Assembly (NCBI GenBank): GCA_963791815.1
Contig: CAWBTT010000004.1
Span: forward strand, 130,215 to 194,214
Direction: 5' to 3'
DNA from: an uncultured Candidatus Micrarchaeota archaeon
GTDB lineage: Archaea; Micrarchaeota; Micrarchaeia; Anstonellales; Bilamarchaeaceae
Length of the DNA: 64,000 bases
In this document: piece after piece, positions 1 through 64,000 of the stretch
Layout: every line of letters begins with the position of its first letter
How positions within the stretch are numbered: position 1 is the first letter of the stretch
Program-made: the position numbers and the translations under genes
Notes under the pieces: model-generated
Told to the model about the DNA's origin: nothing
The model's input: only the letters and a program-made list of their open reading frames with translations
Databases searched by the model: none

Positions 1-93
1 CATGAAAAGATAGCAGAGCGCAGCACTAAAAGAATTGCGGTCAGGGCAGTGAAAAATGGGAAATTGTTTAATTATTGAAGGAGTTAGGATTCC

Positions 94-936
94 ATGAAAT
101 ATATTGCATTGTTTGTGGTTTTGCTGCTCTCTTTCGGATGCATCGGGAACCAGTACGATGATTACGAAGTGAGCCCCGGGATTGCCCCTGCACCTGAGGC
201 CTATGACGGCTCGGCATATGCCGTGAAAAACAGCCTGCAGTACTCTTCCGGCGCTCAGTACATGACGCAGGAGAGCTACATAAAGCTCAAGGTGGCCGAG
301 GGAAACCTGGAGAGCGGTTTCGCCATGATAAAGGGGAACCTGACCCTGCAGGGGGCCGAGCTTACTGACATCGACTACAGTGAGTACAGCGACAGGAAGC
401 AGTACACTGCGACGGTGAAGGTTGCCCCTTCGAAGTTCAACCAGATAAATGAGATGCTCAAAGGATTTGGAGAAGTGAAAGACATGTCAGTCAGCCTTGA
501 GGATGTCACCAAGCAGTACACTGACCTTGAGACCAGGATAAGGAACAAGGAAAACGAGCTTTCAAGATTGAACCAGCTCTACAACCAAAGCGAAAGCGTA
601 AGTGAGATTCTCGATGTTGAGAAGGAACTTACAAGGGTTGAGACCGAGCTTGAACTTCTCAAATCACAGAATGAGAGCCTCTCATCAAGAATTGCAAAAT
701 CAACAATCTCAGTCTCTGTTTATGAGGAGAAGGCGGCAACCCAGAGTTTGACTCTTCAGCTTGAGAATCTTGCTGCAATGTTCTTTGGAGCAGTGGCTGC
801 TGCAATAACATTGATTGTGGTGGCAATTGGATTCCTCCTCCCGGTGGGCGTACTTTTCGGAGTGCTCTGGTTTGGATACAAATTCGTGACTAGACCTCGA
901 AAGTCTTCGGCTTCCCGCTCTCGATCTCAACAATAA
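94..936 (+). CDS. envelope lipoprotein with DUF4349-like architecture
   Basis: Signal peptide ending in a lipobox-like Cys (MKYIALFVVLLLSFGC). Central coiled-coil-like E/L/K/S segment. C-terminal hydrophobic helices (AAMFFGAVAAAITLIVVAIGFLLPVGVLFGVLWF). Family assignment is from recalled domain architecture. Confidence 0.55.
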   Translation: MKYIALFVVLLLSFGCIGNQYDDYEVSPGIAPAPEAYDGSAYAVKNSLQYSSGAQYMTQESYIKLKVAEGNLESGFAMIKGNLTLQGAELTDIDYSEYSDRKQYTATVKVAPSKFNQINEMLKGFGEVKDMSVSLEDVTKQYTDLETRIRNKENELSRLNQLYNQSESVSEILDVEKELTRVETELELLKSQNESLSSRIAKSTISVSVYEEKAATQSLTLQLENLAAMFFGAVAAAITLIVVAIGFLLPVGVLFGVLWFGYKFVTRPRKSSASRSRSQQ

Positions 937-1216
937 GTTTTGTTGGTTTGTTTGAGGCCGGGAAAGTGAAGTCGACTGTCTGGCCTTTCCTTATTCTTTT
1001 TCTTTCGAATTTTATGGAATCGGAGCCAAAGCGCGCCTCGACTACTACTTTGTGCAGGTTGCGGTTTGCCATTACTGTGAGTGTGGTATTCTTGTCGGTA
1101 GTTTTCTTTTTGTAGCTGAAGGGTTTGTTGCGAAGAATCATGATTACTATTACTACTAGGAGAACCAGGACAAATGCCCCTATACAAACGCCAGCTACGG
1201 CGACATCATCACTCAT
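890..1216 (-). CDS. small single-pass membrane protein, function unknown
   Basis: N-terminal TM helix VAVAGVCIGAFVLVLLVVIVIMIL. Its ATG overlaps the stop of the upstream PIN gene (ATGA at 1213-1216). The 3' end overlaps the convergent ORF 94..936 by 47 nt. Confidence 0.4.
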   Translation of the reverse strand: MSDDVAVAGVCIGAFVLVLLVVIVIMILRNKPFSYKKKTTDKNTTLTVMANRNLHKVVVEARFGSDSIKFERKRIRKGQTVDFTFPASNKPTKLIVEIESGKPKTFEV

Positions 1217-1596
1217 ACGAATCCCAACTTTGACCTGGATTTAACTGTTGCAACTTTTATACCTAGCGGCCTCAGCCTTTTTCGGAGCGGCGCGTCGTTA
1301 GTACATACGATTGCACGGTTCTCATTTGCGTATTCTACAATCCAGTCATCGACTTTCCGGTCATTTTTTATTACATCAATAGGGTTGTTCTCGATTATTT
1401 TCAATGCGAGCCTTGCTGAAACCGCATCCTTCCCCCGTTTGGCTCCAAGTTTCTTGAGTTCGTCTATTGTGACTGATGAGACAACGAAAAAATGAGGGCC
1501 TTCTATCATGTAGTCTATTTCTTTTAGGATATTTATCTTGAACTGGAATGGAACAAGAAGGAAATTAGTGTCTAGAATAACCATCCTGGGAGGCAT
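1213..1596 (-). CDS. PIN-domain endoribonuclease, Fcf1/Utp24-like
   Basis: ILDTNFLL near the N-terminus and CTND..LRKRL near the C-terminus match the acidic PIN residues and the layout of archaeal Fcf1-type PIN proteins. Length 127 aa. Confidence 0.7.
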   Translation of the reverse strand: MPPRMVILDTNFLLVPFQFKINILKEIDYMIEGPHFFVVSSVTIDELKKLGAKRGKDAVSARLALKIIENNPIDVIKNDRKVDDWIVEYANENRAIVCTNDAPLRKRLRPLGIKVATVKSRSKLGFV

Positions 1597-1732
1597 ATAG
1601 TGGTAAATCTGGGCTAGTATAAAAGGGTTTGGGGGCCGGAATTGTGGGAGAATGTGTGAATAAAGGAGGGTTTATAAAGGTTTACACGTATAAATTCATA
1701 TAGCAACAACCTTGAGAGATGGTGAAAAAATT

Positions 1733-2416
1733 ATGGCAGAAATAGCTAAAGCAAAAGAAGAGAAGAAAGATGATGTTCGTACGGGTGGAGATGAGAAGAC
1801 TTCTGGTAGGAAGACACTCATGTCCAGATTTAGAAGGATGAAGGGACTTGTCGCAGGACTTGCGCTCGTAACCGGCATGTCACTCGCAGCAGCACAGGGA
1901 TGCGGCTCAGATGATAATGGAGTAGTTCCTTTGCCAGATGCCAGCCTTGATGCAGGCCCAGATTCTGATACTAACACTGATGGCGGAGATGGAGGAGGCC
2001 CAACAGACGCAGGACCTGACACAGACAGTGGTCCAGACGTTGACGCAGGCGACTTGGACTCTGGCCTTGATGGTGGAGAAACTGATTCAGGCACTGGTGA
2101 TGGAGGTTCTGACGCAGGACCAGCAACATGTTCAGGCGCAACAACTGGCGGTGTATTAGGAACACCATTCTATCCAGGAATTCCAGTAACAGTAGGCGGA
2201 TATGCAATTACTGTAACCGGTGAATCTTCAGACGGAGTTTATGTAGACATTGACTGCGGCTCTGACAGCGCATCTGTAGCAGTTGGCTTTAACTGCCCAG
2301 AGCAGACTAACGTTACAATCCCAGTCACAGCAGATGGAATGGAGATTAGGATTTGGAATGCAAGCAGCAGCTCATTCGTAGCAAACATGAATGTAACTGT
2401 TGCAGTTTCACCTTAG
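1733..2416 (+). CDS. secreted or lipid-anchored Asp/Gly/Pro-rich protein
   Basis: RFRRMKGLVAGLALVTGMSLAAAQGC is a basic n-region, hydrophobic core and lipobox-like Cys. It is followed by a D/G/P/T low-complexity linker and a C-terminal beta-rich domain. The ORF opens at TTG 1712; ATG 1733 or ATG 1820 are more likely starts. Confidence 0.5.
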   Translation: MAEIAKAKEEKKDDVRTGGDEKTSGRKTLMSRFRRMKGLVAGLALVTGMSLAAAQGCGSDDNGVVPLPDASLDAGPDSDTNTDGGDGGGPTDAGPDTDSGPDVDAGDLDSGLDGGETDSGTGDGGSDAGPATCSGATTGGVLGTPFYPGIPVTVGGYAITVTGESSDGVYVDIDCGSDSASVAVGFNCPEQTNVTIPVTADGMEIRIWNASSSSFVANMNVTVAVSP

Positions 2417-2808
2417 TCTTTCAAGCCAAGTACTTCTTTTGCTTTTTCCATATCTTTTTCTGTAGGTCGGATTGCGACTTCAGTGAAGTCGTTCTTCCTA
2501 CTGACGATATAGAGGCTTTCGAGGTTGACACCGCGGTTTGCAAGCTTGCGGGTCATCTTTGCAAGTTCACCTGGACGGTTATTCATTTTGAAAACAAGAG
2601 TATCTGCTTCCTCGACTTTGACGTTTGAGAGTCTTGAGAGGGATTTTAGGGATGTCGAAACATCGCCAGTAATGATTCTGAATACTGCTTTTCCTTCAGC
2701 ACCATATGCGGAAATGGCTTCTATGTTGACTCCTGTCGAACCAAGCGCTTCGGCTACCTTGGCAAGAGAACCCACATCATTGTCTGCTATCACTAATATC
2801 TCTTTCAT
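2413..2808 (-). CDS. tandem ACT-domain protein
   Basis: Two repeats of the ACT pattern (ILVIADNDVGSLAKVAEALGSTGVNIEAI and LVFKMNNRPGELAKMTRKLANRGVNLESL). Start placed at MKEILV (ATG 2808). Confidence 0.6.
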   Translation of the reverse strand: MKEILVIADNDVGSLAKVAEALGSTGVNIEAISAYGAEGKAVFRIITGDVSTSLKSLSRLSNVKVEEADTLVFKMNNRPGELAKMTRKLANRGVNLESLYIVSRKNDFTEVAIRPTEKDMEKAKEVLGLKD

Positions 2809-2870
2809 TGATACCACGAATAGGATTAGCTGCCGAAGCTTAAATAAGATTGCCATGAGAAATTGATTAT

Positions 2871-3185
2871 ATGGTTAGAAAAGAAGAAATCCTGGAGAAA
2901 CTTTCCCAGGTCATAGACCCTGAACTCGGCCTTAATATCGTCGATTTGGGGCTTATTTATGAAATTGACATTAAAGAAAAGAAAAAAGATGAATTGCAAA
3001 AAGTATTTATCAAAATGACATTTACAACGCCTGCATGCCCGCTTATGGGAGAAATGATTGAAGAGGTTAAACGCAAGCTGGATGAACTTCCGGAACTTGA
3101 TATTGAAGTAAACATAGTCTTCGAGCCTCTTTGGAAACCAGAAATGATGAGCGAACGAGCAAAGGCGAAATTGGGAATAATATGA
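2871..3185 (+). CDS. Fe-S assembly protein, MIP18/DUF59 (SufT-like)
   Basis: VIDPELGLNIVDLGLIY and MTFTTPACPL motifs are typical of DUF59. Length 104 aa. Confidence 0.7.
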   Translation: MVRKEEILEKLSQVIDPELGLNIVDLGLIYEIDIKEKKKDELQKVFIKMTFTTPACPLMGEMIEEVKRKLDELPELDIEVNIVFEPLWKPEMMSERAKAKLGII

Positions 3186-4480
3186 AATTAACATTTTACG
3201 GAGGTACGCAGGAAGTTGGCCGTGCGTGCATGCTCCTTGAAGACGGGCCAAAGAACATAATGCTTGATTGCGGAATCAAGCTTGGAGAAAAAACAGAATA
3301 CCCTCTCATTAAAGATGAGGATTTGTTGGGTGTGCAGAATGTGACAATATCTCACGCACATCTTGACCATTGCGGCTATTTGCCAAGGTTTTACGCCAAA
3401 AAGGCGAGGCCGAAGATATTTCTGACAAAACCGACAAGGGACCTGATGGGTGTTTTGCTCTCGGATTTCTACAGGATAATGAAACTGAAGGGTGAGAAGC
3501 CCATATTCACCCTCAAGGACATTGAGGGGGTGATGCGCGAGGCTCACATGTGCGAATACAGGGAACCTGCGAACAATGAATTTAGGAGCATATTCTTCCC
3601 TGCAGGGCACATAATGGGAAGCGCGATAACCTCAGTTGAGCGGTATGGAAAACGAGTAGTTTTCAGCGGAGACATCTGCATGCGCAAGACCAGGGTGCTG
3701 GATGCTTGTGAAAAGAATCTGAGCGCCAATACGCTTATTGTTGAAAGCACATATGGGGGCAAGGATGACAGTCTGCCAAGCTACAAGGAAAGCTATCAGA
3801 AAATGGTCAAAACCATCAACAGGACATTGGACCGCGGCGGGCATGTAGTAATACCAAGTTTCGCAGTTGGCAGGGCTCAGGAAGTCCTCATGGCTTTAGA
3901 TGATTATATGCGCTCAGGCTCGCTGCGGCCTGCCAAAATCTACATAGAAGGCATGATAGGCAAGGCAATGAAGATTTACCGGCACAACGCTATTTACGCC
4001 AATGATGACATCAAAAGAAGAATCCTCATGAGTGAGGATGACCCTTTCAAGAGCCCCAATTTCTACAAATCAAGGTCAAAGACAAGGGAGGATGTTCTTG
4101 AAGAGCCTTCAATCATAGTAACCACTTCTGGGATGCTGAGCGGAGGGCCTGTGATGTTCTATCTTGAGAAGCTTGGCCCAGACCCCAAGAACACCCTTAT
4201 TTTCGTCGGGTACCAGGCCGAAGGAACACTTGGCAACAAGGTCCAGAACGGGCAGAAGGAAATACGGATTGGAGAGAAAGAGATCAAGCTGAGAATGGAA
4301 ATTGATAGTGTCAAGATATCCGGCCACGCAGATTTCAATGAGCTTCTCCAGTTCATAAAGTCGTTCAAGGGACTGCGAAAAGTTTTCCTTATGCACGGGG
4401 AGAAAACTGACCTGAAGGATTATCTTGAAGATGACTATGAGGTAATAGTGCCTAAACAGCTAGAAACTCACAACATCTAA
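3182..4480 (+). CDS. beta-CASP metallo-beta-lactamase-fold ribonuclease (aCPSF2/RNase J-like)
   Basis: MKLTFYGGTQEVGRAC start, HAHLDHCG metal motif, and C-terminal ISGHADFNEL and LMHGE motifs. ATG 3182 overlaps the stop of the preceding gene (ATGA). Confidence 0.7.
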   Translation: MKLTFYGGTQEVGRACMLLEDGPKNIMLDCGIKLGEKTEYPLIKDEDLLGVQNVTISHAHLDHCGYLPRFYAKKARPKIFLTKPTRDLMGVLLSDFYRIMKLKGEKPIFTLKDIEGVMREAHMCEYREPANNEFRSIFFPAGHIMGSAITSVERYGKRVVFSGDICMRKTRVLDACEKNLSANTLIVESTYGGKDDSLPSYKESYQKMVKTINRTLDRGGHVVIPSFAVGRAQEVLMALDDYMRSGSLRPAKIYIEGMIGKAMKIYRHNAIYANDDIKRRILMSEDDPFKSPNFYKSRSKTREDVLEEPSIIVTTSGMLSGGPVMFYLEKLGPDPKNTLIFVGYQAEGTLGNKVQNGQKEIRIGEKEIKLRMEIDSVKISGHADFNELLQFIKSFKGLRKVFLMHGEKTDLKDYLEDDYEVIVPKQLETHNI

Positions 4481-4506
4481 TTAGAAAAATAGAGAAAAAG
4501 AAAAAA

Positions 4507-6594
4507 CTAGGAGTACTCCCAGCAGTCAGGTTCAAGTATGCTGAATGGAAGCGAGCAGCTGTGCGATGAATCGCCATCAACATACGCGTATATGGTTCCA
4601 GACTGGTATGGCTCCCCGGTGATATTGTAGTATGTTCCTGAGTCTGTTCCTCCCGAGACCCCCACATAGCCTGAGGCCGACCAGGTCACGTTTGCACATG
4701 GCTGATCAGCGTCCGGCCCGCAGTTGATGTTGACCCATCCGAATGCACCAGGATAAGCGCTGAATGCCCCATCCCCGATGGTACACCATTCGCTTGAGCC
4801 ATCGTCGTCATCATCGTCATCAGAGCCGTTGTCATCGCCTCCGTCGCCTATTTCAATCGGCGCAAGTGCGATTGCTCCAAGAATCGGGTCGTCTGCAGGG
4901 TTGTTCCAGTAGGCATAGCCAAGGAGGTTCCCTGTGCTGTTTGCGCCTGCTGTGAATGTTGTACCGTCAGTGCTTGAGTTGCCTGTCGAGCCGAGAAGGC
5001 CGTCTATGTTGTCATAGTCAGCATCATCCGGAGTGGACGGGTTTCCATCTTCGAAACAGTTGAGTTCGAAATATTCAGACTCGCCAGTTTCCATCGAAGC
5101 GCTTGGCGGGACGAACTCGCACTCATAGTGAATTGGAGTTGTCACAGAAACATCCGAAAGGCAGTGCGCTATTCCTGACTCGTAGTTCATCGTCCCGGTT
5201 GTGCCTGGAGATGAGGTTGGATAGGCAATTGCGTGCGTATTGTCCCTCTCGATGAATCCGCCTGAGATTGCGTCCCAGTACCAGTTGTTTCCAACACATG
5301 ATATTGGGTCTCCTGCAAGGTCCTCGCAAGCGACCTCGAACTCCGCTACTTCGAGTGTTCCAAGGTTAAGTGAGCTTGGGTCGATTTCGCATGTGATTGC
5401 ACCAGTAAGCGAAACTGAGTCACTGCACGATGAGGCGCCGCCGCATGCAGATGAGACTGTTGAGGCTGAGAAAGATAGTACTGTTCCGCCGGATGCTCCG
5501 GGGTTTCTCTGGACAAGAACGTATAGGTCCTTGTTTCCTCCTGGACCGATAGATTCACCGAATCCGTTGGAGCTTGGACAGTCTGAAGGCAGGAATCCCA
5601 GAGTAGTACTGCAAAGTGAGACTGGAAGCGGGTCAACATCATAGTCAAGGTTTGAGCCTGTGACGCCATTGATGGTGATGTGGTCTCCGCTGTTATGCTC
5701 TCTGACGATGACCATCATTAGGTCTTCATCAATTAATGATTTTTTGGCAGTCACTGAAACCTCGTTGAAGTTGCAGCTTCCACCTGCATCCTGGACTGTA
5801 AGTGATATCGTGTCAGTAGCAATTGACGGGCCTATTAAAGGCTGATTATCTGTGAAGTAATATAGCCTGAACCAGAGTGAGCTTGTTTTCTGAAGCGGGT
5901 TCTTTGCCAAAGCAGCAATACAATCGACATCCTGGAGCCTTGTTTTTACCTGGTATGAGCCAGAAGAACTCACTGTGAATGATGGCGAGGGAATCGAAGG
6001 CATGGCCGAGCTTCCGCCAGGAACAACGCTACCTCCACCAAGGACCTGATAGGTTCCTTTACAGAACACATTGCCCTCACCTCTGCGGTTGGCAAAGGTT
6101 CCGCTCAAGTTATGATAAGTCACTGGCTGGTAATGAAACGTTGCCAAATCATCATACCTTGATGTGTCCTGTGTCAATAGATTGCCATCACCAAATGTAT
6201 TATGATCAGTGTACTGCGACGATGTAATCCATTTGATATTCCTGTTAGTATTTGTAGTTGAATAACTGATAAATGTCGGACATCCACCTGTCGGACACTC
6301 TGGGAATAAGGAATCGATATCCAAACTTGATACTGCCCATTTGGAGTTCACTGACGGGTTGACATTGAGCGTTGCGCCACTGCAGATGACATCCCCGGTC
6401 TGGAGATTACTCGGATTTCCGCTAACGACATCGCCTGAACTGGATGCGCTCAAAGTGAAGTCAGTAGTGAACTGCATGTTGGTGTTGAAGTGATAAGGCT
6501 CACCAACATAGTTCTGGAAATTTCCAGGGACACTAGTAGCGAACGCAAATGCGCCAAAAAAAATCAAGATTGAAAAGAGTGTTTTGTACATCAT
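4507..6594 (-). CDS. secreted Cys-rich Ser/Thr/Gly/Asn/Asp-rich surface protein (orphan)
   Basis: Canonical signal peptide MMYKTLFSILIFFGAFAFATS, preceded by GAGGT 4 nt upstream of ATG 6594. Repeated Cys-bracketed beta-like modules and a poly-Asp tract (DDDDDDD). The ORF opens further upstream and overlaps the stop of gene 6602..8578. Confidence 0.6.
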   Translation of the reverse strand: MMYKTLFSILIFFGAFAFATSVPGNFQNYVGEPYHFNTNMQFTTDFTLSASSSGDVVSGNPSNLQTGDVICSGATLNVNPSVNSKWAVSSLDIDSLFPECPTGGCPTFISYSTTNTNRNIKWITSSQYTDHNTFGDGNLLTQDTSRYDDLATFHYQPVTYHNLSGTFANRRGEGNVFCKGTYQVLGGGSVVPGGSSAMPSIPSPSFTVSSSGSYQVKTRLQDVDCIAALAKNPLQKTSSLWFRLYYFTDNQPLIGPSIATDTISLTVQDAGGSCNFNEVSVTAKKSLIDEDLMMVIVREHNSGDHITINGVTGSNLDYDVDPLPVSLCSTTLGFLPSDCPSSNGFGESIGPGGNKDLYVLVQRNPGASGGTVLSFSASTVSSACGGASSCSDSVSLTGAITCEIDPSSLNLGTLEVAEFEVACEDLAGDPISCVGNNWYWDAISGGFIERDNTHAIAYPTSSPGTTGTMNYESGIAHCLSDVSVTTPIHYECEFVPPSASMETGESEYFELNCFEDGNPSTPDDADYDNIDGLLGSTGNSSTDGTTFTAGANSTGNLLGYAYWNNPADDPILGAIALAPIEIGDGGDDNGSDDDDDDDGSSEWCTIGDGAFSAYPGAFGWVNINCGPDADQPCANVTWSASGYVGVSGGTDSGTYYNITGEPYQSGTIYAYVDGDSSHSCSLPFSILEPDCWEYS

Positions 6595-6601
6595 AAAAAC
6601 C

Positions 6602-8578
6602 TCATTCATCCTCAGTTCTTCTCGGGGTAGCCCTTCGAACTGAACCCTCGGTTGGCGATGGCCTGAAGAACTCTCCAATGTTGAACTGAAGGTTCAGTCC
6701 ACCGAATGGAGTTCCTGGAAGCCTGTCGACTTCCTCTCCGCCGACCTCGCCAAGGTATCCTCCGCGAAGGTCCACCTGGAACATTCTGCGGTATGAGTAG
6801 CCAAGTCCGAGATAGCCCTCAAATGTGTGGACCGTGTTCCCGAAGTTGTAATCATACCTAAGGCCAGGGCCCGCAAAGAAGCGGTGCTGGCCTTCCTCAC
6901 CAGCATAAACTGAAAGGTTGAGCGGTCTAATGTCCCCGCCTACCCTGTGCTGCCTGAGGAAGTATGAGTACTGTGGCGTGATTGTTGACTGGAGTCTTAC
7001 ACGGTTCCCTTCCATCCAGTTGCCCTCCATTGTTATGTAGGCAAGGGGATTCATGAGTACTCCGGTTGTGTCTCCTCCTGGTGCCTGCTCAAGCGTTGGA
7101 ACCACGCCAAGACCGACCCTTGAGAGCCTGACTATTCCGCGGTTTCCTTCTTGGCCTGGGAATCTGACTTCAACGCTTGTCAAACCAAGCATCGCACCGG
7201 AATCTCCGACTTCAAGCGTTTCGGTTGAGCCGTCTGTCATTGCAACTTGCCCTGACATGCTCCACTCCTGATGCGGAATCACTGTTGCGCCAATCACGAT
7301 TTCCATTGGTACTGCCCAGCTCTCTCCGCCGACACCTGTACCGATTGCAATTTCTGGCCTCAAACCAACTGAATGGCCGGTGCCAGAAAGCCTTGTCCTT
7401 CCGACGGTTCTAAGTTCCTGAGTCTGCGGGTCGACCTGAAGCTGCTGGAGCTGTCCGCTCATTGCAAGGTATTCATAGTACAATCCAAGTGAAGTCCAGA
7501 TGAACCTCGGCTCAAAGCCGCCATGCCGTGTTCCTCTCATATACTCCTGGAACGCCTGCATGTTCTGGTCGAACTCGTATCGGACCGTTACTCCTGCTCT
7601 GAAAATCGCGACTGCCCTCTGGTTAACTGAAATGACATAGAGGTTGTTCAGCGACTGGAAAATACTGTTTAGGGTTGACTCACCAGCAAGTGACTGAAGA
7701 CCGCCTGAGAGGTCTCCTGACTGCAATTTTCTCATCGCATCCTGGAACCCTGGCCTCTGCCAGATTTCTCTCTCAGATGGAATCGCGCTCAGCGCGTTGA
7801 AAAGCGCTGTCGCAGCCGTCCTCAGTGCTGCTGCATCATTTGGATGGTTTGCAAGTACTGCGTAACCATTTGCAATTGCGTTGACACCTGCCTGTGCTGC
7901 TGCCTGATCCCCAAAAATCGCGCTCATCTCAAGACCCGGAGTCGCGTTGATTGCAACGACTGATTCCTGGCTGCCACGGCTCAGCAGTGTAATGTTACCA
8001 AGGTCATGCATTGGCACTTCAATAATTGGAAGCGCGGTTGCCCTTGCCGCTTCGTCAACTTCCCTTGGGCCTGTCTGGGCGTCTGTTGAGACACCTTCAG
8101 TCACGCCAAGAAGAGCTGTAAGCATAGCAAGATGAGAAGCGAATTCGCTGTATCCCTCTTCGTCAGCTGATGCCCCTCTGCTAATCCTCTGGAGCATTGT
8201 CCTGAATGCGGTTGCATTGTCTCCAAGAGCTGCTGCATCCTGCGGCTGAAGTTCCTGAAGCCTCTGCAGTGAAGCAACAAGTGCCCTCTGGGCATAGCCA
8301 AGTGCGCCTTCGCGTCCTTCGCCTTCTCCAAGCCTCACGATTGCCTGATCATAAACCCTCCTCATAGGGTCGCTTTCAGCCGGCCGCCCACCAAGAAGAA
8401 CCTGGTGAATCTGCGCGATTCTGAGCGAGTTGTTCACCGAAGCTCTCGCTGTCGGTGCCCTTGACGGATGGGTAGGCCTGTCTGTCCTACCTGCAATAAT
8501 GTCCAAAAATCCTACTAACTGGTCTGCTGAATAGAGACCCTGTGATTCAGTCGGTGTTTCCCGTTGCGCCTGTGCCAT
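6602..8578 (-). CDS. orphan 658-aa protein: helical N-terminal half, beta-strand-rich porin-like C-terminal half
   Basis: Long ORF with GGGGTGA 6 nt upstream of the ATG. Only one Lys in 658 residues. The C-terminal ~300 aa are alternating amphipathic Gly/aromatic-rich strands ending in GGLNLQFNIGEFF. No family recognised. Confidence 0.6.
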   Translation of the reverse strand: MAQAQRETPTESQGLYSADQLVGFLDIIAGRTDRPTHPSRAPTARASVNNSLRIAQIHQVLLGGRPAESDPMRRVYDQAIVRLGEGEGREGALGYAQRALVASLQRLQELQPQDAAALGDNATAFRTMLQRISRGASADEEGYSEFASHLAMLTALLGVTEGVSTDAQTGPREVDEAARATALPIIEVPMHDLGNITLLSRGSQESVVAINATPGLEMSAIFGDQAAAQAGVNAIANGYAVLANHPNDAAALRTAATALFNALSAIPSEREIWQRPGFQDAMRKLQSGDLSGGLQSLAGESTLNSIFQSLNNLYVISVNQRAVAIFRAGVTVRYEFDQNMQAFQEYMRGTRHGGFEPRFIWTSLGLYYEYLAMSGQLQQLQVDPQTQELRTVGRTRLSGTGHSVGLRPEIAIGTGVGGESWAVPMEIVIGATVIPHQEWSMSGQVAMTDGSTETLEVGDSGAMLGLTSVEVRFPGQEGNRGIVRLSRVGLGVVPTLEQAPGGDTTGVLMNPLAYITMEGNWMEGNRVRLQSTITPQYSYFLRQHRVGGDIRPLNLSVYAGEEGQHRFFAGPGLRYDYNFGNTVHTFEGYLGLGYSYRRMFQVDLRGGYLGEVGGEEVDRLPGTPFGGLNLQFNIGEFFRPSPTEGSVRRATPRRTEDE

Positions 8579-8584
8579 TTTTAG

Positions 8585-8740
8585 TCACCCCAAAGTGAAT
8601 GCTAATGGTATAGGAGCCTCGAACTTTAAAATATGCTCCGGTGACGCAACAAGAGCCGCCAGACCAAATGCCGCTGCCGCGCAAACCTTCTTTGCCCGCG
8701 TGACAATCCCATTTCGTTTTTCATTGTGTCTGAGTTTCAC
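8585..8740 (-). CDS. candidate 51-aa membrane or secreted peptide
   Basis: GTG start 7 nt downstream of a perfect AGGAGGT. Translation: (M)KLRHNEKRNGIVTRAKKVCAAAAFGLAALVASPEHILKFEAPIPLAFTLG. The stop lies 6 nt before the ATG of gene 6602..8578. Below the ORF-track size cutoff. Confidence 0.35.
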   Translation of the reverse strand: MKLRHNEKRNGIVTRAKKVCAAAAFGLAALVASPEHILKFEAPIPLAFTLG

Positions 8741-8786
8741 TTGTCATACCTCCTTCTGTCCTTGAGCGAATTGCCCAAGCTGTTTT

Positions 8787-8806
8787 ACAGGGGAGAAATC
8801 CCCTGT
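8787..8806 (-). promoter_or_regulatory. perfect 8-bp stem / 4-nt loop hairpin in the intercistronic spacer
   Basis: acagggga-gaaa-tcccctgt lies 36 nt downstream of the stop of the 1335-aa gene and upstream of the small ORF. Function unknown. Confidence 0.3.
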
Positions 8807-8841
8807 TCCATCCACCCTTGTTTTAGTATAAAAAAGAAATA

Positions 8842-11800
8842 TTATCTGGAACGACGAGCCGCTGCTGTCGGTGAAGTGCTCCTTGGTGATACGATTACCA
8901 CCGGGGTGCTCTCTCCGACCACGTAGGTCCAGCTCTGGTTGTGATCTGTCGGAGCGCAGACTGATTCCATATTTCTGCGGAATCGTTCGTCACGTACAGG
9001 CTCGAATCCACTGGTGCCCTCTATCCTGAAAAGCACATCAGAAGGCCTAACACGCTGTCGACCGTCCATAACAGGAACCCACTCGCGTCCGCTTGTTGGG
9101 CTTTCTCCTGAAGGCCTAACACGAACGACTGCCCTGGGGATTACTGTCCCATCAGTCAAGGTTACATTGTTAATAACCTGGCCGATGTGAGAACGTCTCC
9201 TGGCTTCTATAGTACTTGTCGGGTCATACTGCGGATTCCTAAGATACTGGGTTATCTGCCCATCCTGGTCGCGCCTTCCGAGGTTCTGATATACGAACCA
9301 GTAGTAGGTCAGGTTGACTGTCCTCTGGTGCTGTCTCTGATACCTCCTGTGGAAGTCTGCGAAGCTCATTGTGTCTCCGTCCGCTTCACGGACCATGACC
9401 TGCTCTGCAGTGAATCTTACCCTGCTTGATGAACCCCTAGAGTATCTCTCCTGCTCAATGCTTGTCCTTGGAACGTAGAACGAAAGCTGCGCAAGGTCGT
9501 CTGTAAGCCTTCCCTGCTGCTCTGGGTCTGGGAATCGGCTGAGGATGCTATCATCAAGGCTTGCGATTGCGAGTTCTGCTGTTGCAATTGCCAATCTTGG
9601 GTTCATGCGCCCAGTGAAAAGGTCGCTGCCCCTGTCTCTGTGAAGCGCTCCGCGCAGTGTTGTAAGCAAACGCTCAGCCTCAACTGCCCGAGTTACATAC
9701 ATTACTCTTGGGTCGCGGCTTCTTGCAAGGTCCCTTCTTGCGAACCTTGTTCCGCTTGCGACTGCGATTTCACCGTCCAATCTTGTCCTGAGTTCTCCAA
9801 GCCTTGTATCTAATATAGATATAAGCTGGCCGTTTGCTGATGCAAGTGTCTCAGTTGGCGTTGCAGTTGCGTATCCCTGTGAAATCTGCCACATCCTGCT
9901 CCGGAGTGGTGCTGGATCAATTGTCCTAAGCCACTGCGGGGTCTGCCCATTGCCCCGGAGAATCGCAAGTCTGTAAAGCTCGATATAAAGGCTTCCATAC
10001 TGGGCAATCCTCATATCCTCCTGAGGATTGCTTCCAAGGTTGGCATCGCCGCCAGTATTTGGCTCAGGAACGATGTGCTGGTCAACTTCTGAAACAGAAG
10101 TTCTTCCCCTTCCTGTGCTTCCCCTGAGTATCGGATGTCCACCTCTCTGTATTGGTTCGGTGGGATTACGCCCGACTGAAGGCTGCAGTAATGCGAATGC
10201 CCTTCTTGATGCGGCGTCCCTTGACCCGTAAGCTGAAACCGCGAATCTGGGTGTGCCTCTTACTCCAACAAGAAGTCTGAGGAACCTCTCTTCTGCCAGT
10301 TGTGCGGCCTGGGCTCTTTCAGCATCAGTTGGATTGGCAATATCAGCAACAGTAACTTCCTGTGATGAAGGCGATGCGTATGCCTGGTTTGTCGCTATTG
10401 TTGCAGGCGATTCAAGAACCCTGAAAGTAGCAGGCGCAAGAGCGTTGATTGCTGCATCTGCTATTGCTCCTGATATGTTGGGGTGGAAACCTGAATCGAC
10501 TTGCGGTGATGAGAAGCACCATACGAATGCCTGCTGTGCCTGCTGAATCATTGCATCGGCACGGCCAAGCCTTTCCTGTGAAAGGTTTGCCCGAATTGAG
10601 CTGGTTGACCTCCAAAGCTGAGCCTCACGGATTGAAGCGAGACTGAGTGCCATGTAATATAATGTATCAGACATCTGCGGAACCTGCGCCACGTCCACAG
10701 TTCCCTGAGAAGCTGTAATCCAGGCATTTGCCGCCTGAATCATCGGGTCTGTTGCTGGAAGTCCTGAACCAGTTACAACTTCCTGCAGAGAACTCCTTGC
10801 AAGAGTGAGCCGGGCAGTGCCTTGAAGCTCTGCCTCACTAAGAGGCTGTGGCGGATATGCTGCCATATCAAGCGCGAGCCGGTACCTTGCATACTCGTAG
10901 CGGATGTTGGGCCTGAGCCTCCTCATTGTCGCCATTGTCCTTATTGAAGATGAAACTGCACTAGGCGCTGCCGGGGCGAGTCTTGAAACTTCCAGGTAAA
11001 GCTTGTGCAAAACATCCTCATACCTGAAATCCCGGTTTCTCATAAGGGCAGGCAAAAGTTCAGTTTCTGCACGGCGCACCTGGGCATCTGTAATTGGAAC
11101 CCCGGTATGCCTAAGATATGCCCTTGCCATACTGCGCCTTGTGCCTGCAGTATAAAGTCTGTAAGGAATGAAATCTGAATCAAGCAATGTTGAGACTGCA
11201 TTTGCATATGCGGTCCTAAGCTGGATTCTTCTTGGAGTATCAAGGCCTGCTATGTTCTGCCCCCTTGTGAATTCCCAAAGGTCCACAACTGCGCGGATGA
11301 CCTGTTCTTCTGATACAACTGACTCATAAAGTTCATTGACAAGATGGTATGAGAGAGAACCTCCCCCCTGCGCACCCTGAAGAACCTGCCTTGCACGCGT
11401 AAGCCTTTCTTCCATTGAGCTTCTGATGTCTTCCCTTCCGGTACGGACACGGCGAAGAACTCTTGTGCCATCAGCATTTCTTACAGGTACATAATCATAG
11501 GTTCCCCTGCTCTGGCCATCAGCCCTTGCCGCTGCCGCAACCTCTGCTCTTGTTGGAAGGTGACTTCCATCAATTGCCTGGAGAGATGCCTGCGCGATTG
11601 GAACAACAAACTGCTCGAGCCTCTGGCGCATGAGCTGCTGCTCCTGGGTAAATATTGTATTGGCTGCTGTGAGTTTTTCCCTGGCAAGAGTTTCGTTGCC
11701 CGCTCGAATAGCATCGCGTGCCTCACCAATTCTTGTAACCATGCGTGATGCTGGACTTTCACCAAGAAGAAGCGCATCGTTAAGCCTTCCGATAAGGTTG

Positions 11801-12849
11801 TTTGCAAGATTTCTCCTTTCCTGTGAAACTGACTGGTCTGCTGCGACCGCCTGAAGGTCTGTAAGTATTGAGGTTACCCTCTGCGAAAGAGGATGTGCCG
11901 CTGCAGTGTCAACACCAGGAATATCGGTCATCCTTGCCTGTGCTGCTCTTGTCTGGGACCGTGCGAGTTCACTTGAAACTACACGTTCTGCTGCTGTGAC
12001 AAGCCTTGCAAGCTGGCGTTCCCTTGGGCCGCCGGTCCTGTTAAGTTCTGCATTCAATCTGGTAAGAGCCTGCTCAGCGCTCCTTCGAACGCCAGCATTT
12101 CTCCCATAATTAGAAATTACTTCAAGATTGTCGCGAAGCTGTCCGTGCTGCGGCGCTGCTGCAACTGCGGGTTCTGGCTGCGCTTCAACTCTCGCTGGAA
12201 CGGTTTCCCTTGCTGATGGTCTTTCAGTAGGTGCTGCAACTGGGGCAGGTGCTACTGTTGGCTGCGGGGTTGCCTGCGCGAGAACTGGGCCGACAGACGA
12301 ATCAGCCGATGGGGTGCCGAGCGCTGCCATGACCCTCTGCTCAAGAAGTTGAAGGCCTGCTGCATCGAGTGCCGCATCCCTTCCTCTTCCGAGCCATGTA
12401 TTCATTGAGCGGAATTTGTCTCTGTCTGTTGAACCTGAAATTGGAATGACTGCCTGGCCGCCGTTTGATGGGCGAAGCCTCTGGTCAAGTTGAACCAAAG
12501 CAGCAAGAAGTCTTCTCACGTTCGCATCAGTATAAGTAACCTGCACTGGTGTGATTCCCGCTTCCTGCATCTGGGTGAATGTACCCCGAATTGCAGTGAA
12601 ATGAGTAGTGAGATTTTCATAAGCCTGTTGTACTGCCCTAACATCTACCCGTGACTCTTGCGCATGCGCCTCTTTCATAGCCGGTTCTCCCATAATAGCA
12701 CCCATAAAACTCGCGACAAAAATTGCGCGATGGAAGAACCTCTTAACGGCTCCCCCAGTACCTTTTCTGTTAGTAGAATTTAAAGGTTCTCTATGGCGGC
12801 GATTCTCGTCTTTCTGTTCAGCAGAATAATTTAGTTTTGGACCTCCCAT
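8842..12849 (-). CDS. orphan 1335-aa Ala/Arg/Gln/Leu-rich, predominantly helical protein with N-terminal hydrophobic anchor
   Basis: Uninterrupted 4-kb ORF. KRFFHRAIFVASFMGAIMGEPAMKEAHA resembles a signal or anchor segment. A Pro/Ala linker follows (TPQPTVAPAPVAAPTERP). Eight Lys in total, five of them in the first 59 residues. No family recognised. Confidence 0.6.
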   Translation of the reverse strand: MGGPKLNYSAEQKDENRRHREPLNSTNRKGTGGAVKRFFHRAIFVASFMGAIMGEPAMKEAHAQESRVDVRAVQQAYENLTTHFTAIRGTFTQMQEAGITPVQVTYTDANVRRLLAALVQLDQRLRPSNGGQAVIPISGSTDRDKFRSMNTWLGRGRDAALDAAGLQLLEQRVMAALGTPSADSSVGPVLAQATPQPTVAPAPVAAPTERPSARETVPARVEAQPEPAVAAAPQHGQLRDNLEVISNYGRNAGVRRSAEQALTRLNAELNRTGGPRERQLARLVTAAERVVSSELARSQTRAAQARMTDIPGVDTAAAHPLSQRVTSILTDLQAVAADQSVSQERRNLANNLIGRLNDALLLGESPASRMVTRIGEARDAIRAGNETLAREKLTAANTIFTQEQQLMRQRLEQFVVPIAQASLQAIDGSHLPTRAEVAAAARADGQSRGTYDYVPVRNADGTRVLRRVRTGREDIRSSMEERLTRARQVLQGAQGGGSLSYHLVNELYESVVSEEQVIRAVVDLWEFTRGQNIAGLDTPRRIQLRTAYANAVSTLLDSDFIPYRLYTAGTRRSMARAYLRHTGVPITDAQVRRAETELLPALMRNRDFRYEDVLHKLYLEVSRLAPAAPSAVSSSIRTMATMRRLRPNIRYEYARYRLALDMAAYPPQPLSEAELQGTARLTLARSSLQEVVTGSGLPATDPMIQAANAWITASQGTVDVAQVPQMSDTLYYMALSLASIREAQLWRSTSSIRANLSQERLGRADAMIQQAQQAFVWCFSSPQVDSGFHPNISGAIADAAINALAPATFRVLESPATIATNQAYASPSSQEVTVADIANPTDAERAQAAQLAEERFLRLLVGVRGTPRFAVSAYGSRDAASRRAFALLQPSVGRNPTEPIQRGGHPILRGSTGRGRTSVSEVDQHIVPEPNTGGDANLGSNPQEDMRIAQYGSLYIELYRLAILRGNGQTPQWLRTIDPAPLRSRMWQISQGYATATPTETLASANGQLISILDTRLGELRTRLDGEIAVASGTRFARRDLARSRDPRVMYVTRAVEAERLLTTLRGALHRDRGSDLFTGRMNPRLAIATAELAIASLDDSILSRFPDPEQQGRLTDDLAQLSFYVPRTSIEQERYSRGSSSRVRFTAEQVMVREADGDTMSFADFHRRYQRQHQRTVNLTYYWFVYQNLGRRDQDGQITQYLRNPQYDPTSTIEARRRSHIGQVINNVTLTDGTVIPRAVVRVRPSGESPTSGREWVPVMDGRQRVRPSDVLFRIEGTSGFEPVRDERFRRNMESVCAPTDHNQSWTYVVGESTPVVIVSPRSTSPTAAARRSR

Positions 12850-13089
12850 TTAGCCATCCTCATTTAACATTACTATATACTATTTGAAACAAATGATTTA
12901 AAAACCATTGTTTTCCACTTTTCACTATTTTTCGGATTGTTTTTATGACTGTTTCAAACACAAAAGAATGATTACTATAAAATGCCTAATAGTGTTTAAA
13001 AAAGGTGGCTTAAGAGCGGAATTGAAGGAATCCCAATAAAAAACGTATTTTACTACAGAATACAAGTGAGATTTTCTAAAAAATCAAAA

Positions 13090-13926
13090 ATGCCCAGTTT
13101 TCGTGATGCAGGAGTGAGGAAACCATTTTGCAAAGCAGTGGTATTACTTTCATTCGTCTTCTCCTGTGGGGAAGCCGCGCATGAACCCATAGGGCAAAGA
13201 CCGGTCCGGGAAGAAGCAAGGCAGGTTGAGATAGAAGATGACTGCCTGGATAGGTATTTTGATTCTGACATCTCACCACCACTTTCTTTTGGAAAGGGAC
13301 TTGGCAGGGACAGGAGGGTCCGCGAAATGCGAATGGAAGTGGAAGATTTGTATTCAAAAATGAGACGAGGTTCTGAAAGCGCCGAATATTATGCAGAGTT
13401 TTTCAGCAAAGCCAGGCACTCTAATGGAGATTTGATGTTCCCAGGTGCTGCAGATGTTATCAGTGGAAATGTTTTCCCGAATGCGAGTTCCAAAAGGTTG
13501 GCTGGAAGAAGAATGGCAAAATCAATGAGAACAACAAGATTCCCAAATGCATATGCGCTTCTAAATTCAATGCCGAAAACAGCTGTTGTGCTCGTTGACA
13601 GGGTGAATCGCCCTCGAAGCGGAATGGATGTTGAACATGCAGAAGATATCGCTGGTTTTTTCCGCGCGCTGCTTGGATTCCAAAACAGGATGGGCTCTGA
13701 GCAGGAACTCTGTGATTTCCAGCCGAACATGAGCAGAGAGCAATTGAATGAATTTGATTCATATTATTCTAATAAGATATTAAACTGGAATAATCCAGTA
13801 ACAGGAAAACGAGTTTGTACTAATTGCAAGAAGTCAATCGAAACGGGAGATTTTGAAAGATTCGGATTGACAAGGTTTCCTGACGGAATGGAAGCTGCAT
13901 TCTGCAGACAAATAGAAACAGATTAA
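13090..13926 (+). CDS. putative lipoprotein (orphan)
   Basis: KPFCKAVVLLSFVFSCGE signal with lipobox-like Cys. C-terminal CTNC...C cluster. The ORF opens at GTG 13066; ATG 13090 is preferred. Confidence 0.5.
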   Translation: MPSFRDAGVRKPFCKAVVLLSFVFSCGEAAHEPIGQRPVREEARQVEIEDDCLDRYFDSDISPPLSFGKGLGRDRRVREMRMEVEDLYSKMRRGSESAEYYAEFFSKARHSNGDLMFPGAADVISGNVFPNASSKRLAGRRMAKSMRTTRFPNAYALLNSMPKTAVVLVDRVNRPRSGMDVEHAEDIAGFFRALLGFQNRMGSEQELCDFQPNMSREQLNEFDSYYSNKILNWNNPVTGKRVCTNCKKSIETGDFERFGLTRFPDGMEAAFCRQIETD

Positions 13927-13950
13927 TATTTCACAGTATAGTTGTGGGAC

Positions 13951-14646
13951 ATGTACAGACGATATTACTATTCGGTTCCTTATCAGTCGATAAAAAAAGC
14001 AAAGAAGTTCGCAACCAGGATGAAAAAATCCTGGGGCGCCAAGGTCAGTGCAGAGAAGAGGCAACTAACTGGGGTAGTAATGAAGAAGGGAAGCCGGGCA
14101 AAGAAGGTCACAGTAGTAACAAGTTATGATTTTGAAGTGGATAATCTTAGAGAGCTTTATGATAGCGAGATGCTAAATGGCCACCTTGATGCGCGTGCTC
14201 ATAAAGTAAAGAAAAATTTCGACATTAGAAGTTTGGTTAAAAAAGATTTGAAAAAATGCCTGAAGGAAGATGAGAAGCTGGAGCTCAGTTGTCCTTTAGA
14301 AGCTATGAACATTGTCAGAAAAGCAGTCGGACTTAAGCCTTTGGCAAAGGATTTCTTTGGAAAAAGGAAGGGCATGGAAATACTCAGGGTTTTGGCAAAG
14401 AAATCAAAAATAGAGACATACAAAATTGAGAAATTGTCGACGATGAACAAAGCCATGGTCCAGATACTCAAAGTTGGGAAATACAAAAAGAAGAAAGGCA
14501 CTCTGGCCATTACTGTTGAGTTCAAGAACAAGGTAAAGTTTGTCCAGGTTTCAAAACTGATTATGGAGAAATTCAGAAACATAGAAACTATCGAGAAAAT
14601 GGATTATCCCACAGGGAAAGGAATCCTTATTGTTGCAAAATACTGA
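13951..14646 (+). CDS. Lys-rich hypothetical protein
   Basis: Open frame in an AT-rich segment. Very basic K-rich sequence with no motif recognised. The ORF opens at TTG 13942; the first ATG is at 13951. Confidence 0.4.
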   Translation: MYRRYYYSVPYQSIKKAKKFATRMKKSWGAKVSAEKRQLTGVVMKKGSRAKKVTVVTSYDFEVDNLRELYDSEMLNGHLDARAHKVKKNFDIRSLVKKDLKKCLKEDEKLELSCPLEAMNIVRKAVGLKPLAKDFFGKRKGMEILRVLAKKSKIETYKIEKLSTMNKAMVQILKVGKYKKKKGTLAITVEFKNKVKFVQVSKLIMEKFRNIETIEKMDYPTGKGILIVAKY

Positions 14647-14647
14647 C

Positions 14648-14720
14648 GAAGGAAAAGTGCAGGGGAAGACAATCGAACAAGTTCAAAATCTTCCCTAGGC
14701 AAGAACTACGTCGGACTAAT
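14648..14720 (-). repeat. degenerate partial copy of the tRNA-Leu 3' half plus 3' flank
   Basis: 14648-14678 matches 14754-14784 at 28 of 31 positions (gaaggaaaagtgcaNgggaaga..tcgaac). cggactaa at 14712-14719 matches 14792-14799. Confidence 0.5.
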
Positions 14721-14763
14721 GAAGTTTTGTGCACTTTTAACATGAGCAGAACAGAAGGAAAAG

Positions 14764-14847
14764 TGCAAGGGAAGAGATTCGAACTCTCGAACGGACTAAC
14801 CGACCAGGCCCTGAACCTGGCGCCTTTGACCACTTGGCGACCCCTGC
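14764..14847 (-). tRNA. tRNA-Leu (anticodon CAG), no intron
   Basis: Reverse complement is GCAGGGGTCGCCAAGTGGTCAAAGGCGCCAGGTTCAGGGCCTGGTCGGTTAGTCCGTTCGAGAGTTCGAATCTCTTCCCTTGCA. It folds as a cloverleaf with a long variable arm and anticodon loop TTCAGGG. Confidence 0.9.
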
Positions 14848-14905
14848 TTGTAAGTTTTAGTCAAAAAACAGATTAGGGAATTAGATGATACAACCAAATA
14901 AAATA

Positions 14906-16141
14906 CTAATCCTCAGCCTTTGCAAACTCAACCGGCTGCCTTGTGTATGCCCGTGTTCCGGAAGGAACGTTCTTGTTTATTGAAACTCCGGAGTGAATCC
15001 AGCAGTCCTTCCCGATTATTTTTCCTGGCATGGTGCAGGAGAGCACGCCGAATTTTGTGTTGTCCCCTATTATTGCCCCGAGTTTTTTCCTGCCCGTATT
15101 CACCCAGCCTTTTTCAGTAAGCACATTGATGTATCCTTCATCAAAACGGAAGTTCGCAATCTGGGTGCCGGAGCCGAAGTTGACATTTTCGCCGATTACA
15201 CTGTCCCCGATATATGTGAGGTGTTTGGCATTTACATTGTCAAAGAGGATACTGTTTTTCACTGTCGAGCCTGCGCCGATTGAGCAGTTTCTCCCTATTG
15301 AGTTGAAACCGCGGATATATGCATTCGGGCCAATCACTGTTCCTTTTCCTATGTATGAGCAGCCCTCAACATAGCTGTGGGTAATTTTTGCCCCTTCTTC
15401 CATGATTACTTTGCCGTTTATTGTTGAGTTGTCCACCGCTCCGGACTGCGACTCAAGTTTCTGAAGAAGGAATTCATTAGCACCAAAAAGATCCCATGGA
15501 TATCCGATGTCTCTCCAATAGCCATCTACAACTACCGCAGTTGAACCGACAAGAATATTTGTAAGCTCATATTCTCCGCGCTCAGATTTCCCGACTGATT
15601 TCAAATCATTCAAGGCAGTTGGCTCCATACAGTAAACAGAAAGGTTTGCAAGGTCAGTTTTCGGGTGCTGTGGTTTTTCCTCAAATAAACTCACTTTCCC
15701 CCCTGAGATTTCAACAACTCCATATTCCCTAGGGTTCTTCACTTTCTTTACCGCGAGTGTGATGCGGCCTTCGCGTCCTTCAATAACGCTCTTGATTACC
15801 GCTGACTCTGTGATTGTATCTCCTGCTAGCACGACAAAAGTATCATTGAGTTCGGATTCTGCGCAAAGCAGCGCTGTTCCTGTCCCTTTCTCAGGACCCT
15901 GCTCAATGAATTTCAGCTTGATTCCCAAATCAACTTCTGAGAAGTAGTCGATGATTTTTTCCTTCATGTACCTGACTATTATGAGCGCTTCGCTGATTCC
16001 GGCTTTCTTAGCTTCTACCAAAAGATGGTGCAGGATTGGTTTTCCTGCGACATAGAGCATTGCCTTTGGCCTCGTAAGTGTAAGAGGCCGGAGCCGCACC
16101 CCCTCGCCTGCTGCCAGAATTACTGCTTTCATTAGAATCAT
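14906..16141 (-). CDS. bifunctional sugar-1-phosphate nucleotidyltransferase/acetyltransferase (GlmU-like, N-terminal NTP-transferase plus left-handed beta-helix)
   Basis: KAVILAAGEGVRLRPLT nucleotidyltransferase motif. C-terminal hexapeptide repeats (IGDSVIGENVNFGSGTQI and others). Confidence 0.8.
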   Translation of the reverse strand: MILMKAVILAAGEGVRLRPLTLTRPKAMLYVAGKPILHHLLVEAKKAGISEALIIVRYMKEKIIDYFSEVDLGIKLKFIEQGPEKGTGTALLCAESELNDTFVVLAGDTITESAVIKSVIEGREGRITLAVKKVKNPREYGVVEISGGKVSLFEEKPQHPKTDLANLSVYCMEPTALNDLKSVGKSERGEYELTNILVGSTAVVVDGYWRDIGYPWDLFGANEFLLQKLESQSGAVDNSTINGKVIMEEGAKITHSYVEGCSYIGKGTVIGPNAYIRGFNSIGRNCSIGAGSTVKNSILFDNVNAKHLTYIGDSVIGENVNFGSGTQIANFRFDEGYINVLTEKGWVNTGRKKLGAIIGDNTKFGVLSCTMPGKIIGKDCWIHSGVSINKNVPSGTRAYTRQPVEFAKAED

Positions 16142-16217
16142 CTTGTTCTCTGAAATTTAAGTGCTTTATGTATAACAAACATAATCATTTATAAATTGTA
16201 ACAAATAAAGTAAAGTG

Positions 16218-16955
16218 ATGCGCAAAAGAAAGAGCCTGGCTTTCAAAAGAGAAAAGCCAACTATGACAAAGAATCTTTTTTTCTCAACACTTGCCTTTGC
16301 AGCGACAATAACTTCTTGCGCGCCGGCTGTCACAGCACTCCCAAGAAGAGAGATTCAAAGGGAAACCACGATTACTGAGACAATAAGAAGAACTGAAAGA
16401 GCATGCAGAGTTGACCCAAGGAACTGGCTTAGGAAAGGGGAGAGGCTCAGGGGAACTGTGTGCAGGGACGGAAGGATTTTCGCACTGACAGAGGGCAGCC
16501 TCCTGATAGGAAGAGAGGCAACCGGAGACTTCTTTTTCAGTGACATCACACTCGAATCAAGCCATTCCAGAACAGATATGGCAGGGATACTTCGGGCAGG
16601 CCTGGTCGATTGGACAGCCTCACAAGACACTGCATATTTCCTGACAAGAGACAGGATGCTTACGCCAATCCCTGTTGGAGATATGGGAGAGCGGCTTAAC
16701 TCATATGAGATTCCAGCTGCGTACCTAAGCGGAAAGATGGAATTCCACAACGACTTTCTTTTGATTGCAGGAGCAGGAAAGATAATGGCAGTATCGTTTG
16801 ACCCGCACCTGGATTCAAGAGAGATACCATTCAGATTAAGAACAAAAACCGCAGATTTTTTCCAGCGTGAAGGAAAACTGTTTTTCGGAAATGAAAGAGA
16901 AAGAATAGAAATAATTTTTGAGAGCTCAAGGCTCTCAGATATCCGGGTTCGCTAA
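16218..16955 (+). CDS. putative lipoprotein (orphan)
   Basis: MTKNLFFSTLAFAATITSC signal with lipobox-like Cys. atttataaatt lies about 30 nt upstream of ATG 16218. Confidence 0.5.
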   Translation: MRKRKSLAFKREKPTMTKNLFFSTLAFAATITSCAPAVTALPRREIQRETTITETIRRTERACRVDPRNWLRKGERLRGTVCRDGRIFALTEGSLLIGREATGDFFFSDITLESSHSRTDMAGILRAGLVDWTASQDTAYFLTRDRMLTPIPVGDMGERLNSYEIPAAYLSGKMEFHNDFLLIAGAGKIMAVSFDPHLDSREIPFRLRTKTADFFQREGKLFFGNERERIEIIFESSRLSDIRVR

Positions 16956-17614
16956 CCGCTTGAGGGGCGTCTTCTAATAGACGCTACAGTAATAAGGTCC
17001 TCAGGCCTCTGGCCACCCAGCATGGACCTTTCCATACGGTTGTACCTGCCCACATAAGTTCTTGCAAACTGCTGACGCTGTGCTGCATTCAACTGTCTTC
17101 GGGCGCCAGTAGATGAAACTGCATAAACTCTCATTCCAGAAGCGCCTTCTACAAGAGCTTGGCGAAGTTGGCCCAATCTTGAACGTGCAAGGCCGGCAGT
17201 TCCAGTTCCGCTTCTTGCAGGCAGTTCAGTTCTGCTTACAACCTCATATGTACGAGTTCCCATAGTTACGCGGTAGGCATATGTCCTCTCAGGAGTTCTT
17301 CTTGGAACAGTTCTAATGGTTGGGCTGCGCACAGGTCCGTGGAGAAGGGTAAGATCACTAAGAATTTCCCTCCTCTGTCTTGGACGTGCGCGTCCATTTG
17401 CCATCGTAGAGGCTATCCTATTCAAATCATTGACATCCAGCCAGCTCTGATTTACAGCAACATTCTGGCCCCTTGCGAGCCTCCCTGCTAAGCCCATGAT
17501 TGTTGTGGCCTGCTGCCGGGAATACCCCCCGCTAATAAGCTGCTGCTGAATCTGCATGTTGAACTGCTGCATTGTCATTCCAGGTTGTTGTGTCCTTCTT
17601 CTTGATTGCGCCAT
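16952..17614 (-). CDS. Arg/Gln-rich lysine-free orphan protein, paralogue of 17621..18115
   Basis: GAGGTGAT Shine-Dalgarno 6 nt upstream of the ATG. No Lys in 220 aa. The core YRVTMGTRTYEVVSRTELPARSG aligns with the upstream paralogue. Confidence 0.6.
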   Translation of the reverse strand: MAQSRRRTQQPGMTMQQFNMQIQQQLISGGYSRQQATTIMGLAGRLARGQNVAVNQSWLDVNDLNRIASTMANGRARPRQRREILSDLTLLHGPVRSPTIRTVPRRTPERTYAYRVTMGTRTYEVVSRTELPARSGTGTAGLARSRLGQLRQALVEGASGMRVYAVSSTGARRQLNAAQRQQFARTYVGRYNRMERSMLGGQRPEDLITVASIRRRPSSG

Positions 17615-17620
17615 ACGAAA

Positions 17621-18115
17621 TCACCTCGAAGATGCTACTCTCACTTCTCTGCTTGGAACATACTGTCCCCCGCGGAAGGTCCGGGAAAGATAATCATCCC
17701 TAAAAATGTCAAGCCTTGCGTTTGGCGCTCGTGCATTGAAACGTTCATGGTTTCCTGGTCCGCCAATCTGCTGAACATCAGCATGTACTACTGCACCCCC
17801 AGTCTCAACAAGCTGGTTGCCAACAAGAAGTTCGTGAAGCCTTTCCCTTCCGCCCCTTGCAGGAAGCCTTTCAGGAAGAGTAACGCGGTAAGCTCTATCT
17901 CCAACACTTACACGATAAACATGCTGTTCAATTCTCCTAGGAGTAGGTCGGGTAGTTGGGCGTACTGTTCCCGCGCGCCTTCCTGCCGCCGCGCCCTGCT
18001 GAAGAAGATCCAGAACGTTCCGCAACATGTTCTTGATTTCAACCATTTCCTGCTGAAGGGATTGAAGAGTAGGTGCCTGCGTCCTTTGCCGTGGTTTACG
18101 AGCAGCTTGTGCCAT
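17621..18115 (-). CDS. Arg-rich orphan protein, paralogue of 16952..17614
   Basis: Core YRVSVGDRAYRVTLPERLPARGG is identical to its neighbour at 13 of 23 positions. N-terminus is MAQAARKPRQRTQAP. Two Lys in 164 aa. Confidence 0.6.
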   Translation of the reverse strand: MAQAARKPRQRTQAPTLQSLQQEMVEIKNMLRNVLDLLQQGAAAGRRAGTVRPTTRPTPRRIEQHVYRVSVGDRAYRVTLPERLPARGGRERLHELLVGNQLVETGGAVVHADVQQIGGPGNHERFNARAPNARLDIFRDDYLSRTFRGGQYVPSREVRVASSR

Positions 18116-18140
18116 ATATATCAGAAATACTTTGATGGCA

Positions 18141-18152
18141 AGTTTTTTTAAG
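18141..18152. promoter_or_regulatory. shared A/T block, candidate bidirectional TATA element
   Basis: agtttttttaag is centred about 27 nt upstream of purP ATG 18174 and about 31 nt upstream of the divergent ATG 18115. This suggests two leaderless transcripts. Confidence 0.3.
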
Positions 18153-18173
18153 AGAAGTCATACTCAATATCAT

Positions 18174-19214
18174 ATGCTCGATAAGAAGAGGATAGACGAT
18201 TTGCTATCTAATTATGAGGATTTTAAAATCGCAACAATTTGTTCACATTCTTCACTCCAGATATTCCACGGCGCCCGCAAAGAGGGCATAAAAACAGTCG
18301 GGATTGTCCAGAAAGGGAAACGAAAACTATACGAATCGTTCCCATATGGAAGACCGGATGAGTTCATAGAGGTTGACAGCTACAGCGACGTACCAGTCAA
18401 AGAGCTTGTGGACAATAACGCGATTGTGATACCGCACGGCTCATTTGTTGAATATGTCGGACCGAAATTTGATGATATGGAACTGCCTGTTTACGGAAAC
18501 CGCCAAAGTTTGATGTGGGAGCGGAACAGGTCCAAAATGTTCGAGTGGATTGACAAGGCAGGAATACCAAGACCAAAGATTCTTAAGCCCGAAGATATTG
18601 ACGGCCCTGCGCTTGTGAAATTCCCAGGCGCAAAGGGCGGGCAGGGATACCTGATAGTCAACAGCTACAATGAATTCGAAAAGAAAGTTGGCGAGCAGGA
18701 GTGCATGATTCAAGAGTTCATAATCGGGGTGCGCGCATACCCGCATTTCTTCTTCTCCCCATTCGGAGATGTTGGATACAAAACAGAGAAGGGAAGAATT
18801 GAAATGCTCGGTGTTGACACAAGAGTTGAGAGCAGCGCTGATGAAATTGCAAGGGCAGTATCAGTCGGTTTGAAACCAAAACTGGCATTCACAGTTGTCG
18901 GCAATGAACCCATGGTTCTTCGCGAATCCCTTCTTAGCACCTACATGGAATTCGGAAAGAAAATAAGTGACGCTTCATTCGATTTGTTCGGAGGAATTTA
19001 CGGTCCGTTCTGCATTGAGACAATCATCAATGAGGATTTGGAAATCTATGCATTTGAAGTCAGCGCGCGGATTGTCGCTGGAACAAATGTTTATCCGGAA
19101 GGCTCACCTTACTCTGTTTATTATTATGACAAACCTATGAGCACCGGGCGAAGAATAGCAATTGAACTCAAGCTTGCCAAGGAGAAAGGAAAACTTTCCG
19201 AGGTTGTTTACTGA
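18174..19214 (+). CDS. purP: 5-formaminoimidazole-4-carboxamide ribonucleotide synthetase
   Basis: IATICSHSSLQIFHGARKEGIKTVGI and an ATP-grasp-like remainder match archaeal PurP. Start placed at MLDKKRIDDL. Confidence 0.8.
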   Translation: MLDKKRIDDLLSNYEDFKIATICSHSSLQIFHGARKEGIKTVGIVQKGKRKLYESFPYGRPDEFIEVDSYSDVPVKELVDNNAIVIPHGSFVEYVGPKFDDMELPVYGNRQSLMWERNRSKMFEWIDKAGIPRPKILKPEDIDGPALVKFPGAKGGQGYLIVNSYNEFEKKVGEQECMIQEFIIGVRAYPHFFFSPFGDVGYKTEKGRIEMLGVDTRVESSADEIARAVSVGLKPKLAFTVVGNEPMVLRESLLSTYMEFGKKISDASFDLFGGIYGPFCIETIINEDLEIYAFEVSARIVAGTNVYPEGSPYSVYYYDKPMSTGRRIAIELKLAKEKGKLSEVVY

Positions 19215-19272
19215 CATTTCCTAGGAAATGTACTGTGTTTCTCTTTTTTTAAGGCAGAAACCTTAGTTAGAT

Positions 19273-19906
19273 ATGAAGAGAAAATTAGGAACAGCAGATT
19301 CGCTGGAGTTAGCCAATTATCTTGGAAAATTGTTGTTAGTTAAAACAAAGGGTAATGACGAAATCAGAGCATATAGGATTAGAGATTTTATCAATAGCAG
19401 GCTGAATGGGGAAAAAATTGTAGAAGTGGCCAAAAAAACGGAAACAAATCCTCGGAATATAGGCAATTGGCTAGGTAATACAAAAAGGGACATTGGATTT
19501 CCGCTTAGCAAACTACTAATTGTTTCAAAAATATACAATATTCGAAATCAGGATTTGTTCGGTGCCATCAAAATTTTTGGATGTACTGATAGTAAAAAAT
19601 CCAGATTACCAAAAAGGATTACCCCCAGATTAGCATACCTGCTTGGATATTTGATGGGAGATGGTCATTTGGCTAATCCTAAGGACACAATATCTAATGG
19701 ATTTGAGTATAATGCAGAGGTGAAAAATTCTTAAGGAATCTGGAATCTTAAGAGCCGGCATTTATGTGGATACTGGAATTCGAAAAGGAAAAAGAACAAA
19801 AAGTTATGTCTTGGCCATTCAAACGCAACGAGAGATTGGATTGTTTATAAAACAGTTCTTTTCATTGAAAATACAAGAGCGTGCAAGAAAATGGATGAAA
19901 AAATAG
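19273..19906 (+). pseudogene. free-standing LAGLIDADG homing-endonuclease-like gene with a frame disruption
   Basis: LAYLLGYLMGDGHL motif after a helix-turn-helix-like N-terminus. The frame stops at 19734. The C-terminal part (KILKESGILRAGIYVDTGIRKGKRTKSYVLAIQTQREIGLFIKQFF) continues in the +1 frame to 19906. Removing one A from the A5 run 19723-19727 joins the two parts. Confidence 0.6.
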
Positions 19907-20600
19907 TTCCTCAACATATTGCTTTCATCCCGGACGGAAATTAGAAAAAACCGTAAACCGGAGATGGAGCGAGCAGAAGGGAATTCCACGGAAAGAAGGC
20001 TACAAGATTGGGATTGAGCATATTGGGGATGTTCTCAAATGGTGCAAAGAGAAGGATGTCCGCATGGTGACCATGTGGGGATTCAGCACAGAAAATTTCA
20101 AAAGGGATTCGGAGGAGATTGAGGGACTCTTCAATCTGTTCAAGAAAAACCTTCTTGAGGGCCTTTCGACAAAGGAGGAAGAAGGGAAGAAAATCAAGGT
20201 AAGGTTCCTTGGCAGGACACATCTTTTTCCAAAAGACATTGTCGCTCTTTTCAAGAAAATCGAGGAAAAGACAAAGGACAACGGACCTTTTCAACTTAAT
20301 TTGCTTCTCTCATATGGGGGCCGCGGCGAAATAGTCGACGCGGTAAATGACATAATCAAGGAAGGCGCTCAGGAAGTGGATGAGGACATGATAGGAGAGC
20401 ACCTATACACCAAGGAGATGCCTGATCCTGATTTGGTCATCCGGACTTCCGGTGAGCAGAGGCTTTCGGGGCTTCTTCCGTGGCAGACCTGCTACAGCGA
20501 ATTTTATTTCTCAAAGAAACTGTGGCCGGACTTTTCCAAAGAGGATTTTGAAGAGGCTTTAGAAGAATACGCAAGAAGGAAAAGAAGGTTCGGGCGCTAG
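19891..20600 (+). CDS. uppS: undecaprenyl (cis-prenyl) diphosphate synthase, coding sequence interrupted by a 17-nt BHB element: join(19891..19939,19957..20600)
   Basis: MDEKIVPQHIAFIPDGN then TAG. The rest (RRWSEQKGIPRKEGYKIGIEH...MVTMWGFSTENF...RTSGEQRLSGLLPWQ) lies in another frame. Removing 19940-19956 gives PDGNRRW and a 230-aa product. Confidence 0.8.
19940..19956 (+). other. candidate 17-nt bulge-helix-bulge intron within uppS mRNA
   Basis: Helix CCGG 19930-33 with CCGG 19958-61. Bulge AAA 19955-57. 4-bp helix ACGG 19934-37 with CCGT 19951-54. Bulge AAA 19938-40. TT/AA closes a 6-nt loop. Cuts after the 2nd bulge nucleotide restore the frame. Confidence 0.6.
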
Positions 20601-20824
20601 CGTTTTTTCTTGTAATGCTTGACTATCCTGTCAGTAGATGTCTTCTGGTCAATAGCATACATGATTTTTGATAGTGCATAAAGAAGCACCACTGGAATAA
20701 GGAGGAGCACTCTTGTGATTATATCATCTGATATCACTATTAGCGCTATGAATAGGAACATGCCGAGGGCTGCCACGAAATGGAGCTTTGAGAGTATCTC
20801 GGCCAGCCTGAGCGGAAAGGACAT
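20597..20824 (-). CDS. small two-helix membrane protein
   Basis: Two hydrophobic segments (FVAALGMFLFIALIVI and VLLLIPVVLLYAL) and a basic C-terminus. Confidence 0.4.
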   Translation of the reverse strand: MSFPLRLAEILSKLHFVAALGMFLFIALIVISDDIITRVLLLIPVVLLYALSKIMYAIDQKTSTDRIVKHYKKKR

Positions 20825-20889
20825 CAGAATCCCATTTGTCAGGATGAGGTTTTAGAATGTTTTGATACTACCTATATGCTGCATTTTGA

Positions 20890-21029
20890 GCCGCAGTAGC
20901 TCAGTGGGAGAGCACTCCAGGTCCTTTTTTGTAATTAAAAAAAGAACCGGTGAAGCTGAAGTCTCACTGGGGGTTTAGTTCCCAGTTTCGGAAACGGAGG
21001 GGTCGCTAGTTCAAATCTGGCCTGCGGCA
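20890..21029 (+). tRNA. tRNA-Phe (GAA) with two introns: exons 20890..20918, 20955..20961, 20994..21029
   Basis: The joined exons give GCCGCAGTAGCTCAGTGGGAGAGCACTCC-GCTGAAG-ACGGAGGGGTCGCTAGTTCAAATCTGGCCTGCGGCA. This is a 72-nt cloverleaf with anticodon arm CTCCG/CTGAAGA/CGGAG. Both introns lie in BHB-type structures. Confidence 0.85.
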
Positions 21030-21035
21030 TTTTTT
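21030..21035 (+). terminator. oligo-T tract immediately after tRNA-Phe
   Basis: A T6 run directly follows the discriminator base. Oligo-T is the usual archaeal termination signal. Confidence 0.4.
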
Positions 21036-21058
21036 CTAATAATCGGACAGTGATAAAC

Positions 21059-22063
21059 ATGAAACTGCATATACCGAGAGACTACAAACCGTTGATAGGA
21101 GTAAGGAAGACAGAGGCAGCAATACCGAAGATTCAAAGATTTTTCCAGGCCAGGCTATCTGAGAATCTGAATCTTGAGAGGGCGTCTGCTCCAATGTTCG
21201 TGCGGGCAGGAACTGGAATCAACGACGACTTGAACGGGGTAGAGCAGAAAGTCTCTTTTGATGTAAAGGATGAGAAAGGCACAGTCGCAGAGGTAGTGAA
21301 CTCACTTGCCAAGTGGAAGAGAATGGCACTTGCCAGATACGGCTACTCGCATGGCGAGGGCATCTGGACAGACATGAACGCAATCAGGCCGGACGAAGAA
21401 CTTGACAACCTGCACTCACTTTATGTTGACCAGTGGGACTGGGAGCGCGTAATTTCACCGCAAGAAAGAACAAAAGAGTTCCTCATGGGCGTTGTTGGAA
21501 AGATATATGACGCAATCAGAAAAGCAGAAAGGATGATATGGCGCGAATACGATGTAGCACAGGAACTTCCTGAAGATATCAAGTTTGTCACAACCAGAGA
21601 GCTTGAGGGAATGCACCCTGAGCTTTCAAGAAAAGAAAGGGAGGACGCCATAGCAAAGCAGCACCTTGCTGTTTTCCTGATGGAAATAGGCTGGCCGCTC
21701 AAGGATGGAGAGTCCCACGATGGCCGTGCACCAGATTATGATGACTGGTCTCTTAACGGAGACATATTGGTTTGGAACGATGTTCTGCAAAGAGCCTTCG
21801 AATTATCCTCAATGGGAATCCGAGTAGATACGGATTCCCTGCTCAGCCAGCTAAGGCACGCTGGAGCAGAAGACAGACTGAAACTCCAGTTCCACAAGAT
21901 GCTGATGGGAGGCGAGCTTCCGCTTTCAGTTGGCGGTGGAATAGGACAGTCAAGGCTTTGCATGTATCTTCTTAGGAAAGCCCATATAGGAGAGGTTCAG
22001 GCCAGCATCTGGCCAGAAGAGATGCACTCGGAACTAAGGAAGAGCGGAATCCATCTTTTATGA
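21059..22063 (+). CDS. asnA: aspartate-ammonia ligase (asparagine synthetase A)
   Basis: SLAKWKR..., IRPDEE...LHSLYVDQWDWERV, DILVWN...AFELSSMGIRVD and GGGIGQSRL closely track E. coli AsnA as recalled. Confidence 0.85.
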   Translation: MKLHIPRDYKPLIGVRKTEAAIPKIQRFFQARLSENLNLERASAPMFVRAGTGINDDLNGVEQKVSFDVKDEKGTVAEVVNSLAKWKRMALARYGYSHGEGIWTDMNAIRPDEELDNLHSLYVDQWDWERVISPQERTKEFLMGVVGKIYDAIRKAERMIWREYDVAQELPEDIKFVTTRELEGMHPELSRKEREDAIAKQHLAVFLMEIGWPLKDGESHDGRAPDYDDWSLNGDILVWNDVLQRAFELSSMGIRVDTDSLLSQLRHAGAEDRLKLQFHKMLMGGELPLSVGGGIGQSRLCMYLLRKAHIGEVQASIWPEEMHSELRKSGIHLL

Positions 22064-22600
22064 TTCTAGGAACTCCAGTATCTTTGGGTAGCTGGTAAAG
22101 CCAGCGCCTTCATTGATGTGGCCAGCGCCATGCTCGACTATAAGCTCGGCGCCAAGCTTCTCTGCCAATCTTTTCCCTTCTTCCAGTTCTATGAAAGGGT
22201 CATTGTCAGAATTTATTACTACGAATTTGTCTGCCTTGCTTTTGATTTTCTCGAAGTCGAATTCCTTCTCGACAAAAGAATGAATCTCTGGTATCCCCAA
22301 ATCCTTTGCGAAGGCAGCGACCATGATTACAGTGCCGACTTTTTCTTCAGGGCCAAATGATTCGAGCAGCCTGAGGATTGTGGGGCCCCCGAGGCTGTGG
22401 GAAACCAGGACCCAATCCTTGTCGAATTTCGGGACTTCTTTTCGGACTGATTCGAGCCACTCGCCAAGCTGGGGTTCGTTGGTATTCGGAAAATCTGGAG
22501 ATTTGACTTCCACTCCATTCTCCTTCATTTTATCAGCAAGCCAGCCTCTCCAGCAGCTCCTTGAATCCCCTCCCCAGCAATGAAAAATGAATAGTTTCAT
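22058..22600 (-). CDS. alpha/beta serine hydrolase (YdeN/RBBP9-like)
   Basis: MKLFIFHCWGG start, nucleophile elbow SHSLGG, and NSDNDPF and GAGH motifs. Confidence 0.65.
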   Translation of the reverse strand: MKLFIFHCWGGDSRSCWRGWLADKMKENGVEVKSPDFPNTNEPQLGEWLESVRKEVPKFDKDWVLVSHSLGGPTILRLLESFGPEEKVGTVIMVAAFAKDLGIPEIHSFVEKEFDFEKIKSKADKFVVINSDNDPFIELEEGKRLAEKLGAELIVEHGAGHINEGAGFTSYPKILEFLES

Positions 22601-22605
22601 AGAAA

Positions 22606-22956
22606 TCAAAGAAGTTTCAGCTTGCCGAAGATATTATCTAATTCCTCTTCTTTCCAAGGGCCTGCTGCGAAGCATGTGATTGTGCCAGGCTCAATCTGCG
22701 TGTGGCCAGCATCTCGAATCAATTCCACTGGGATGCCAGCGTCTTTTGCCCTCTGGAAATATTCAATCAGCTCATCTTCGCTTGAGACTTTGAGGACGAC
22801 CTTTTCCTGTCCTATCGCCTCCCATTGCTTGACAACATCAGGGTCTGCCCGAAGGGTTTTCTTGTATGCTCCTAGTGATGCGTGCGACCCCTGAGCGACC
22901 TGCTTTCCTTTACCTAGTTTAAGGTCGCTTCTGATAACTATCGTCTGTTTGTACAC
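22606..22956 (-). CDS. pth2: peptidyl-tRNA hydrolase, archaeal type
   Basis: 116 aa. KQTIVIRSDLKLGKGKQVAQGSHAS and GHTQIEPGTITCFAAGP are typical of Pth2. Confidence 0.85.
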   Translation of the reverse strand: MYKQTIVIRSDLKLGKGKQVAQGSHASLGAYKKTLRADPDVVKQWEAIGQEKVVLKVSSEDELIEYFQRAKDAGIPVELIRDAGHTQIEPGTITCFAAGPWKEEELDNIFGKLKLL

Positions 22957-22979
22957 AAAAGAAAAATAGAAGGGAAAAA

Positions 22980-23690
22980 TTATAAGGATGTTTTCAACGC
23001 TGTCAGAGCCTGGTCCGCAACTGCCTCTCCGGAAACCGGCTGCCGCGGGGCGGGCCTTAGGCTATTGATATCCACAACTCCTGCTGGCAGCGCAGCCCTT
23101 GGCATGTCCTCTGCCATTGGAGGCCTTAGCGCCTCAAGAAGCCGAAGGAAGTTCTCGGCAGTCCTTGCTGCATATTGCACATCGCAGCTGCCGTAATTGC
23201 CCTCTCGGACGACATAGGTTCTTTCAGTCCTTGGCTCATACCATCTGAGGACCTTCTTGCCCTCTGCGGTCTGCATAGTGCGGGTGCGTAGTTCATATCG
23301 GTCTTCATCTGTGGGGCCAGTTACAGGCTCAGAGCGCAGCGAGAGCTTGAATCCCATGGCAGAAACCATGTGCTCAAGGTCTGTGTCTAATGAGCGGTCC
23401 GTGGTCCGGAATTCATATCTGGTGGCCACTTTGGTTGGTTGCTCCCTTCCACCCACAAGCTCAAGTACCGCACCATAGGTATCACTGGCCTTTTCCTTTG
23501 CCTCAATAAACTTGAAATAATCCTTGCGGGCTCTTCTTCCTCCAAAAAGCGCAATTACATTGTGCACTTCCTGGTCAGACAAAGTCCTTGCGCCTTCTAA
23601 TAGCGGCGCGGCATTGCGTAGATTCTTCCTCGGTTGTTCCGATGGCACGGGGCCTAACTTTCGAACTGGTGCGTTCCTCATGGTGGTCAC
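22980..23690 (-). CDS. Arg-rich orphan protein
   Basis: Open frame with tttataaa and GGTGA upstream of ATG 23681 (GTG 23690 is also possible). Internal RYEFRTT / RYELRTRT repeat. TERTYVVRE resembles PERTYAYRV of gene 16952..17614. Confidence 0.5.
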   Translation of the reverse strand: MTTMRNAPVRKLGPVPSEQPRKNLRNAAPLLEGARTLSDQEVHNVIALFGGRRARKDYFKFIEAKEKASDTYGAVLELVGGREQPTKVATRYEFRTTDRSLDTDLEHMVSAMGFKLSLRSEPVTGPTDEDRYELRTRTMQTAEGKKVLRWYEPRTERTYVVREGNYGSCDVQYAARTAENFLRLLEALRPPMAEDMPRAALPAGVVDINSLRPAPRQPVSGEAVADQALTALKTSL

Positions 23691-23763
23691 CTGTGGGATA
23701 GCAGCACCGAAGATTTATAAAGGTCTGTCACAAAAAACCGCGGAATTAGACTGAATCGCCACA

Positions 23764-26295
23764 CTAAGAAAGTTTCCAATATTTCTTGTTCTTGATGAAA
23801 TTCTTCTGCGCTTCAAGCAAATCCAGGATGAATGTTTCCTCATCCTTGTGAAGCTTTCGAAGAACACGGTCTGCAACGACGGCGCCGACTCCATATGTCA
23901 TCAGAGCAATCAGGGCTTTCTTTCCATAGGAACGTATCAGACCTGAAGTGAATTCAAGGTCAGTCCCTTTGACTGCGAGGCTCGCGTGGTCGCATTTGTG
24001 GCATTTGATTTTCTGCGGGGCGCTGGCAAGATGCATGAACCTTGTCGCCTTGCAGTTGGTGCAGACAAGCTCTGCCGTTTTTGATAGGATATTCTCCTTG
24101 AATGCGGCGACTATTCTTTCCCTTGGCTCGAATGCGCCAAGACTCTCCCCTCCGGAAAGTCTTTTGATTCCAATCTCGGCAAAGAACCCTGGTTTTTTCC
24201 TCTGGTCGACTAGGAGTTCAATCTTCCCGTTTCGAATTAAGTTCATGATTTCCTCTGCTTTTTTCACATCAAAATAACGGAAAAAGATAGAGCGGACCGT
24301 TTCCTCATAAACAACCGAGTACCTAAGCGCATGAATGAACCTGCTGCTCACATTAGCGTCAACTGAAAGAAGGCCGAACATCCTTCCAACGTGCAGGAAC
24401 TTGAATCTCAGAAGTGCAGAGGATTCAAGAGACTCTTCAAGCGCGAGTTTGATATTCCTTATTGAAAGGAAAGAATCCTTCACATGCTCCTCTTTCAGCG
24501 GAAAAGGAAGCTTCAGCATAATCCGGTATGGGTCAGTGACAGCGTAAACGCTCTCCCCGACAAGTGATGAAAGCTTCTTTGAGAATATTCTTGCAAGCGC
24601 GTTGTTTACCTTGTGGCCAAAGCAGGCATGGACGATTATCAAGTCCTGTATAATCTCAATGACCACGGTTTTATCATCAGGAACTATGTTCGTATTCTTG
24701 GCTTTTCTCATCCTTCCGACTTCCTGCGCAACTTCGAATGATACTGGGATATCTTCGCCGCTCCATGAGGGCACCATGATTTGCGAGCCTCCGCTCGGCT
24801 CTGCAAGAACAGCATCATCAGTGATGTCAACAACGCTCCATGGTTTTCCCTGTGAAAGGAAAGATGTGCCAGGCTCCAGATTGACAACGAACTCCTCATC
24901 AAGAGAGGAGATTACCCTGTTTGAGGATATGTCCTTCATGAAAAAACGTTTTGTTTTCGGAATTGTGCTTAGGAATGTGTAGTAGTATTCCCTTGCCCTC
25001 CGTTTTGCTCGTATGGATACTCCGCGCTCATGTTCATCATAGAATACAATGTCCTCTGAGTGGAGCTGGAGCGCGATTTTCCGGAGCTCTTCGTATGAGA
25101 TTCCATATGCATATGAACGTGAAAGAATCTGGTGGATTTTCGAGAGTTCAGTGCGGCCAAAATCAAGAAGGATACCGACGATTTGATGGGCAATGACATC
25201 ATATGCCCCGCGCTCGACGAGCTTTTTCTCTATCCTCCCGTTTTCAGCAAATACTGCTAGCACCTGCGATTCAAGAAGGTCATCAAAATCATTGGTAAAT
25301 ATTATCCCTCTTGGTTTTTTGTCAAGCGAATGCCCTGATCTGCCAACCCTTTGAATCAGGCGGAAAACCTGGTGCGGGGAGCCATACTGCATGACCAGGG
25401 AAACATCACCCACGTCAATGCCAAGTTCGAGTGAGGATGTGCAGAGAATGGAATTGATTTCGCCATTCTTGAACATGTCCTCAGCAGAGAGCCGCACCCC
25501 CTTTGCCAATGAACCATGATGAACAGCAATTGGAGCTTTCAGTTCCTGCAATGAGGCTCCAAGTTCCTCTGCAGTGCTTCTTGTATTCACAAAAATGAGA
25601 GAACGGTTTTCTTCTGAGAGTTCCTTCATCCGCGCCTCTTGTTTTTTCTCTGAGGAAATATTTTCTATTGCGATGTCCATGTGGCGGTTCTTCCCGGTTT
25701 CACAGACCATGTAGGGCCGCTCGCCAAATGAGAGTTTTGCAGCTTCCTTCTCATCTGCGACAGTCGCGCTGATTGCGATTCGCTGGAATTTGGCAATTTC
25801 ATTCAAACGTTCAAGGCCAAGGGATAGCTGCGCGCCGCGCTTGTTGTCAACAATGTCATGAACTTCATCAATAATCACAAACTGGATATTCATCAGGTGC
25901 TTGCGCATGATTGGTCCCATGAGAAGAGCCTGCAGTGATTCGACGGTAGTAAGAAGTATTTTAGGTGGATTCTTCCTGTGCTTTGTTCTTGTTGCCTGAG
26001 AGGTATCTCCTGAGCGGATATCATGACTAATATCAAGCCTCTCACACCACCAGTTGAATCTTTCTTTCAAATCTCTGGAGAGCGCTCTTAATGGAGTGAT
26101 GTAAAGGGCGCATATTCCGCTTTCTTTATCATGGATTTTCTCAAGGACTGGGAGTAGCGCGCATTCGGTTTTGCCTGAACCGGTTGGAGCAAGGATAAGG
26201 ACATTCTGCCCAGATAGCACTCTGGGTATGGCAAGTTTCTGAATAGGAGTAAGCTCACCGAACCTTTCTCTGACCAGAGAAGCAACATTGGCCAT
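23764..26295 (-). CDS. lhr: Lhr-family superfamily-2 DNA helicase
   Basis: Motifs APTGSGKTE, DEVH, SATV and RVGRSGH. 843 aa with a C-terminal Cys-cluster extension. Confidence 0.8.
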   Translation of the reverse strand: MANVASLVRERFGELTPIQKLAIPRVLSGQNVLILAPTGSGKTECALLPVLEKIHDKESGICALYITPLRALSRDLKERFNWWCERLDISHDIRSGDTSQATRTKHRKNPPKILLTTVESLQALLMGPIMRKHLMNIQFVIIDEVHDIVDNKRGAQLSLGLERLNEIAKFQRIAISATVADEKEAAKLSFGERPYMVCETGKNRHMDIAIENISSEKKQEARMKELSEENRSLIFVNTRSTAEELGASLQELKAPIAVHHGSLAKGVRLSAEDMFKNGEINSILCTSSLELGIDVGDVSLVMQYGSPHQVFRLIQRVGRSGHSLDKKPRGIIFTNDFDDLLESQVLAVFAENGRIEKKLVERGAYDVIAHQIVGILLDFGRTELSKIHQILSRSYAYGISYEELRKIALQLHSEDIVFYDEHERGVSIRAKRRAREYYYTFLSTIPKTKRFFMKDISSNRVISSLDEEFVVNLEPGTSFLSQGKPWSVVDITDDAVLAEPSGGSQIMVPSWSGEDIPVSFEVAQEVGRMRKAKNTNIVPDDKTVVIEIIQDLIIVHACFGHKVNNALARIFSKKLSSLVGESVYAVTDPYRIMLKLPFPLKEEHVKDSFLSIRNIKLALEESLESSALLRFKFLHVGRMFGLLSVDANVSSRFIHALRYSVVYEETVRSIFFRYFDVKKAEEIMNLIRNGKIELLVDQRKKPGFFAEIGIKRLSGGESLGAFEPRERIVAAFKENILSKTAELVCTNCKATRFMHLASAPQKIKCHKCDHASLAVKGTDLEFTSGLIRSYGKKALIALMTYGVGAVVADRVLRKLHKDEETFILDLLEAQKNFIKNKKYWKLS

Positions 26296-26319
26296 GTAAT
26301 AGAATTATGGATGCGAAAG

Positions 26320-26598
26320 TTAATTGACATCATTGTCAGGGTTGTTTATGTCGATTTTGATTTCTCCAGGCTCCTCCTTCTTTTCTTGCTGCTGCGGGGA
26401 ATGAGCTGGCGCCCGTATTCTGGGCCTCTTGTCTTCTTTTTCACGTTCCCTCCTCTGGCGGTCCCTTTTCAGCCACTCCTCTATGATTACCTGGTGCGGC
26501 ATATGAAGTGTCGGGGCTGCCTTCTGAGCAGGTTGCTTATTAAGTCGCCTAAAGCGAACGTTCATGTAAGTACTATGTAATATCCTGTATTTAAACAT
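26320..26598 (-). CDS. possible small basic protein
   Basis: ORF between the helicase and map. Highly charged (RDRQRREREKEDKRPR). A mirror ORF exists on the + strand, so coding status is uncertain. Confidence 0.2.
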   Translation of the reverse strand: MFKYRILHSTYMNVRFRRLNKQPAQKAAPTLHMPHQVIIEEWLKRDRQRREREKEDKRPRIRAPAHSPQQQEKKEEPGEIKIDINNPDNDVN

Positions 26599-26637
26599 TT
26601 GTCACAGATAATATTGTTCATATTCTGAGGTTATCAT

Positions 26638-27534
26638 ATGACTGATAATGAAATTGAGGCATTCAGGCAGGCTGGTTTGCTTGCATCAAAAATCAGAGAA
26701 GACAGCAAAAGGCTCATCATGGTAGGCGAATCCCTTCTGGACATCGCCGAGACTGTTGAGCAGATGATTGGGGAAGAGGGCGCAAAACCAGCATTCCCGG
26801 TCAATATTTCGATAAACGACATCGCAGCACATTACACCCCCGAAGCTGGATCCCAGGCCAGCCTTGAGGATGATGATTTGGTCAAAGTGGACATGGGACT
26901 GGAACTGAATGGCGGATTGTCTGACACTGCTTATACGATAGACCTCTCAGGCAAGAGTGAGAAACTTGTCCAGGCGTCAGAGGACGCGCTCCAGAAAGCG
27001 ATTGACGCGATAAAGCCGGGGATTGCTGTTGGAGATATTGGCGGGGTGATTGAGGAAACAATCAAGGGCTATGGCTACAAGCCAATAGCCAATCTCTCAG
27101 GCCACATGATTAAGTCCAACGAGCTTCATGCAGGGGTGGAAATCCCGAACATTAAGACTAATGACAATTACCAGCTCAAAGAAGGCGAGATATTCGCAGT
27201 TGAGCCATTCTCAACAACTGGTAACGGATTTGTCGAGGACCTTGAGCAGGTCGAAATATTCTCATTGTATTCTCCTGCCAAAGTAAGGATGAGGCAGTCA
27301 AGAAAAATAATCGAGCATGTCATCAAGAACTACGGCATGCTGCCATTTGCAGAAAGATGGGTGAGGAAGGAATTCAAGTCCAAGCTTCTTGTAAGCGCTG
27401 CCCTTAGGGAACTTCTGGAGAATCAGTTCATTAGAGGCTACCCGGTTTTAAGAGAAGTCAGCAGAGGTTTGGTCGCCCAGTCAGAGCATACTATCTTAGT
27501 GACTGCAGATGGGTGCGAAGTACTGACTAAATGA
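26638..27534 (+). CDS. map: methionine aminopeptidase, type II (archaeal)
   Basis: 298 aa. FPVNISINDIAAHYTP, DLVKVDMG, GHMI and FAVEPF metal-ligand contexts. Confidence 0.9.
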   Translation: MTDNEIEAFRQAGLLASKIREDSKRLIMVGESLLDIAETVEQMIGEEGAKPAFPVNISINDIAAHYTPEAGSQASLEDDDLVKVDMGLELNGGLSDTAYTIDLSGKSEKLVQASEDALQKAIDAIKPGIAVGDIGGVIEETIKGYGYKPIANLSGHMIKSNELHAGVEIPNIKTNDNYQLKEGEIFAVEPFSTTGNGFVEDLEQVEIFSLYSPAKVRMRQSRKIIEHVIKNYGMLPFAERWVRKEFKSKLLVSAALRELLENQFIRGYPVLREVSRGLVAQSEHTILVTADGCEVLTK

Positions 27535-27859
27535 GTTTGTACTCTCCCCTTTCCTTGTAGATGATACTGGGTTTTCCATCCACTAGGTCGTTCATAAGTT
27601 TGAGAATCAGCCTCAGCTCCCCTGCGACAACGAAACTTGGCACTCCGGATTCTTCTGCTATTATTGCAACGCACATGCCCGCCTCGCTGGCAGTCCTTGC
27701 GAATATCCGGAGGTGTATATCCTCATCTAAAGAAGATGCGATTCTCTGCCGAAGCTCAAGCTCAGGCAGTTTGGATGAGAACTCGTTTATCCTCTGGGAT
27801 ATCTGCGGGCCTTGCTCCTTTGGCTTGAAGAGAGCGAAGGCTCTGCCTGGCTGTTTCAT
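27527..27859 (-). CDS. hypothetical protein
   Basis: 110-aa ORF with no motif recognised. Overlaps the map stop by 8 nt (convergent). Confidence 0.35.
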   Translation of the reverse strand: MKQPGRAFALFKPKEQGPQISQRINEFSSKLPELELRQRIASSLDEDIHLRIFARTASEAGMCVAIIAEESGVPSFVVAGELRLILKLMNDLVDGKPSIIYKERGEYKLI

Positions 27860-27967
27860 TGGTAATATGGTTGATTGCTACATAATATAAATATTTCCAT
27901 ATTTAACCACAATAAGTAAAAGCACTAGAGAATGTTTTATGAATAGTAATGGTTTATGAATACTCAC

Positions 27968-28067
27968 GGGCCCGTGGCTTAACCTGGATATAGCGAGTGG
28001 CTTCGGAAGCCTTCTCCAAATCGCTGGAGAAACCACTAGGTTAGGGGTTCGAATCCCCTCGGGCCCG
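27968..28067 (+). tRNA. tRNA-Arg (TCG) with canonical 25-nt intron (28007..28031)
   Basis: GGGCCCG...AGTGG CTTCGG | intron | A CCACT AGGTT AGGGGTTCGAATCCCCT CGGGCCC G. BHB: CTTC pairs with GGAG; the bulges are GG|A and AA|A. Confidence 0.9.
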
Positions 28068-28070
28068 ATT

Positions 28071-29069
28071 CTAATTAACTTCAGAGGTCAGATAGAGATG
28101 GTTCCGATAATGCATATGGTCTTTTACCATTATCTCAAGACCGCTGGCAAGATAGAACGCTCCTCTTGAAAACATGGAAATCTGGTCATCAATCAGGTGT
28201 TCGGGAAGTTCATCGGCATGAACTCTTAGAGAGGCTGCTGCAAGAAGAGAATACGTTTTCGTCATTTTTGATTTTAAGAAATCGAGCGCCCTTCCAATGT
28301 ATGGGCTCTCTGGCCAGTGCCTTCCGCATTCGAAAAGCGAATCACCCATAAGTTCAACCATGCGGTGCACCTCATCCTCAGGCGGATACTCCCCCTCAAT
28401 CTGCATCATGGCAATCGTCCTCTGGGCAAGAAGCCTTGCCGTGTTCTCAGCTGCCATGGCATGGGTTGCTCCGAGCATCGCCATGTCGCTTATGAGCTCC
28501 AGGGTATGCATGGGCGGGGGGATTTGCGAAAGTGATAGGATTGCAAAGGGGCTCTCCTCAATCCCCATTATGGCAAGGACAGGCTCGAATTCCTCATGCC
28601 CGATTATCGCGAGCGCAGGGTAGCACTCAAAGCCGTTCCTGCGCAGCAGTGATGTTGCAAGCATGTAGGGCTCAAGGATATGTGTGAATGAAATGGAAAG
28701 GTGTCCTTCCCTCGACTCGCCGCCAAGGATTGAGCCTGCTGTTATCGGGAGCTCTGAAAGAACGACTGAATCGTTCATTGTAAAGGAACTTTTATCCGTG
28801 ATTGCCTCTGCTGTTTTTTCTACAAACTCCATCCTGGATGAGCTCATCCTTAGGATGTGTCCGCAAAGCCTTCCAACAATTCCCCCGCAATCAGAATATG
28901 GGCCTTCCTCAAGAGGGATTGCGTATTTTCGCAGCTCTTCTGAAGCAGCGTCCATGCTGGTAAGAACATGGTGCTTGCCAGCCATTTTTGTCGGGTCAAG
29001 AATCCTGCTGGGGCTCTTATTATCGAATACGATTCGCCGGAGGTTTATTCTTGATGTTGTTGTCTGCAT
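28071..29069 (-). CDS. orphan protein, partner of the HExxH protein
   Basis: 332-aa ORF, 9 nt downstream of gene 29079..30830. Its stop lies 3 nt from the tRNA-Arg 3' end. No motif recognised. Confidence 0.5.
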   Translation of the reverse strand: MQTTTSRINLRRIVFDNKSPSRILDPTKMAGKHHVLTSMDAASEELRKYAIPLEEGPYSDCGGIVGRLCGHILRMSSSRMEFVEKTAEAITDKSSFTMNDSVVLSELPITAGSILGGESREGHLSISFTHILEPYMLATSLLRRNGFECYPALAIIGHEEFEPVLAIMGIEESPFAILSLSQIPPPMHTLELISDMAMLGATHAMAAENTARLLAQRTIAMMQIEGEYPPEDEVHRMVELMGDSLFECGRHWPESPYIGRALDFLKSKMTKTYSLLAAASLRVHADELPEHLIDDQISMFSRGAFYLASGLEIMVKDHMHYRNHLYLTSEVN

Positions 29070-29078
29070 TCGAACATC

Positions 29079-30830
29079 TCAGTGCATTATCGGTTTGGGC
29101 TTCTGGCCAGTATCTTCAAGCAGTCTGCTGAGCCTCGCCTTCCAGGGCTCTTCCATTCCAGCATACCCATATTCATTTAGTATTGAGGCTGTTGTCACTG
29201 CGATTGGACTTCCCCCTCCGAATACGCTCAGGCTGGAGAGCATTGTACTTGCTATCGCATGCCCAAGTGCGTATTCCATGCTCGCCCCGGGAGTGGTTGT
29301 AAGCGTGATTTCTGCCCCCCAGGAGTTTCCAAGGAGGTTGTTTGACAATTCAGTATCAGTTGGAGATACTGGAAATTCCCTTAAAAGATGAGCGTATATC
29401 TCGCTGACTTCGGCTGGTGCCACCTCATACATAGCAAGCTCAGTGATGCCGCGGATTGCCCATTCCCTCATCCTGGTCCCATCAAGGAATTTAGATGTAA
29501 GATAGACCAAATTGTGATCTTCGGGTGTGAAACTTCCAAGTTCCGATATTGCTCTCGAATCAGATATCAAAGCCTCAACAGTTATTGCCATTGCTTCTCT
29601 GAATGCTTCAGTATCTGTTTTGTAGAATCTGGACCCATCATTACGGTCCATCCCATCATAGTGAAGTATGTGTCCAGTCTCATGTGCAAGCGCCGCGAGA
29701 TACTGCCTTGGGTCCTGCTTTGTGCCTGGATTCACTCCGGCAACATAATCCCGGACCCCTTTTCCAAACCTGAGCGCGCCCTCCTCTGCCCCTGCTGCTG
29801 GACTGAGCTCAAGCGATACGAAGTGCGGCGCATCACCAAATGATTTGAGGTCCAGGTAGGGTTTTCCATTAACTTCACCAAAGAATCCGCACATGTCCAT
29901 AATGTGCTTGAAGAAGCCAAATGAGCCTTGAAGCGATTGCGGATAAACTTCAAGAACTCCAGATTGCCCAAGGAACTGGCTAACTAGCCGATAATCATTG
30001 AGCGGGCTTGGTTTCACTCCAGCTGCTCTCCCAATCTCATCAAGGAATTCGCCTAGGTTTTTTACAGAATTTAAAAGAGTGACAACCCTATCCTTGAATT
30101 CGGCGGGGCTAAGCTCGTTCCTTCCAAGCACCACATCAGCAAAGGTCTTGACATCCATGCCAAGCTCTTTGCCAGCCTCTCTGGAAATCTGGTTCGCGAC
30201 TCTTGCGACATTGAACGCGATTGGTTGAAGCGTTGCTGATTGCCTCAGATACTCCATATACATTGCTCTTGAGATTACAGGTTCACTATCACTCATTGAC
30301 TGCCATGCTGTCATCAAATCGGCCTTTGCCATGGTCTGGCCTGAGAATTCATAGCGGAATGAGATGAGTTCTTTTGACGCTGCTTCTCGCGCCTCGAGCA
30401 GTTCTGGATTGCGGGCAACTGCCAAGTAGAGCAGTTCCCTGCGCCGGACATCCACCTCGCGCTTTTCTGCCGGGGTGCTGGCTTCAATTGCTGCTGATTT
30501 GAGTGCTCCGTAATAGTCCAATTTTTTTGGAAGCTCGGCAAGCTCTTTGCCAAGCCCCACTATTTCATCATAGCTTGCTGCGCCGTGCCAATCTGCCCAT
30601 ATGAGCCTTTTCTGTTTCTCTGAAAGTTCTGCTTCCAAAGAATCAAATGCCTCAAGCTTTCCTCTTGTGCTGTTTGATATCCCTGACCCGGGTTCTGGTT
30701 TCAATTCGTCTGTTTTTGGTTTTGCCCCACTGAACTCGGCTCCCCTTTCTTTCTGCAACCCAGCTAGGCGTGCCATCCTCTCTCTAACTGATAATTTTTT
30801 TCCTGCCATTGGACCACGACGATTATTCAA
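29079..30830 (-). CDS. putative gluzincin-type zinc metallopeptidase (HExxH)
   Basis: LAALAHETGHILHY with Glu residues 24-27 aa downstream (TEAFREAMA) fits an HExxH...E site. The remainder is unrecognised. Confidence 0.5.
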   Translation of the reverse strand: MNNRRGPMAGKKLSVRERMARLAGLQKERGAEFSGAKPKTDELKPEPGSGISNSTRGKLEAFDSLEAELSEKQKRLIWADWHGAASYDEIVGLGKELAELPKKLDYYGALKSAAIEASTPAEKREVDVRRRELLYLAVARNPELLEAREAASKELISFRYEFSGQTMAKADLMTAWQSMSDSEPVISRAMYMEYLRQSATLQPIAFNVARVANQISREAGKELGMDVKTFADVVLGRNELSPAEFKDRVVTLLNSVKNLGEFLDEIGRAAGVKPSPLNDYRLVSQFLGQSGVLEVYPQSLQGSFGFFKHIMDMCGFFGEVNGKPYLDLKSFGDAPHFVSLELSPAAGAEEGALRFGKGVRDYVAGVNPGTKQDPRQYLAALAHETGHILHYDGMDRNDGSRFYKTDTEAFREAMAITVEALISDSRAISELGSFTPEDHNLVYLTSKFLDGTRMREWAIRGITELAMYEVAPAEVSEIYAHLLREFPVSPTDTELSNNLLGNSWGAEITLTTTPGASMEYALGHAIASTMLSSLSVFGGGSPIAVTTASILNEYGYAGMEEPWKARLSRLLEDTGQKPKPIMH

Positions 30831-30951
30831 TATTGTTACAATATGTATAAAAATGTATTTTATTCGCTATAACGGCTAATGCCGACATGCATTACGATAA
30901 TTTTTTAATTGGTGGCCCAAAAGAGGTATAGAATCCCAAACACGTGAGACT

Positions 30952-32760
30952 ATGGACTTTATTTGTAAAATAGCCGGTCAGGCCGGCGCAGGAATTATGG
31001 TTACAGGACGGATGATGGCCAAGTGCTTCACCCGTGGCAGCTACAATGTAGTAGGCTACCCAGAATACCCATCATTAGTCAGGGGAGGGCACAACGTTGT
31101 CCAGGTTTTTGTCAGCGACAAGGAAATCCATTCGCCAAGGCAAAAATGCGACGCAGTGATAGCGCTCAACAGGGACGCAATCTTCTACCACAAGGACTTT
31201 GTGAAAAAGGACGGCGTGATAATATATGACGAGGCACTTGACATCAGCGAATTCAAGATTCCAAAGGGAATCAAAGCCATGCCAGTGCCCCTCATGAAGC
31301 TCATCAGCAATGCTGGAGGAAGCGTGAAGATGAAAAACACTGTCGCTTTGGCTGGCGCGCTCGCCCTTGTTGAATATCCTTTTGATGTGCTTTCCAAAGT
31401 CATATCAGACGAGTTCGGAAGAAAGGGCCAGGAGATAGTTGACAAGAACATAGCAGCTGCCAAAGAGGGCTATGAATATGTAAAAGAGAAGAATGGCAGT
31501 TTCCCAATCAAAATGAAACCAATCTCAAATAAGAGGAAAATAGTTCTTGGAGGAAACGAGGCGGTGGCGCTTGGGGCTGTCGCGGGCGGAATGAAATTCT
31601 ACTCAGCATACCCAATGACCCCAGCCTCTTCAATATTGCACTACTTGTTTGCCAATGAGAGGAAATTCAATATCCTTGTTAAGCAGACAGAAGATGAGAT
31701 TGCGGCTATGAATTACACTGTCGGAGCTTCATTTGCCGGGGTCCGCTCAATGACCGGAACTTCCGGTGGCGGATTCGCTCTGATGGTAGAGGCCCTTGGA
31801 ATGGCTGCTCTGGCTGAGACTCCGATTGTAGCAGCATTGGTGCAGAGGGTCGGTCCAAGCACAGGGATGCCAACATGGACCGAGCAGGCTGATTTGCGTT
31901 TCGCACTCCATGCCTCGCAGGGAGATTTCCTGCGGGTTGTAGTCGCTCCTGGAGATGTTGATGAGGCATTCTACCTCTCAGCAGAGTCATTCAACCTGGC
32001 TGAGAAGTACCAGCTTCCAGTGATAATCATATCAGACAAGTTCCTTGCAGAGTCAGTCTTCTCAACTGAAAGGTTTGACCAGAAGAAGGTGAAGATTGAG
32101 CGGGGGAAAATCGTTGACAAGCTTCCGCCGCTCGAGGCTAACACTAGGTACAAACGATACAAGCTTACAAAGGATGGTGTTTCGCCAAGAGTGTTCCCTG
32201 GAACGCCGAACGGAATGCATGTCGGAACTTCATATGAGCATGATGAGACAGGTTTCAGTTCTGAAAGTTTCATCATGAGAACAAAGCAGGTCGACAAAAG
32301 AGCCGCCAAGCTCAATGGGCTGCTGAAGGACCTTCCCGCGCCAAAGGTTTATGGACCAAAGAAGGCAGACGTAACTCTGATGTGCTGGGGCTCGCACAAA
32401 ATGCCTGCCTTGGATGCTCTTAAGATGCTTGAGGAGGAGGGCGTGAAGGCCAATCTGGTCCATTTCACTTATCTCTATCCGCTTGATCAGAAGAAGATTG
32501 AGAAGATTCTTTCAGGCTCAAACAAAACAGTCATGCTTGAGAACAATTCAACAGGCCAGTTCGCTGGAATGCTCAAGGAATACTGCAGCATTGAGCCTGA
32601 CTTCCTGGTGCTCAAGTATGATGGAAGGCAGTTCTTTGCAGAGCAGATTACAGAGGAAGTTACGAAACTTGTCAAGAACAAGTTCAAGTCAGAGCGGGAA
32701 ATAAGGATTTGCGAGAAGGAGGATTTGGAATATTACAACCCGCAGAGGCATGGATTATAG
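30952..32760 (+). CDS. korA: 2-oxoacid:ferredoxin oxidoreductase, fused gamma/alpha subunit
   Basis: N-terminal gamma-like domain (GQAGAGIMVTGRMMAK), then the alpha domain (GNEAVALGAVAGGMKFYSAYPMTPAS). Confidence 0.85.
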   Translation: MDFICKIAGQAGAGIMVTGRMMAKCFTRGSYNVVGYPEYPSLVRGGHNVVQVFVSDKEIHSPRQKCDAVIALNRDAIFYHKDFVKKDGVIIYDEALDISEFKIPKGIKAMPVPLMKLISNAGGSVKMKNTVALAGALALVEYPFDVLSKVISDEFGRKGQEIVDKNIAAAKEGYEYVKEKNGSFPIKMKPISNKRKIVLGGNEAVALGAVAGGMKFYSAYPMTPASSILHYLFANERKFNILVKQTEDEIAAMNYTVGASFAGVRSMTGTSGGGFALMVEALGMAALAETPIVAALVQRVGPSTGMPTWTEQADLRFALHASQGDFLRVVVAPGDVDEAFYLSAESFNLAEKYQLPVIIISDKFLAESVFSTERFDQKKVKIERGKIVDKLPPLEANTRYKRYKLTKDGVSPRVFPGTPNGMHVGTSYEHDETGFSSESFIMRTKQVDKRAAKLNGLLKDLPAPKVYGPKKADVTLMCWGSHKMPALDALKMLEEEGVKANLVHFTYLYPLDQKKIEKILSGSNKTVMLENNSTGQFAGMLKEYCSIEPDFLVLKYDGRQFFAEQITEEVTKLVKNKFKSEREIRICEKEDLEYYNPQRHGL

Positions 32761-33639
32761 GTGAATATCATGGTAGTTACAATCAAGGATTTGGATGTTA
32801 AGGAAAAGATTCAGTGGTGCCCAGGATGCGGGGATCATGCCATAGTGAATTCTCTCAAGGGAGCTATAGCAGACCTTGATTTGGATTTGCACAACACGGT
32901 CGTTGTCTCAGGAATCGGATGCTCAAGCAAGCTTCCGCACTATGTTGACACATATGGATTCGAAAGCATCCACGGAAGGGGGCTGCCAGTCGCATCAGGA
33001 ATCAAGCTCGCAAACACTGACCTAAACGTAATTTCGGTCGGAGGAGACGGCGATGGGTATGGAATCGGAGTTCAGCACTTTGTCCACATCATGAGAAGGA
33101 ACTATGATTTGACATACATAGTTCACAACAACCAGATTTACGGCCTTACAACCGGCCAGGCATCACCCACAAGCCAGGAGGGAATGAAAACCAAGACAAC
33201 TCCGTGGGGAGTTATTGAGGAGCCTTTCAAGCCCCTGGTTACAGCGATAAATGGGGGTGCGACTTTTGTTGCAAGGGGATATGCAGGGGACCCAGTGCAC
33301 CTCAAAGAGCTCATGGAGCAGGCTATTCGGCACAAAGGGTTCGCATTCATTGATGTCCTCCAGCCATGCGTTACATTCAACAAGCTGAATACTTACCCAT
33401 GGTTCCAAGAGAGGGTATACAAGCTTGGGGATGACCATGACCCAACCGACAGGTGGGCTGCTCTGAAGAAGGCATATCAGGATTCTGAGTCTGACTTTGA
33501 GAAAGTTCCGATTGGTGTGTTCTACAAGGTTGAGAAGCCAACTTACGAGTCCCAGCTCCCTCAGATAAAGGATACTCCAATGGTCAAACAGAGCCTGAAG
33601 AATATCGACATTTCAATGGCTTATGAACATCTGGAATAA
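32761..33639 (+). CDS. korB: 2-oxoacid:ferredoxin oxidoreductase, beta (TPP-binding) subunit
   Basis: WCPGCGDH, SGIGCSS and GGDGDGYGIG motifs. The start (GTG 32761 or ATG 32770) abuts the korA stop. Confidence 0.85.
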   Translation: MNIMVVTIKDLDVKEKIQWCPGCGDHAIVNSLKGAIADLDLDLHNTVVVSGIGCSSKLPHYVDTYGFESIHGRGLPVASGIKLANTDLNVISVGGDGDGYGIGVQHFVHIMRRNYDLTYIVHNNQIYGLTTGQASPTSQEGMKTKTTPWGVIEEPFKPLVTAINGGATFVARGYAGDPVHLKELMEQAIRHKGFAFIDVLQPCVTFNKLNTYPWFQERVYKLGDDHDPTDRWAALKKAYQDSESDFEKVPIGVFYKVEKPTYESQLPQIKDTPMVKQSLKNIDISMAYEHLE

Positions 33640-33666
33640 AAATGGGGATTGCACAATAGATAACTT

Positions 33667-35157
33667 GTGAAGCTTGAACCAAGGCAATACCAGCAGGCCA
33701 TCTACAATTCAATTGTCGAGCATGGAAACACGCTAGTTGTACTGCCAACTGGGCTTGGGAAGACGCTTATTGCCCTTATGCTGATTAAGGATAAAATAAA
33801 GGAAGGCAGGTGCCTCCTTCTCACACCAACAAAACCATTGGCAAAACAGCACCAGAAATCTGTGATGGACATTCTTGGCATGAATGAGAATGAAGTCAAA
33901 CTGATTACAGGTGACATTACCCCTGCCAAAAGAAAGGAGGAATACGATACTGATGTTGTCATCAGCACCCCGCAGACGATAAGAAATGATTTGGAGAAGG
34001 GGGTTCTGAAACCAAAATTCTCGCTTGTTATATTCGATGAGTGCCACAGGGCAATTGGGGATTATGCGTATACTCCAATAGCAAAGAAACTGCATGGAAA
34101 TTCTCTTTTTGTGGGCCTGACAGCTTCCCCAGGCGGAAGAAGGGAGCGGATAAAGAAAGTCATGAAGGCACTGCACATTGACAATGTGGAGATACGCAGC
34201 CAGGATGATGAGGATGTATCCCAATATGTTCAGAAAAGCAATGTGAAATGGGTGCCGATTGCTCTATCAAATCATTTCAAGGAAATCAAAAAATGCCTTG
34301 ATTCTCTCAGCATGAAACACGCCCAAAGGCTTGGCGCCATGGGGTTCCGCCCTCCATTGAAACATAAGGGGCAGTTCATGCAGATGCGCCAGAGAATCCT
34401 TAACACGAGGCACAACATCAAATTCCCGGCCATGGTCCAGTACTCGATACTCCTCCACGTTCTCCACATGACTGAACTGCTTGAGACGCAGGGCGTTTTT
34501 CCACTTAGAGGCTACATAGAGAAACTGGAGGAAAAAACTAGCAAGTCAGCCAAAATGCTGGTGAACTCCCCTGAGTTTGCCCAAATGAAGATGCTTGCCC
34601 AAAAGGATGAGGATCATCCGAAGATGCCGGTTCTTGTGAAATATATCAAGAAGCTCAAGGGCAAGAAGATGATTGTCTTTGTTCAATACAGGGCGCAGAT
34701 TGCAAGGATTGTGAGCGTATTGAATGAGAACGGAATCAGCGCGATGCAGTTTGTAGGCAAGAAAGATGGCGTGACAAAAAAGATACAAGAGCAGACCATT
34801 GCTGATTTTAGGGATGAGAAATTTGATGTTCTGGTTGCGAGCAGTATTGGAGAGGAAGGGCTTGACATTCCCGCAGTCGATGCCGTGATATTCTATGAGC
34901 CAGTTCCAAGCGAGATACGTTCAATCCAAAGAAGGGGAAGGGCGGCCAGGTTCAAGGAAGGGGAAATCATAGTTCTCATGACCAAGGGAACCCGAGATGA
35001 ATACTATTACTACGCTTCAATCAACAAGGAGAAAAAGATGAAGAATATACTTTCTGGGATGCAGAAAAAGCCCAAGGCAAAAGGAGCCCCAAAATCCAAG
35101 AAACCGGCTAAGAAAGAACTTAACGGCCAGACAAAAATGAGCGATTTTTTCAATTAG
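33667..35157 (+). CDS. hef: Hef/FANCM-type SF2 helicase (helicase domains only, Lys-rich tail)
   Basis: PRQYQ, LPTGLGKT, DECH and QRRGRAAR motifs. No ERCC4 nuclease domain is present in this ORF. Confidence 0.75.
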   Translation: MKLEPRQYQQAIYNSIVEHGNTLVVLPTGLGKTLIALMLIKDKIKEGRCLLLTPTKPLAKQHQKSVMDILGMNENEVKLITGDITPAKRKEEYDTDVVISTPQTIRNDLEKGVLKPKFSLVIFDECHRAIGDYAYTPIAKKLHGNSLFVGLTASPGGRRERIKKVMKALHIDNVEIRSQDDEDVSQYVQKSNVKWVPIALSNHFKEIKKCLDSLSMKHAQRLGAMGFRPPLKHKGQFMQMRQRILNTRHNIKFPAMVQYSILLHVLHMTELLETQGVFPLRGYIEKLEEKTSKSAKMLVNSPEFAQMKMLAQKDEDHPKMPVLVKYIKKLKGKKMIVFVQYRAQIARIVSVLNENGISAMQFVGKKDGVTKKIQEQTIADFRDEKFDVLVASSIGEEGLDIPAVDAVIFYEPVPSEIRSIQRRGRAARFKEGEIIVLMTKGTRDEYYYYASINKEKKMKNILSGMQKKPKAKGAPKSKKPAKKELNGQTKMSDFFN

Positions 35158-36336
35158 TTACTTCTTCTTGATTCTGCTGACGCTCGTCTCCATTATGAAA
35201 GCCATCTCATCCTCATCCAGTTCATAGAAGTCCATGATTTCCTGAGCGTGCTTCTTGCCCATTTCCTTGAAGATGGGGAAGTATGTCCTTGCGTACCTTG
35301 AGCTTGTATGCAGTTTTGAGCCGAGTTTTTTGCCAACGGCCTTCCTCATTGCCCTGCTCGCGACTGTCCTTGACATGTTGCGAAGGTAGCTTGGAAACTG
35401 ATACTTGGTGAATTTATGGTAAACCCCTTTCTTGGCAAGGGCGACCCCTGCTGTGGAAAGGTCTATTGAGTACTTGAGGAGCTTCCAGTGGGTTTTCCTT
35501 ATCCTGCCATCGAAAACGTCCCCTTTGGAAAGAGAATCATATGCCGCTGCCACATCGGAAGTGACATCATACTCAAGAGGGATGTTCTCATCAATCCAGA
35601 GTTTTATCAATTCATAATCAATATCGCCATCAAGCGCTTCCTTTGCCTCGGCATAGGTATGTGCCTTGAATATTCCTCGTACAACTCTGAAGATGTCTTT
35701 CTCATGGTTTCTTGCGCTTGAGCGCAGGGATTGCAAATCATTCAGAGCTGCCCGGACATCCCCTTGCGCATTCTCGGCAATTGCAGCAACCTGCCCATCT
35801 GAAAGTGGAAGGGATTCCTCTTTTGCTATTTTTTCAAGAAGATTCTTCACTGAGACCTTGCTTATTCTTTTGAGTTCAATCTGCTCGCATTCTGCCCTTA
35901 ATGGGGCGAATTTCTTGTCCCATATGTCTGATGCGGTTACGATAACCGGGTGTGTTGAATCCCTAAGCAAGGTGCGGAGTGCTGAGCCGCCCCCGCTGTC
36001 TTTTCTCCCTGCCAGAATATCAGCATCATCAATGAGTATGAGCCTTCCCTGGCCGAATAGTGACTGTGCCAGTGTTGCTCCGCCAAGGACTTTTTCGACT
36101 CTTTTTTTATTGCGGAGTTCGCTCGCGTTCATCTCAATTATGTCAAGGTCAAATTCCTCTTTGAGAGCATAAGCTGTAGTTGTCTTTCCGGTGCCTGATG
36201 GGCCCCAAAGAAGTATTGGCTTTCTTTTCTTTCCTGCCATGCACTGGAGCATCCACTGCTTAATGTGTTCGAGTTTCTCCTTATTGCCAAGAATGTCATC
36301 GATTTTCTTTGGCGCGTATTTGATTGTGTATAGCAT
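35158..36336 (-). CDS. rfcL: replication factor C large subunit
   Basis: YAPKKIDDILGN, LLWGPSGTGKTT, EMNASE and LILIDDAD AAA+ clamp-loader motifs. Confidence 0.8.
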   Translation of the reverse strand: MLYTIKYAPKKIDDILGNKEKLEHIKQWMLQCMAGKKRKPILLWGPSGTGKTTTAYALKEEFDLDIIEMNASELRNKKRVEKVLGGATLAQSLFGQGRLILIDDADILAGRKDSGGGSALRTLLRDSTHPVIVTASDIWDKKFAPLRAECEQIELKRISKVSVKNLLEKIAKEESLPLSDGQVAAIAENAQGDVRAALNDLQSLRSSARNHEKDIFRVVRGIFKAHTYAEAKEALDGDIDYELIKLWIDENIPLEYDVTSDVAAAYDSLSKGDVFDGRIRKTHWKLLKYSIDLSTAGVALAKKGVYHKFTKYQFPSYLRNMSRTVASRAMRKAVGKKLGSKLHTSSRYARTYFPIFKEMGKKHAQEIMDFYELDEDEMAFIMETSVSRIKKK

Positions 36337-38166
36337 TCAGAGCCTCCAGAACTCCTCGACCGCGGCTTCTGGCCTGTCGGTTACCAATATCATCTCATCT
36401 TTATTTAAAATCCAGTTGTACTTGTTCCACTTGAAGCGCTCGTCCATGTAAACAACAGCAAGGCGGTCGCTTTCTTTTCTCCTGCCACGGCCAGCTGCCT
36501 GAAGCGCCTTTATGGTTCCTGGGTAAAGATAGCCATAGTCCCAGCCACGCCCAAATTTCTCATCATAGTAATCAATCAGCGCCCTTGTCTCAACATCCAT
36601 TTCTTCAAGAGCAACGCCTACTATGACAGCGGTTTTTATCTCTCCTTCAGGGTAATCAACCCCTTCGGAAAGGGAGCCCCCCTGCACCCCGCAAAGAACT
36701 CCGCCGCCCTTGAATTTCTTAATCATCGCCCGGATTTCTGCAGGCTTCATGCCAGGACTCTGGATTTGGAGATTATCTGATTTGACATGGTTCAGGATAT
36801 TGTCCATAACGCCATACGAGGGAAAGAAAATCGCGGTCCCCCCAGGAGTTTCTTTCGCGATTTTGTCGATTGATGATGCCATTGCAGAATATTCCTTTGT
36901 ATTTCTGCGCGAATATTTTGTAGTGAAATTCTCTGTTATGATGTTGACGATATTTGCTGTGTCAAATGGGGAGCGGTAGGTCTTCATTTTGGTCTTGTTT
37001 GGATCCAACCCAAGAACATCCCTGTGCATTTCCAAGGGTAGCAGTGTGCCGCTCATCAGGATTGATGATGCGCACTGGTTGAGCACCTTTGTTGCCGGTG
37101 TCGGGTCAAGAAGCCTCTTTGACAAAACAAAATGATTGTCTTTTCTTTTCAGTATTCTGACGCACTGGTAGTGGTCTGATTTCCATTCAAGCATGAACTT
37201 GGCAAGGCTCAGGCAGGCGCTTTTCTTTCCGGTTTTCTCAACAAACTGGGAACCGGATTCTATCAGGCGCTCAGTCGCATCTTCCATGGTCAGCCCAAAA
37301 CGTTCGATAAAGAATGCGAACTCAAATGCGGCTATTGTAGCTTCCTTTTTGCTGCCCAATATTTCTTCAGACCATTTGGTGAATTCCTCATTGACGGGCC
37401 CGGCGTCTTTCCCCAGCATCTCCATCTCCTTTGCCATTCGGAGGAAAGTGAAATTGCTGACACTCCGCGAGAGGCTGCTCCGGATTCTTGATGCGAGGTT
37501 GTGCGCCTCATCGATTATTATGACAGAATCCTCGATACGCTTCTTCACCTTCATCAGGAATATTTCCCTGACGCTTGGAATCATCATGTGATAGTAATCA
37601 GCGACTATTACGTTGGACGCTTCCCCAAGCTTGATAAGCCATTCATAGGGGCAGCAGTCTTTTTCCATCCCGAGATTTATCACGTCGGCGGCGGGCATTC
37701 CGGATCCGTAGTGGGAAAGCAGCTCCTTGAATTTCCTTTCGGCAAAAAGCTCCTGGACCCTGCCGTTTCCGCGGGCGTTGGAGAAATAAATGCACTGCTT
37801 GTCCTTGATTTTCCTTGAGCAGCTTGTGTGGAAACTATCGTGGTCCAGTTTCTGCAAAGAAGGCTCGATGCAGCAGTGCGAGCGCCCGATTATATCTACT
37901 GCCCGCATTGGAAGCTTGTGCTTCTCAATGATGCCCTTGGCAGCTTCCATTGCTATTTTGTGCTGGGATATTTTTGATGTCAGGAAGAAAACGTTCAGGT
38001 TCTCTTCTGCCGCGGCTGTTATTGCAGCAGAAAGAGCAGCGTCGGTTTTCCCGAGCCCTGTCGGAGCCTGCGCCATGAAATTTCTCCTCTCAGAAATGGC
38101 AGAATGGATGTCCTCCATCAGCTCCTTCTGGGACGGGCGCGGCTTCTCGTGCCTGAAATAAACCAT
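36337..38166 (-). CDS. xpd: XPD/Rad3-family Fe-S DNA helicase
   Basis: QAPTGLGKT and DEAHN motifs. Four-Cys cluster between motifs I and II (CC..C..C..CC). C-terminal QAAGRGRR. Confidence 0.8.
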   Translation of the reverse strand: MVYFRHEKPRPSQKELMEDIHSAISERRNFMAQAPTGLGKTDAALSAAITAAAEENLNVFFLTSKISQHKIAMEAAKGIIEKHKLPMRAVDIIGRSHCCIEPSLQKLDHDSFHTSCSRKIKDKQCIYFSNARGNGRVQELFAERKFKELLSHYGSGMPAADVINLGMEKDCCPYEWLIKLGEASNVIVADYYHMMIPSVREIFLMKVKKRIEDSVIIIDEAHNLASRIRSSLSRSVSNFTFLRMAKEMEMLGKDAGPVNEEFTKWSEEILGSKKEATIAAFEFAFFIERFGLTMEDATERLIESGSQFVEKTGKKSACLSLAKFMLEWKSDHYQCVRILKRKDNHFVLSKRLLDPTPATKVLNQCASSILMSGTLLPLEMHRDVLGLDPNKTKMKTYRSPFDTANIVNIITENFTTKYSRRNTKEYSAMASSIDKIAKETPGGTAIFFPSYGVMDNILNHVKSDNLQIQSPGMKPAEIRAMIKKFKGGGVLCGVQGGSLSEGVDYPEGEIKTAVIVGVALEEMDVETRALIDYYDEKFGRGWDYGYLYPGTIKALQAAGRGRRKESDRLAVVYMDERFKWNKYNWILNKDEMILVTDRPEAAVEEFWRL

Positions 38167-38247
38167 GTCAATAGTGTGAAGCGAATTGTTTAAGCGGATT
38201 GGGGGGAAAATTTAATAGAGTGAAGTACGAGAAGAGTTGGGGGTAAA

Positions 38248-39540
38248 ATGCGCATACTGCTTGTAGGAGACGGTGCAAGAGAGCACGCGCTTGCAGAACA
38301 GCTAGCCAAAAGCTCTGAGCTTTTTGTTGCGATGGAGCAGGAAAACCCTGGCATCGCAAGCATTTGCCAGAAAAGATTCGTAAGCGAATTCTCAAACATT
38401 GAGGCAATAGGAAGCTGGGCAATCAAGGAGAAGATTGACGTTGCGCTTGTGACTTCAGAGCGCGCCCTGGCCAGGGGGGTTGTTGATGCTTTGGAAGAAG
38501 CAGGAGTAACTGCAGCGTCCCCCAGGACCAGCGGAAGCGTAATTGGAGAGAACAGGGCATACTCATACAACCTGATGGAAAATGCGGGGATAGCAAGGCC
38601 GGAGCACAGGATTTGCAAGAACATTTCAGAAATCAAAAAAGCTGCAAAAGAGCTTGGAAAAACAGTGATGAAACCATCCCTCCGCGTTGAGTGGCAGGGA
38701 ACAAAATTCACTGACATCGATATGAAAAAAACGGGAATGGAAACGCAGGGAAAGGCATTCATCAAAAGGCACGGCTCAGTCATTCTTGAGCGCATGATTG
38801 ATGGCGAGAGCTTCACGCTCCAAGGATTCACAGATGGGAAAAGTATCACAGTTGGATTGCCAGTACAGGCAGTGAAACGGGCCCTTGATGGGGATGAGGG
38901 AGAATTGACTGAAGGAATGGGAGGATACTCCTCAGGAAGGCTTCTTCCTTTTATGGAAACCAGTGATTTGGAATATGCAAGGTCGGCCCTGAAAAGACTG
39001 GTTGGCGTGATGAGAAAAAAGGGGATTGATTACAAAGGACCAATCCGTGGAGAATTCATAACATCCAGAGGCGGGCCGCTTATGATTGATGCATATGCAA
39101 CACTAGGAGGAATAGCGACCCTCAACAATTTCCTTGTGTTGCGGACCCAGCTTGGTGACATCATACGTTCTGTTGTTGAGGGGAAACTGATGAGCGCATC
39201 ATTTGTTGAGAATGCGACGGTTGTGAAATACCTTGCGCCGCTCAGGTACCCCGGCAAAACAACAAGAAAGGGAGAACTGACAATTGATGAGCGGGTGCTC
39301 TGGAACAATGGGACAAAAACTTATGTCCACTCTTTAGGGATGGTGGATGGAAAGATGATGCTCACAGATGACCGGGCAGTTGCTGTTTGCGCAAGGGGCG
39401 CAATACTTCCGGAAGCCAATGTGAAAGTAGAAGGCTCGATGGTCGGGATATCCGGCAGGGTAAGGCACAGGAAGGACATTGCTTCGCGGAATTTTGTTGG
39501 GCGGGCAGTCAAGCACATGGCACTGTTAAGGAGGAAGTAA
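38248..39540 (+). CDS. purD: phosphoribosylamine-glycine ligase
   Basis: MRILLVGDGAREHALAEQL N-terminus and an ATP-grasp body. 430 aa. Confidence 0.85.
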   Translation: MRILLVGDGAREHALAEQLAKSSELFVAMEQENPGIASICQKRFVSEFSNIEAIGSWAIKEKIDVALVTSERALARGVVDALEEAGVTAASPRTSGSVIGENRAYSYNLMENAGIARPEHRICKNISEIKKAAKELGKTVMKPSLRVEWQGTKFTDIDMKKTGMETQGKAFIKRHGSVILERMIDGESFTLQGFTDGKSITVGLPVQAVKRALDGDEGELTEGMGGYSSGRLLPFMETSDLEYARSALKRLVGVMRKKGIDYKGPIRGEFITSRGGPLMIDAYATLGGIATLNNFLVLRTQLGDIIRSVVEGKLMSASFVENATVVKYLAPLRYPGKTTRKGELTIDERVLWNNGTKTYVHSLGMVDGKMMLTDDRAVAVCARGAILPEANVKVEGSMVGISGRVRHRKDIASRNFVGRAVKHMALLRRK

Positions 39541-40299
39541 ATGAAGTTCATTTACGATGCGCCTGCGCTGCTCCACAAGAAAGCACTCATCCTTGGGGAC
39601 ACTCATTTTGGAATGGAAAACAAGCTGAGGCGCAAAGGAGTTTATGATGCGCAGTTCAGCATGAGGCTTTTTGAGAAACTTGAGGGCATTGTGAAAAAAC
39701 ATAAAGTGAAACGCGTGATTTTCCTGGGTGATGTAAAAGAGGACATCACCATGCTTGATGACAATACAAGAAGGATACTTGAAAAGCTTGGAAATCTTTG
39801 TGACATTACAATAGTAAGAGGCAACCATGATGGGGGGATAGAACAATTCCTGAACGCGGAGATTGTTCCATCGCAAGGTTTTGTTTTTGAGAACCTTGGG
39901 CTATTGCACGGACATTCGTGGCCTTCGGAGGAACTTTTGGGGTGCGAATATTTGGTCATGGGACACCAACATCCAATGATTAGTTTCACAGATACCATGG
40001 GCAGAAAACACAGTGAACCTGTTTGGATTATTGCTGATTCGGACAATGAAAAAATTGCAGAGCGATACAAAAAATTCAACAAAAAAATCAAATTGATTTT
40101 GATGCCGGCGTTCAATCCGCTCGTCGGTTTTCCAATCAATTTTTCGAAAAAAGATGCGCTTGGACCTCTGATTAACAACAAGCTATTTAAACTCGACCGT
40201 GCAATATTGTTTCGGTTGGATGGAACTTGTTTAGGACGTTTCAACAACATAAATTTTGATAAAAGTGGGGCACATGGGAAAGAAAAGAAGAGGACGTGA
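39541..40299 (+). CDS. calcineurin-like metallophosphoesterase
   Basis: GDTHFG, GDVKED, GNHD and GHQH metal-binding motifs in canonical order. Confidence 0.65.
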   Translation: MKFIYDAPALLHKKALILGDTHFGMENKLRRKGVYDAQFSMRLFEKLEGIVKKHKVKRVIFLGDVKEDITMLDDNTRRILEKLGNLCDITIVRGNHDGGIEQFLNAEIVPSQGFVFENLGLLHGHSWPSEELLGCEYLVMGHQHPMISFTDTMGRKHSEPVWIIADSDNEKIAERYKKFNKKIKLILMPAFNPLVGFPINFSKKDALGPLINNKLFKLDRAILFRLDGTCLGRFNNINFDKSGAHGKEKKRT

Positions 40300-40525
40300 C
40301 AGACAAGTTACATGTGCGAACTGTGGGCGTACAGTTCCGCGTACAAAAGCGGTCGATTATGATAAACGGACCCATCTCACAACTGATTTGAAGGGAGAAG
40401 ATAACGTAACATTCACAGGATTCAGAACAGTCTACTACTGCATCAGCTGCGGGAAACACTCAGGAATTTTCGAAAAGAAGAAAGAGCAGGCCCGGAGAAG
40501 AAAGCAGAGGGAAATGTATGGATGA
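40274..40525 (+). CDS. rps26e: ribosomal protein eS26
   Basis: MGKKRRGRDRQVTCANCGRTVPRTKAV...YYCISCGKH gives two CxxC pairs and a basic N-terminus, as recalled for S26e. Overlaps the preceding gene by 26 nt. Confidence 0.65.
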   Translation: MGKKRRGRDRQVTCANCGRTVPRTKAVDYDKRTHLTTDLKGEDNVTFTGFRTVYYCISCGKHSGIFEKKKEQARRRKQREMYG

Positions 40526-40811
40526 AGTATCTTTCGAGGGGAAAAGATACGTGGCTGTAAAACACGAGATTGGAAATCTACCACTTATTGTTGTAAAGGC
40601 AAAGAACGGCTATGTTGCTTGCAGCTACATAGACAGGGCGACTGCTGAAAAGGTGGGCGATGTTGCTGCTTTTGTTTCTGGTGTAAAGAACATTGGAGAT
40701 TTGAAGAAAGCTAAAATAAGGCACGCAACCTCATGGGCAGAAGACCTTGGAATAAGAGAAGGCATGAGCGTAAAGAAAGCCCTTGAACTCATGGACGCAA
40801 TGTACGAGTAA
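40518..40811 (+). CDS. DUF1805 (YunC-like) protein
   Basis: PLIVVKAKNGYVACSYIDRATAEKVGDVAAFVSGV matches the recalled DUF1805 pattern. Confidence 0.5.
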   Translation: MDEVSFEGKRYVAVKHEIGNLPLIVVKAKNGYVACSYIDRATAEKVGDVAAFVSGVKNIGDLKKAKIRHATSWAEDLGIREGMSVKKALELMDAMYE

Positions 40812-41322
40812 ACACGAGTAGAAGGGGCAATATAAACACAACACTGCAGAGGCTGTTAGGATTATTCTGGTAAAGGTTGTCAGGTGCGATTGAAGCAAGG
40901 GACTCGACTTCCTGATAGCACATGTCTTTAGTCACATCTTCTCCAAGCAGGCTGATTCCAAGATTATCCTTTTTCTCTATTTGGCCGCAAAGAGCAGGGT
41001 TCTTCGTTATTTTGGCTATGTCATAATAACATTTGTTATACACGAGCTCTGCTTTTCTCCGGATGTCATTTCCGCTGTCCGGCGCCCCTGAGAATTGTGT
41101 CCAGATTCTTGTGCATATTGAGCGGGCCCCGCTTTCATCGCAGAGATACGCTGATGTAATTGCCGCAGTATGATAGCACTGCATCCTGGCAGAATCCCTT
41201 GTGTGCGCACTATCACACTCATCAATAGTCTTGAATCCGAACGGGGACTTGCCCTCAGTACCAGTACACCCATAAAGAAGAAGGAATAATGAAAAAATGA
41301 TTAATAGATTCCTCACGTTCAT
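40789..41322 (-). CDS. Cys-rich lipoprotein with C-terminal hydrophobic anchor
   Basis: MNVRNLLIIFSLFLLLYGC signal with lipobox-like Cys. Several Cys residues. C-terminal LCSVVFILPLLLVF. Confidence 0.5.
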   Translation of the reverse strand: MNVRNLLIIFSLFLLLYGCTGTEGKSPFGFKTIDECDSAHTRDSARMQCYHTAAITSAYLCDESGARSICTRIWTQFSGAPDSGNDIRRKAELVYNKCYYDIAKITKNPALCGQIEKKDNLGISLLGEDVTKDMCYQEVESLASIAPDNLYQNNPNSLCSVVFILPLLLVFTRTLRP

Positions 41323-41882
41323 CTCCGCGGTTTTTCGGCATATGGCTTGAGAAGTTTCTTTGCCTTATCAAGCGCTTGCACAATCTCCTTTTCATTCTTT
41401 GCGCCGGCGCAGATGACCTTGCCGTTTTTGAAAAGCAAAAGCGAGGCTTTGGGCTCGCGGAATTTGAGTATCGCACCAGGGAACTGCTCTGGCTCATATT
41501 CAACATCCCGAAGCTTGTATGCAATCTTGTATAGGTCAAGCTCCATGTGCAGGTTGGCTGAAGCCACAATGTTGGTAATCTCAATCTTGGGCTTCTTTGT
41601 CTTTGTTATCTTCTTTGCATATGGAGTCAGCTTCTTGATGGTTTTAGCGATTGTCTTTTCAATCATATCACGCTTCTTGCATCCAACGCAGACAACCTTC
41701 CCATTCTTGAAAAGAAGCAGAGATGCTTTTGGATCCGTGTATTTCAGGATAGCTCCCGGAAACTGTTCTGGCTCATATTCAATCTCTGGAATCTTATTGG
41801 CCAGTGCATACAAATCCAGTTCCAGTCCCAAAGAAGCAGAAGCAACCATATTAGTTATTACATAGTCGGGTTTTTTTGACAA
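41319..41882 (-). CDS. tbp: TATA-box binding protein
   Basis: Two direct repeats (ITNMVASASLGLELDLYALA... and ITNIVASANLHMELDLYKIA...). The frame begins at TTG 41882. An out-of-frame ATG at 41886 sits behind an A7 run. Confidence 0.9.
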   Translation of the reverse strand: MSKKPDYVITNMVASASLGLELDLYALANKIPEIEYEPEQFPGAILKYTDPKASLLLFKNGKVVCVGCKKRDMIEKTIAKTIKKLTPYAKKITKTKKPKIEITNIVASANLHMELDLYKIAYKLRDVEYEPEQFPGAILKFREPKASLLLFKNGKVICAGAKNEKEIVQALDKAKKLLKPYAEKPRR

Positions 41883-41983
41883 TCATCCCACCTTTTTAAA
41901 AGCCTTATGAGGATTTATAAAGGGGGGATGTATTTAAAAACACTTTCTCCCAACATCAACACACGAATTATGCCGTGATTACT

Positions 41984-42262
41984 ATGGTTAAACGTTCAAA
42001 AGGTACATTAAGTGGAAAAACGCGGATGCTGCGCGGCAAGGGTAAAGTCAGCGTTGCAAAAGCCGTGGCTACATTCAACATCGGTGACAAGGTCGTAATC
42101 ACACCAAGGGCTATCAGATCTGGCCAGCCACATCTGAGATATGCAAACAGGCATGGCAAGATTGTGGAAAAGAGAGGCATGGCTTATCTTGTAGAGGTCA
42201 CTGACATGAATGCTACTAAAAGACTAATAGTAGGAACTGTTCATCTTCAGCTTTCAATATAA
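41984..42262 (+). CDS. rpl21e: ribosomal protein eL21
   Basis: MVKRSKGTLSGKTR...GDKVVI...HGKIVEKRG is a typical L21e. Confidence 0.85.
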   Translation: MVKRSKGTLSGKTRMLRGKGKVSVAKAVATFNIGDKVVITPRAIRSGQPHLRYANRHGKIVEKRGMAYLVEVTDMNATKRLIVGTVHLQLSI

Positions 42263-42275
42263 CGGTGATATTCAA

Positions 42276-42593
42276 ATGAAAATAAAATCTTCTTCTGTGG
42301 TTTCTGTGTCCGAAGCAAAGGAAATACTTTCCAAAAGGCAGGAGGACGGAGAACTTGGCTATGAGCAGGCACAGGCATTGGAACATGCCGAGAAGTTCTG
42401 CATAGAGAAGCCGGAAAACTGCAAAAAGATTATAGCGGCTCTTGCAAAGCACGAAAAAATAACAGACGAAGTCGCAGTCAAGATTGCAGACATCGGCCCC
42501 TCTGACCCAGCCACTCTTAAAGCTATCCTAGCAAAGGATAGAATAGAGATATCTGATGAGGAAGCGGCTGCTATCCTTAAGGATATGGCATAA
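42276..42593 (+). CDS. rpoF: RNA polymerase subunit Rpo4 (F)
   Basis: 105 aa. Sits in the conserved archaeal L21e-RpoF-DUF655 gene order. Helical HRDC-like C-terminus. Confidence 0.7.
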   Translation: MKIKSSSVVSVSEAKEILSKRQEDGELGYEQAQALEHAEKFCIEKPENCKKIIAALAKHEKITDEVAVKIADIGPSDPATLKAILAKDRIEISDEEAAAILKDMA

Positions 42594-42607
42594 CGCGGGG
42601 GGCTATT

Positions 42608-43180
42608 ATGGAAGACTATGCATGGGTTATCGAGTACTTGCCAGAAGGTCACGCTTCGGCAGTCAGAAAAGAGCCAGTCGTTCAGCTTCTTGGAAGCAAA
42701 TTCTTCACCCTGCTTGAGGCAACTATTAATCCTGATTCAACCATTTTCATGGGACAGAAAGTCTATGTTGGCAAAGAGGGAAGGGAAGAAATAACCCACA
42801 TCAAGGGAAGGCTCAAGTATGATGACCTTACCAATGGAGCCCGGGGATTCCTTCCGGCGATGCTGAAGAAGATAATTATGGAGAGGGAATCAGACTTCGT
42901 AGGATTCCTCAACAACGCTAAATCCATTTCCATCAGAGTACATATGCTTGATTTGCTTCCAGGAATCGGAAAAAAGACCATGGAAGCGCTCCTGCGGGAG
43001 AGGGAAGAGAAGCCATTTGAGACTTTTGAAGATATTCATAAGAGAGTCCCTGCTCTGGCTGACCCTGTCGGGATTTTCGTCCACAGGATTTCAAGTGAAC
43101 TGATGGGCAATGAGAAATACTTCTTATTCACTAAGCCGCCATCTTTGCCAAGGCCTCAAGGCGGATACAGAAGACGCTAG
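42608..43180 (+). CDS. DUF655 putative RNA-binding protein
   Basis: EDYAWVIEYLPEGHA N-terminus and a helix-hairpin-helix-like C-terminus. Conserved position after rpoF. Confidence 0.7.
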   Translation: MEDYAWVIEYLPEGHASAVRKEPVVQLLGSKFFTLLEATINPDSTIFMGQKVYVGKEGREEITHIKGRLKYDDLTNGARGFLPAMLKKIIMERESDFVGFLNNAKSISIRVHMLDLLPGIGKKTMEALLREREEKPFETFEDIHKRVPALADPVGIFVHRISSELMGNEKYFLFTKPPSLPRPQGGYRRR

Positions 43181-44529
43181 TTTTTTGTTTTTTCACTCTT
43201 TGGAGAGTACACATACACAAACTTCTTTCCTTCAACAACTTTCTTACAATAATTCAGGTGAGAAAGAAGATCCAAATCTGTTCTGGCAGTCTCATATACC
43301 ACATTGTAAATTTGTTGAATTTCACGAATGGTAAACTTTTTCAGTGGGTGTCTCATAAAGCGGAGTATAATGTCAGATTGACGAAAATTCAGTAACTTAT
43401 CATTCTCTAGAAGTTCCCTTACCTTCATACTCTCCTCACGCTTTTGTTTAATGTAGTCCATGAAAGCGGTTAAGGCAATTTGCAACTGGCGAAGATTAAA
43501 CACTATGAAATATGTCAAATCATTTTGATCGGTCTCAGTAAAGAGATATGCCTTGGAATAACGTCCTGGGGCTTCCTTAATCACTCTTGAGATGGGCATG
43601 TATTCGAATAACCAGTAACCCTGCTTCAATACATACCAGTAGAACAAAGCACGGGCAGTTCTCCCATTACCATCCACAAATGGGTGGATATAACCAATCA
43701 TGAAATGTAGAATTATTGCTTTCAATAAGGGATGTAAAAATGTCTTCCCCTCAGAATTCATGAATTCACATAACGAATCAATCATTTTGGGGATTTTTTT
43801 GTGATCGGGTGGAGTGTAGACTGGTTCGTTAGTAGCAACATCTATAACGTGGATCTTGTTGTTATTTCTGAATTCTCCCAGTTCACCATCGTCAATAGTG
43901 TTTTTTGTGATACTTGAATGGATTTGACATATCAACTCAGGAGTCAGTTGAAGATTCCTAATATCCTTCAGATACAGCAATGTCCTATATGCATTTACAA
44001 TCATGTGCTGGGATTCATCTTTGGGTTTTTTTCCCATCCGAAGCATTTCTTTAGCGACTTCTCTTGTGGTTACTGCGCCTTCCAACTGAGAAGTCGCAAC
44101 TGCTTCTTCCATGATAGAGTTGATAAGATATTTTTCCATGGACTCTTCTGGAGCTAAATCATCTGTCTTTGACTCTAAAGTGCCAGAGGCTTGCTGATCA
44201 AGCTCCTGAAAAGATTTTAGGATATTATCAGTTAGAACGTAACGAAAAACTACATCGCCAATAGATATTGAACGATATTGTGCCAATCTGCTCCATTTCA
44301 ACAAACTCCACATCATTTCAGATGCAAGCCCCTTGGGGTGATTGTGATGGCGCATTTCGTCCCAGTGAAGATATTTTTGATTCATATTGAATATATAATC
44401 CTGCATTTCTTGGTCTGACTGCAAGTCAAGGATAACGCTGAATTCTTTCGGGTTTTCTAATATCTTTCGTGGGGGTTTTTGAATGCCCATAAAGTACATA
44501 TTACCCATAACATTTATAAAACATACCAA
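43177..44529 (-). CDS. Fic-domain protein (class II, with inhibitory helix and C-terminal winged-helix-like region)
   Basis: Fic motif HPFVDGNGRTAR. Upstream TSQLEG fits the [ST]xxxE[GN] auto-inhibition motif. AT-rich gene. The probable start is ATG 44490, about 22 nt after ttttataaa. Confidence 0.8.
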   Translation of the reverse strand: MVCFINVMGNMYFMGIQKPPRKILENPKEFSVILDLQSDQEMQDYIFNMNQKYLHWDEMRHHNHPKGLASEMMWSLLKWSRLAQYRSISIGDVVFRYVLTDNILKSFQELDQQASGTLESKTDDLAPEESMEKYLINSIMEEAVATSQLEGAVTTREVAKEMLRMGKKPKDESQHMIVNAYRTLLYLKDIRNLQLTPELICQIHSSITKNTIDDGELGEFRNNNKIHVIDVATNEPVYTPPDHKKIPKMIDSLCEFMNSEGKTFLHPLLKAIILHFMIGYIHPFVDGNGRTARALFYWYVLKQGYWLFEYMPISRVIKEAPGRYSKAYLFTETDQNDLTYFIVFNLRQLQIALTAFMDYIKQKREESMKVRELLENDKLLNFRQSDIILRFMRHPLKKFTIREIQQIYNVVYETARTDLDLLSHLNYCKKVVEGKKFVYVYSPKSEKTKN

Positions 44530-44541
44530 CAGAACAGAAAT

Positions 44542-44699
44542 TAGTAGTTGTTTTGTTCAGACGAGAAATATAGGAAATTGTTTGCAAAATACTAATAGAA
44601 CTAGTAAAATTAGTAGGTAATAGTAGTTGTTTTGTTCAGACGAGAAATATAGGAAATTGTTTGCAAAATACTAATAGAACTAGTAAAATTAGTAGGTAT
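44542..44699. repeat. perfect tandem direct repeat, 2 x 79 bp
   Basis: 44542-44619 is identical to 44621-44698 (78 of 78). Unit: tagtagttgttttgttcagacgagaaatataggaaattgtttgcaaaatactaatagaactagtaaaattagtaggta. The second copy ends exactly at the tRNA-Val 3' end. Confidence 0.9.
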
Positions 44700-44808
44700 G
44701 GGCCCGCCCAGGATCGAACTGGGGATCTTTCGCGGTCTTAAAGAAGAATAAGTATCAACGAATTCTTCCGATGTAAGGCGAACGTCTTAACCACTCGACT
44801 ACAGGCCC
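44699..44808 (-). tRNA. tRNA-Val (TAC) with canonical 37-nt intron (44735..44771)
   Basis: Reverse complement is GGGCCTGTAGTCGAGTGGTTAAGACGTTCGC CTTACA | intron | C GCGAA AGATC CCCAGTTCGATCCTGGG CGGGCCC A. BHB: CTTA pairs with TAAG; the outer helix has 7 Watson-Crick pairs plus one G-U pair. Confidence 0.9.
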
Positions 44809-44850
44809 TTAAAAGATAAATAAAGAGATAAAAAGAAAAATAAAACGGTT

Positions 44851-46230
44851 TCAGACGTTGAAGTACTTCTGGAGCTCAAGGCCGGTTATCCCCTTCTGGG
44901 ATTCCTTGTGCTGCTTGAGCTTGATATCCAGGTAGTCCCCCAGAAGCTCTGCTGGAACGACGCCCTTGAGGAATTTGGTGTCGCTCTCAAGTTCAGCAAT
45001 TGCATCATAAAGACTGCCGGGAAGCTCTCTTTCAACGCGCTTCTTCTTGCTCTCAACCTCAACCGGGTCTCCAGGGTCAATCTTGTTCTTCATGCCATCA
45101 AGTCCAGCTGCGCAGACGACCGCATACGCAAGGTATGGGTTGGCCGCAGGGTCAGCTCCCTTGTAGGCAATTCTCTTGACCTCTTTGACGTTCTTCTTGG
45201 TGTGCGGAACGTGGATAAGCGCGTCCTTGTCAGATACGCTCCATCCGACCTTGAAGTTGTTTATTGCCAATCTCTTGTATGAGTTTGGTGTTGGCGCGGT
45301 AAAGAGTGAAAGCGCAGGCGCATGCTCAAGAAGCCCGCCTATGAAGTAGCGGCCCATCTGGCTGAGTTGCCCATAGCTCTCCTTGCCGTCATAGAAGACA
45401 TTGTTCTCGCTGGTCTTCCAAAGACTCACTGCAATTTTCAAAGAGTTTCCAACCTCGCCCTCAATCGGGTATGGCATGAATGTCGCTGAAGCATTGACAG
45501 CTGTTGCAAGGTTCTTTGTAATGTATTTCAGGGTGTTGACAGTGTCAGCTGCTGACTTCAAGCCCCTTGGAGCAAGCTCAAAGGTCTGCTGCGCTGTCGG
45601 CGCTCTTCCGTGCCTGTGAGAGTCAATGAACATTCCGAAGTTGTCTTCCATTGTCTCTGCAATCTGAGTTCTTGCAGTGTACATGGAGTCATGCGGAGTC
45701 GCGACATAGGCGCCGCTTCCAACGTTTGACATTGGAGATGGGCCCCAGAATGCTTCCCTGGAATCCATAAGGACACCCACACCTCTTGGCCTGGTAGTCT
45801 TGTCTGCTGTGGCAGTATCCAGGATATAACAGTCCACCTCAGCTCCGACCAAGGAATTCTTGATTCCAGCCGCGCTCAGGTTGGTCTCCATCCTCTCAGC
45901 TACATACCTTGGGTCTTTCAGGAACCTTTCCTTCTTGATTGCGACGACTACATCACAAATCAGCCTTACTGTTGCAGGCTCCCATGGCACCCTTGACAAA
46001 GTGTCCGGGTCAGGCAGAAGTACTAATTCGCCCTGTTCATTGGGACCAAAAACATCAGTGAGTTCGGCAGCATAAATACCGTTTCCGAACGTTGACTCGC
46101 CAAGTTTCCTGTTTGAAACAGTGATGCGGTGCATCTTTCCTTTAATATCAAAAAACTGCAAGTCTATCCATCTAATTTCGTTTGTGGCGACATATTTCAT
46201 TACGTCATCTATAGCAGACAAAACAAACAC
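44851..46230 (-). CDS. glnA: glutamine synthetase
   Basis: 459 aa with typical GS beta-grasp and catalytic regions (FMPYPIEGEVGNS, SYKRL and others). Confidence 0.9.
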   Translation of the reverse strand: MFVLSAIDDVMKYVATNEIRWIDLQFFDIKGKMHRITVSNRKLGESTFGNGIYAAELTDVFGPNEQGELVLLPDPDTLSRVPWEPATVRLICDVVVAIKKERFLKDPRYVAERMETNLSAAGIKNSLVGAEVDCYILDTATADKTTRPRGVGVLMDSREAFWGPSPMSNVGSGAYVATPHDSMYTARTQIAETMEDNFGMFIDSHRHGRAPTAQQTFELAPRGLKSAADTVNTLKYITKNLATAVNASATFMPYPIEGEVGNSLKIAVSLWKTSENNVFYDGKESYGQLSQMGRYFIGGLLEHAPALSLFTAPTPNSYKRLAINNFKVGWSVSDKDALIHVPHTKKNVKEVKRIAYKGADPAANPYLAYAVVCAAGLDGMKNKIDPGDPVEVESKKKRVERELPGSLYDAIAELESDTKFLKGVVPAELLGDYLDIKLKQHKESQKGITGLELQKYFNV

Positions 46231-46285
46231 CGATACCTAATAGCCATATATAATAATAAATACGTTTCGAAGACAGCTTTACACT

Positions 46286-47575
46286 ATGTTCGGGACTTCA
46301 GGCATCAGAGGCATCTACGGCGAAGACGTTACAGAGGAGCTGGCGGTCAAAATAGGCAATGTTTTCGCTAAGGATGAGCTTTTCATAGCAAGAGACCTTC
46401 GCTCAAGCGGGATTCCGCTATCCCTGGCAGTCGCTGCCGGAGCCCTTTGCGCTGGAAGCGATGTGATAGACGTTGGAATCGCTCCAACCCCGACACTTGC
46501 CCTTGCTGCTAGAAAATCAAGAGGAATCATGGTCACTGCTTCGCACAATCCACCCGAATATAATGGATTGAAGCTTGTTGAGGATGGGAAGGAGATTAGC
46601 AAAGGCCTTGAGAAGGAGGTCCAGGAGAAATACGCTCTGCCGCTTGGAAAAGGAGAGGTTGGGGACTTTTCACACAATAATGATTGTATTGCGGCGCACA
46701 AGGAACTGATTCTTTCAATGGTCGATGTTGAGGCTATCAGGAAAAAAGCCCCAAGGGTGATTGCAGAATGCAATGGCGCAGCTGCTGTGATTACCCCATA
46801 TCTGCTTTCAGAACTGGGGTGCAGGGTAGTCAGCGTCAACTCCTCTTTGGAATGCTTCAATCGGCCCTCAGAGCCGAATGAAGAGAACCTTAAGCACCTT
46901 AGCGCCCTTGTCCGGGATAGCGGGGCTGACTTTGGAATAGGGCATGATGGTGATGGGGACCGGTGCGTAATAATAGATGAAAAAGGCCAGATTCTGCCAT
47001 TTGACGTTCAGCTTGCCATGATGATTGAGCATGAGCTCTCAAAGAGCAAGAACAGAAAAATAGTATCCACTGTGGAGGCTTCACTCACAATCAGGGAGGT
47101 TGTCGAAAAGAATGGCGGGGAAATAGAGATTACTCCTGTCGGAAGCACCTATGTTGGGGAAGCGATTGAGAGGAGTGGCGCCTTGTTCGGAGGAGAGCCA
47201 TGCGGTGAATATGTTTACCGGGACGGGGTGCATGTCCCTGATGCCCCAATGGCGGTCGCGAAGTTCGCTGAGATATTCTGCACAAAGGGGAAGTTCTCAG
47301 AACTACGCAAAAATTACAAGCAGAATTTTATTGCAAGAGAGAAATTCCGCGCCAAGGACAAGAAAGAGACTGTTGAGAAGGTGAAGAAAGGCCTGGACAT
47401 CGAAGGGAAAATCAGGGATGATGATGGCATCCGGGTTGATGAGGAGGATGGGTGGTTCCTTGTCCGCGCATCAGGGACTGAGCCGATTGTCAGGCTGACG
47501 ATGGAATACTCAACAAAGGAAAAACTAGAGCAACGAAAGAAGAAATTAGTTGAAATGATACAGAATCATTGCTAA
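46286..47575 (+). CDS. glmM: phosphoglucosamine/phosphohexose mutase
   Basis: Active-site loop TASHNPPEYNGLK and metal loop GHDGDGDR. Confidence 0.8.
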   Translation: MFGTSGIRGIYGEDVTEELAVKIGNVFAKDELFIARDLRSSGIPLSLAVAAGALCAGSDVIDVGIAPTPTLALAARKSRGIMVTASHNPPEYNGLKLVEDGKEISKGLEKEVQEKYALPLGKGEVGDFSHNNDCIAAHKELILSMVDVEAIRKKAPRVIAECNGAAAVITPYLLSELGCRVVSVNSSLECFNRPSEPNEENLKHLSALVRDSGADFGIGHDGDGDRCVIIDEKGQILPFDVQLAMMIEHELSKSKNRKIVSTVEASLTIREVVEKNGGEIEITPVGSTYVGEAIERSGALFGGEPCGEYVYRDGVHVPDAPMAVAKFAEIFCTKGKFSELRKNYKQNFIAREKFRAKDKKETVEKVKKGLDIEGKIRDDDGIRVDEEDGWFLVRASGTEPIVRLTMEYSTKEKLEQRKKKLVEMIQNHC

Positions 47576-47985
47576 GAGAGGTTCTGTAGGATTTCTATTG
47601 CCTTATCCTTTTTCTCATATGGAACAAAAAGATGGTCGTGATGATATGCAGAAAAAGCATTCACGCTGATTTTTTCTGATGCAAGGGCGCGAGTTATCTT
47701 TGCAAGCAAGCCAACTGCCATCAAATCCGAGTATACTTCGAGGCTAATCATTGCAAATGGGCCCACGGCACTTGATTTGGACGCTGTTTCCATATCCTCC
47801 AGTATCTCTTCTGAAAAAACTATGCTGAAGCCTTCTTTTTCCCGGAAAACATCAACGATATAGTTTAGGTAATTGACAATGACCATGAGCTGGGATTCGT
47901 CTATGGATGAGAGGAAGTATTTGCCTTCCTGAAGGCTGGGTTTCAAGTTTTTCAGCAATTCATCTAGGTCAGATATTGTCTCCAT
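47572..47985 (-). CDS. ACT-like domain protein (ACT_7/DUF2241-like)
   Basis: C-terminal LLAKITRALASEKISVNAFSAYHHDHLFVP pattern, as recalled for ACT_7. Confidence 0.45.
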   Translation of the reverse strand: METISDLDELLKNLKPSLQEGKYFLSSIDESQLMVIVNYLNYIVDVFREKEGFSIVFSEEILEDMETASKSSAVGPFAMISLEVYSDLMAVGLLAKITRALASEKISVNAFSAYHHDHLFVPYEKKDKAIEILQNLS

Positions 47986-47995
47986 AGAAGCACCT

Positions 47996-48541
47996 TCAGA
48001 TTAGGACTCCCCTTGCCTGCTCAATCTGGTGCCTGGCCGAATCCTGCTTTCTTCTGAATTCAGGAAGAACCGAGTTTGAGAAGCGAAGGGGCAAAAGCTC
48101 GTTGAATATCCCTTCCATCATTGAGAAATATTTTTCAGCATCTTCCTTGTTGCCCTTTCTCAGGCATTCGTACATCTCTCTTTTCAATTCCCCGACAGCG
48201 TCGAGAAGGCCGGATATGTAAGCCACTTCCGGAACGTTTAGCTCTGAATGTGATGGTATTTTATTCTCTTCAATTGCGCTGAGAACTATCCTGGCTTCTG
48301 AATATTCCTGGAGCACATGGTTCACCTGCGCTGGGAACCGGTCTCCCAATGGCTGGAGTTCCTTGACCCCTGTTTCAGCCTCGCCGAGATATTTTTTCGC
48401 CTCCTCAAGGTCTGTCGAGTGCATTGCTTTGATTGCGTTGGAGCACATGCGCACAACCAGCCTGCTTTTCATCATAACCGCATCTAGGTTTTTCTCTTTT
48501 TCAGAGAGTGTTTTCTGAATCTCTTGAATTCCAAGTTCCAT
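47996..48541 (-). CDS. translin-family protein
   Basis: All-helical, about 180 aa. The LQEYSEA...ISGLLDAVGELKRE pattern is as recalled for archaeal translin-like proteins. Confidence 0.5.
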   Translation of the reverse strand: MELGIQEIQKTLSEKEKNLDAVMMKSRLVVRMCSNAIKAMHSTDLEEAKKYLGEAETGVKELQPLGDRFPAQVNHVLQEYSEARIVLSAIEENKIPSHSELNVPEVAYISGLLDAVGELKREMYECLRKGNKEDAEKYFSMMEGIFNELLPLRFSNSVLPEFRRKQDSARHQIEQARGVLI

Positions 48542-48590
48542 AAATAGAACTCTCAATCAAGGTTAAAAAAGTAGCATAAGAAATAGAGCC

Positions 48591-49364
48591 ATGGCAGTGG
48601 AGGATATTCTTGGCATTTGTTTGGTGCCCGTGATTTTTGTTGGAGGAATAATGCTTCTTGGTTCAATCAAGATTCTTTACCAGTATCAGAAAGGAATCCT
48701 GTTCCAGCTTGGAAAATACAGCAGAACGGTCAATCCAGGGCTCACAATTGTGATACCCATTCTCCAGGAATTGCGGATTGTTGATATGAGGATTACAACT
48801 GTAGATATTCCAAAGCAGGAAGTCATTACCAAGGACAACATACCGGTTCTTGTCAACACTGTCGTCTATTACAAAGTTGAGAAGCCAGACGATGCGATTC
48901 TTAAGATTCAGAATTTCGATTATGCTATCAGGCAGTACACCCAGGCAGCCCTTAGGGATGTCATTGGAAACAATGAGCTTGATTTCGTCCTGACCGAGAG
49001 GGAAAAGGTAGCCGGCTCAATCAAGCAGATAGTCGATGCTGAGACATCTGAGTGGGGAGTTGACATCTCTGCAATCAAGATTCAGGAGATTGAATTGCCA
49101 GCAGAGATGAAGCGGGCAATGGCAAAGCAGGCAGAGGCTGAGCGTGAGAGGCGCGCTGTCGTTATTTCATCTGAGGGTGAACTCCAGGCGTCTTTGAACC
49201 TGCAGAAGGCGGCTGTGAACCTTTCAAAGTCATCTGCGGCAATCCACCTGAGGACCCTGCAGACAATCAGGGATATCGCAGCTGACCCGTCTGAAAAGAT
49301 AGTGCTCTTCATGCCCAGCGACTATGGCAAGATTGCTGAGGGACTGCTCGGAAGGAAGAAATGA
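48591..49364 (+). CDS. SPFH/band-7 (stomatin-like) membrane protein
   Basis: N-terminal TM segment, then an SPFH core (PGLTIVIPILQELRIVDMR...TKDNIPVLVNTVVYY) and a coiled-coil tail (MAKQAEAERERRA). Confidence 0.8.
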   Translation: MAVEDILGICLVPVIFVGGIMLLGSIKILYQYQKGILFQLGKYSRTVNPGLTIVIPILQELRIVDMRITTVDIPKQEVITKDNIPVLVNTVVYYKVEKPDDAILKIQNFDYAIRQYTQAALRDVIGNNELDFVLTEREKVAGSIKQIVDAETSEWGVDISAIKIQEIELPAEMKRAMAKQAEAERERRAVVISSEGELQASLNLQKAAVNLSKSSAAIHLRTLQTIRDIAADPSEKIVLFMPSDYGKIAEGLLGRKK

Positions 49365-50029
49365 CGCTTGACAACAAGTACAGGTACCTGCAGATAGCAT
49401 TCAACCATGACTCGCAAACAGTGGCAAGGGTGCTCCCCAAGATTCCAAGGGATGAGCGGATAATAATAGAGGCAGGAACCCCCTACATCAAAAGGGAGGG
49501 TGTGAATGCCATCAGATACATCCGAAGGCTCTGGCCAGGCTATGTTCTTGCTGATATCAAGACAATGGACGGCGCGGCTGAGGAAGCTGCCATGGCCGCT
49601 TATGCAGGGGCAAATGCTGCCACTGTACTCGGCGCTGCCCCTCCTGAGACAATCAACCTTTTCATTGAGACTTGCAAGGAGCTTGGCATCGATTCCTACA
49701 TTGACATGATAGGCGTTGATGATCCAATCAAGGTTTTGCGCAATGTAAGGAAGCCCCCCACGACAATAATTCTGCACAAAGGCAGGGACGAGGAGAGCAC
49801 ACGCTCAAAAGTCATCAAATATGTGCACATAAAGAGAGTGCTCAGCAAGTATGAGGTTCTGATTTCAGCTGCTGGCGGGATTGATTTGCGCCAGGCCCAG
49901 AGCGCCTCATTCAACGGAGCAAACATAGTGACAGTAAATGTTGTCAAGCCAGATGACCCATTCGAGGGAATAAGCACTCAGGATGAAATTGAGAAACTGG
50001 CAAAGGATTTCCTTGCTGGAATCGACTAG
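49361..50029 (+). CDS. 3-hexulose-6-phosphate synthase-like (OMP-decarboxylase family)
   Basis: LQIAFN...IIIEAGTPYIKREG...LADIKTMDGAAEEAAMA matches the HPS/KGPDC pattern. The start overlaps the stomatin stop (ATGA). Confidence 0.6.
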   Translation: MTLDNKYRYLQIAFNHDSQTVARVLPKIPRDERIIIEAGTPYIKREGVNAIRYIRRLWPGYVLADIKTMDGAAEEAAMAAYAGANAATVLGAAPPETINLFIETCKELGIDSYIDMIGVDDPIKVLRNVRKPPTTIILHKGRDEESTRSKVIKYVHIKRVLSKYEVLISAAGGIDLRQAQSASFNGANIVTVNVVKPDDPFEGISTQDEIEKLAKDFLAGID

Positions 50030-50673
50030 TTCATATAGCCCCGCATGAAAAGCCTTCCCATTGTGGAGAGGCAGACCTGCACCCTTCCTTTCATATTCTC
50101 AGTGTCAACCAGCTCCAGTTCAGATAAGCCCTTTGATTTGGCTGAGCCGTTGATATGGTATGAGAGAAGCTGCAGTGACATGTTCGTGCTTTTGGCCAGC
50201 TCCTCCAATGAGCTTGAGCACTTGCTCTTGTGAAGCTCCTGCAAAACCTTCAGCTTCTTTGGTGAGAGCATATTGCTGTAGGAAAGTTTGAGTATTGGAA
50301 GAACCATGACATGGGTCTCGAAAACAGCGATTGCCTTTATGCCATTGACGTGTGCTGCGTTTGTAAGCGCGCACTGCGAAATCCGGTCAGCAGTGGAGAT
50401 ATTGATTACTATGTTTTCCTTCTCCTGGCCCTCGAGGACTTCTGCCACGCTGACAAAATAATCTTCCCAAGGGTTTCCGCTGGAATTTATCTTCACTGTT
50501 GAGGTGGTTATCCCAAGCTTCTCCAGCTGCTTTGAGAATTCCTCTGCCTTGACTATGCCATCAGGAGATGTCAGGAATATCATTTTTTCAGTCGGAAATT
50601 CCCGGACTGGCAGGAGCACAATCTTTTCCATGGATTCAGAATTAATAGGGGCAACAATTGTTTTCTTCTTCAT
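50026..50673 (-). CDS. Csa3-like regulator: Rossmann/CARF-like N-domain plus C-terminal winged helix
   Basis: About 215 aa. C-terminal LSPKKLKVLQELHK...SLEELAKSTNMSLQLLSYHINGS...GLSELE is wHTH-like. The overall layout is as recalled for cas_HTH/Csa3. There is no CRISPR in the window. Confidence 0.4.
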   Translation of the reverse strand: MKKKTIVAPINSESMEKIVLLPVREFPTEKMIFLTSPDGIVKAEEFSKQLEKLGITTSTVKINSSGNPWEDYFVSVAEVLEGQEKENIVINISTADRISQCALTNAAHVNGIKAIAVFETHVMVLPILKLSYSNMLSPKKLKVLQELHKSKCSSSLEELAKSTNMSLQLLSYHINGSAKSKGLSELELVDTENMKGRVQVCLSTMGRLFMRGYMN

Positions 50674-50760
50674 AAGACCCGCCTCTTTCAAAATTGTATT
50701 TTATTATAAAAACAGATTATTTAAATGCCAGACGGATTCATTAAAAAAATTTAGCAAGGA

Positions 50761-51452
50761 ATGCTCTGCATGCACATTGTTCTTTCAGTAGGCGGAAGCT
50801 CGGTAATACCAGACCTTAAGGCAGATCTTGGATTTGTGAAATCCCTGGCCAGAATCATCAAGAAGAGCAAGAATAAATTCGGGATAATCACTGGCGGGGG
50901 CTCTGTTGCCAGGCTGTACGCCAATGCTGCAAGGAGCCTTGGGGCAAGCGAATATGAGGCGGACAACGTTGCCATAATCTCGACAAGGCAGAATGCCCAC
51001 CTTGTGATTGCAGGGCTTAGGGCTGAAGGGATTGACGTTTACAAGAAGGTAGTCATTGACTTTGAGGAAGCAAAGGGAATAACGAACAAAGTTGTTGTGA
51101 TGGGAGGGACCATTCCCGGAATCACAACTGACACTGATTCAGTGCTTCTTGCTGAGGCTGTAGGCGCGAGCAAATTGGTCAACATAAGCAATGTGGATGC
51201 TATTTACGATTCTGACCCGAGGAAGAACCCCAAGGCAAAGAAATATGCGTGAAAATGAGCTATGATGAATTGATTGCCCTGGCAGCCTCAAGCGACAAGA
51301 GAAAGGCAGGGACCAACTTCGTCTTTGATTTGCTTGCCTGCAAACTGATTTCACGCTCTAACATTGAGACCCATTTTGTCAGCGGAAAAAGCCTGAAGGA
51401 TGTGGAAGCAGCAATAGAAGGAAAGAAGCACAGCGGAACTGTTGTAAAGTAG
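50761..51452 (+). pseudogene. pyrH: UMP kinase (archaeal PyrH) split by a 1-nt frame change at about 51241-51252
   Basis: ORF 50761..51252 (IVLSVGGS...ITGGGSVAR...MGGTIPGITTD...DPRKNPKAKKYA*) and ORF 51249..51452 (KMSYDELIAL...GTVVK) together make one PyrH. One extra A in the run 51241-51243 would read AKKICVKMSYDEL. Confidence 0.7.
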
Positions 51453-51468
51453 TTGAGTATTCTTTACC

Positions 51469-52278
51469 CTATTCAGAGATACGCCGAATCTCCCAGCCTG
51501 CGAGTGAATTGTCACGCCAGCTGCTCTGCAACACGAATGAGCCGTGCTCAGTTTCAAATGGAACTCCTTCCATCACGCGTAGTGGAGTGTCAAGAAGAAC
51601 AATATCAACTTGCTCCACCCCAGAAAGAGGACATGGGCCAACATTAGTAACAAGAAGGTAGTGCATCTGGGTTCCTGAATCCAATTCAAGATAAAGCCCT
51701 GGAACCGCCGTCTCGTTTACCGAGATGCCGTTTGGACCAACAACATGCAGTATGAAACCATCTGCACTTTCAGAAACAGAAATCTGCGTCCCATCCCTCA
51801 TAGTGCGCCGCATCCCAGGACGGCTGTAAAAGCTGTCTGTCTCTTTGGCGAAAATCATCTCTTCTGGCCCTGGACTGACAAGGAGATATTCTTCCCCAAG
51901 GAAGGAAACTGAATATTTGCCTGGAGAGACGAACCAACCGCCTTCTGGATTAACATCCATTTGAGGCTGGAACTCTGAATCCTCAGAAATGAAAGGCGCA
52001 TCCTGCAAACAGCTCCTTTTAGTGACAATCTGCAATGCGTCGCCAGATGGGAATTCCCTTCGGAGTTCCATTGTGTCCACTTCGGTTTCAGAAGAACACC
52101 TCGCAACGGCGGGACCTTCATCCAAATCAGAACCATCCAAATCAAGATTTATCGGGGCGGTGAGATTACAGGCAGAGACAAGAGCAAGAGAAGCAACAGC
52201 CAGTTTAGCTTTTAGGAATACCCGTTTTTTTGCATCTTCCCTTACACGGCCGGATGAACATTTTGACAATAATTTCAT
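51469..52278 (-). CDS. putative lipoprotein (orphan)
   Basis: KLAVASLALVSAC signal with lipobox-like Cys, then an Asp/Glu-rich and beta-rich body. Confidence 0.5.
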   Translation of the reverse strand: MKLLSKCSSGRVREDAKKRVFLKAKLAVASLALVSACNLTAPINLDLDGSDLDEGPAVARCSSETEVDTMELRREFPSGDALQIVTKRSCLQDAPFISEDSEFQPQMDVNPEGGWFVSPGKYSVSFLGEEYLLVSPGPEEMIFAKETDSFYSRPGMRRTMRDGTQISVSESADGFILHVVGPNGISVNETAVPGLYLELDSGTQMHYLLVTNVGPCPLSGVEQVDIVLLDTPLRVMEGVPFETEHGSFVLQSSWRDNSLAGWEIRRISE

Positions 52279-52433
52279 GCTGTCGCCCCAGTTGTAGTTT
52301 ATTATCTTGTATGTGTATTAACTAACACAATAATCATTATAAATGTGTCCTCCATTGGAGGCATCAATAATAAATCAAAAATATTGGCCAGGAAAAGAGA
52401 AGGGCACAGCTGGGAGTTTGTATGTTAAAACAA

Positions 52434-52475
52434 AATAGAAGGAAAGAAACACAGCAGAGCCGTGATAAGGTAATT
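52434..52475 (+). repeat. relic copy of the pyrH 3' terminus (direct repeat of 51413..51454)
   Basis: 34 of 42 nt identical, 23 of the first 25. Same register: IEGKKHSRAVIR* against the genuine IEGKKHSGTVVK*. Confidence 0.65.
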
Positions 52476-52585
52476 ACCCAAAATGATTTGTTTTTATATA
52501 TAAAAAAACGTTAAATAGCTAAAAATAGGCCAAAAATAGGCTAAATGACATATATTTATATATGGTTAATGCGTACTTATAGGAC

Positions 52586-53920
52586 ATGAAAAAATATTAT
52601 ATACTTAAATTGATATTCGAAAGTCCCAGAGGGATTAGTCCTAGGGAGTTATCGGTAAAGGCCAAAACATCAATTACTAACATATATGTTTACCTGAAGG
52701 AGCTTGTTAAAGAAGAGCTACTGAGGAAAGATGATGGAGGCAAATATTTAGTTAATAAAACAAATGAAAATCTAGGACAGGTACTGGACCTACAAGCGAT
52801 GGCGCCAAATAAATTCCATTTACTCATTGCCCCACAATACAAAGACATCCTGTCAAAATTATGTGAGAGAACAATCTGCAATGGGATGTCATTTTCTAAG
52901 TCCGAAATTAGTAAAATCGAGAGGATACTGATACCTCTAAGAATTGTCCTGAAGACATCAAAAAAACCATCCAGGTATTGTCTGAAGATAAATGAAAATC
53001 TCACTACTTCATTACTAGAGTACCATGACCTAAATCCAAATTTCAGTTTAATCGACTTTGATGGAGCCATCGATAGAATTGAAATTAGAGAAACTGAAGG
53101 GAAAACCAAGAATGCAATTAGTGAGAAGGAAGTCGAAGAAATGTGCAACAGTGCTTATCGGGCAGAAGAGGATACCACAATACTTAAAAATTGTGAAAAA
53201 TTCGAATTAGACTCTAGATTAGCGGATTTACTACGGATTGCAGATCAGATTAACAAGGAGTACAGGTTGTTTCTGAATGGATTAGACGAGAAATTGAAAA
53301 GAGAATTGGTGGGGCAGTGGGAGAAAAAGTACATATACAACACAAACAGTATAGAAGGAAATACAATGAGTGAAAAAGAAGTCAGTGAATTCCTAAAAAA
53401 GAGGATAGAACCAAAAGGAGCATCAAAAAGAGAATTGCATGAAACCACAAACATGAGACATGCCCTGAATTTTCTCAAATTGGCCCAAAATCAGGACATT
53501 GATGGTGGAGTTGTAAGGAACCTGCATTTCCTGGTCCAAAAAGATATTGGATGGGATGCTGGACAATATAAGAAGTTTTACAATTACGTCAAGCCAAACA
53601 GTCCGACAACACCCCCGCAGCACGTCAAAGAAAGAATGAGAATGTTAGTTGAATGGCATGAGAAAAATGCCGAGCGTATGCATCCGTTTGTTCTGGCTTC
53701 AATCTTCCATATGCAATTTGAACTGATTCACCCATTTGGTGACGGTAATGGAAGAGTAGGAAGACTTTTGATGAACATGATACTGCAGCAGAACCATTTT
53801 ATGCCAGTGACTATTTTGGAAAAAACCAAACAGAATTACTATCGTGCATTGGAGAATAGGAGCATACACCAATTTCTCCTATATACTTTGACAGCATTTA
53901 TAGAGGAATACAGGAGATAA
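52586..53920 (+). CDS. Fic-domain protein with N-terminal winged helix
   Basis: Fic motif HPFGDGNGRVGR. Upstream TNSIEGN fits [ST]xxxE[GN]. N-terminus has a MarR-like wHTH (ISPRELSVKAKTSITNIYVYLKELVKEELL). AT-rich. Confidence 0.8.
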   Translation: MKKYYILKLIFESPRGISPRELSVKAKTSITNIYVYLKELVKEELLRKDDGGKYLVNKTNENLGQVLDLQAMAPNKFHLLIAPQYKDILSKLCERTICNGMSFSKSEISKIERILIPLRIVLKTSKKPSRYCLKINENLTTSLLEYHDLNPNFSLIDFDGAIDRIEIRETEGKTKNAISEKEVEEMCNSAYRAEEDTTILKNCEKFELDSRLADLLRIADQINKEYRLFLNGLDEKLKRELVGQWEKKYIYNTNSIEGNTMSEKEVSEFLKKRIEPKGASKRELHETTNMRHALNFLKLAQNQDIDGGVVRNLHFLVQKDIGWDAGQYKKFYNYVKPNSPTTPPQHVKERMRMLVEWHEKNAERMHPFVLASIFHMQFELIHPFGDGNGRVGRLLMNMILQQNHFMPVTILEKTKQNYYRALENRSIHQFLLYTLTAFIEEYRR

Positions 53921-53944
53921 ATAAAGAGTTAGAAGAATATAGCA

Positions 53945-54655
53945 TTATTTCAGGAACTTGGCAACTTCCTTGTCTGGAAGTGTCACGCACTTCTTTGTCC
54001 TTGTTGTGACATAGGAGATTTCCATATTCTCAGCAATGAGCTTCTCTTCCTGAGTCACTCTTAATGCGTCGACTGCCACCCTTACTGCTTCATCAACAGT
54101 GAGTTTCTCATCGTATTTTTTCTCAAGAATCTCATCGACTTCTTTCTTGTGGATGCCGATTGAGTCTGCCTTGTACGCAGTCATCGCGCCGCTTGGCTCT
54201 GCTTCGTAGAGCTTTGGCCCCTGGCTGTCAACTCCTGCAATAAGAAGAGAAACACCGAATGGCCTGATTCCGCCATACTGTGTGTAAACCTGCATAAGGT
54301 CGCAGACACTTCTTGCGATTGTGTCAACGCTCGGTTCCTCATTGTATGTGATTCTGTGCTTCTGCGCATCTACCCTGGCAATGTCAACCAACCGCCGGGC
54401 ATCGGCGATAAGTCCGCTTGCTGTTACGCAGATATGGTCATCAACTTCGAATATCTTTCGCAGTGAGTCTGTTATCACCAGGTTTGAGTGGATTGATTTG
54501 AATGCAACAAGCGCGACGCCGTCTTTGGCTGTGATGCCAATTGCTGTTGCGCCCCTTTTCACCGCCTCCTTGGCGTACTCTACCTGGAAAAGCCTTCCAT
54601 CCGGACTGAATACAGTAATAGCTCGGTCATATGCTTGGGGAGATACTCCGTACAT
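53945..54655 (-). CDS. psmA: proteasome alpha subunit
   Basis: YDRAITVFSPDGRLFQVEYA N-terminal signature. 236 aa. Confidence 0.9.
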   Translation of the reverse strand: MYGVSPQAYDRAITVFSPDGRLFQVEYAKEAVKRGATAIGITAKDGVALVAFKSIHSNLVITDSLRKIFEVDDHICVTASGLIADARRLVDIARVDAQKHRITYNEEPSVDTIARSVCDLMQVYTQYGGIRPFGVSLLIAGVDSQGPKLYEAEPSGAMTAYKADSIGIHKKEVDEILEKKYDEKLTVDEAVRVAVDALRVTQEEKLIAENMEISYVTTRTKKCVTLPDKEVAKFLK

Positions 54656-54762
54656 AATTTTACACCTCTGAGAAGAATCATAGAAATAAGCGGGAGTGTA
54701 TTTATATTGCTTGCCATCCTTCTGCGGACAGACATAAAAATATCCAATGGTTTAACCCATGC

Positions 54763-56043
54763 ATGCCAGAACACGTCAAGGAACTGCTCAAGAAGCTGGA
54801 GAGTAATGATAGAAAGAAATGGCTAGATGCCATAAATGGCCTGGGAAGCGCTGCCCAGAAGGGGGAGGACATCTCTGCTGGAGCAGGTGCTTTGGAAAAG
54901 GCATTGTCAAGTGAGGATAGCATCGTCAGAGTAAGGGCTGGCTGGGCATTGGCGATGCATAGGCTGCAGAAAGGCGAGATGACGAAGCTTGCGGAATTGT
55001 ATACCGAAGGAGGGGCAGAAGTTCGCAACGGCGTTGCGCAGGCCCTAAGCTTTTGGGTCCGGAGAGGCGCAGACATCTCTCTTTTGGTCCCTGCTCTGGA
55101 AAAAGACCTTGATAACCCGGAACTCGGAAGCAGGGTGGTATCCGGACTTTCGGATTTCTATATCCTGAAAGGGATGGACAAAGAATACTCTGAACTCCTG
55201 AACAAGGATGAATCCGTAAGATTCGGCGCAGTGGCCGTATGCAGAAGCGCAGCATCGGATGGAAAGGATATTTCGAAATTCGTGCCCGCGCTCAAGAAGG
55301 CGCTTGGGGATTCTGATGCTTCTGTAAGCAAGGCAGCTGCAGGTGCGCTTGTCACTTATTATGCTAAGAGGAGGAGGTGGGAGGAGATTAATCCGCTCCT
55401 GGTTCACAAGAAAGGGATAGTAAGATACGCTGCAGTGGATTCATTGTACAGCTTCGCAGGATTAATCGATATTCCGCAGGATTTGCCGAACCTGCTAAAG
55501 ACCCTTCAGGATGGGGATTTGGAAGTCGGGAAATGCGCGATGGGAATCATCCGGAGTGCTGCAGAAAAGGGGAGGGACATCTCTTATGCCGTGCCGATTC
55601 TGAAGGCTAGTTCTTTGAAAGAAGAGGCAGGCCTTGCCCTGAAGACTTATGAACTCATGAAGGATGCGGGCGGGCGCTGCGCCAAATGCCTGGGCTGTGA
55701 GCTGGGCAGGAAACCTGGAGATGAATCAGGAAGCATCGAGGACCTCTCAAGCATAGTCAAGGAGATACCATGCTGCGCAGGGATAGTTACGCACAGCATA
55801 TTCAGATGCAAAGAATGCGGAAAATACTTCTCATCCTCCTATTACGACCATACAGGATTCGAGTCAGAGCAGTACAGCATCCAGGAGATAAGCAAAGAGG
55901 AGGCCGAGAGCGCTACTCTTGAGATAAAAAAATGCAAGAATCCGGAGGATAAAAAATGCAGCTGCATTGTACATAAGGAGTTCCTGAAGAATGATGCGCT
56001 TCCAATAAAGGGAGTTCTGAAGTTCTCCGAGACAATTGATTGA
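54763..56043 (+). CDS. HEAT-repeat protein with C-terminal Cys-cluster (zinc-ribbon-like) region
   Basis: Repeated D.SVR..AA.AL-type HEAT units. C-terminus has CAKCLGC ... CKECGKY ... CSC. Confidence 0.55.
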   Translation: MPEHVKELLKKLESNDRKKWLDAINGLGSAAQKGEDISAGAGALEKALSSEDSIVRVRAGWALAMHRLQKGEMTKLAELYTEGGAEVRNGVAQALSFWVRRGADISLLVPALEKDLDNPELGSRVVSGLSDFYILKGMDKEYSELLNKDESVRFGAVAVCRSAASDGKDISKFVPALKKALGDSDASVSKAAAGALVTYYAKRRRWEEINPLLVHKKGIVRYAAVDSLYSFAGLIDIPQDLPNLLKTLQDGDLEVGKCAMGIIRSAAEKGRDISYAVPILKASSLKEEAGLALKTYELMKDAGGRCAKCLGCELGRKPGDESGSIEDLSSIVKEIPCCAGIVTHSIFRCKECGKYFSSSYYDHTGFESEQYSIQEISKEEAESATLEIKKCKNPEDKKCSCIVHKEFLKNDALPIKGVLKFSETID

Positions 56044-56044
56044 A

Positions 56045-56929
56045 TTACATCGCTTTCAGTTTTTTGATTCGTTCATCTATCGGCGGGTGTGTCGAGCCCA
56101 GGAAACCAATCTTATGGGGGAACGGATTTGAGAAGAATAGTGATGCTGTAGTGTCGTTTGCCGCGTTTGTGGGGATGTTGGCTGTTTTTATTTTCTCTAA
56201 TGCGCTTGCCAAGCCTGGGGCATATCTTGTGATTTTGGCAGCGCTCGCATCAGCCAGGTATTCCCTCTGCCGGGAGATTGCCAGCCTGACAATCTGGGCA
56301 AATATAGGTGAGAGGACTACAAATACCAAAGCGATAACGATAAGGATTCCGCCTCCGCCGTCCCTCCTTCTGCCTCCTCCGCCATAGAACATCATCCTCC
56401 AGGCAAAGTCGCCGAGAAGGGCGATTGCTCCGACAAAGACTACTGCAATCATGGAGAAGCGGATGTCAAAGTTTGCTATGTGAGAAATCTCATGGGCAAC
56501 AACCCCTTCCAATTCCTCTTTTTTCATCATCTCAAGAAGGCCGCTTGTAACTGCAATTGACGCATGCTTCGGGTCTCTTCCAGTTGCAAAGGCGTTCGGG
56601 CTTGGGTCGTTGATGATATAGACCTTGGGCATTGGAATCCCGGAAGCTATTGAAAGCCCCTCAACAACATTGTAAAGGAATTTGTACTCTTTGGCCTTGG
56701 CTTCCTTTGCCCCTGCAAGTGCGAGAATCACCTTGTCTCCTGAGTAGAATACTGCTACTGTGTAAACTAGCAAGGCAAAAAATCCTAGGACTGGGCCGCA
56801 TATTCCAACATCGAAAATGTAGGATATGGACCAGATTGCGCCCAGGAAAATAAGAAACATCACCCCCATCAGGATGAGGGTGTTCCTCTTGTTCGCCTCA
56901 ATGGCGTCGAAGAAGCTTATTTTTTCCAT
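56045..56929 (-). CDS. htpX: zinc metalloprotease HtpX (M48)
   Basis: HEISHIANFD motif, four TM segments and C-terminal THPPIDERI. Confidence 0.85.
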   Translation of the reverse strand: MEKISFFDAIEANKRNTLILMGVMFLIFLGAIWSISYIFDVGICGPVLGFFALLVYTVAVFYSGDKVILALAGAKEAKAKEYKFLYNVVEGLSIASGIPMPKVYIINDPSPNAFATGRDPKHASIAVTSGLLEMMKKEELEGVVAHEISHIANFDIRFSMIAVVFVGAIALLGDFAWRMMFYGGGGRRRDGGGGILIVIALVFVVLSPIFAQIVRLAISRQREYLADASAAKITRYAPGLASALEKIKTANIPTNAANDTTASLFFSNPFPHKIGFLGSTHPPIDERIKKLKAM

Positions 56930-57492
56930 CAGAACTTCACTTTGACAGCTTCTTTCTCTGCATCAGGGGCCTCGAAATAAGCTCTTGGCTTGAATCCGAA
57001 GATGCCGGCGATTAAGTTGCTCGGGAACATCTCAAGAGCATTGTCATAGGAAAGCACAGAGTCGTTGTAGGCTGTCCTGATGTATGAAATCTTGTTCTCT
57101 GTCCCTGCAAGCTCTTCCTGCAGCTGCTGGAAGTTCTCAGTTGCCCTGAGTTTTGGATAGTTCTCGGCAACTGCGAAAAGTGATTTCAGAGTATCAGTGA
57201 GCATGTTGTTCGCTTTTGCACGGTCCTCAACAGAGCCGGTCATGATAGCGGACCTGTATTTGGTTATGTTCTCAAGCGTCCCTTTCTCGTGCTTCATGTA
57301 GCCTTTGACAGCTTCCACAAGATTAGGGATAAGGTCATACCTCCTCTTCAGTTGGACATCAATCTGAGCCCATGCATTTTCCACCCTGTTCCTCAATGTT
57401 ACAAGGCGGTTGTAAGTCATTACCACGTAAGCCAGCAGGCCGAGTCCGGCCAAACCAACACAAACAAGTACGATAAGTTCTTCTCCTGCCAT
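56929..57492 (-). CDS. lemA: LemA-family membrane protein
   Basis: YNRLVTLRNRVENAWAQIDVQLKRRYDLIPNLVE is the LemA signature. Has an N-terminal TM segment. Confidence 0.8.
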   Translation of the reverse strand: MAGEELIVLVCVGLAGLGLLAYVVMTYNRLVTLRNRVENAWAQIDVQLKRRYDLIPNLVEAVKGYMKHEKGTLENITKYRSAIMTGSVEDRAKANNMLTDTLKSLFAVAENYPKLRATENFQQLQEELAGTENKISYIRTAYNDSVLSYDNALEMFPSNLIAGIFGFKPRAYFEAPDAEKEAVKVKF

Positions 57493-57525
57493 TGGAATAC
57501 ACCACTGGAAATAGTACAATCTGGA

Positions 57526-57774
57526 TTATTTAATACTTAGCAAAAAGGAATCCCAGGCACTCTGGGAGATATCCAGCTCCAAAACCTTGCGCCTTGACTT
57601 CTGACCGGAAACAATAGTTACCTGGCACCCCAGGAGTTTTGATAGCTCTTTGGCAAGTTCAAGATTGGCCTTGTTCTTCTCAGGCGGGCTTTTCAGATAG
57701 GCTTTCAGTTTTCCTTCTTTCAAGGATAATTCGAACCTGCCGGATTTTGGAACGACGGAAACCTCAACAATCAT
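57526..57774 (-). CDS. DUF167 (YggU-like) protein
   Basis: 82 aa. V.PKSGR...LK.....P.KNKAN.EL...L...L pattern. Confidence 0.55.
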   Translation of the reverse strand: MIVEVSVVPKSGRFELSLKEGKLKAYLKSPPEKNKANLELAKELSKLLGCQVTIVSGQKSRRKVLELDISQSAWDSFLLSIK

Positions 57775-58418
57775 TCAATCAGCTGCCTGATTTGCGATGA
57801 TGTCTTGTAGCCTGAATAGGTTTTGCCGTCAATCACGATTGATGGGTATGATGAGATATTGTACTGCCTCGCGAACGCGTCGGCGACAGGGCTTCCGAGT
57901 TCCCCGTCGAATGAGTAGAGCTTGAGCTTTATTTTTCCTGATAATTCATCCCTTGCCTTGAGGATTTCGTTGCCCTGCTCCCTGCAGTTATCGCAGTTCT
58001 TGTTGGAATAGAAGTGTATCAGAAGGATGTTCTCATCATCGCAGATTTGCCTGACCTTTTGGGATAACAGGTAGGATTCTGCCTGGAGAACGAAATACTG
58101 TTTCTTCAATTCCGGGTCGAACATCTGCCGGTCTTCCTCAAGATAGGTGAGCTTGTATCCCACGCGCTCAACCTCATCATCAATTGAATCCAGCTCTGAT
58201 GAATATACCGGGCAGAAGGCTGATGAGTTGGCTTCCATAAGAAGCAATAATTGCACTGATGCGACTTTCTGCGAGACATCCTGAACATCTGAGGAAAGGG
58301 TTCTCATGCTGGATTCGTCCATCAGCTGGCCCACATAGATTCCGCTAAGGAATATGATTAGGGAGAGCAGGAACGCGCCGGCATACAATCCAATTGAGAT
58401 TTTCCTCATAGTCACCAC
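57771..58418 (-). CDS. membrane-anchored thioredoxin-fold protein
   Basis: N-terminal TM segment. CDNC (CxxC) and a later YPSIVIDGK cis-Pro-like loop. Confidence 0.45.
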   Translation of the reverse strand: MVTMRKISIGLYAGAFLLSLIIFLSGIYVGQLMDESSMRTLSSDVQDVSQKVASVQLLLLMEANSSAFCPVYSSELDSIDDEVERVGYKLTYLEEDRQMFDPELKKQYFVLQAESYLLSQKVRQICDDENILLIHFYSNKNCDNCREQGNEILKARDELSGKIKLKLYSFDGELGSPVADAFARQYNISSYPSIVIDGKTYSGYKTSSQIRQLIE

Positions 58419-59596
58419 GAGTATGAGTCCCTTTTGAGTTCCTTGAAGAGGAACAGGACATTATAGCTAATCATGAGATACCAGTAAAAGATTATGAACA
58501 TAAGCATGTAGTGGATTCCGACCCTTTCGCTCTTGAAGCTTTTCACTGAGAGGAAAGTGAATATTATGCTTGAAAGGATTACGAATGCGCCGACGAAAGT
58601 GTAAAGGCCGATGCTCATGCCAAAGATTTCAGTCCAGACATACTGGTAGTAATAGGGGGTTGTGAATATTGAATGAACCATGAGGCCCAAGAGAACGAAC
58701 AATGCTGTCAGTCCGGCAAAGTTCAATGGAACGAAATACATGCCGAAATCCCCGTATTTCGGGTTTATCATGAAGCGGTATTTCCAGAAGTTCCTTATTC
58801 CTCCCCTCTGCCATCTTACACGCTGCTTGAGGAGGTCTGGAATGTTGTCAGGGGGCTCTGTGTAGACATCAGCGGTCATTGAGCTTCTGATTTTGTAATT
58901 GTGGGATTGGATTCTGAGTGCGATTTCCTGATCTTCGACCAGGTTGTGCTCATCGAATAAGCCAACTTCATCAAACACTTTGGCCCTGAAGATGCTGAAA
59001 GGGCCTGGCGTGACAGGAACGCTGTCAATCAGGCTCAAAAGTTTCCTTGAGAAGAGAATCATCAGGTATTCCACTCTCTGGAGCTCTTTGAGTGGTGAGC
59101 CGTCTGATTTGATTTTGACTGCTGGAGTGACTGCCATCACTTTGTCTTCATTGAAGAATGGAAGGAGTTCGTAGATGGTATTCTTTGTGAGGTAGGAATC
59201 AGCGTCCATGGTCGCTATGATTTCGCCCTTGGCCTGTTTTATGCCGTGGTTGAGGGCGCTCCCCTTTCCGCCGTTTTTCTTTGTCAGGACCTTGACCAAG
59301 TCACTTTCGAATTCCTTGGCGAGTGTGTATGTGTCATCTGTCGAGCCATCATCAACTACTATTATTTCCAGTTTTTCCTTAGGGTAATCCACTTTGAGGA
59401 TTGTCTCCAGAGATTTCTTGATGTATTCCCCTTCATTGTATGCAGGGAGAATGATGGACACTGTAGGCTCCCAGTCTGTTTTTGGGGGGGTTTTCAGGTA
59501 GTTGTCCCTGTGCTTGAGATATAGGAGAATGAAGACATTGGCTACGAAGAGTGAGAAGAACGCTATAACGTAATTCGTAAGAGTAACCAAATCCAT
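58412..59596 (-). CDS. family-2 processive glycosyltransferase (membrane-embedded)
   Basis: ILPAYNE, VVDDGSTDDT, DAD and QRVRWQRG motifs plus C-terminal TM helices. Confidence 0.8.
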   Translation of the reverse strand: MDLVTLTNYVIAFFSLFVANVFILLYLKHRDNYLKTPPKTDWEPTVSIILPAYNEGEYIKKSLETILKVDYPKEKLEIIVVDDGSTDDTYTLAKEFESDLVKVLTKKNGGKGSALNHGIKQAKGEIIATMDADSYLTKNTIYELLPFFNEDKVMAVTPAVKIKSDGSPLKELQRVEYLMILFSRKLLSLIDSVPVTPGPFSIFRAKVFDEVGLFDEHNLVEDQEIALRIQSHNYKIRSSMTADVYTEPPDNIPDLLKQRVRWQRGGIRNFWKYRFMINPKYGDFGMYFVPLNFAGLTALFVLLGLMVHSIFTTPYYYQYVWTEIFGMSIGLYTFVGAFVILSSIIFTFLSVKSFKSERVGIHYMLMFIIFYWYLMISYNVLFLFKELKRDSYSW

Positions 59597-59622
59597 AGGA
59601 ATGCACTTGAAAAAGAAAATTA

Positions 59623-60470
59623 TTAAAGAAGGAGGAGGCTTGAGCCGAAAAGAAGTCCGAGCACCATGCCTATCAGCAGGAATGGAAGGAACGGCGGAAG
59701 CTTTGTGTATACTGACACTTCCTCAATCTTTGTCTTCTTCAGCCTTTCTATCTCTTTCTTTGTTAAGAGCCTTTGGAGCTTGTAGCGCTCAACCAGGTCC
59801 TTGTTCATGACATCCAAAGCAAGGACATCTTCTTCTTCAAGCTGTGAGACCGGGAGAGTTTCTGACAAAACTCCCATCAAGGGCTTCTTGAACATCAGGA
59901 AGAATATGCTGGCGAACAGCAGTATCGTGATGAACGCGAAGTAAACCGGCGAGAAGAGGAATGAGTTGATGTATACCCATGCGAAAAGGAAGTATGGTAT
60001 GAACATCAGGAGGTAGAGCCAGTTTGGCTTTGCCTCGACTTTGTATAGCTTGTAGCCAAAGTATATCATGACGTACAGGGCAAATAATACTCCTGAGAAG
60101 ACTATCACCGAGAATATGAACGGCAGGTTGAATGCCATTCCCACAAATGATGGGTGAATCGGAAGGAGCAGGATTATTGAGGCGAGGACGAAAACGTCGG
60201 CTCCGCCAAGCTGCCCACTCTGTAGAAGATGTATCCTATTGCAGAGAAGAACAAAGCCACTGCTATGGAGAACCAGAACAAATCTTCCTGGAAAAGGACT
60301 AAGTTCACAATGAACGCGATTGCAAGGAAACCGTAGAGAACATTGTTCGGAACGTTCTTCTTGTTGTAAAGGTCATAGTACGAAGCTACGGCTGTTCCGA
60401 TGAACGCGATTAAAACTCGGATAATCTCTCCGGGCATAGTTATCTGCCCGAAAATGACATCTTCTAACAT
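59623..60470 (-). pseudogene. A24-family prepilin/preflagellin peptidase with a 1-nt frame change at about 60203-60218
   Basis: ORF 60174..60470 carries the first Asp context (ASYYDLYNKKNVPN). The second Asp motif, LGGADVFVLAS, is readable only in the -1 frame, which runs into ORF 59623..60144. Confidence 0.6.
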
Positions 60471-60514
60471 ATCAATACCTCAAGTGAAACAATGTTGGAA
60501 AGCGTTTATAAAGA

Positions 60515-62131
60515 CTATTTATCGGCTATGCCGAAGGAAATGAGCTTGGTTGCCATGGAAGGAACCGGCTCAGGGACTTTGAATTTCCGGAAAAGCGACT
60601 GGAGAAGGGCGCGGTCTTCCCCTTTGAAGCATTTGAGCAGGATTGCGAATACGAGGAAAATGGCTGCTGAGAGTGAGGTCATGACTCCGAGGAAGGCAAG
60701 GAAAAGGACCTGGCCTTTGAAATCTTCGGTGAATGTTAATCCAGTAAGCTGTGTGCTTATCAGAAGAAGGACCAGGAAGGAGAATGCACCTGCGAAGAGG
60801 AGAAGGTAGGCCTGGCCAGGGAAAGTGAATGAGAAGAGTTTTTTCGCATAGTGACGAAGGAGGAAGAAATGGAAGATGAAACTGAGGAGCGAAGCGAATG
60901 CCGCTCCCTCCATGCCCGCAATTGGGATGAACAGGATCGTTAGAATCACATTCATGGTTGCAGTTGATGCGGCCATTATAAGCTCTGCTTTGATTTTGCG
61001 CATCGCTGCAATGACGAATGTGACGATATAGGTAAACGCACGGACAGCCACCCCAAGAACGAAGATTGACATTGCAAGGCCGCCTGCCCCATAGACACTG
61101 CCATAGATTACGCTGAGTATGTCAGATGAGAATACTATGAGAACTGATGCGACTGGGAGGGTAACAATCAGGGACCAGCGGAGTGAAGATGCGGTTGTCT
61201 CCCGTATCTGCCCGATATCGTTTTTTCCAACGAGCCTTGAGATGATTGGCATAAATATCTGGCCTAGTGACATGGGAAAGATTGTTAGCATCAGTGCAAA
61301 GGTTGTTGCGACTGAGTAGATACCAACTATGTCCAAAGAGTTTGGAATCAGATATCCAAGAAGGATTTTGTCACTGGATGAGAGCAGGATGGAAATTGAA
61401 GACACAGCGCTGATTGTCAGTCCAAGCGGGATTATGTCATTGATAATTTCTTTTCTTGATATGAAATCATCAGAGACAGGAAGCTCCCTCGTTTTTTTCC
61501 ACAGCAAGTACAGTGAGACCAATGAGGATAGGAAAAGCGCGCCAAGAAGGCCCATTATCATGCTTATTGCCGTTGGGCCGATGAAATAGAAGAATGCCAG
61601 TGTAAGAGCAAGCTTCAGCATGTTAAGGAGGTTGTTGACAAACTGCATGGACTTCATGTCCGCCCTGCCCTGGAGATAGTATGTCTGGAGCTGGGATACG
61701 CCGAATAAGAGGACATAAACTGAGAAATATTTCAAAGCCTCAGAAAGAGGAGGGCTCTCATACAATGACGCTATGAAATCCGCACTGAACCAGAAGAGCA
61801 GGAAGAATATGATTGCGGAGATGAAAATGACAGCGTAGCTGAATTTGAGCATGTGGCGGATTTTCCCGAACTCCTTCCTGGACTCGTAGAATGGGATGAA
61901 CCTCTGCAGTGATGATGGGATGCCAAGGTGGGCTACGATCCCAACGCCCTGCATTATGGCAAGAGAGAGGTAGAAGAGTCCGACTTCGGACTCGCTTGCC
62001 ATCCTGGCAATCAGGATGACATAGAGGAATGAGATGATTTTGTAGAAGGCGTTGCCGCCCAAAGTCCAGAAACTGCCCTTTGCTATTTCTTTTGAGGATT
62101 GTGAAACTGTTTCATCTGCTATTGGTAGCAC
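60515..62131 (-). CDS. polysaccharide/oligosaccharide flippase (Wzx/MOP superfamily)
   Basis: 538 aa with about 14 hydrophobic helices, located inside a glycan-biosynthesis cluster. Confidence 0.7.
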   Translation of the reverse strand: MLPIADETVSQSSKEIAKGSFWTLGGNAFYKIISFLYVILIARMASESEVGLFYLSLAIMQGVGIVAHLGIPSSLQRFIPFYESRKEFGKIRHMLKFSYAVIFISAIIFFLLFWFSADFIASLYESPPLSEALKYFSVYVLLFGVSQLQTYYLQGRADMKSMQFVNNLLNMLKLALTLAFFYFIGPTAISMIMGLLGALFLSSLVSLYLLWKKTRELPVSDDFISRKEIINDIIPLGLTISAVSSISILLSSSDKILLGYLIPNSLDIVGIYSVATTFALMLTIFPMSLGQIFMPIISRLVGKNDIGQIRETTASSLRWSLIVTLPVASVLIVFSSDILSVIYGSVYGAGGLAMSIFVLGVAVRAFTYIVTFVIAAMRKIKAELIMAASTATMNVILTILFIPIAGMEGAAFASLLSFIFHFFLLRHYAKKLFSFTFPGQAYLLLFAGAFSFLVLLLISTQLTGLTFTEDFKGQVLFLAFLGVMTSLSAAIFLVFAILLKCFKGEDRALLQSLFRKFKVPEPVPSMATKLISFGIADK

Positions 62132-63021
62132 CTGATAAGGCGTTCAATGCCTTCATCAATACTTACTTTTGCCTTGAAGCCAAGCTCTTTTTCTGCCAAA
62201 GTAGTGTCGGCCAGGGTGTGCTGGACATAGTTCTTGATTTTATTTTCCTGGTAGGTTGGCTTGATTTCCGTGCCCATTTTCTGGTTGAGCTTCTCGACAA
62301 TTTCGTTGAGGGTTGTGCTCTTTCCATTGCCCACGTTGAAAACACCGAATTTTCCATAGTTCATGGCGAGCATATTGGCCTCGACTATATCATCAACATA
62401 TGTGAAATCCCTGGTCTGGCTCCCGTCACCGAAGATTAATGGCGCCTTGCCCTCTTTCATTTCCCAGAGGAATTGTGTGATAAGATTGGCATAGCCTTTC
62501 TTGGCTTTCTCATGAGGACCGTAGACGCTGAAATATCGAAGGCCAACAACTGGAACTCCGTGCAAATCGTAATAGAGCTTTCCCAATCTTTCCATGATGA
62601 TTCTTGCCTCACTGTAATAGTCCTTCACAAGAGGAACGATATCCTCCTTGTGTGGTGGTGTGATGCCATTGTACATTGAGCTTGTGGATGCGAAAACAAC
62701 TCTGCTTCCGTTCTTTTTCGCATATTCCATGATGGAGATGAACTCATCAATGGCTTTTGCCACGAGGTGAGGCTCGTCCTTGTACATTGGCGAAGAGGAG
62801 TAAATTCCATTGTGGAAGATGACATCATATTTTTCCCCGGTTTTCTCGATTTCCCCAGAATTCAGCTCAAAGAATTTGACCTTGTCCTTGATTGATTCGA
62901 TGTTTTCCATGCTGCCAGTGTGCAGATTGTCAATGATTGAAACCTCATGCCCTTCCTTAAGAAGGCGCTCGGCCAGGTTTGAGCCGATGAATCCAAGAGC
63001 GCCAGTAACTAGAATTTTCAT
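62119..63021 (-). CDS. NAD-dependent sugar epimerase/dehydratase
   Basis: MKILVTGALGFIGSNL Rossmann motif. YSEAR resembles the YxxxK region. Confidence 0.85.
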   Translation of the reverse strand: MKILVTGALGFIGSNLAERLLKEGHEVSIIDNLHTGSMENIESIKDKVKFFELNSGEIEKTGEKYDVIFHNGIYSSSPMYKDEPHLVAKAIDEFISIMEYAKKNGSRVVFASTSSMYNGITPPHKEDIVPLVKDYYSEARIIMERLGKLYYDLHGVPVVGLRYFSVYGPHEKAKKGYANLITQFLWEMKEGKAPLIFGDGSQTRDFTYVDDIVEANMLAMNYGKFGVFNVGNGKSTTLNEIVEKLNQKMGTEIKPTYQENKIKNYVQHTLADTTLAEKELGFKAKVSIDEGIERLIRCYQ

Positions 63022-63073
63022 GGAAATGAATTAGCAGGAGATTTTTTTAAGAATTGCTAAGAATAACACCCCA

Positions 63074-63814
63074 ATGGCAGAACTCGAAGAGACACTCAGA
63101 TTGCTTGCAGGCCAGGTCTGGGACAGGACTGTGGAGCTTGTCCTTGCTCCGATTAACAACATAGACATGCTATGGGTCGCTATTCCGTTTTTCATCGCCA
63201 CATTGTTCATGACAATGTACTTTGGCAGGTACAAGAAAGAGGAGCTTGGCTGGAATACTGCTTTCGGAAACACAATGGTATTTGTTTTCGTCGCTGTTGC
63301 CATAATCCGTGAGATGTATATCCAGGGGGGAGAAACTTTTGATGCTATCTTCGCAGGGGGGCTTTATTCTGCTCTTGCTGCTGGGCTGATTGGGGTCGGG
63401 TTCCTCCTGATGTTCTTTACCTATTTCCACCTCTTGCCCAAGAGACTGGCATTCTTCATGTTTTCTGCTCCGCCAATCAATGTTTCAGTGTATGCTGTAA
63501 TGAGCCTGGTCTATGCCAACGTGGCCGCTGACCACATAACCGCTCTGGCGGCATTCGTCCTGCTGATATGCATACTCATAATAGCAAAAATTCTGCAGTT
63601 CCTAATTAGACTGATTGGCCTCGAGGAGCACATTGACAATCTTGAGATTCCAGGCGGAGTTGTCAAGGCAATAGGAAAGGAAGAGGAAACTGATGAGAGC
63701 TTGAGAAGGAAATCAAGAAGAAGCGCTGATTTCCCTTGCCTTTTCCTCAAACCTTTTCAGGAACTTGTCCCATGTGAAATTAGCGAGGACTTTCTTTCTT
63801 CCTGCTTTTCCTAG
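63074..63814 (+). CDS. polytopic membrane protein, unknown function
   Basis: Five or six hydrophobic helices. The last ~100 nt overlap the convergent GT1 gene, so the 3' end is doubtful. Confidence 0.45.
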   Translation: MAELEETLRLLAGQVWDRTVELVLAPINNIDMLWVAIPFFIATLFMTMYFGRYKKEELGWNTAFGNTMVFVFVAVAIIREMYIQGGETFDAIFAGGLYSALAAGLIGVGFLLMFFTYFHLLPKRLAFFMFSAPPINVSVYAVMSLVYANVAADHITALAAFVLLICILIIAKILQFLIRLIGLEEHIDNLEIPGGVVKAIGKEEETDESLRRKSRRSADFPCLFLKPFQELVPCEISEDFLSSCFS

Positions 63815-64000
63815 TTCCTCGCATTTTTCAGGATGCTTTGGCAAGCACCTCCATAGCATCTGCCATCTTCCACATGCTTGGGACAAGATAGCCATCTTTG
63901 CCATGAATTATTGTTTCCCTAGGGCCTCCCTCATTCTTGGCAATGCATGGCTTGGACGATGCCATAGCTTCAAGATGGAACAAGGCCATAATCCTCATTG
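63713..64000 (-). pseudogene. GT1-family glycosyltransferase, C-terminal part (runs off the window), with a 1-nt frame change at about 63828-63840
   Basis: The reverse strand reads ...[32 protein letters not shown]...AMEVLAKAS*, then in the +1 frame [25 protein letters not shown]. Together these form a normal GT1 C-terminus. Confidence 0.6.

Follow-up and report, generated by a model that had tools for sequence, protein, structure and literature searches.

Results

Organization of the locus

The window, i.e. the whole stretch of DNA analysed, comprises 64,000 nucleotides from the genome of a tiny symbiotic archaeon of the Micrarchaeota. Two adjacent genes encoding small proteins of 164 and 220 amino acids (aa) were found on its minus strand, at the coordinates given in the original prediction. 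The two genes and the features around them are:

16215 to 16955, plus strand: gene for a convergent lipobox protein of 246 aa, a syntenic neighbour with a 4-nt overlap at the 3' end of the pair.
16919 to 16937, minus strand: hairpin that precedes a T-rich run and lies 15 nt beyond the stop codon of the second gene.
16952 to 17614, minus strand: second gene of the pair, encoding the lysine-free 220-aa paralogue (ORF, orthologues, AlphaFold2 model, dN/dS).
17615 to 17627, minus strand: coupling junction, in which the Shine-Dalgarno sequence GAGGTGA at 17621 to 17627 includes the TGA stop codon of the first gene (read from the sequence).
17621 to 18115, minus strand: first gene of the pair, encoding the 164-aa paralogue (ORF, orthologues, AlphaFold2 model, dN/dS).
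18143 to 18151, minus strand: TATA-like sequence TTAAAAAAA in the spacer to the divergent purP gene, its centre lying about 32 nt ahead of the ATG of the first gene (read from the sequence).

The two genes lie in the same frame with a gap of 6 nt, and the ATG of the second gene follows 6 nt beyond the Shine-Dalgarno sequence. Relatives repeat this layout, with a stop codon within GGTGA or GGTGG, then 5-10 nt, then ATG GCN CAR; their spacer lengths differ. The arrangement indicates that the pair is translationally coupled. The TATA-like sequence is a candidate promoter of the pair, and relatives carry TTAAAAAG farther upstream together with a Shine-Dalgarno sequence GGAAGTGAT. The hairpin may end the two-gene transcript, although the evidence for it is weak because one site was found against 1.9 in shuffled sequences.

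The locus is chromosomal and syntenic across the genus, and is situated between purP and a sugar-nucleotide transferase gene. Because it is syntenic and flanked by housekeeping genes, it is not a provirus. In every locus recovered the orthologous pair is adjacent and lies beside purP, a placement that is fixed in most species of one Micrarchaeota genus. The divergent purP is the only upstream neighbour of the pair, so that no helper gene or membrane micro-ORF of the kinds described below precedes it. No Rfam match was obtained between positions 16000 and 19000. A plus-strand ORF of 181 aa, rich in Ser, Cys, Phe and Leu, runs antisense to the first gene (17606-18151) and is taken to be a mirror of the real gene. 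The convergent 246-aa lipobox protein matches the pair in its rate of evolution and shows partial lysine depletion in the same species. An alignment of six of its sequences shows two conserved cysteines. An FHA-like domain was considered for this protein and rejected, as the lone match had an E-value of 0.28 and nothing in the alignment was tied to FHA.

The protein family

The two genes are paralogues, as had been proposed. A BLASTP comparison of the 220-aa with the 164-aa protein gave an E-value of 5e-7 with 35 % identity over 110 residues, the N-termini forming a separate weak segment, and a profile-profile comparison of the two orthologue sets gave 96.4 % probability (E 1.1e-9, 144 columns). 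In the joint alignment the homology spans the whole length of the paralogues. An identity of 13 of 23 residues quoted earlier for one stretch came to 12 of 23 on recounting.

Both proteins have a common predicted layout of a disordered N-terminal tag, a helical N-domain, a proline-rich linker and an alpha/beta core. In the 164-aa protein (AlphaFold2 pLDDT 74 overall, 84-92 in the core), these parts are the tag at residues 1-17, a long helix at 18-45, a Pro/Arg-rich linker and the core at 65-162. In the 220-aa protein (pLDDT 82), they are the tag at residues 1-14, a four-helix N-domain at 15-90, a disordered linker at 91-110 and the core at 112-213, followed by a basic tail that terminates in RRRPSSG.

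Both paralogues are real, constrained genes. Compared with the closest relative, dN was 0.15 for the 164-aa and 0.23 for the 220-aa protein, with dS >1.5 for both. These dN values are 3-4 times higher than those of the neighbouring PurP and NTP-transferase (0.05-0.06), and identity to relatives is 25-48 % in the family of the pair against 69-79 % in PurP.

The family forms 87 clusters among 1.8 billion proteins and, according to the sequence searches, is undescribed and confined to one Micrarchaeota family, mainly to one genus. Scans with back-translated patterns returned 0 and 1 loci in two scans of genome contigs and 2 loci in metagenome contigs. Neither paralogue matched anything in Pfam-A or PHROG below an E-value of 0.07, and in a Pfam scan of 74 family members no Pfam family was matched by more than two. 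The best hit of the family profile against PDB sequences had an E-value of 0.72. Foldseek searches against the PDB gave nothing significant for either model, and against BFVD the best hit of the 220-aa model had an E-value of 0.07 and a TM-score of 0.13. A ubiquitin-like beta-grasp modifier was also considered: the last residue is G in 40 of 108 family members and the last two are GG in 18 of 108, while the two proteins of the window end in ..SSG and ..SSR. This candidate was rejected, as the predicted order of elements is beta-beta-alpha-beta-beta-alpha-beta, there is no such Pfam match, and chains of ubiquitin, SAMP, ThiS and MoaD are absent from the top 50 Foldseek PDB matches of either model.

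The N-terminal tag

The tag consists of M-A-Q, one to three further residues, a cluster of R or K, and then P, T, E or Q. The N-termini had been quoted correctly for the pair and for an unrelated 658-aa protein elsewhere in the window, which is preceded by a small membrane protein gene:

6602 to 8578, minus strand: gene for an unrelated lysine-poor protein of 658 aa with the tag MAQAQRETPTESQ (matrix score 15.4, third in the genome).
8585 to 8740, minus strand: membrane micro-ORF of 51 aa directly upstream of the 658-aa gene, its end overlapping the Shine-Dalgarno sequence of that gene.
17576 to 17614, minus strand: tag of the 220-aa protein, MAQSRRRTQQPGM (matrix score 16.8, second-highest in the genome).
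18068 to 18115, minus strand: tag of the 164-aa protein, MAQAARKPRQRTQAPT (matrix score 18.3, the highest in the genome).

Model confidence is low in both tags of the pair, with pLDDT <50 at residues 1-3 and 9-15 of the 164-aa protein and at residues 1-8 of the 220-aa protein. MAQ plus the basic cluster is kept in eight of ten orthologues of the 164-aa protein within the genus, and orthologues of the 220-aa protein start with MAQPRRRTQQPPM, MAEARRRTQQPPM, MAQRRRAPS.. and similar sequences. Among the 91 gene-called family members, 25 start with MAQ and 43 have Ala at position 2.

We calculated scores with a position matrix for residues 2-10, which was trained solely on family members from other genomes and applied to 20,867 candidate starts. 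The pair ranked first and second, the unrelated 658-aa protein ranked third, and four or five more unrelated lysine-poor proteins were also at the top. In eight of 15 unrelated signal-less lysine-poor ORFs the start scored within the top 1 % of the internal 9-mers of the same protein (binomial P = 6e-13, a value that is optimistic by a small factor because some start codons were chosen after the scores had been seen). Three of the seven ORFs that failed are fragments of one broken gene rather than true N-termini. Positions 4-10 of the matrix are compositional (R/K, P, T, E, Q), so that it favours any arginine-rich disordered N-terminus; ribosomal protein uL3, for instance, scored 8.7. A similar frequency of the motif in random N-termini of the genome had been named as grounds for abandoning the idea, but none of 903 lysine-normal genes reached the weakest of the eight best tagged starts. 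The tag is a real and selected feature, common to the pair and the 658-aa protein and restricted to this class of proteins.

Further unrelated bearers of the tag are proteins of 6158, 2898, 359 and 156 aa and a family of membrane-anchored giants of about 2,900 aa. Orthologues of the 658-aa protein start with MAQ.. in 26 of 31 genomes of the genus, in lysine-poor and lysine-rich species alike. In three species the micro-ORF is fused in frame to the 658-aa gene, so that a signal anchor, made up of a basic n-region and a hydrophobic h-region, stands ahead of ..MA|QAQV. Read-through between the two genes was rejected: they share a frame here, but the offset is 0, 1 or 2 across species. Because of this variable frame and its conserved C-terminal motif PIPLAFT, the micro-ORF is regarded as a separate gene. 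The giants of about 2,900 aa likewise carry the motif immediately after a basic n-region and hydrophobic anchor. This was so in 14 of 14 species, with the context [AVI]-M-[AGS]|Q/E-x-x-R-R.

The genes for the 6158-, 2898- and 359-aa proteins are each preceded, at a distance of 0-11 nt, by a gene for a paralogous helical protein of about 100 aa, here called the helper. The helper proteins stay lysine-rich, while their tagged partners are lysine-purged. The protein downstream of the helper gene starts with the tag in all three cases here and in most of 27 loci in other genomes. The three helper copies in the genome all precede other tagged proteins and none is found at the pair. As a relative of either paralogue the helper family was rejected (hhalign probability <1 %).

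Signal peptides and lysine content

The statement that none of these proteins has a classical signal peptide was confirmed. The maximum 19-residue Kyte-Doolittle means were 0.63 and 0.89 for the pair and 1.24 for the 658-aa protein, whereas the neighbouring lipoprotein-like protein and the 51-aa micro-ORF reached 1.5-1.6. The maximum 12-residue hydropathy in the first 70 residues of the pair was 1.06 and 0.81; over the two measures the lipobox neighbour gave 1.6-2.0 and the micro-ORF 1.5-2.3. A Sec-type n-region and h-region are absent in the pair, and an h-region is found in none of the 91 family members. A lipobox ([LVI]-[ASTG]-[GAS]-C) was rejected, as the pair contains no cysteine at all. 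A Tat signal was rejected as well, as the SRRR of the 220-aa protein continues with TQQPGMTMQQFNMQIQQQ and no hydrophobic h-region follows.

The two paralogues had been called lysine-free; this applies to the 220-aa protein but not to the 164-aa protein, which has two lysines, K7 and K28, both within its first 30 residues. Lysine content is bimodal and concordant by species between the family of the pair and the 658-aa family: among 12 species with data, both families have <2 % lysine in eight species and 3.4-8.6 % in four. Conversely, PurP and the NTP-transferase contain 6-12 % lysine in every species, and the rest of the proteome retains 7-8 %. The purged class is composed of 9-14 % A, 8-16 % R and 5-10 % Q. 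According to trees of neighbouring genes, lysine state seems to have changed more than once, but these trees are unrooted with weakly supported forks, and the species are related.

The loss of lysine in the family of the pair co-varies with that of Sec-type proteins. The other lysine-purged proteins of the genome have Sec or lipobox signals, with lysine confined to the cytoplasmic n-region. In purged members, the first 20 residues contain 21 of the 85 remaining lysines, against 9 % expected, and K/(K+R) is 0.11 in these residues against 0.035 elsewhere. Lysine-rich relatives retain the tag as MAQAQK or MAQKQK. Hence, the tag predates the lysine purge and the two are not causally tied.

Discussion

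A proposed extracytoplasmic cohort with a targeting or docking arm

We propose, with a probability of about 0.4, that the pair belongs, as small members, to a cohort of extracytoplasmic or host-facing proteins, and that the tag is the targeting or docking arm of this cohort. The cohort would consist of fast-evolving proteins working in the envelope, or at or inside the host, which some species have purged of lysine. The first 10-16 residues would be a flexible N-terminal arm that the members of the cohort share, equal to the predicted mature N-terminus of those members with a cleavable signal anchor (A-x-A|Q...). This arm may act as a short linear motif that brings unrelated proteins to a common partner, for which a translocation machine, the small helper proteins and a shared surface assembly are options, and in signal-less members it would replace the Sec signal. 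The pair itself is probably a hetero-oligomer of small soluble paralogues. The case for an export or processing role is indirect: lysine loss goes together with that of Sec-type proteins, and the motif makes up the predicted mature N-terminus behind signal anchors. If the tag is outside the cell in signal-anchored members, it cannot also be a cytoplasmic export signal; therefore, a docking arm and an export signal are not distinguished. Judged from its distribution, the MAQ plus basic start may be an undescribed sorting or docking signal.

A bolder version, which we consider unlikely, makes the tag a new Sec-independent archaeal sorting signal. A lysine-purged cohort ranging from 160-aa subunits to 6,000-aa giants would then be handed, in some cases via helpers, to a non-Sec translocase and delivered to the symbiont surface or the host cell, the pair being a delivered effector or adaptor complex. 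A conserved VirB4/HerA-like operon about 7 kb upstream of the window is the candidate for this translocase. To our knowledge, Sec, Tat and pilin-type signals are the only dedicated signals for protein export that have been established in archaea.

Alternative explanations

Another reading, which we hold to be doubtful, is that the tag is a module for N-terminal maturation and stability, giving a blocked, protease-resistant N-terminus and a flexible basic arm, with the pair located in any compartment. With an M-A start, the initiator methionine tends to be removed and the alanine to be N-acetylated, and A, T, P, V, G and S at position 2 are substrates of methionine aminopeptidase; one of these residues stands at position 2 in 75 of 91 family members. 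Furthermore, cleavage by signal peptidase at A|Q exposes a glutamine at the N-terminus, which can cyclise to pyroglutamate. In signal-anchored cohort members an A-x-A-type site is followed by Q or E at +1 (14 of 14 species), and several Sec-type lysine-purged proteins read ..ARA|QD.. or ..AHA|QE... The alpha-amino group is the sole primary amine of a lysine-free protein, and blocking it would complete the purge. However, such a module accounts for M-A-Q and not for the basic cluster and the P/T/E/Q run, and the motif is also present in lysine-rich species. Ordinary cytoplasmic proteins need stable N-termini too, yet among roughly 1,400 predicted genes only about five ordinary ones start with MAQ.

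It is quite improbable that the motif reflects translation initiation, with ATG GCA CAA providing an A-rich, unstructured 5' end in coupled or leaderless, highly expressed genes and the amino acids as a by-product. The tagged genes that were checked do start 5-12 nt past a GGTGA-type Shine-Dalgarno sequence overlapping the previous stop codon, or near a TATA-like box, and GCA and CAA are the commonest codons 2 and 3. The giants of about 2,900 aa also keep AATATAAA ... GGGGGT 30-10 nt upstream of an internal ATG GCA CAA, which resembles an internal promoter or ribosome-binding site. In contrast, synonymous codons vary freely (GCA 22, GCG 10 and GCT 8 at codon 2, i.e. 18 of 40 for GCG plus GCT; CAA 28 and CAG 12 at codon 3, i.e. 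12 of 40 for CAG), and the conserved character runs over 10-15 residues while the codons differ, which points to selection of the tag at the protein level. Hundreds of other coupled genes in the genome lack a MAQ start. Some starts with the motif have a Shine-Dalgarno sequence, others a TATA-like box, and still others are internal, so that they have no single mode of initiation in common. A shared leaderless context, one of the original suggestions, was not supported as a general feature: the 220-, 658-, 6158-, 2898- and 359-aa genes start 5-12 nt behind a GGTGA-type Shine-Dalgarno sequence, and relatives of the 164-aa gene have one too.

We also give little weight to the idea that the pair binds nucleic acids in the cytoplasm, as chromatin-like, RNA-binding or capsid-like proteins, with the tag as an arginine-rich arm. 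The pair is strongly basic, with pI values of 12.0 and 11.5 and net charges of +25 and about +11, and the family has a median pI of 10.2, with 76 of 91 members above 9. The top Foldseek matches of the 164-aa model, ribosomal protein uS9 and PprA, are weak (E 0.2-0.9). The AQSRRR N-terminus presumably resembles the arginine-rich motif of phage lambda N, and offers a lead. Yet nine family members are acidic (pI 4.6-5.5), including both paralogues of one species (pI 4.6-4.7), which speaks against the general nucleic-acid binding suggested at first. The tag also stands at the start of giants of 658-6158 aa and behind membrane anchors, and no structural or profile match to nucleic-acid-binding or capsid families was found. 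In addition, the family of the pair is lysine-purged while its cytoplasmic neighbours are not. The suggested capsid-like role was likewise not borne out, as no PHROG or BFVD match fell below an E-value of 0.07, the PHROG head-protein matches (E 0.076 and 0.36) lay over helical low-complexity parts, and the locus is syntenic chromosomal DNA between housekeeping genes.

Finally, the shared start is most improbable as a coincidence of composition among Arg/Ala/Gln-rich orphan proteins: the class is rich in A, R and Q and matrix positions 4-10 reward such residues, but the eight unrelated N-termini outscore 99 % of 15,574 internal 9-mers from the same proteins, AQ at positions 2-3 was observed in 5 or 6 of about 14 cases where <1 % is expected, and the start is conserved in orthologues of only 25-45 % overall identity.

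Comparison with known systems

The reading of the tag as a targeting or docking arm invites comparison with several known systems. Type III effectors with their chaperones, and LXG toxins with Lap1/Lap2 (type VIIb), resemble the tagged proteins in having a disordered, non-hydrophobic N-terminal segment on unrelated proteins, and the helper gene ahead of the 6158-, 2898- and 359-aa proteins extends this likeness. However, the organism here is an archaeon and the pair has no helper. Unlike those bacterial signals, the motif here also occurs behind Sec-type signal anchors.

The junction cleaved by Sec signal peptidase I (A-x-A|) is similar to the predicted junction [AVI]-M-[AGS]|Q of the 2,900-aa giants, which three species of the 658-aa family also have. 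Mature exported archaeal proteins can have an N-terminal glutamine or pyroglutamate, e.g. mature bacterio-opsin. In contrast, the pair and all 91 family members lack an n-region and h-region, and the methionine of the motif is their initiator. Tat signals are comparable in that several tagged proteins carry S-R-R-R or R-R near the N-terminus and the genome encodes TatC. The tagged proteins, however, have no h-region, and lysine-rich orthologues replace the RR of the tag by KK or QK. Tat signals do not tolerate these replacements, the RR being essential.

The A chains of AB toxins that translocate from the ER are lysine-poor. Lysine deserts (Kampmeyer et al. 2023, PMC10169902) are alike in showing a near-total, selected swap of lysine for arginine in a defined subset of proteins, and the lysine-poor proteins known so far are understood as a way to escape ubiquitin-type tagging in eukaryotic cells. 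The present case differs in that the organism is an archaeon, the purge is lineage-specific within a genus, and an N-terminal tag is not part of the lysine desert concept.

Implications

A single searchable and testable motif links three oddities of the Micrarchaeota, namely lysine-purged proteins, helpers before giant genes and orphan surface operons. The wider question is how DPANN archaea build host contact and what crosses it. The family of the pair is compact, confidently folded and without relatives, which makes it a practical target for structure determination and for antibodies in Micrarchaeota co-cultures. If the tag is merely a device that blocks the N-terminus, it would still bear on the avoidance of primary amines in these proteins. 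If it is a sorting or docking signal, it would define the substrate list of an unknown machine and provide an experimental handle on it.

A fast-evolving paralogue pair beside purP

The window covers positions 130215-194214 of contig 4. Its genome (1.47 Mb in five contigs, 46% G+C) carries two adjacent genes beside purP:

17621-18115, minus strand, open reading frame of the 164-aa paralogue
16952-17614, minus strand, open reading frame of the 220-aa paralogue

The original statement that these genes are paralogues is borne out by BLASTP (E 5e-7) and by a profile-profile comparison of the two orthologue sets (96.4%, E 1.1e-9 over 144 columns), although the 23-residue match counted as 13 identities contains 12. 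When ten orthologues of each protein were aligned together, one architecture appeared from end to end: an N-terminal tag (M-A-Q, one to three residues, an R/K cluster and then P/T/E/Q), a helical part, a proline-rich linker and a core with the signature Y.Y.V..G.R.Y.V, RL..LL, F..Y and a closing I.I..RR strand. The GAGGTGA Shine-Dalgarno (ribosome-binding) sequence of the 220-aa gene encloses the TGA stop of the 164-aa gene and lies 6 nt before the ATG, and the pair is therefore translationally coupled.

Of 401 genomes sampled across the phylum, 10 matched a single-protein query; these 10 belong to one genus. The family profile matched 17 of the 401, with 15 of the 27 genomes of that genus and one in a sister genus, and returned 87 family clusters at E ≤0.001 from 1.84 billion representative proteins. 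Around purP, the recovered loci have the two genes side by side, with divergent purP on one flank and, on the other, a convergent lipobox protein and then a sugar-nucleotide transferase gene. In one species the family is present here in three tandem copies, and some genomes have a few members elsewhere.

Compared with the closest relative, dN was 0.23 for the 220-aa and 0.15 for the 164-aa protein, with dS saturated, versus 0.05-0.06 for PurP and the transferase. At larger distances, identity was 25-48% for the pair versus 69-79% for PurP. The pair consists of real genes under purifying selection, evolving 3-4 times faster than their housekeeping neighbours and as fast as the neighbouring lipoprotein.

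Three further observations were made in the window and its relatives. The mature part of the convergent lipobox protein (16215-16955, plus strand) contains two invariant cysteines. The protein keeps 33-40% identity where PurP keeps 70-79%, and its lysine content drops from 8-10% to 2-4% in the species with a purged pair. One homologue of the 220-aa gene has an in-frame TAA (relative's locus L001:6747-6749) exactly at the boundary between N-domain and linker (..ARRILAT*FGLLHGPERR..), where the close relative L020 has GAA (Glu). It recurs in L002, L003, L009 and L019, several assemblies of one species; gene callers give only a 76-aa N-terminal piece. Possible explanations are a pseudogene, a split gene or read-through. 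Finally, a 236-aa orphan without a Pfam match (22980-23690, minus strand), which is not lysine-poor, lies between the genes of an Lhr-type helicase and peptidyl-tRNA hydrolase, a place that it also occupies in relatives (L001 and L004, 225-233 aa).

Predicted structure

Both proteins were modelled with AlphaFold2 on 14-sequence alignments. The 220-aa model (pLDDT 82) has helices at 15-28, 33-47, 61-76 and 78-90, a disordered stretch at 91-110, and a core with the order strand-strand-helix-strand-strand-long helix-strand. The 164-aa model (pLDDT 74, one of five models good) has a single long helix (18-45) and an equivalent core. Both tags had a pLDDT <50. Foldseek searches of the PDB with both whole models gave nothing significant (best E 0.2-0.4), and Pfam and PDB sequence searches with the pair and its family found no family. 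A C-terminal Gly is present in 40 of 108 members (P0002-P0110) and Gly-Gly in 18 of 108, usually behind a basic run (..RRRPSGG, ..KKKGG); a link to ubiquitin-like folds or modifiers was sought and none was found.

The tag in the family and on unrelated proteins

Starts of relatives were read from the DNA at full length, also where gene callers had taken a later methionine. The same tag opens, for example, MAQAVRKPRERTQEP, MAQPRRRTQQPPM, MAQRQRPPVPETQ, MAQAQRKPPVRNEGE, MAQTQRPTEARLSE and MAQKQQKQETIQQ, and lysine-rich members retain it with K replacing R (MAQAQKYPEEE, MAQKQKPPVEE, MAQAMKKKETGEE).

We scored the 20,867 start codons of the genome that open at least 100 codons (start sites are inferred) with a position matrix for residues 2-10, trained on family members from other genomes only. 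The pair ranked first and second, followed by these proteins, each with <2% lysine:

Tagged proteins behind the pair, in order of matrix ranking
658-aa protein, MAQAQRETPT, next after the pair
2898-aa protein, MAERRRVRRQ, ranked after the 658-aa protein
Fragmented giant, start-like MAQTARRTTP, ranked after the 2898-aa protein
156-aa protein, contig C2:325609-326079, plus strand, MAESRRTPEEM, score 11.9
6158-aa protein, MAQRERTPGG, after the 156-aa protein
359-aa protein, MAGPRRNLRR, after the 6158-aa protein

The 156-aa protein is a small, arginine-rich orphan. Lysine-normal matches interleaved in the ranking are internal methionines, and none ranks above fifth among the starts in its own ORF. 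The position of the 658-aa protein directly behind the pair agrees with the earlier suggestion that they have an N-terminal motif in common; its orthologues start with MAQ-x-x-R/K or MGG/MTG variants in 26 of the 31 genomes of the genus, including species with 27-51 lysines in the protein.

As a composition-matched control, 15 N-termini were set against 15,574 internal 9-mers from the same proteins. Eight of the 15 fell in the top 1%, which makes a common start by chance less likely; of the other seven, three are fragments of one broken gene and not true N-termini. No lysine-normal gene attained the scores of these top-1% N-termini at its called start. Weaker tag-like starts occur, for example, in ribosomal protein uL3 and a primase subunit, with MAQ in just one of these weaker cases.

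Gene contexts of tagged proteins

Tagged proteins recur in three arrangements, namely behind a membrane micro-ORF, behind a lysine-rich helper, or with an anchor in the same polypeptide. The pair shows none of the three. The features concerned are:

8585-8740, minus strand, 51-aa membrane micro-ORF upstream of the 658-aa gene, conserved across the genus
Contig C3:308171-308479, plus strand, helper paralogue
Contig C4:33308-33619, plus strand, helper paralogue
Contig C3:91375-91623, minus strand, helper paralogue

The micro-ORF starts basic, contains a hydrophobic helix and has a PIPLAFT tail (C-terminal motif ..SP(E/G)(H/Q)(I/F)..PIPLAFT..), and the Shine-Dalgarno sequence of the 658-aa gene overlaps with its end. 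The two are fused in frame in three species (L030, L038, L040), the products reading anchor...[ITS]-M-A|[QS]..V. Read-through between the separate genes is excluded by the varying frame offset in other species.

The 6158-, 2898- and 359-aa genes, all tagged and lysine-purged, each lie 0-11 nt behind one of the helpers, which are paralogous, lysine-rich, helical proteins of ~100 aa with conserved W..S, H, W and RL..F..IC and no match in Pfam. Helpers occur in 42 of the taxonomic family's 81 genomes, as many as 10 of them in a single genome, and the genes downstream start with MAQ, MAE, MAG or MVG and a basic cluster.

In a family of ~2,900-aa giants, a built-in anchor is followed by G-x-N-[IL]-N-x-x-G-x-x-[AVI]-M-[AGS]-[QE] and a basic cluster in 14 of 14 species. 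This is a canonical signal-peptidase context of the A-x-A type, and the mature N-terminus that it predicts is the tag. Their DNA has a conserved AATATAAA ... GGGGGT upstream of an internal ATG GCA CAA, so that a separately started, anchor-less isoform is possible. The stretch AATATAAA(Y)..(T/C)TCGGGGGTAAT, conserved in 14 species (L119-L132) ~30 nt upstream of this ATG, also codes for the peptide N-I-N-N-x-G-G-N, and a TATA-like box is centred ~26 nt before the ATG. This spacing suggests a putative internal promoter or ribosome-binding site for such an isoform.

In the window's genome, four consecutive same-strand ORFs (330, 557, 272 and 1734 aa; contig C4:44806-53411) are pieces of one gene, which forms a single frame of 2,800-3,100 aa in 13 relatives (L120-L132); the first two both align within a single frame of L120 and L123. 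The gene is broken here either by frameshifts or by assembly errors.

Lysine loss across species

Median lysine content is 7.6% over the predicted proteins of the genome. The 220-aa protein contains none, as originally described, but the 164-aa protein, also described as lysine-free, has two (positions 7 and 28). In purged family members, the lysines that are left cluster within residues 1-20. The pair's family and the 658-aa family were both purged or both normal in all 12 species with data, which are not independent: eight species had 0.1-1.8% lysine in both families and four had 3.4-8.6%. PurP and the transferase had 6-12% in all species, with the neighbouring lipoprotein intermediate. Neighbour-gene trees (midpoint rooting, weak support) did not place the lysine-normal species outside the purged ones. 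Sec or lipobox signals are found on other purged proteins of the genome, whose lysine is restricted to the n-region.

Discussion

The tagged proteins form a cohort of unrelated, fast-evolving proteins with a common N-terminal arm, which in some species are also under common selection against lysine that spares their cytoplasmic neighbours. Some of these cohort proteins are visibly Sec-dependent. Neither protein of the pair has a Sec or other recognisable signal, in line with the classical signal peptide reported missing at the outset. The genome encodes TatC, but a Tat signal was rejected for the tags, which have no h-region and accept K in place of R.

The main rival explanation is that the tag merely supplies a blocked N-terminus, which we consider improbable. 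Less likely is a tag produced by translation context, as codons 2 and 3 vary synonymously among relatives and the constraint therefore acts on the protein. Nucleic-acid binding by the pair is also less likely; the family is mostly basic (median pI 10.2), with nine acidic members including both paralogues of one species. The proposed capsid-like role likewise lost ground, since the whole 220-aa model found nothing significant in BFVD (best E 0.07) and the PHROGs search with the pair and its family was empty.

Given the common arm, the lysine selection and the partly Sec-dependent cohort, we tentatively read the pair as small extracytoplasmic or host-facing members of this cohort, with the tag as a common targeting or docking arm (probability about 40%). 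The tag would then act either as a signal ahead of export or as a docking peptide once export is complete.

Follow-up and report, generated by a model that had tools for sequence, protein, structure and literature searches.

How a gene for an essential enzyme can be expressed when its reading frame is broken is the question raised by uppS in a 64,000-nucleotide stretch of a Candidatus Micrarchaeota contig (CAWBTT010000004.1, positions 130,215 to 194,214; hereafter the window). A preliminary description of the locus had the gene starting at ATG 19891, running into an in-frame UAG at 19942–19944 and continuing to 20600 in a different frame, and all these coordinates were verified. Its proposal that removal of nucleotides 19940–19956 repairs both the frame and the DGNRRW motif also held. 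Deletion of this segment in silico gives a 693-nt ORF encoding a 230-residue UppS (MDEKIVPQHIAFIPDGNRRW...), which contains PDGNRRW and covers the full Pfam Prenyltransf profile (1–219 of 219, E = 3.5e-77). The cut positions follow from cleavage after the second bulge nucleotide, a rule that yields the correct products for the three intron-containing tRNA genes of the window, tRNA-Arg(UCG), tRNA-Val(UAC) and the two-intron tRNA-Phe(GAA). The predicted spliced junction, ATCCCGGACGGAA joined to ACCGGAGATGG, was absent from the DNA of every locus examined. As judged from sequence comparison, the 17 nt are likely to be a bulge-helix-bulge (BHB)-type intron of the uppS pre-mRNA that is a substrate of the host's tRNA splicing endonuclease and has spread with a free-standing endonuclease. 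The features of the locus are listed in the table.

Table. Features of the uppS locus and its surroundings, in window coordinates
Feature	Position	Strand	Remarks
Decayed LAGLIDADG homing endonuclease gene, N-terminal part, first motif LAYLLGYLMGDGHL	19273..19734	+	tblastn to residues 6–154 of intact L002 protein, 41% identity, E = 5e-38
LAGLIDADG gene, C-terminal remnant, other frame	19727..19906	+	tblastn to residues 268–319, 52% identity; ORF 19766–19906
uppS exon 1	19891..19939	+	MDEKIVPQHIAFIPDG and first base of Asn codon; in-frame join to 19957 gives PDGNRRW
Outer exon-exon helix, 5' strand: CAUC (extension) and CCGG	19926..19933	+	pairs with 19958–19961 and 19963–19966
Central 4-bp helix, 5' strand ACGG (exon 1)	19934..19937	+	pairs with CCGU 19951–19954
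5' splice-site bulge AAA	19938..19940	+	predicted cut after 19939; inside 13-nt loop in window copy
Candidate 17-nt BHB-type intron AUUAGAAAAAACCGUAA	19940..19956	+	holds in-frame UAG 19942–19944; homologous inserts of 13–42 nt at same site in 17 other loci
Central helix, 3' strand CCGU (intron)	19951..19954	+	fold and alignment
3' splice-site bulge AAA	19955..19957	+	predicted cut after 19956; helix on either side
uppS exon 2	19957..20600	+	..NRRWSEQKG... through stop codon; Prenyltransf PF01255 match of spliced protein
Outer helix, 3' strand: CCGG, unpaired A, GAUG (exon 2)	19958..19966	+	fold and comparison of relatives
tRNA-Phe(GAA), two BHB introns	20890..21029	+	introns 20919–20954 (position 30/31) and 20962–20993 (37/38)

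The minimum free energy (MFE) fold of the insert with its exon flanks (−12.7 kcal/mol, z = −3.05) consists of an outer helix of 4+4 bp, a central helix in which 4/4 pairs are Watson-Crick, a canonical 3' AAA bulge and a 13-nt loop that includes the 5' AAA. The CCGG/CCGG and ACGG/CCGU pairings and both AAA triplets had been described correctly, but the UU/AA pairs thought to close the inner loop are missing from the MFE fold, and the outer helix is longer than the CCGG pairing alone, with CAUC 19926–19929 pairing to GAUG 19963–19966 beyond a 1-nt bulge. Because the second (5') AAA sits in this open loop, the motif is counted as relaxed; in the predicted fold it is the hBH or bulge-helix-loop form of the BHB, a relaxed version of hBHBh'. 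A strict alpha4-type endonuclease would probably fail on the window copy, as its 5' bulge has no closing inner helix. Full hBHBh' structures with inner hairpins are present in five relatives (L002, L097, L098, L101 and L104). The MFE folds of the relatives recover the motif, the inner hairpin sequence differs from lineage to lineage, and the motif of L105 is weak (z = −0.9). A generic scan of the whole window for BHB-like patterns gave ∼1900 matches per strand, equal to reversed-sequence controls and with no enrichment. The bare motif is common by chance, so the significance of the uppS element rests on its match to a frame-restoring junction and on comparative data. The same scan, run with a home-made BHB scanner in search of further mRNA introns, also returned hundreds of spurious "junction-restoring" candidates and was uninformative in this respect.

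Inserts were found in uppS at 18 loci from independent assemblies of Micrarchaeota or related organisms, the window included, and always at exactly one site, GGN-A/AC. Their lengths are 13, 15, 17, 20, 21, 23, 26, 30, 32, 33, 35, 38, 40, 41 and 42 nt, and each either shifts the frame or contains a stop codon. The canonical cut, after the second nucleotide of each bulge, restores DGNRR(W/Y) in 18 of 18 (W in 17, Y in L101) and is thereby predicted to give a functional product in the window and in the 17 other loci. The hosts are Micrarchaeota and one Aenigmatarchaeota-labelled lineage, all DPANN. A metagenome scan with the UppS alignment, using the generic patterns IPDGNRRW and IRTSGE[QK]RL, retrieved mostly distant bacterial UppS and usefully contributed L014–L016 only. 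This recurrence leaves a vanishingly small probability that the 17 nt arose through an error of assembly or sequencing. There are 1-nt frame breaks elsewhere in the window, as such an error would suggest. However, inserts at the same site are seen in 17 other loci, whose projects and assemblers are unrelated (MEGAHIT, SPAdes, Logan, JGI, ENA), L097 has a related intron starting AUUAGC, and a structured insertion of 17 nt, as the preliminary description had pointed out, is unlike a 1-nt homopolymer indel. Apart from uppS, the window has a frame-broken AA_kinase gene, and the 1-nt breaks are consistent with some sequencing error.

The pairing of the insert with its flanks is maintained across relatives. 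Among 14 distinct sequences, 92.3% of helix cells are paired, compared with 25%–38% in slid-partner controls, and the outer helix (helix 1) reaches 96.4%. Two pairs show compensatory change with zero unpaired cells (GC:10/UA:4 and CG:11/UA:3), and the covariation score was reached by none of 500 shuffles. GAC/CCGU and GAU/CCAU covary in the central helix, and a CCUG/CAGG helix variant is built from synonymous Pro and Arg codons. The helices are thus backed by covariation and conservation among homologues. Many relatives have an imperfect central helix, with end mismatches of A.G, A.C or G.A (end pairs mismatched in 4–5 of the 14 sequences) and pairing maintained throughout at the middle 2 bp alone.

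Conserved exon-intron base pairs in the BHB register are a feature for which bridging of the gap during translation, by ribosomal bypassing of the T4 gene 60 type or by frameshifting and without RNA splicing, has no need. Bypassing would be compatible with a stop codon soon after the Gly-Asn codons, with a hairpin-prone gap, and with a GGA just 5' of AAC in L004, L102, L104 and L105, where a GGA-to-GGA hop gives the right protein. A matching landing codon before AAC is, however, absent in the window and in L001, L002, L008, L016, L094, L097 and L098, and the hop in L101 would produce DGD, not DGN. Frameshifting by +1 or −1 cannot fix in-frame stop-containing inserts of 15, 21, 30, 33 and 42 nt. 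Translational bridging is therefore highly improbable. An intein and a group I or II intron were rejected along with hopping and frameshifting on the basis of length, stop codons and missing landing codons.

The preliminary description had called for an alignment of uppS from relatives; in addition to the compensatory changes at two pairs, this alignment reveals a patchy distribution of the intron. In the tree, intron-less relatives are interleaved with intron-containing ones, including the sister pairs window/L099, L004/L014 and L094/L095. The exon-exon helix is 4/4 paired in 17 of the 18 intron-containing genes; in 11 intron-less relatives it is 2/4 paired (10 cases) or 3/4 (1 case), and it is absent from L099, an intron-less relative 95% identical to the window. 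Exon flanks are nucleotide-identical between lineages with UppS proteins just ∼36% identical, a conservation that could reflect co-conversion instead of structural selection. The introns of L008 and L011 are identical at 26/26 positions despite a pS of 0.48. Identity between the window and L099 is 74% over the first 13 codons compared with 86% overall, which is suggestive only as a co-conversion signal, other 13-codon windows going down to 77%. One apparent truncated intron-containing gene (P0018, L095) turned out to be intron-less and merely without a canonical start codon.

The values of dN/dS for spliced uppS are 0.065 (L008/L011) and 0.03 (window/L099), and at these ratios of 0.03–0.07 the genes are under strong purifying selection. 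Such values, obtained with synonymous sites near saturation, are difficult to reconcile with a disabling insertion, either the scar of an endonuclease cassette or another event, that turned uppS into a pseudogene with its function supplied elsewhere. Apart from the insert, each of the 18 interrupted genes is intact for ∼222 codons; the insertion nucleotide and cleavage geometry are constant, and compensatory changes have occurred. No second Prenyltransf gene was found among 57 window ORFs scanned against Pfam, and the genome scan gave one uppS locus per MAG. A pseudogene is thus very unlikely, although unspliced uppS does contain a premature UAG and a frameshift, at least one further window gene (AA_kinase) is frame-broken, and the endonuclease gene adjoining uppS has decayed too.

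The tRNA genes of the window, with one intron at the non-canonical position 30/31, imply a working splicing system in the host that includes this site. Neither an EndA nor an RtcB gene was detected among the 57 ORFs of the 64-kb window scanned against Pfam. Micrarchaeota are known to have EndA types of broad specificity that accept bulge-helix-loop motifs (PMC5829648, PMC12397907), which, together with the processing of relaxed and non-canonically placed tRNA introns by the host, speaks against a genuine RNA intron that is removed by another enzyme or is spliced conditionally, so that its main role is to act as a switch in the regulation of UppS synthesis. The often imperfect central helix and the open loop at the 5' site of the window copy might be taken to indicate a different enzyme. 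Splicing would alter which proteins are made in 8/16 loci, where the endonuclease ORF enters exon 1 in frame and ends within the intron, a proportion not clearly above the expected 1/3. The cleavage geometry is nevertheless EndA-exact in all copies, and no further archaeal enzyme is known for precise excision of such segments, so this explanation is unlikely.

The reading of the insert as a BHB mRNA intron is supported by recurrence at 18 loci, the motif restored by the cleavage rule, compensatory changes, absence of the helix in intron-less relatives, selected intact ORFs and host tRNA introns. In the transcript, CAUC-CCGG of exon 1 would pair with CCGG-A-GAUG of exon 2, and ACGG of exon 1 with CCGU at the 3' end of the intron, placing two AAA triplets 4 bp apart. 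Host EndA, the tRNA splicing endonuclease, would cleave after the second nucleotide of each triplet. Joining of the exons by an RtcB-type ligase would then eliminate the UAG and the frameshift and bring back the catalytic DGNRRW.

The preliminary description overlooked that the ORF just 5' of uppS is the decayed remnant of a gene for a LAGLIDADG homing endonuclease, and that this gene goes with the intron. Around 113 codons are deleted, the second LAGLIDADG motif among them, and the 3' end of the remnant overlaps the start of uppS. Its intact relative in L002, which carries the two motifs LAYLMGFIMGDGHL and FLSGFFDADG, matches PF14528 (LAGLIDADG_3, E = 3.2e-15); the family thus has the LAGLIDADG domain and motifs, and the window copy, with the first motif only, is a remnant and no working member. 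A search of 5.8 billion proteins identified 13 members of the family, and each of them is encoded immediately 5' of an intron-containing uppS. Every one of the 15 loci with an endonuclease gene, counting the window remnant and a partial copy in L098 besides the 13 family members, has the intron; this side of the association is biased, as the endonuclease itself was the query that brought up five of these loci. The gene was found in none of 11 intron-less loci, and L099, with neither endonuclease gene nor intron, serves as an empty-site control; the endonuclease therefore accompanies intron-containing alleles and is missing from intron-less ones. At eight intron-containing loci a recognisable endonuclease gene is missing. 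Across loci the gene is intact, internally deleted (window), reduced to 60 nt or gone, with ∼60 nt of its 3' end retained in L001. A further candidate for a free-standing LAGLIDADG gene is an ORF beside the RNase P RNA of L010. In L103 the former 5' end of uppS survives as an orphan 5' of the endonuclease gene; no such exon 1 remnant was found upstream of the gene in the window.

The arrangement suggests that the intron may belong to a two-part mobile unit, in which its partner is the free-standing LAGLIDADG gene inserted directly 5' of uppS with a portable copy of exon 1. The endonuclease would target uppS alleles that lack the intron and cut them in or close to the codons for DGNRRW. We infer this target from position alone, and the co-conversion-like identical exon flanks and the insertion footprint of L103 are indirect signs of it. 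Repair from the invaded allele would copy endonuclease gene, exon 1 and intron together, and the intron, by splitting the target site, would shield the invaded allele, a process of "collaborative homing." In the window, the endonuclease gene would later have decayed and the intron, its removal now indispensable, would have persisted. The chances are about even that these loci represent an unrecognised archaeal mobile element, a cassette of LAGLIDADG gene, portable exon 1 and BHB mini-intron that invades the catalytic codons of uppS and moves between DPANN lineages, with the intron as its immunity device.

BHB introns in cbf5 are said to have been described by Watanabe in 2002 and by Yoshinari in 2006. 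The cbf5 pre-mRNA introns of Crenarchaeota are 16–44 bp long and without a nuclease, and their origin has been called unclear (Yokobori, 2009; PMC2738675). The uppS introns resemble them as short elements (13–42 nt) in coding sequence, often with a relaxed BHB, and in their patchy presence among relatives, which implies gain and loss. The host lineages are also alike in having tRNA introns at non-canonical positions, as would suit an EndA of broad specificity. In contrast to cbf5, uppS is a cis-prenyltransferase gene of the DPANN superphylum, its intron lies inside the catalytic DGNRRW, and a dedicated homing endonuclease gene accompanies it.

Archaeal rRNA and some tRNA BHB introns encode LAGLIDADG homing endonucleases of the I-DmoI or I-PorI type. 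Like such introns with LAGLIDADG endonucleases in rRNA (and tRNA; PMC2738675), the uppS system combines a BHB motif with a LAGLIDADG mobility factor, and the insertion lies where an essential gene is highly conserved. In rRNA the endonuclease ORF is within a long intron of a stable RNA, whereas the uppS intron, in a protein gene, is far too short to encode anything, and the endonuclease is encoded by a free-standing gene ∼50 nt 5' of the point of insertion. Another parallel is collaborative homing by the free-standing F-CphI beside the psbA group I intron of cyanophage S-PM2 (Zeng, Bonocora & Shub, 2009; PMC6083498). There too, a free-standing endonuclease gene adjoins the intron-containing gene, intron-less alleles have no endonuclease gene, and the proposed logic is that the intron prevents self-cleavage and owes its mobility to the endonuclease. 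The psbA system is that of a phage, with a group I intron that splices itself and a nuclease of the Endo VII type whose cleavage specificity was demonstrated; uppS would have a protein-spliced BHB intron and a LAGLIDADG nuclease of presumed specificity in cellular archaea.

Another mRNA with a BHB element is that of HVO_1309 in Haloferax volcanii, where it lies in the 5' UTR (PMC7714728). It is likewise an mRNA substrate of the archaeal splicing endonuclease beyond tRNA and rRNA, but an element in an untranslated leader is frame independent, whereas translation of uppS is predicted to need exact excision. In eukaryotes, HAC1 and XBP1 mRNAs are spliced by IRE1 with RtcB or Trl1 in a regulatory process that acts on a twin stem-loop substrate. 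Both there and in the proposed uppS reaction, a short coding segment is removed without a spliceosome by endonuclease cuts in structured loops and ligation, and the frame is changed. The endonuclease (IRE1) and substrate are different and splicing is regulated, whereas uppS is without sign of regulation.

The claim of novelty in the preliminary description fits the literature searched, in which the reported cases are only cbf5 (coding sequence) and the 5' UTR of HVO_1309 (PMC7714728, PMC12397907). On the present comparisons, uppS would be the second protein-coding sequence known to need BHB splicing, and in another superphylum. The translation of an essential enzyme of lipid-carrier (dolichol or undecaprenyl phosphate) synthesis would depend on tRNA-type splicing. 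The origin of BHB introns of the cbf5 type in coding sequences is unexplained because they are too short for a mobility gene, and the endonuclease association in uppS hints at how such mini-introns spread. If true, collaborative homing would for the first time be known beyond the group I introns of phages, and the entry of nuclease-less BHB mini-introns into protein-coding genes of archaea would gain its first mechanistic explanation. The scheme would offer a directly testable model for the colonisation of archaeal protein genes by protein-dependent introns, and it bears on the early evolution of mRNA splicing. Gene callers mis-annotate intron-containing uppS as N-terminally truncated (205–220 aa), so that metabolic reconstructions of DPANN archaea can wrongly score the gene as defective.

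The uppS reading frame opens at ATG 19891 (MDEKIVPQHIAFIPDGN) and is ended by a UAG at 19942-44, and the rest of the cis-prenyltransferase, RRWSEQKG... to 20600, lies in a different frame, as the preliminary description had it. Deletion in silico of 19940-19956 (AUUAGAAAAAACCGUAA), the cut proposed there, restores the frame and the DGNRRW motif and yields a 230-aa protein matching the full Pfam Prenyltransf profile (E=3.5e-77). The fold, suggested for 19925-19965 and computed on 19925-19966, has an energy of -12.7 kcal/mol (z=-3.05), which none of 200 shuffles equalled. It contains the CCGG/CCGG helix, the 3-nt AAA bulge and the ACGG/CCGU helix originally described. The inner UU/AA closure is not formed, and an extension of the outer helix by CAUC/GAUG had been overlooked. 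Because the 5' AAA thus lies inside a 13-nt loop, the window copy of the motif is relaxed and bulge-helix-loop-like.

A bulge-helix-bulge (BHB)-like motif by itself is no more than chance. The pattern of four Watson-Crick outer pairs and at least three central pairs in BHB register occurs at ~1900 sites per strand over the window, equal to reversed-sequence controls and without enrichment. The case is carried by two things: the motif lies in the single register in which both the frame and the invariant DGNRRW are recovered, and related genomes share the arrangement.

Loci of relatives were drawn from a genome collection, a metagenome collection and contigs reached via truncated UppS proteins or via the endonuclease described below. 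The comparison, which the preliminary description had called for, revealed both a presence/absence pattern and compensatory changes. In 18 loci an insert separates Asn from Arg in DGNRRW at the identical position (GGN-A|AC), and 11 close relatives are without it. The inserts measure 13 (L102), 15 (L001), 17 (window), 20, 21, 21, 23, 26, 26, 30, 32, 33, 33, 35, 38, 40, 41 and 42 nt, and every one causes an in-frame stop or a frame shift (18/18). After the canonical cut, UppS is intact in all cases, with ~222 codons from HIA on and with DGNRR(W/Y). Folded one by one for minimum free energy, the pre-mRNA segments again show the outer and central helices and a 3' bulge of 3 nt; most also have an inner hairpin, whose sequence is different in each lineage.

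Pairing holds for 92.3% of cells in an alignment of 14 distinct boundary sequences, compared with 25-38% for slid partners, and two pairs changed on both sides with zero unpaired cells. The first joins Pro-codon position 3 to Arg-codon position 1 (G-C, n=10; U-A, n=4), the switch from CCG...CGG to CCU...AGG being synonymous on both sides; the second joins Asp-codon position 3 to an intron base (C-G, n=11; U-A, n=3). At the ends of the central helix, 4-5 of the 14 sequences have mismatches, and the motif of locus L105 is weak; the family is therefore relaxed. In L105 (2108-2172), the weakest BHB of the set, the outer helix is CCGG/CCGC, only two central pairs are Watson-Crick and the fold has z=-0.9. 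The two ends of the L105 intron share the 6-nt direct repeat ACGGAA; the endonuclease gene of this locus is intact.

All four pairs of the exon-exon helix are present in 17 of 18 intron-containing genes, compared with two of four (10 cases) or three of four (1 case) in the 11 intron-less genes. Intron-containing and intron-less genes are intermixed in the UppS tree, where window/L099, L004/L014 and L094/L095 form sister pairs, so the contrast does not go back to a single inherited difference. The intron-less L099 has a UppS 95% identical to that of the window. The window/L099 pair has a dN/dS of 0.03. For L008/L011, two genes that both carry an intron, the ratio is 0.065; their introns are identical at 26/26 positions, although the genes differ at 48% of synonymous sites.

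Taken together, the same-site inserts, structure, exon constraint and selection exclude an assembly artefact and make a uppS pseudogene very unlikely. Bridging of the insert during translation would be another reading. Frameshifting is unable to mend in-frame inserts bearing stop codons. For hopping of the gene-60 type, AAC has to be preceded by a matching landing codon. The window and seven other copies lack one; where GGA does precede AAC, as in some copies, it is a side effect of the helix, and in L101 hopping would give the wrong residue. The archaeal mRNA intron originally proposed is favored by recurrence, covariation, exon helix and selection, and the insert is probably a genuine pre-mRNA intron of the type cut by the splicing endonuclease EndA.

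Judged by its relatives, the window belongs to Candidatus Micrarchaeota (DPANN), and it carries archaeal genes, those for TBP, Rpo4, proteasome alpha and XPD among them. Of the four tRNAs detected with Rfam, three are interrupted. Cutting after the second bulge nucleotide, the rule adopted in the preliminary description, correctly produces three tRNAs accepted by ARAGORN (see table). ARAGORN alone mis-calls the tRNA-Phe(GAA) precursor, which becomes a perfect 72-nt tRNA once both introns are taken out. Given the tRNA-Phe(GAA) intron at 30/31, the host endonuclease therefore appears to work outside the canonical 37/38 context. Broad-specificity enzymes of Micrarchaeota accept relaxed motifs, bulge-helix-loop among them (PMC5829648; PMC12397907). 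No EndA or RtcB gene was found among the 57 ORFs of the 64-kb window that were scanned against Pfam.

Coordinates of uppS, the adjoining remnants and the interrupted tRNAs in the window
Feature	Coordinates	Strand	Remark
Endonuclease gene remnant, N-terminal	19273-19734	+	carries LAYLLGYLMGDGHL
Endonuclease gene remnant, C-terminal	19727-19906	+	other end of 324-aa LAGLIDADG protein
uppS, predicted exons	19891-19939; 19957-20600	+	
tRNA-Phe(GAA)	20890-21029	+	introns 20919-20954 (non-canonical 30/31) and 20962-20993 (37/38)
tRNA-Arg(UCG)	intron 28007-28031		spliced form accepted by ARAGORN
tRNA-Val(UAC)	intron 44735-44771	-	spliced form accepted by ARAGORN

The two remnants beside uppS align to the ends of a LAGLIDADG protein of which L002 and L004 have intact copies and whose family matches Pfam LAGLIDADG_3 (E=3e-15). 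The window copy has lost ~113 codons, including the second motif, and has a frameshift. An inverted repeat, TCTTAAG...CTTAAGA (19731-19755, +), sits exactly at this deletion junction. The family comprises 13 proteins among 5.8 billion, each encoded directly 5' of a uppS that contains the intron. For eight this was verified on DNA (L002, L004, L100-L105), and the placement of five is inferred from predicted C-termini running through ...HIAIIPDG into the insert. The gene occurs at 0/11 intron-less loci, L099 being a clean empty site. In L101 and L102, UppS is 35-40% identical to the Micrarchaeota type and the neighbours differ; NCBI labels the L101 endonuclease (P0132) Aenigmatarchaeota. In L104 the upstream gene also differs and UppS is 54-59% identical. 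Across these clades the endonucleases are 45-55% identical. The decay series is complete: intact at the eight DNA-checked loci, internally deleted in the window, reduced to the last ~60 nt in L001 (alignment score 12; null, -10.4 +/- 4.5), and absent.

Footprints of insertion were also found. In L103 (1063-1200), an orphan old uppS 5' end (ATG AAA GAA AAA CCC AGG CAT ATA GCT ATT, MKEKPRHIAI) lies between the stop codon of purP and the endonuclease gene. It is a footprint left when the cassette entered a uppS that was already there, and indicates that the endonuclease gene, a new exon 1 and the intron arrived together. ATCATCCCGGACGGAA...ACCGGAGATGGGCTGAGAAAA is identical in L098 and L102, even though comparison of the L102 UppS with Micrarchaeota-type proteins gave an identity of only 36-40%. 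Similarity of the window to L099 is lowest in the first 13 codons (74% vs 86% overall), and the exon flanks look co-converted.

Structure, junction, recurrence, covariation, selection, endonuclease association and footprints are directly apparent at these loci. By the established route of archaeal tRNA and cbf5 splicing, EndA would cut both bulges and an RtcB-type ligase would join the exons. By analogy with F-CphI, which provides a precedent for collaborative homing with the psbA group I intron (PMC6083498), the LAGLIDADG enzyme would cut intron-less uppS near the DGNRRW codons, repair would copy the cassette and the intron would shield the invaded allele. The endonuclease gene may then decay and the intron stay, because an essential active-site motif tolerates exact deletion only. 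Such collaborative homing has roughly an even chance of accounting for intron and endonuclease.

At eight of 16 loci (L002, L098, P0122, P0123, P0124, P0126, P0127, P0131), the endonuclease ORF runs in frame through the uppS start and exon 1 and ends in the intron, a frequency not clearly above chance; splicing would give a fusion ORF into UppS. In L101 exon 1 (2470-2520), no in-frame ATG, GTG or TTG occurs between the endonuclease stop and HLAIIPDG. In L010 (4327-4998 and 5036-5256, both -), a second, distantly related LAGLIDADG ORF, 28% identical to this family, immediately follows the gene for archaeal RNase P RNA on its downstream side. It may likewise encode a free-standing homing endonuclease, with a conserved RNA gene as its target.

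For coding sequences, papers up to 2025 cite BHB introns in cbf5 alone (PMC7714728; PMC12397907; PMC5829648), in line with the novelty first claimed. A 5'-UTR case, HVO_1309, is on record as well (PMC7714728). Searches on undecaprenyl, intron and Micrarchaeota, or on BHB, DPANN and mRNA, found nothing relevant. The cbf5 introns, of 16-44 bp, are without a nuclease and of unknown origin (PMC2738675), whereas those of uppS (13-42 nt) adjoin an endonuclease gene at many loci. The uppS intron is a further example of a known BHB type; what is new is that a BHB mini-intron goes together with a free-standing LAGLIDADG gene. Public annotation renders such genes as truncated proteins (P0014, P0017, P0021, P0091, P0119).

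Elsewhere in the window, Pfam gives no match for several very large ORFs (8842-12849, 4507-8578). The frame of an amino-acid-kinase family gene (PF00696; 50761-51460, +) is lost near 51245 (...KKYA and a stop, then ...MSYDELIALAASS... in another frame). This break looks like a 1-nt indel rather than an intron and suggests that other parts of the window contain either sequencing errors or genuine gene decay. Two large Fic/DOC-domain proteins (43177-44529, -; 52586-53920, +) are encoded within 10 kb of one another.

Follow-up and report, generated by a model that had tools for sequence, protein, structure and literature searches.

Two BHB introns around a 7-nt anticodon micro-exon in the tRNA-Phe(GAA) gene of a Micrarchaeota-type archaeon

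Studies have shown that the archaeal lineages with multi-intron tRNA genes include ARMAN-1 and ARMAN-2, and that the maximum, three introns per gene, is reached in the Thermoproteales (PMC4033280, PMC4090602). The multi-intron tRNAs of ARMAN-2 were published in 2011, one of them with a 6-nt micro-exon, and the disruption of these genes was linked to the epsilon2 endonuclease (Fujishima et al., PMC3239211). This enzyme is a homodimer, which cleaves strict and relaxed BHB motifs in vitro (PMC3239211, PMC12397907), including relaxed motifs without an outer helix (PMC3239211). Thermoproteales and other Crenarchaeota also carry multi-intron tRNA genes alongside a broad-specificity endonuclease (PMC4033280, PMC4090602), but their enzyme is a heterotetrameric (alpha-beta)2 type with a Crenarchaea-specific loop, they belong to TACK and not to DPANN, and their intron families transpose between tRNA genes. 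The pre-tRNA-Glu of Methanopyrus kandleri is another multi-intron archaeal pre-tRNA, and its cleavage by the organism's own endonuclease has been tested in vitro; M. kandleri is, however, a euryarchaeon whose (alpha-beta)2 enzyme has no specific loop and is inefficient on non-canonical introns (PMC5829648). In many DPANN archaea the tRNA set has gaps, since gene prediction overlooks disrupted genes (Kaneta et al. 2018, PMC5829648).

In this study, we analysed a tRNA locus within a stretch of 64,000 nt (the window) from an uncultured Candidatus Micrarchaeota archaeon. We are highly confident that this locus is a working tRNA-Phe(GAA) gene of a Micrarchaeota-type (ARMAN-like, DPANN) archaeon, and apparently its sole copy. 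The locus resembles the ARMAN-2 case in the broad lineage, in the three-unit epsilon2 endonuclease and in the two BHB introns only a few bases apart, which leave a micro-exon between them (6 nt there, 7 nt here). It differs in that the ARMAN-2 pair with the 6-nt micro-exon lies in the T-loop, whereas here introns at positions 30/31 and 37/38 flank the anticodon of a tRNA-Phe and the micro-exon bears that anticodon; the organism also belongs to a different family, with an EndA about 50% identical to that of ARMAN-2. The locus thus extends a known kind, of which it is a clear but expected example. A description of this pair of positions in tRNA-Phe with an anticodon micro-exon was not found in the article texts that were compared.

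The coordinates of the gene, its motifs and its neighbours are collected in Table 1. The original prediction had read the locus as a tRNA split by two removable segments, and every coordinate, helix, bulge and tRNA position that it gave was found in the sequence.

Table 1. Features of the tRNA-Phe(GAA) locus and its surroundings in the window (a slash within a bulge marks the splice site)
Feature	Position	Strand	Remarks
uppS, C-terminal part	20064-20600	+	Gene just upstream; synteny with tRNA-Phe kept in most relatives, proteins 60-81% identical
TATA-box-like element TTTTAGAATG	20850-20859	+	About 31-40 nt upstream of mature 5' end; putative promoter
tRNA-Phe(GAA) gene	20890-21029	+	140 nt; three exons, two introns
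Exon 1	20890-20918	+	tRNA positions 1-30: acceptor 5' strand, D arm, first 4 nt of anticodon stem (CTCC); from Rfam alignment, sequence and orthologue parsing
Motif 1 central helix	20913-16 / 20949-52		CACT/GGTG, 4 of 4 pairs; bulges CC/A and AA/G
Intron 1	20919-20954	+	36 nt, non-canonical position 30/31; from sequence and orthologues
Intron 1 hairpin	20920-30 / 20938-48		10 pairs and one C/A mismatch; intron-side helix of motif 1
Micro-exon GCTGAAG	20955-20961	+	7 nt, tRNA positions 31-37, anticodon GAA at 34-36
Motif 2 central helix	20956-59 / 20988-91		CTGA/TCGG, 4 of 4 pairs including one G-U; bulges AG/T and AA/A
Intron 2	20962-20993	+	32 nt, canonical position 37/38; from sequence and orthologues
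Motif 2 intron-side hairpin	20966-71 / 20981-86		6 bp
Exon 3	20994-21029	+	tRNA positions 38-73: A38, 3' anticodon stem CGGAG, variable loop, T arm, acceptor 3' strand, A73; from Rfam alignment and sequence
T6 run	21030-21035	+	Directly after the discriminator; likely archaeal transcription terminator
Downstream gene	21050-22063	+	337-aa protein, by eye aspartate-ammonia ligase-like (AsnA type); beside tRNA-Phe in only 1 of 19 compared relatives' loci (G017)
Further intron-containing tRNA gene	27968-28067	+	100 nt by Rfam
Further intron-containing tRNA gene	44699-44808	-	110 nt by Rfam

The 5' segment supplies the acceptor strand GCCGCAG, the D arm GCTC/AGTGGGA/GAGC, A26 and the CTCC of positions 27-30, and the 3' segment supplies A38, CGGAG, the variable loop GGGTC, the T arm GCTAG/TTCAAAT/CTGGC, the acceptor strand CTGCGGC and A73. 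After removal of both introns, these segments and the micro-exon gave a 72-nt cloverleaf tRNA-Phe(GAA) with the 7-nt loop CUGAAGA. A73 and G20 are identity elements of tRNA-Phe; the former lies at 21029 and the latter within the D-loop AGUGGGA, so that the product has the GAA in a 7-nt loop, A73, G20 and a fit to the tRNA model that are expected of a tRNA-Phe. The match to Rfam RF00005 was 45.1 bits (gathering threshold 29 bits) over model positions 1-71, with E=2.2e-6 for the whole window, and the alignment placed a 77-nt insert where the model has 9 positions, leaving 68 surplus nt, which equals 36+32. No CCA is encoded at the 3' end of the gene. Each splice site is flanked by two different bases, which leaves only one possible placement of the junctions once the product is known.

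The product itself was established from orthologues. Orthologues of the tRNA-Phe gene were collected within the order, both from other genera and families and from the genus itself, where 38 of its 40 genomes yielded the gene; a search with the 3' exon and the downstream flank had located the 3' exon in 36 of the 40. Within the genus, the gene is intronless and 72-73 nt long in three genomes (G004, G053 and G008), carries the 37/38 intron alone in 10, a D-loop and a 37/38 intron in one (G003), a 37/38 and a T-loop intron in one (G011), and introns at both 30/31 and 37/38, always around GCTGAAG, in 23 of the 40, three of which also have a T-loop intron; these states cover 38 of the 40 genomes. 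The intronless orthologues differed from the predicted product solely by compensatory stem pairs, such as 28U-42A changed to 28A-42U, and in one of them (L146) two such pairs were the only differences from the joined exons. In these genes the micro-exon is contiguous with both neighbouring exons, and in the orthologues with the 37/38 intron alone it is contiguous with exon 1, one locus (L013) having the identical CTCCGCTGAAG. The perfect CTCCG/CGGAG anticodon arm of Phe(GAA) that had been predicted on joining the exons is therefore what the intronless orthologues contain, compensatory pairs apart, and the predicted 7-nt micro-exon with the anticodon proved invariant in all two-intron orthologues. 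An exact search for the 30/31 pattern matched 42 of 176 genomes of the order, with 0 matches for the reversed pattern as control; by family, the counts were 40/98 in its own family, 1/1 in family f5 and 0/42 in the sister family f6. Intron 1 without intron 2 was found, with the same exon sequences, in G153, G157, G158 and a Nitrososphaerales MAG.

A BHB intron was defined by a 4-bp central helix with a 3-nt bulge at either end, the bulges lying on opposite strands and each containing a splice site, and by one or more outer helices adjoining the core (two in the strict hBHBh' form, one in the relaxed hBH or HBh' form). Both introns have such a core and both are relaxed in their outer helices; their excision at the predicted sites gives a canonical tRNA, and with seven exon bases between them they make the locus a multi-intron tRNA gene. 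In motif 1, only two pairs are possible in the exon-side helix, both invariant, which makes the motif hBH-type. For the covariation analysis, 23 orthologues were aligned in a fixed register as edited sequences with the internal loop cut out. A row consisted of exon positions 23-30, the 12 bases at the start and the 18 at the end of the intron, and the micro-exon. In this alignment, 93% of the motif 1 cells were paired, compared with 32-48% when the partners were slid by 1-3 columns. Changes on both sides were seen in 13 of the 17 pairs, and none of 500 shuffles (0/500) attained the observed covariation score. Pairing reached 100% of cells in the central helix and 89% in the intron helix, whose 11 pairs all covary. 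Over all parsed orthologue loci with intron 1, its central helix had 4 of 4 pairs in 46 of 46. Its variants (CACU/GGUG, CACA/UGUG, CAUU/GAUG and, in another genus, CACU/AGUG) follow the changes of the anticodon stem among orthologues. These results indicate, at the level of covarying sequence, that the structure of motif 1 is conserved, and they agree with the helix, bulges and mismatched 10-bp intron helix originally proposed for intron 1.

Motif 2 was likewise present in the sequence as it had been proposed, with its CTGA/TCGG helix, both bulges and a relaxed outer helix. On the intron side, its hairpin is shifted out of the canonical register, which makes the motif relaxed; if the 6-bp hairpin forms, the 5' site is a loop of about 6 nt and not a clean 3-nt bulge. 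The exon-side helix is the anticodon stem itself, once intron 1 is gone or looped out. Among orthologues the loop bases CUGA are invariant, while the intron partner is UCGG, UCAG, UUGG, GCAG or others, and usually 3-4 of the 4 pairs are retained.

Standard gene finders handled the locus poorly. With default settings ARAGORN missed the gene. With the -i option, which allows introns, an interrupted tRNA was called at the locus, but as Pro(GGG) with a single 47-nt intron in place of the two-intron tRNA-Phe. We regard a tRNA-Pro(GGG) with one 47-nt intron at position 31 as having next to no chance of being right: beyond this program output, its product would be 93 nt long and a poor fit to a Pro tRNA, the two-intron solution is the only one that restores the CTCCG/CGGAG stem and the CUGAAGA loop, and the reading is refuted by the intronless orthologues, which have the same arms and are plain 72-74-nt tRNA-Phe(GAA) genes. 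In these genomes an essential tRNA is thus missed or mislabelled by standard tRNA finders. Only 29 tRNA genes genome-wide passed the Rfam threshold, at least 10 of them interrupted; introns therefore probably conceal many further tRNAs.

The assembly has 1.47 Mb in 5 contigs and is 88% complete. In this assembly, a second tRNA-Phe was absent among 31 Rfam hits, 38 ARAGORN hits and the BLAST matches of the locus, and none turned up when YUGAAR loops on 5-bp stems were scanned for. An uninterrupted second tRNA-Phe gene, which the original prediction had named, together with a silent present locus, as a case against itself, was accordingly not found within the 88% that is assembled. A working tRNA-Phe in the missing 12% would leave room for the present locus to be a decaying or silent pseudogene with insertions, and one relative (G055) does have two tRNA-Phe versions on different contigs. 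We consider a pseudogene very improbable, because in more than 40 species the exons are invariant or have compensatory pair changes only, because both motif helices are kept by covariation, and because nearly all relatives have a single tRNA-Phe locus, in most of them in the interrupted form. The surroundings of the gene are also conserved. Many orthologues have TTTTAGAATG at the same distance upstream and others a ATTATAAA-type box there, and T-runs follow the discriminator in nearly all orthologous genes; judging from these promoter-like and terminator-like elements, the tRNA-Phe locus is probably expressed.

The original prediction had linked such multi-intron tRNAs to lineages with broad-specificity endonucleases and had proposed that the type of the enzyme be identified in the genome. 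A 389-aa endonuclease is encoded about 49 kb upstream of the window (G000:C4:80219-81385). It matched the ARMAN-2 EndA (PDB 4FZ2) over the full length with about 50% identity (phmmer, E=3.3e-131; residues 5-389 on residues 8-387 of the 4FZ2 chain), and Pfam recognised in it an N-terminal domain and two stretches of the catalytic domain. The protein is thus a single polypeptide of about 390 aa with the three units alphaN, alpha and betaC of the epsilon2 type. Studies of the ARMAN-2 enzyme have assigned Y236, H251 and K282 to the catalytic triad, R275 and W384 to RNA binding, and K161 to an ARMAN-specific loop that confers broad specificity (PMC3488258); all six residues are conserved, as Y233, H248, K279, R272, W386 and K158 of the present protein. 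On the strength of the endonuclease match, the organism is assigned to the Micrarchaeota-type DPANN archaea. Of the 40 genus genomes, 38 encode the three-unit enzyme, as do 77 of the 81 sampled across the order, including species with an intronless tRNA-Phe. The association of the epsilon2 endonuclease with tRNA genes that are heavily disrupted, known from ARMAN-2, thereby extends to a whole order. RtcB (555 bits) and an archaeal CCA-adding enzyme are also encoded in the genome. Together with the intronless and single-intron orthologues and the covariation, the presence of the epsilon2-type endonuclease and RtcB supports the core reading of the locus as a real tRNA-Phe(GAA) gene with BHB introns at 30/31 and 37/38 and the anticodon on a 7-nt micro-exon. 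The same genome thus encodes the machinery that a tRNA-type intron in the uppS mRNA would need.

A second endonuclease-like protein of 162 aa is encoded outside the window (G000:C3:379511-379993, minus strand; L002:1459-1947, minus strand). It stands alone, matches Pfam PF01974 with E=9e-11, and has His and Thr at the positions of the catalytic Tyr and His of Methanocaldococcus jannaschii EndA. It was present in 22 of 22 sampled genomes of the organism's own family, in each of which the full three-unit enzyme also occurs, in 13 of 19 genomes of family f9, and patchily elsewhere. We speculated that this protein may be an unrecognised accessory subunit.

On the basis of these elements, we propose the following course of maturation. 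A precursor of about 140 nt would be transcribed from the TATA-like box about 35 nt upstream to the T6 run after A73 and would carry two independent BHB introns. Intron 1 would present a 3-4-3 core whose intron-side helix, with 10 bp, is strong and whose exon-side helix is nearly absent, and its motif would form at the cost of the upper part of the anticodon stem; for intron 2, the usual core would involve the anticodon-loop bases 32-35. The three-unit epsilon2-type endonuclease would cut in each 3-nt bulge, RtcB would ligate exon 1, the 7-nt micro-exon and exon 3, and the CCA-adding enzyme would complete the 72-nt tRNA. The unconstrained MFE fold of the precursor recovered neither motif, and that of the mature tRNA also lacked the cloverleaf; the precursor fold being uninformative, explicit conformers were compared instead. 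The conformer with both cores had -40.2 kcal/mol, against -41.7 kcal/mol for the one in which the anticodon stem is complete, motif 2 is formed and the hairpin of intron 1 stands as an insert.

These conformers bear on the order of the two splicing events. The original prediction had held that nucleotides of the micro-exon take part in both motifs and that splicing must therefore be ordered. In its strict form, this would mean an obligatory order imposed by motifs that overlap on the micro-exon, either with intron 1 first, so that the anticodon stem forms and completes motif 2, or the reverse. By inspection, the formation of motif 1 does take bases 27-28 into its central helix and 29-31 into its bulges, which blocks the anticodon stem, and the cores lie only a 3-nt bulge apart, so that two endonuclease dimers could hardly bind together. 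However, no micro-exon base is needed by both cores: G31 belongs to the 3' bulge of motif 1, C32-A35 to the helix of motif 2 and A36-G37 to its 5' bulge. The two conformers are also of about equal stability, and the epsilon2 enzyme accepts relaxed motifs without an outer helix (PMC3239211). Relatives carry either intron alone with the same exons (intron 1 in the four genomes named above, intron 2 in at least 10 genus genomes), so that both half-spliced intermediates correspond to natural substrates, and the claim that sharing of the micro-exon implies ordered splicing proved too strong. We believe that an obligatory order is unlikely. A preferred order would still be expected, since with motif 1 formed the bases 27-31 are unavailable for the anticodon stem and motif 2 is left without its exon-side helix, and one enzyme is probably bound at a time. 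We therefore consider an order of splicing possible but not required, and do not regard it as fixed. The more than 40 orthologues with 0, 1, 2 or 3 introns are ready substrates and natural controls for the substrate rules of the enzyme and for the splicing order.

The number of introns per orthologue ranges from 0 to 3 over four sites (D-loop, 30/31, 37/38 and T-loop), and the states differ between sister species. On a tree of 38 endonuclease sequences, which stands in roughly for the species tree and has many unsupported forks, the presence of the 30/31 intron needs 10 changes; for the two-intron state, about 5 changes are required even if only the well-supported branches are counted. G004 without intron and G007 with the 37/38 intron alone are sisters with colinear flanks and 100% identical exons, and G047 (37/38 alone) and G041 (three introns) are sisters on the endonuclease tree. 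We tentatively suggest, as one possible reading of this pattern and of the occupied 30/31 site in a distant Nitrososphaerales genome, that the tRNA-Phe locus of this Micrarchaeota family might be a hot spot of rapid BHB intron turnover. If true, tRNA-type introns would have been gained repeatedly at particular sites and precisely lost again, and the orthologues would form a natural series in which the mobility of such introns could be studied. In contrast to the transposing intron families of Crenarchaeota, no paralogous copies of either intron were found in this genome by BLAST, which gave low-complexity chance matches only and thus no sign of intron transposition. A C/D-box guide RNA in the introns was considered and dropped, the C box (RUGAUGA) being absent, by eye, from the introns of this genome.

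A clean deletion of both introns in G053 was rejected, because its intronless gene is inverted relative to the flanks and adjoins an extra 2-kb gene, and because these flanks have only 84-88% identity to those of G005. The gene beside the inverted tRNA-Phe (L211, G053:C98, 910-2766, plus strand) encodes a 618-aa isopropylmalate/homocitrate-synthase-like protein and is absent at this place in G005 and G020.

The 30/31 site is also used outside the order. Public genomes were scanned with the pattern GAGCA-N{25,55}-TGAAGCTGAAG, which gave at least 120 matches, mostly chance bacterial ones, the pattern being too loose. Among the matches listed, the only true tRNA-Phe was that of the Nitrososphaerales MAG (L028, JASHPO010000124.1, about 2400-2500, minus strand), and a candidate orthologue in Bathyarchaeia (L091) was discarded as a chance match. 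In the Nitrososphaerales gene, a tRNA-Phe(GAA), a 25-nt intron lies at exactly this 30/31 site, and its motif is laid out as here, with the central helix CAUC/GGUG, the bulges CG/A and AA/G and a 5-bp intron hairpin. This gene differs from the present locus in that it has no 37/38 intron, hence no micro-exon, and in that it belongs to a distant phylum, which has been reported with an alpha2-beta2-type enzyme (PMC4090602). The shared site may be either an old shared intron site or the result of independent insertion at a favoured site.

Further arrangements were seen among the relatives. G145 has two near-identical two-intron copies of tRNA-Phe. The two versions in G055 lie at G055:C130:2660-2956 and G055:C17:10341-10432; one has the 37/38 intron alone, and the other has the 30/31 intron on a contig that ends inside the gene. 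Either a mixed bin or a true duplicate is involved. T-loop introns of 28-150 nt occur in the tRNA-Phe of many genomes, and G003 has the D-loop intron; loci with such further introns are L023 (G003), L011, L015, L163, L164, L165, L166, L214, L215 and L225-L228. Several tRNA-Phe genes have three introns, for example those of G019, G006, G041, G028, G138 and G139.
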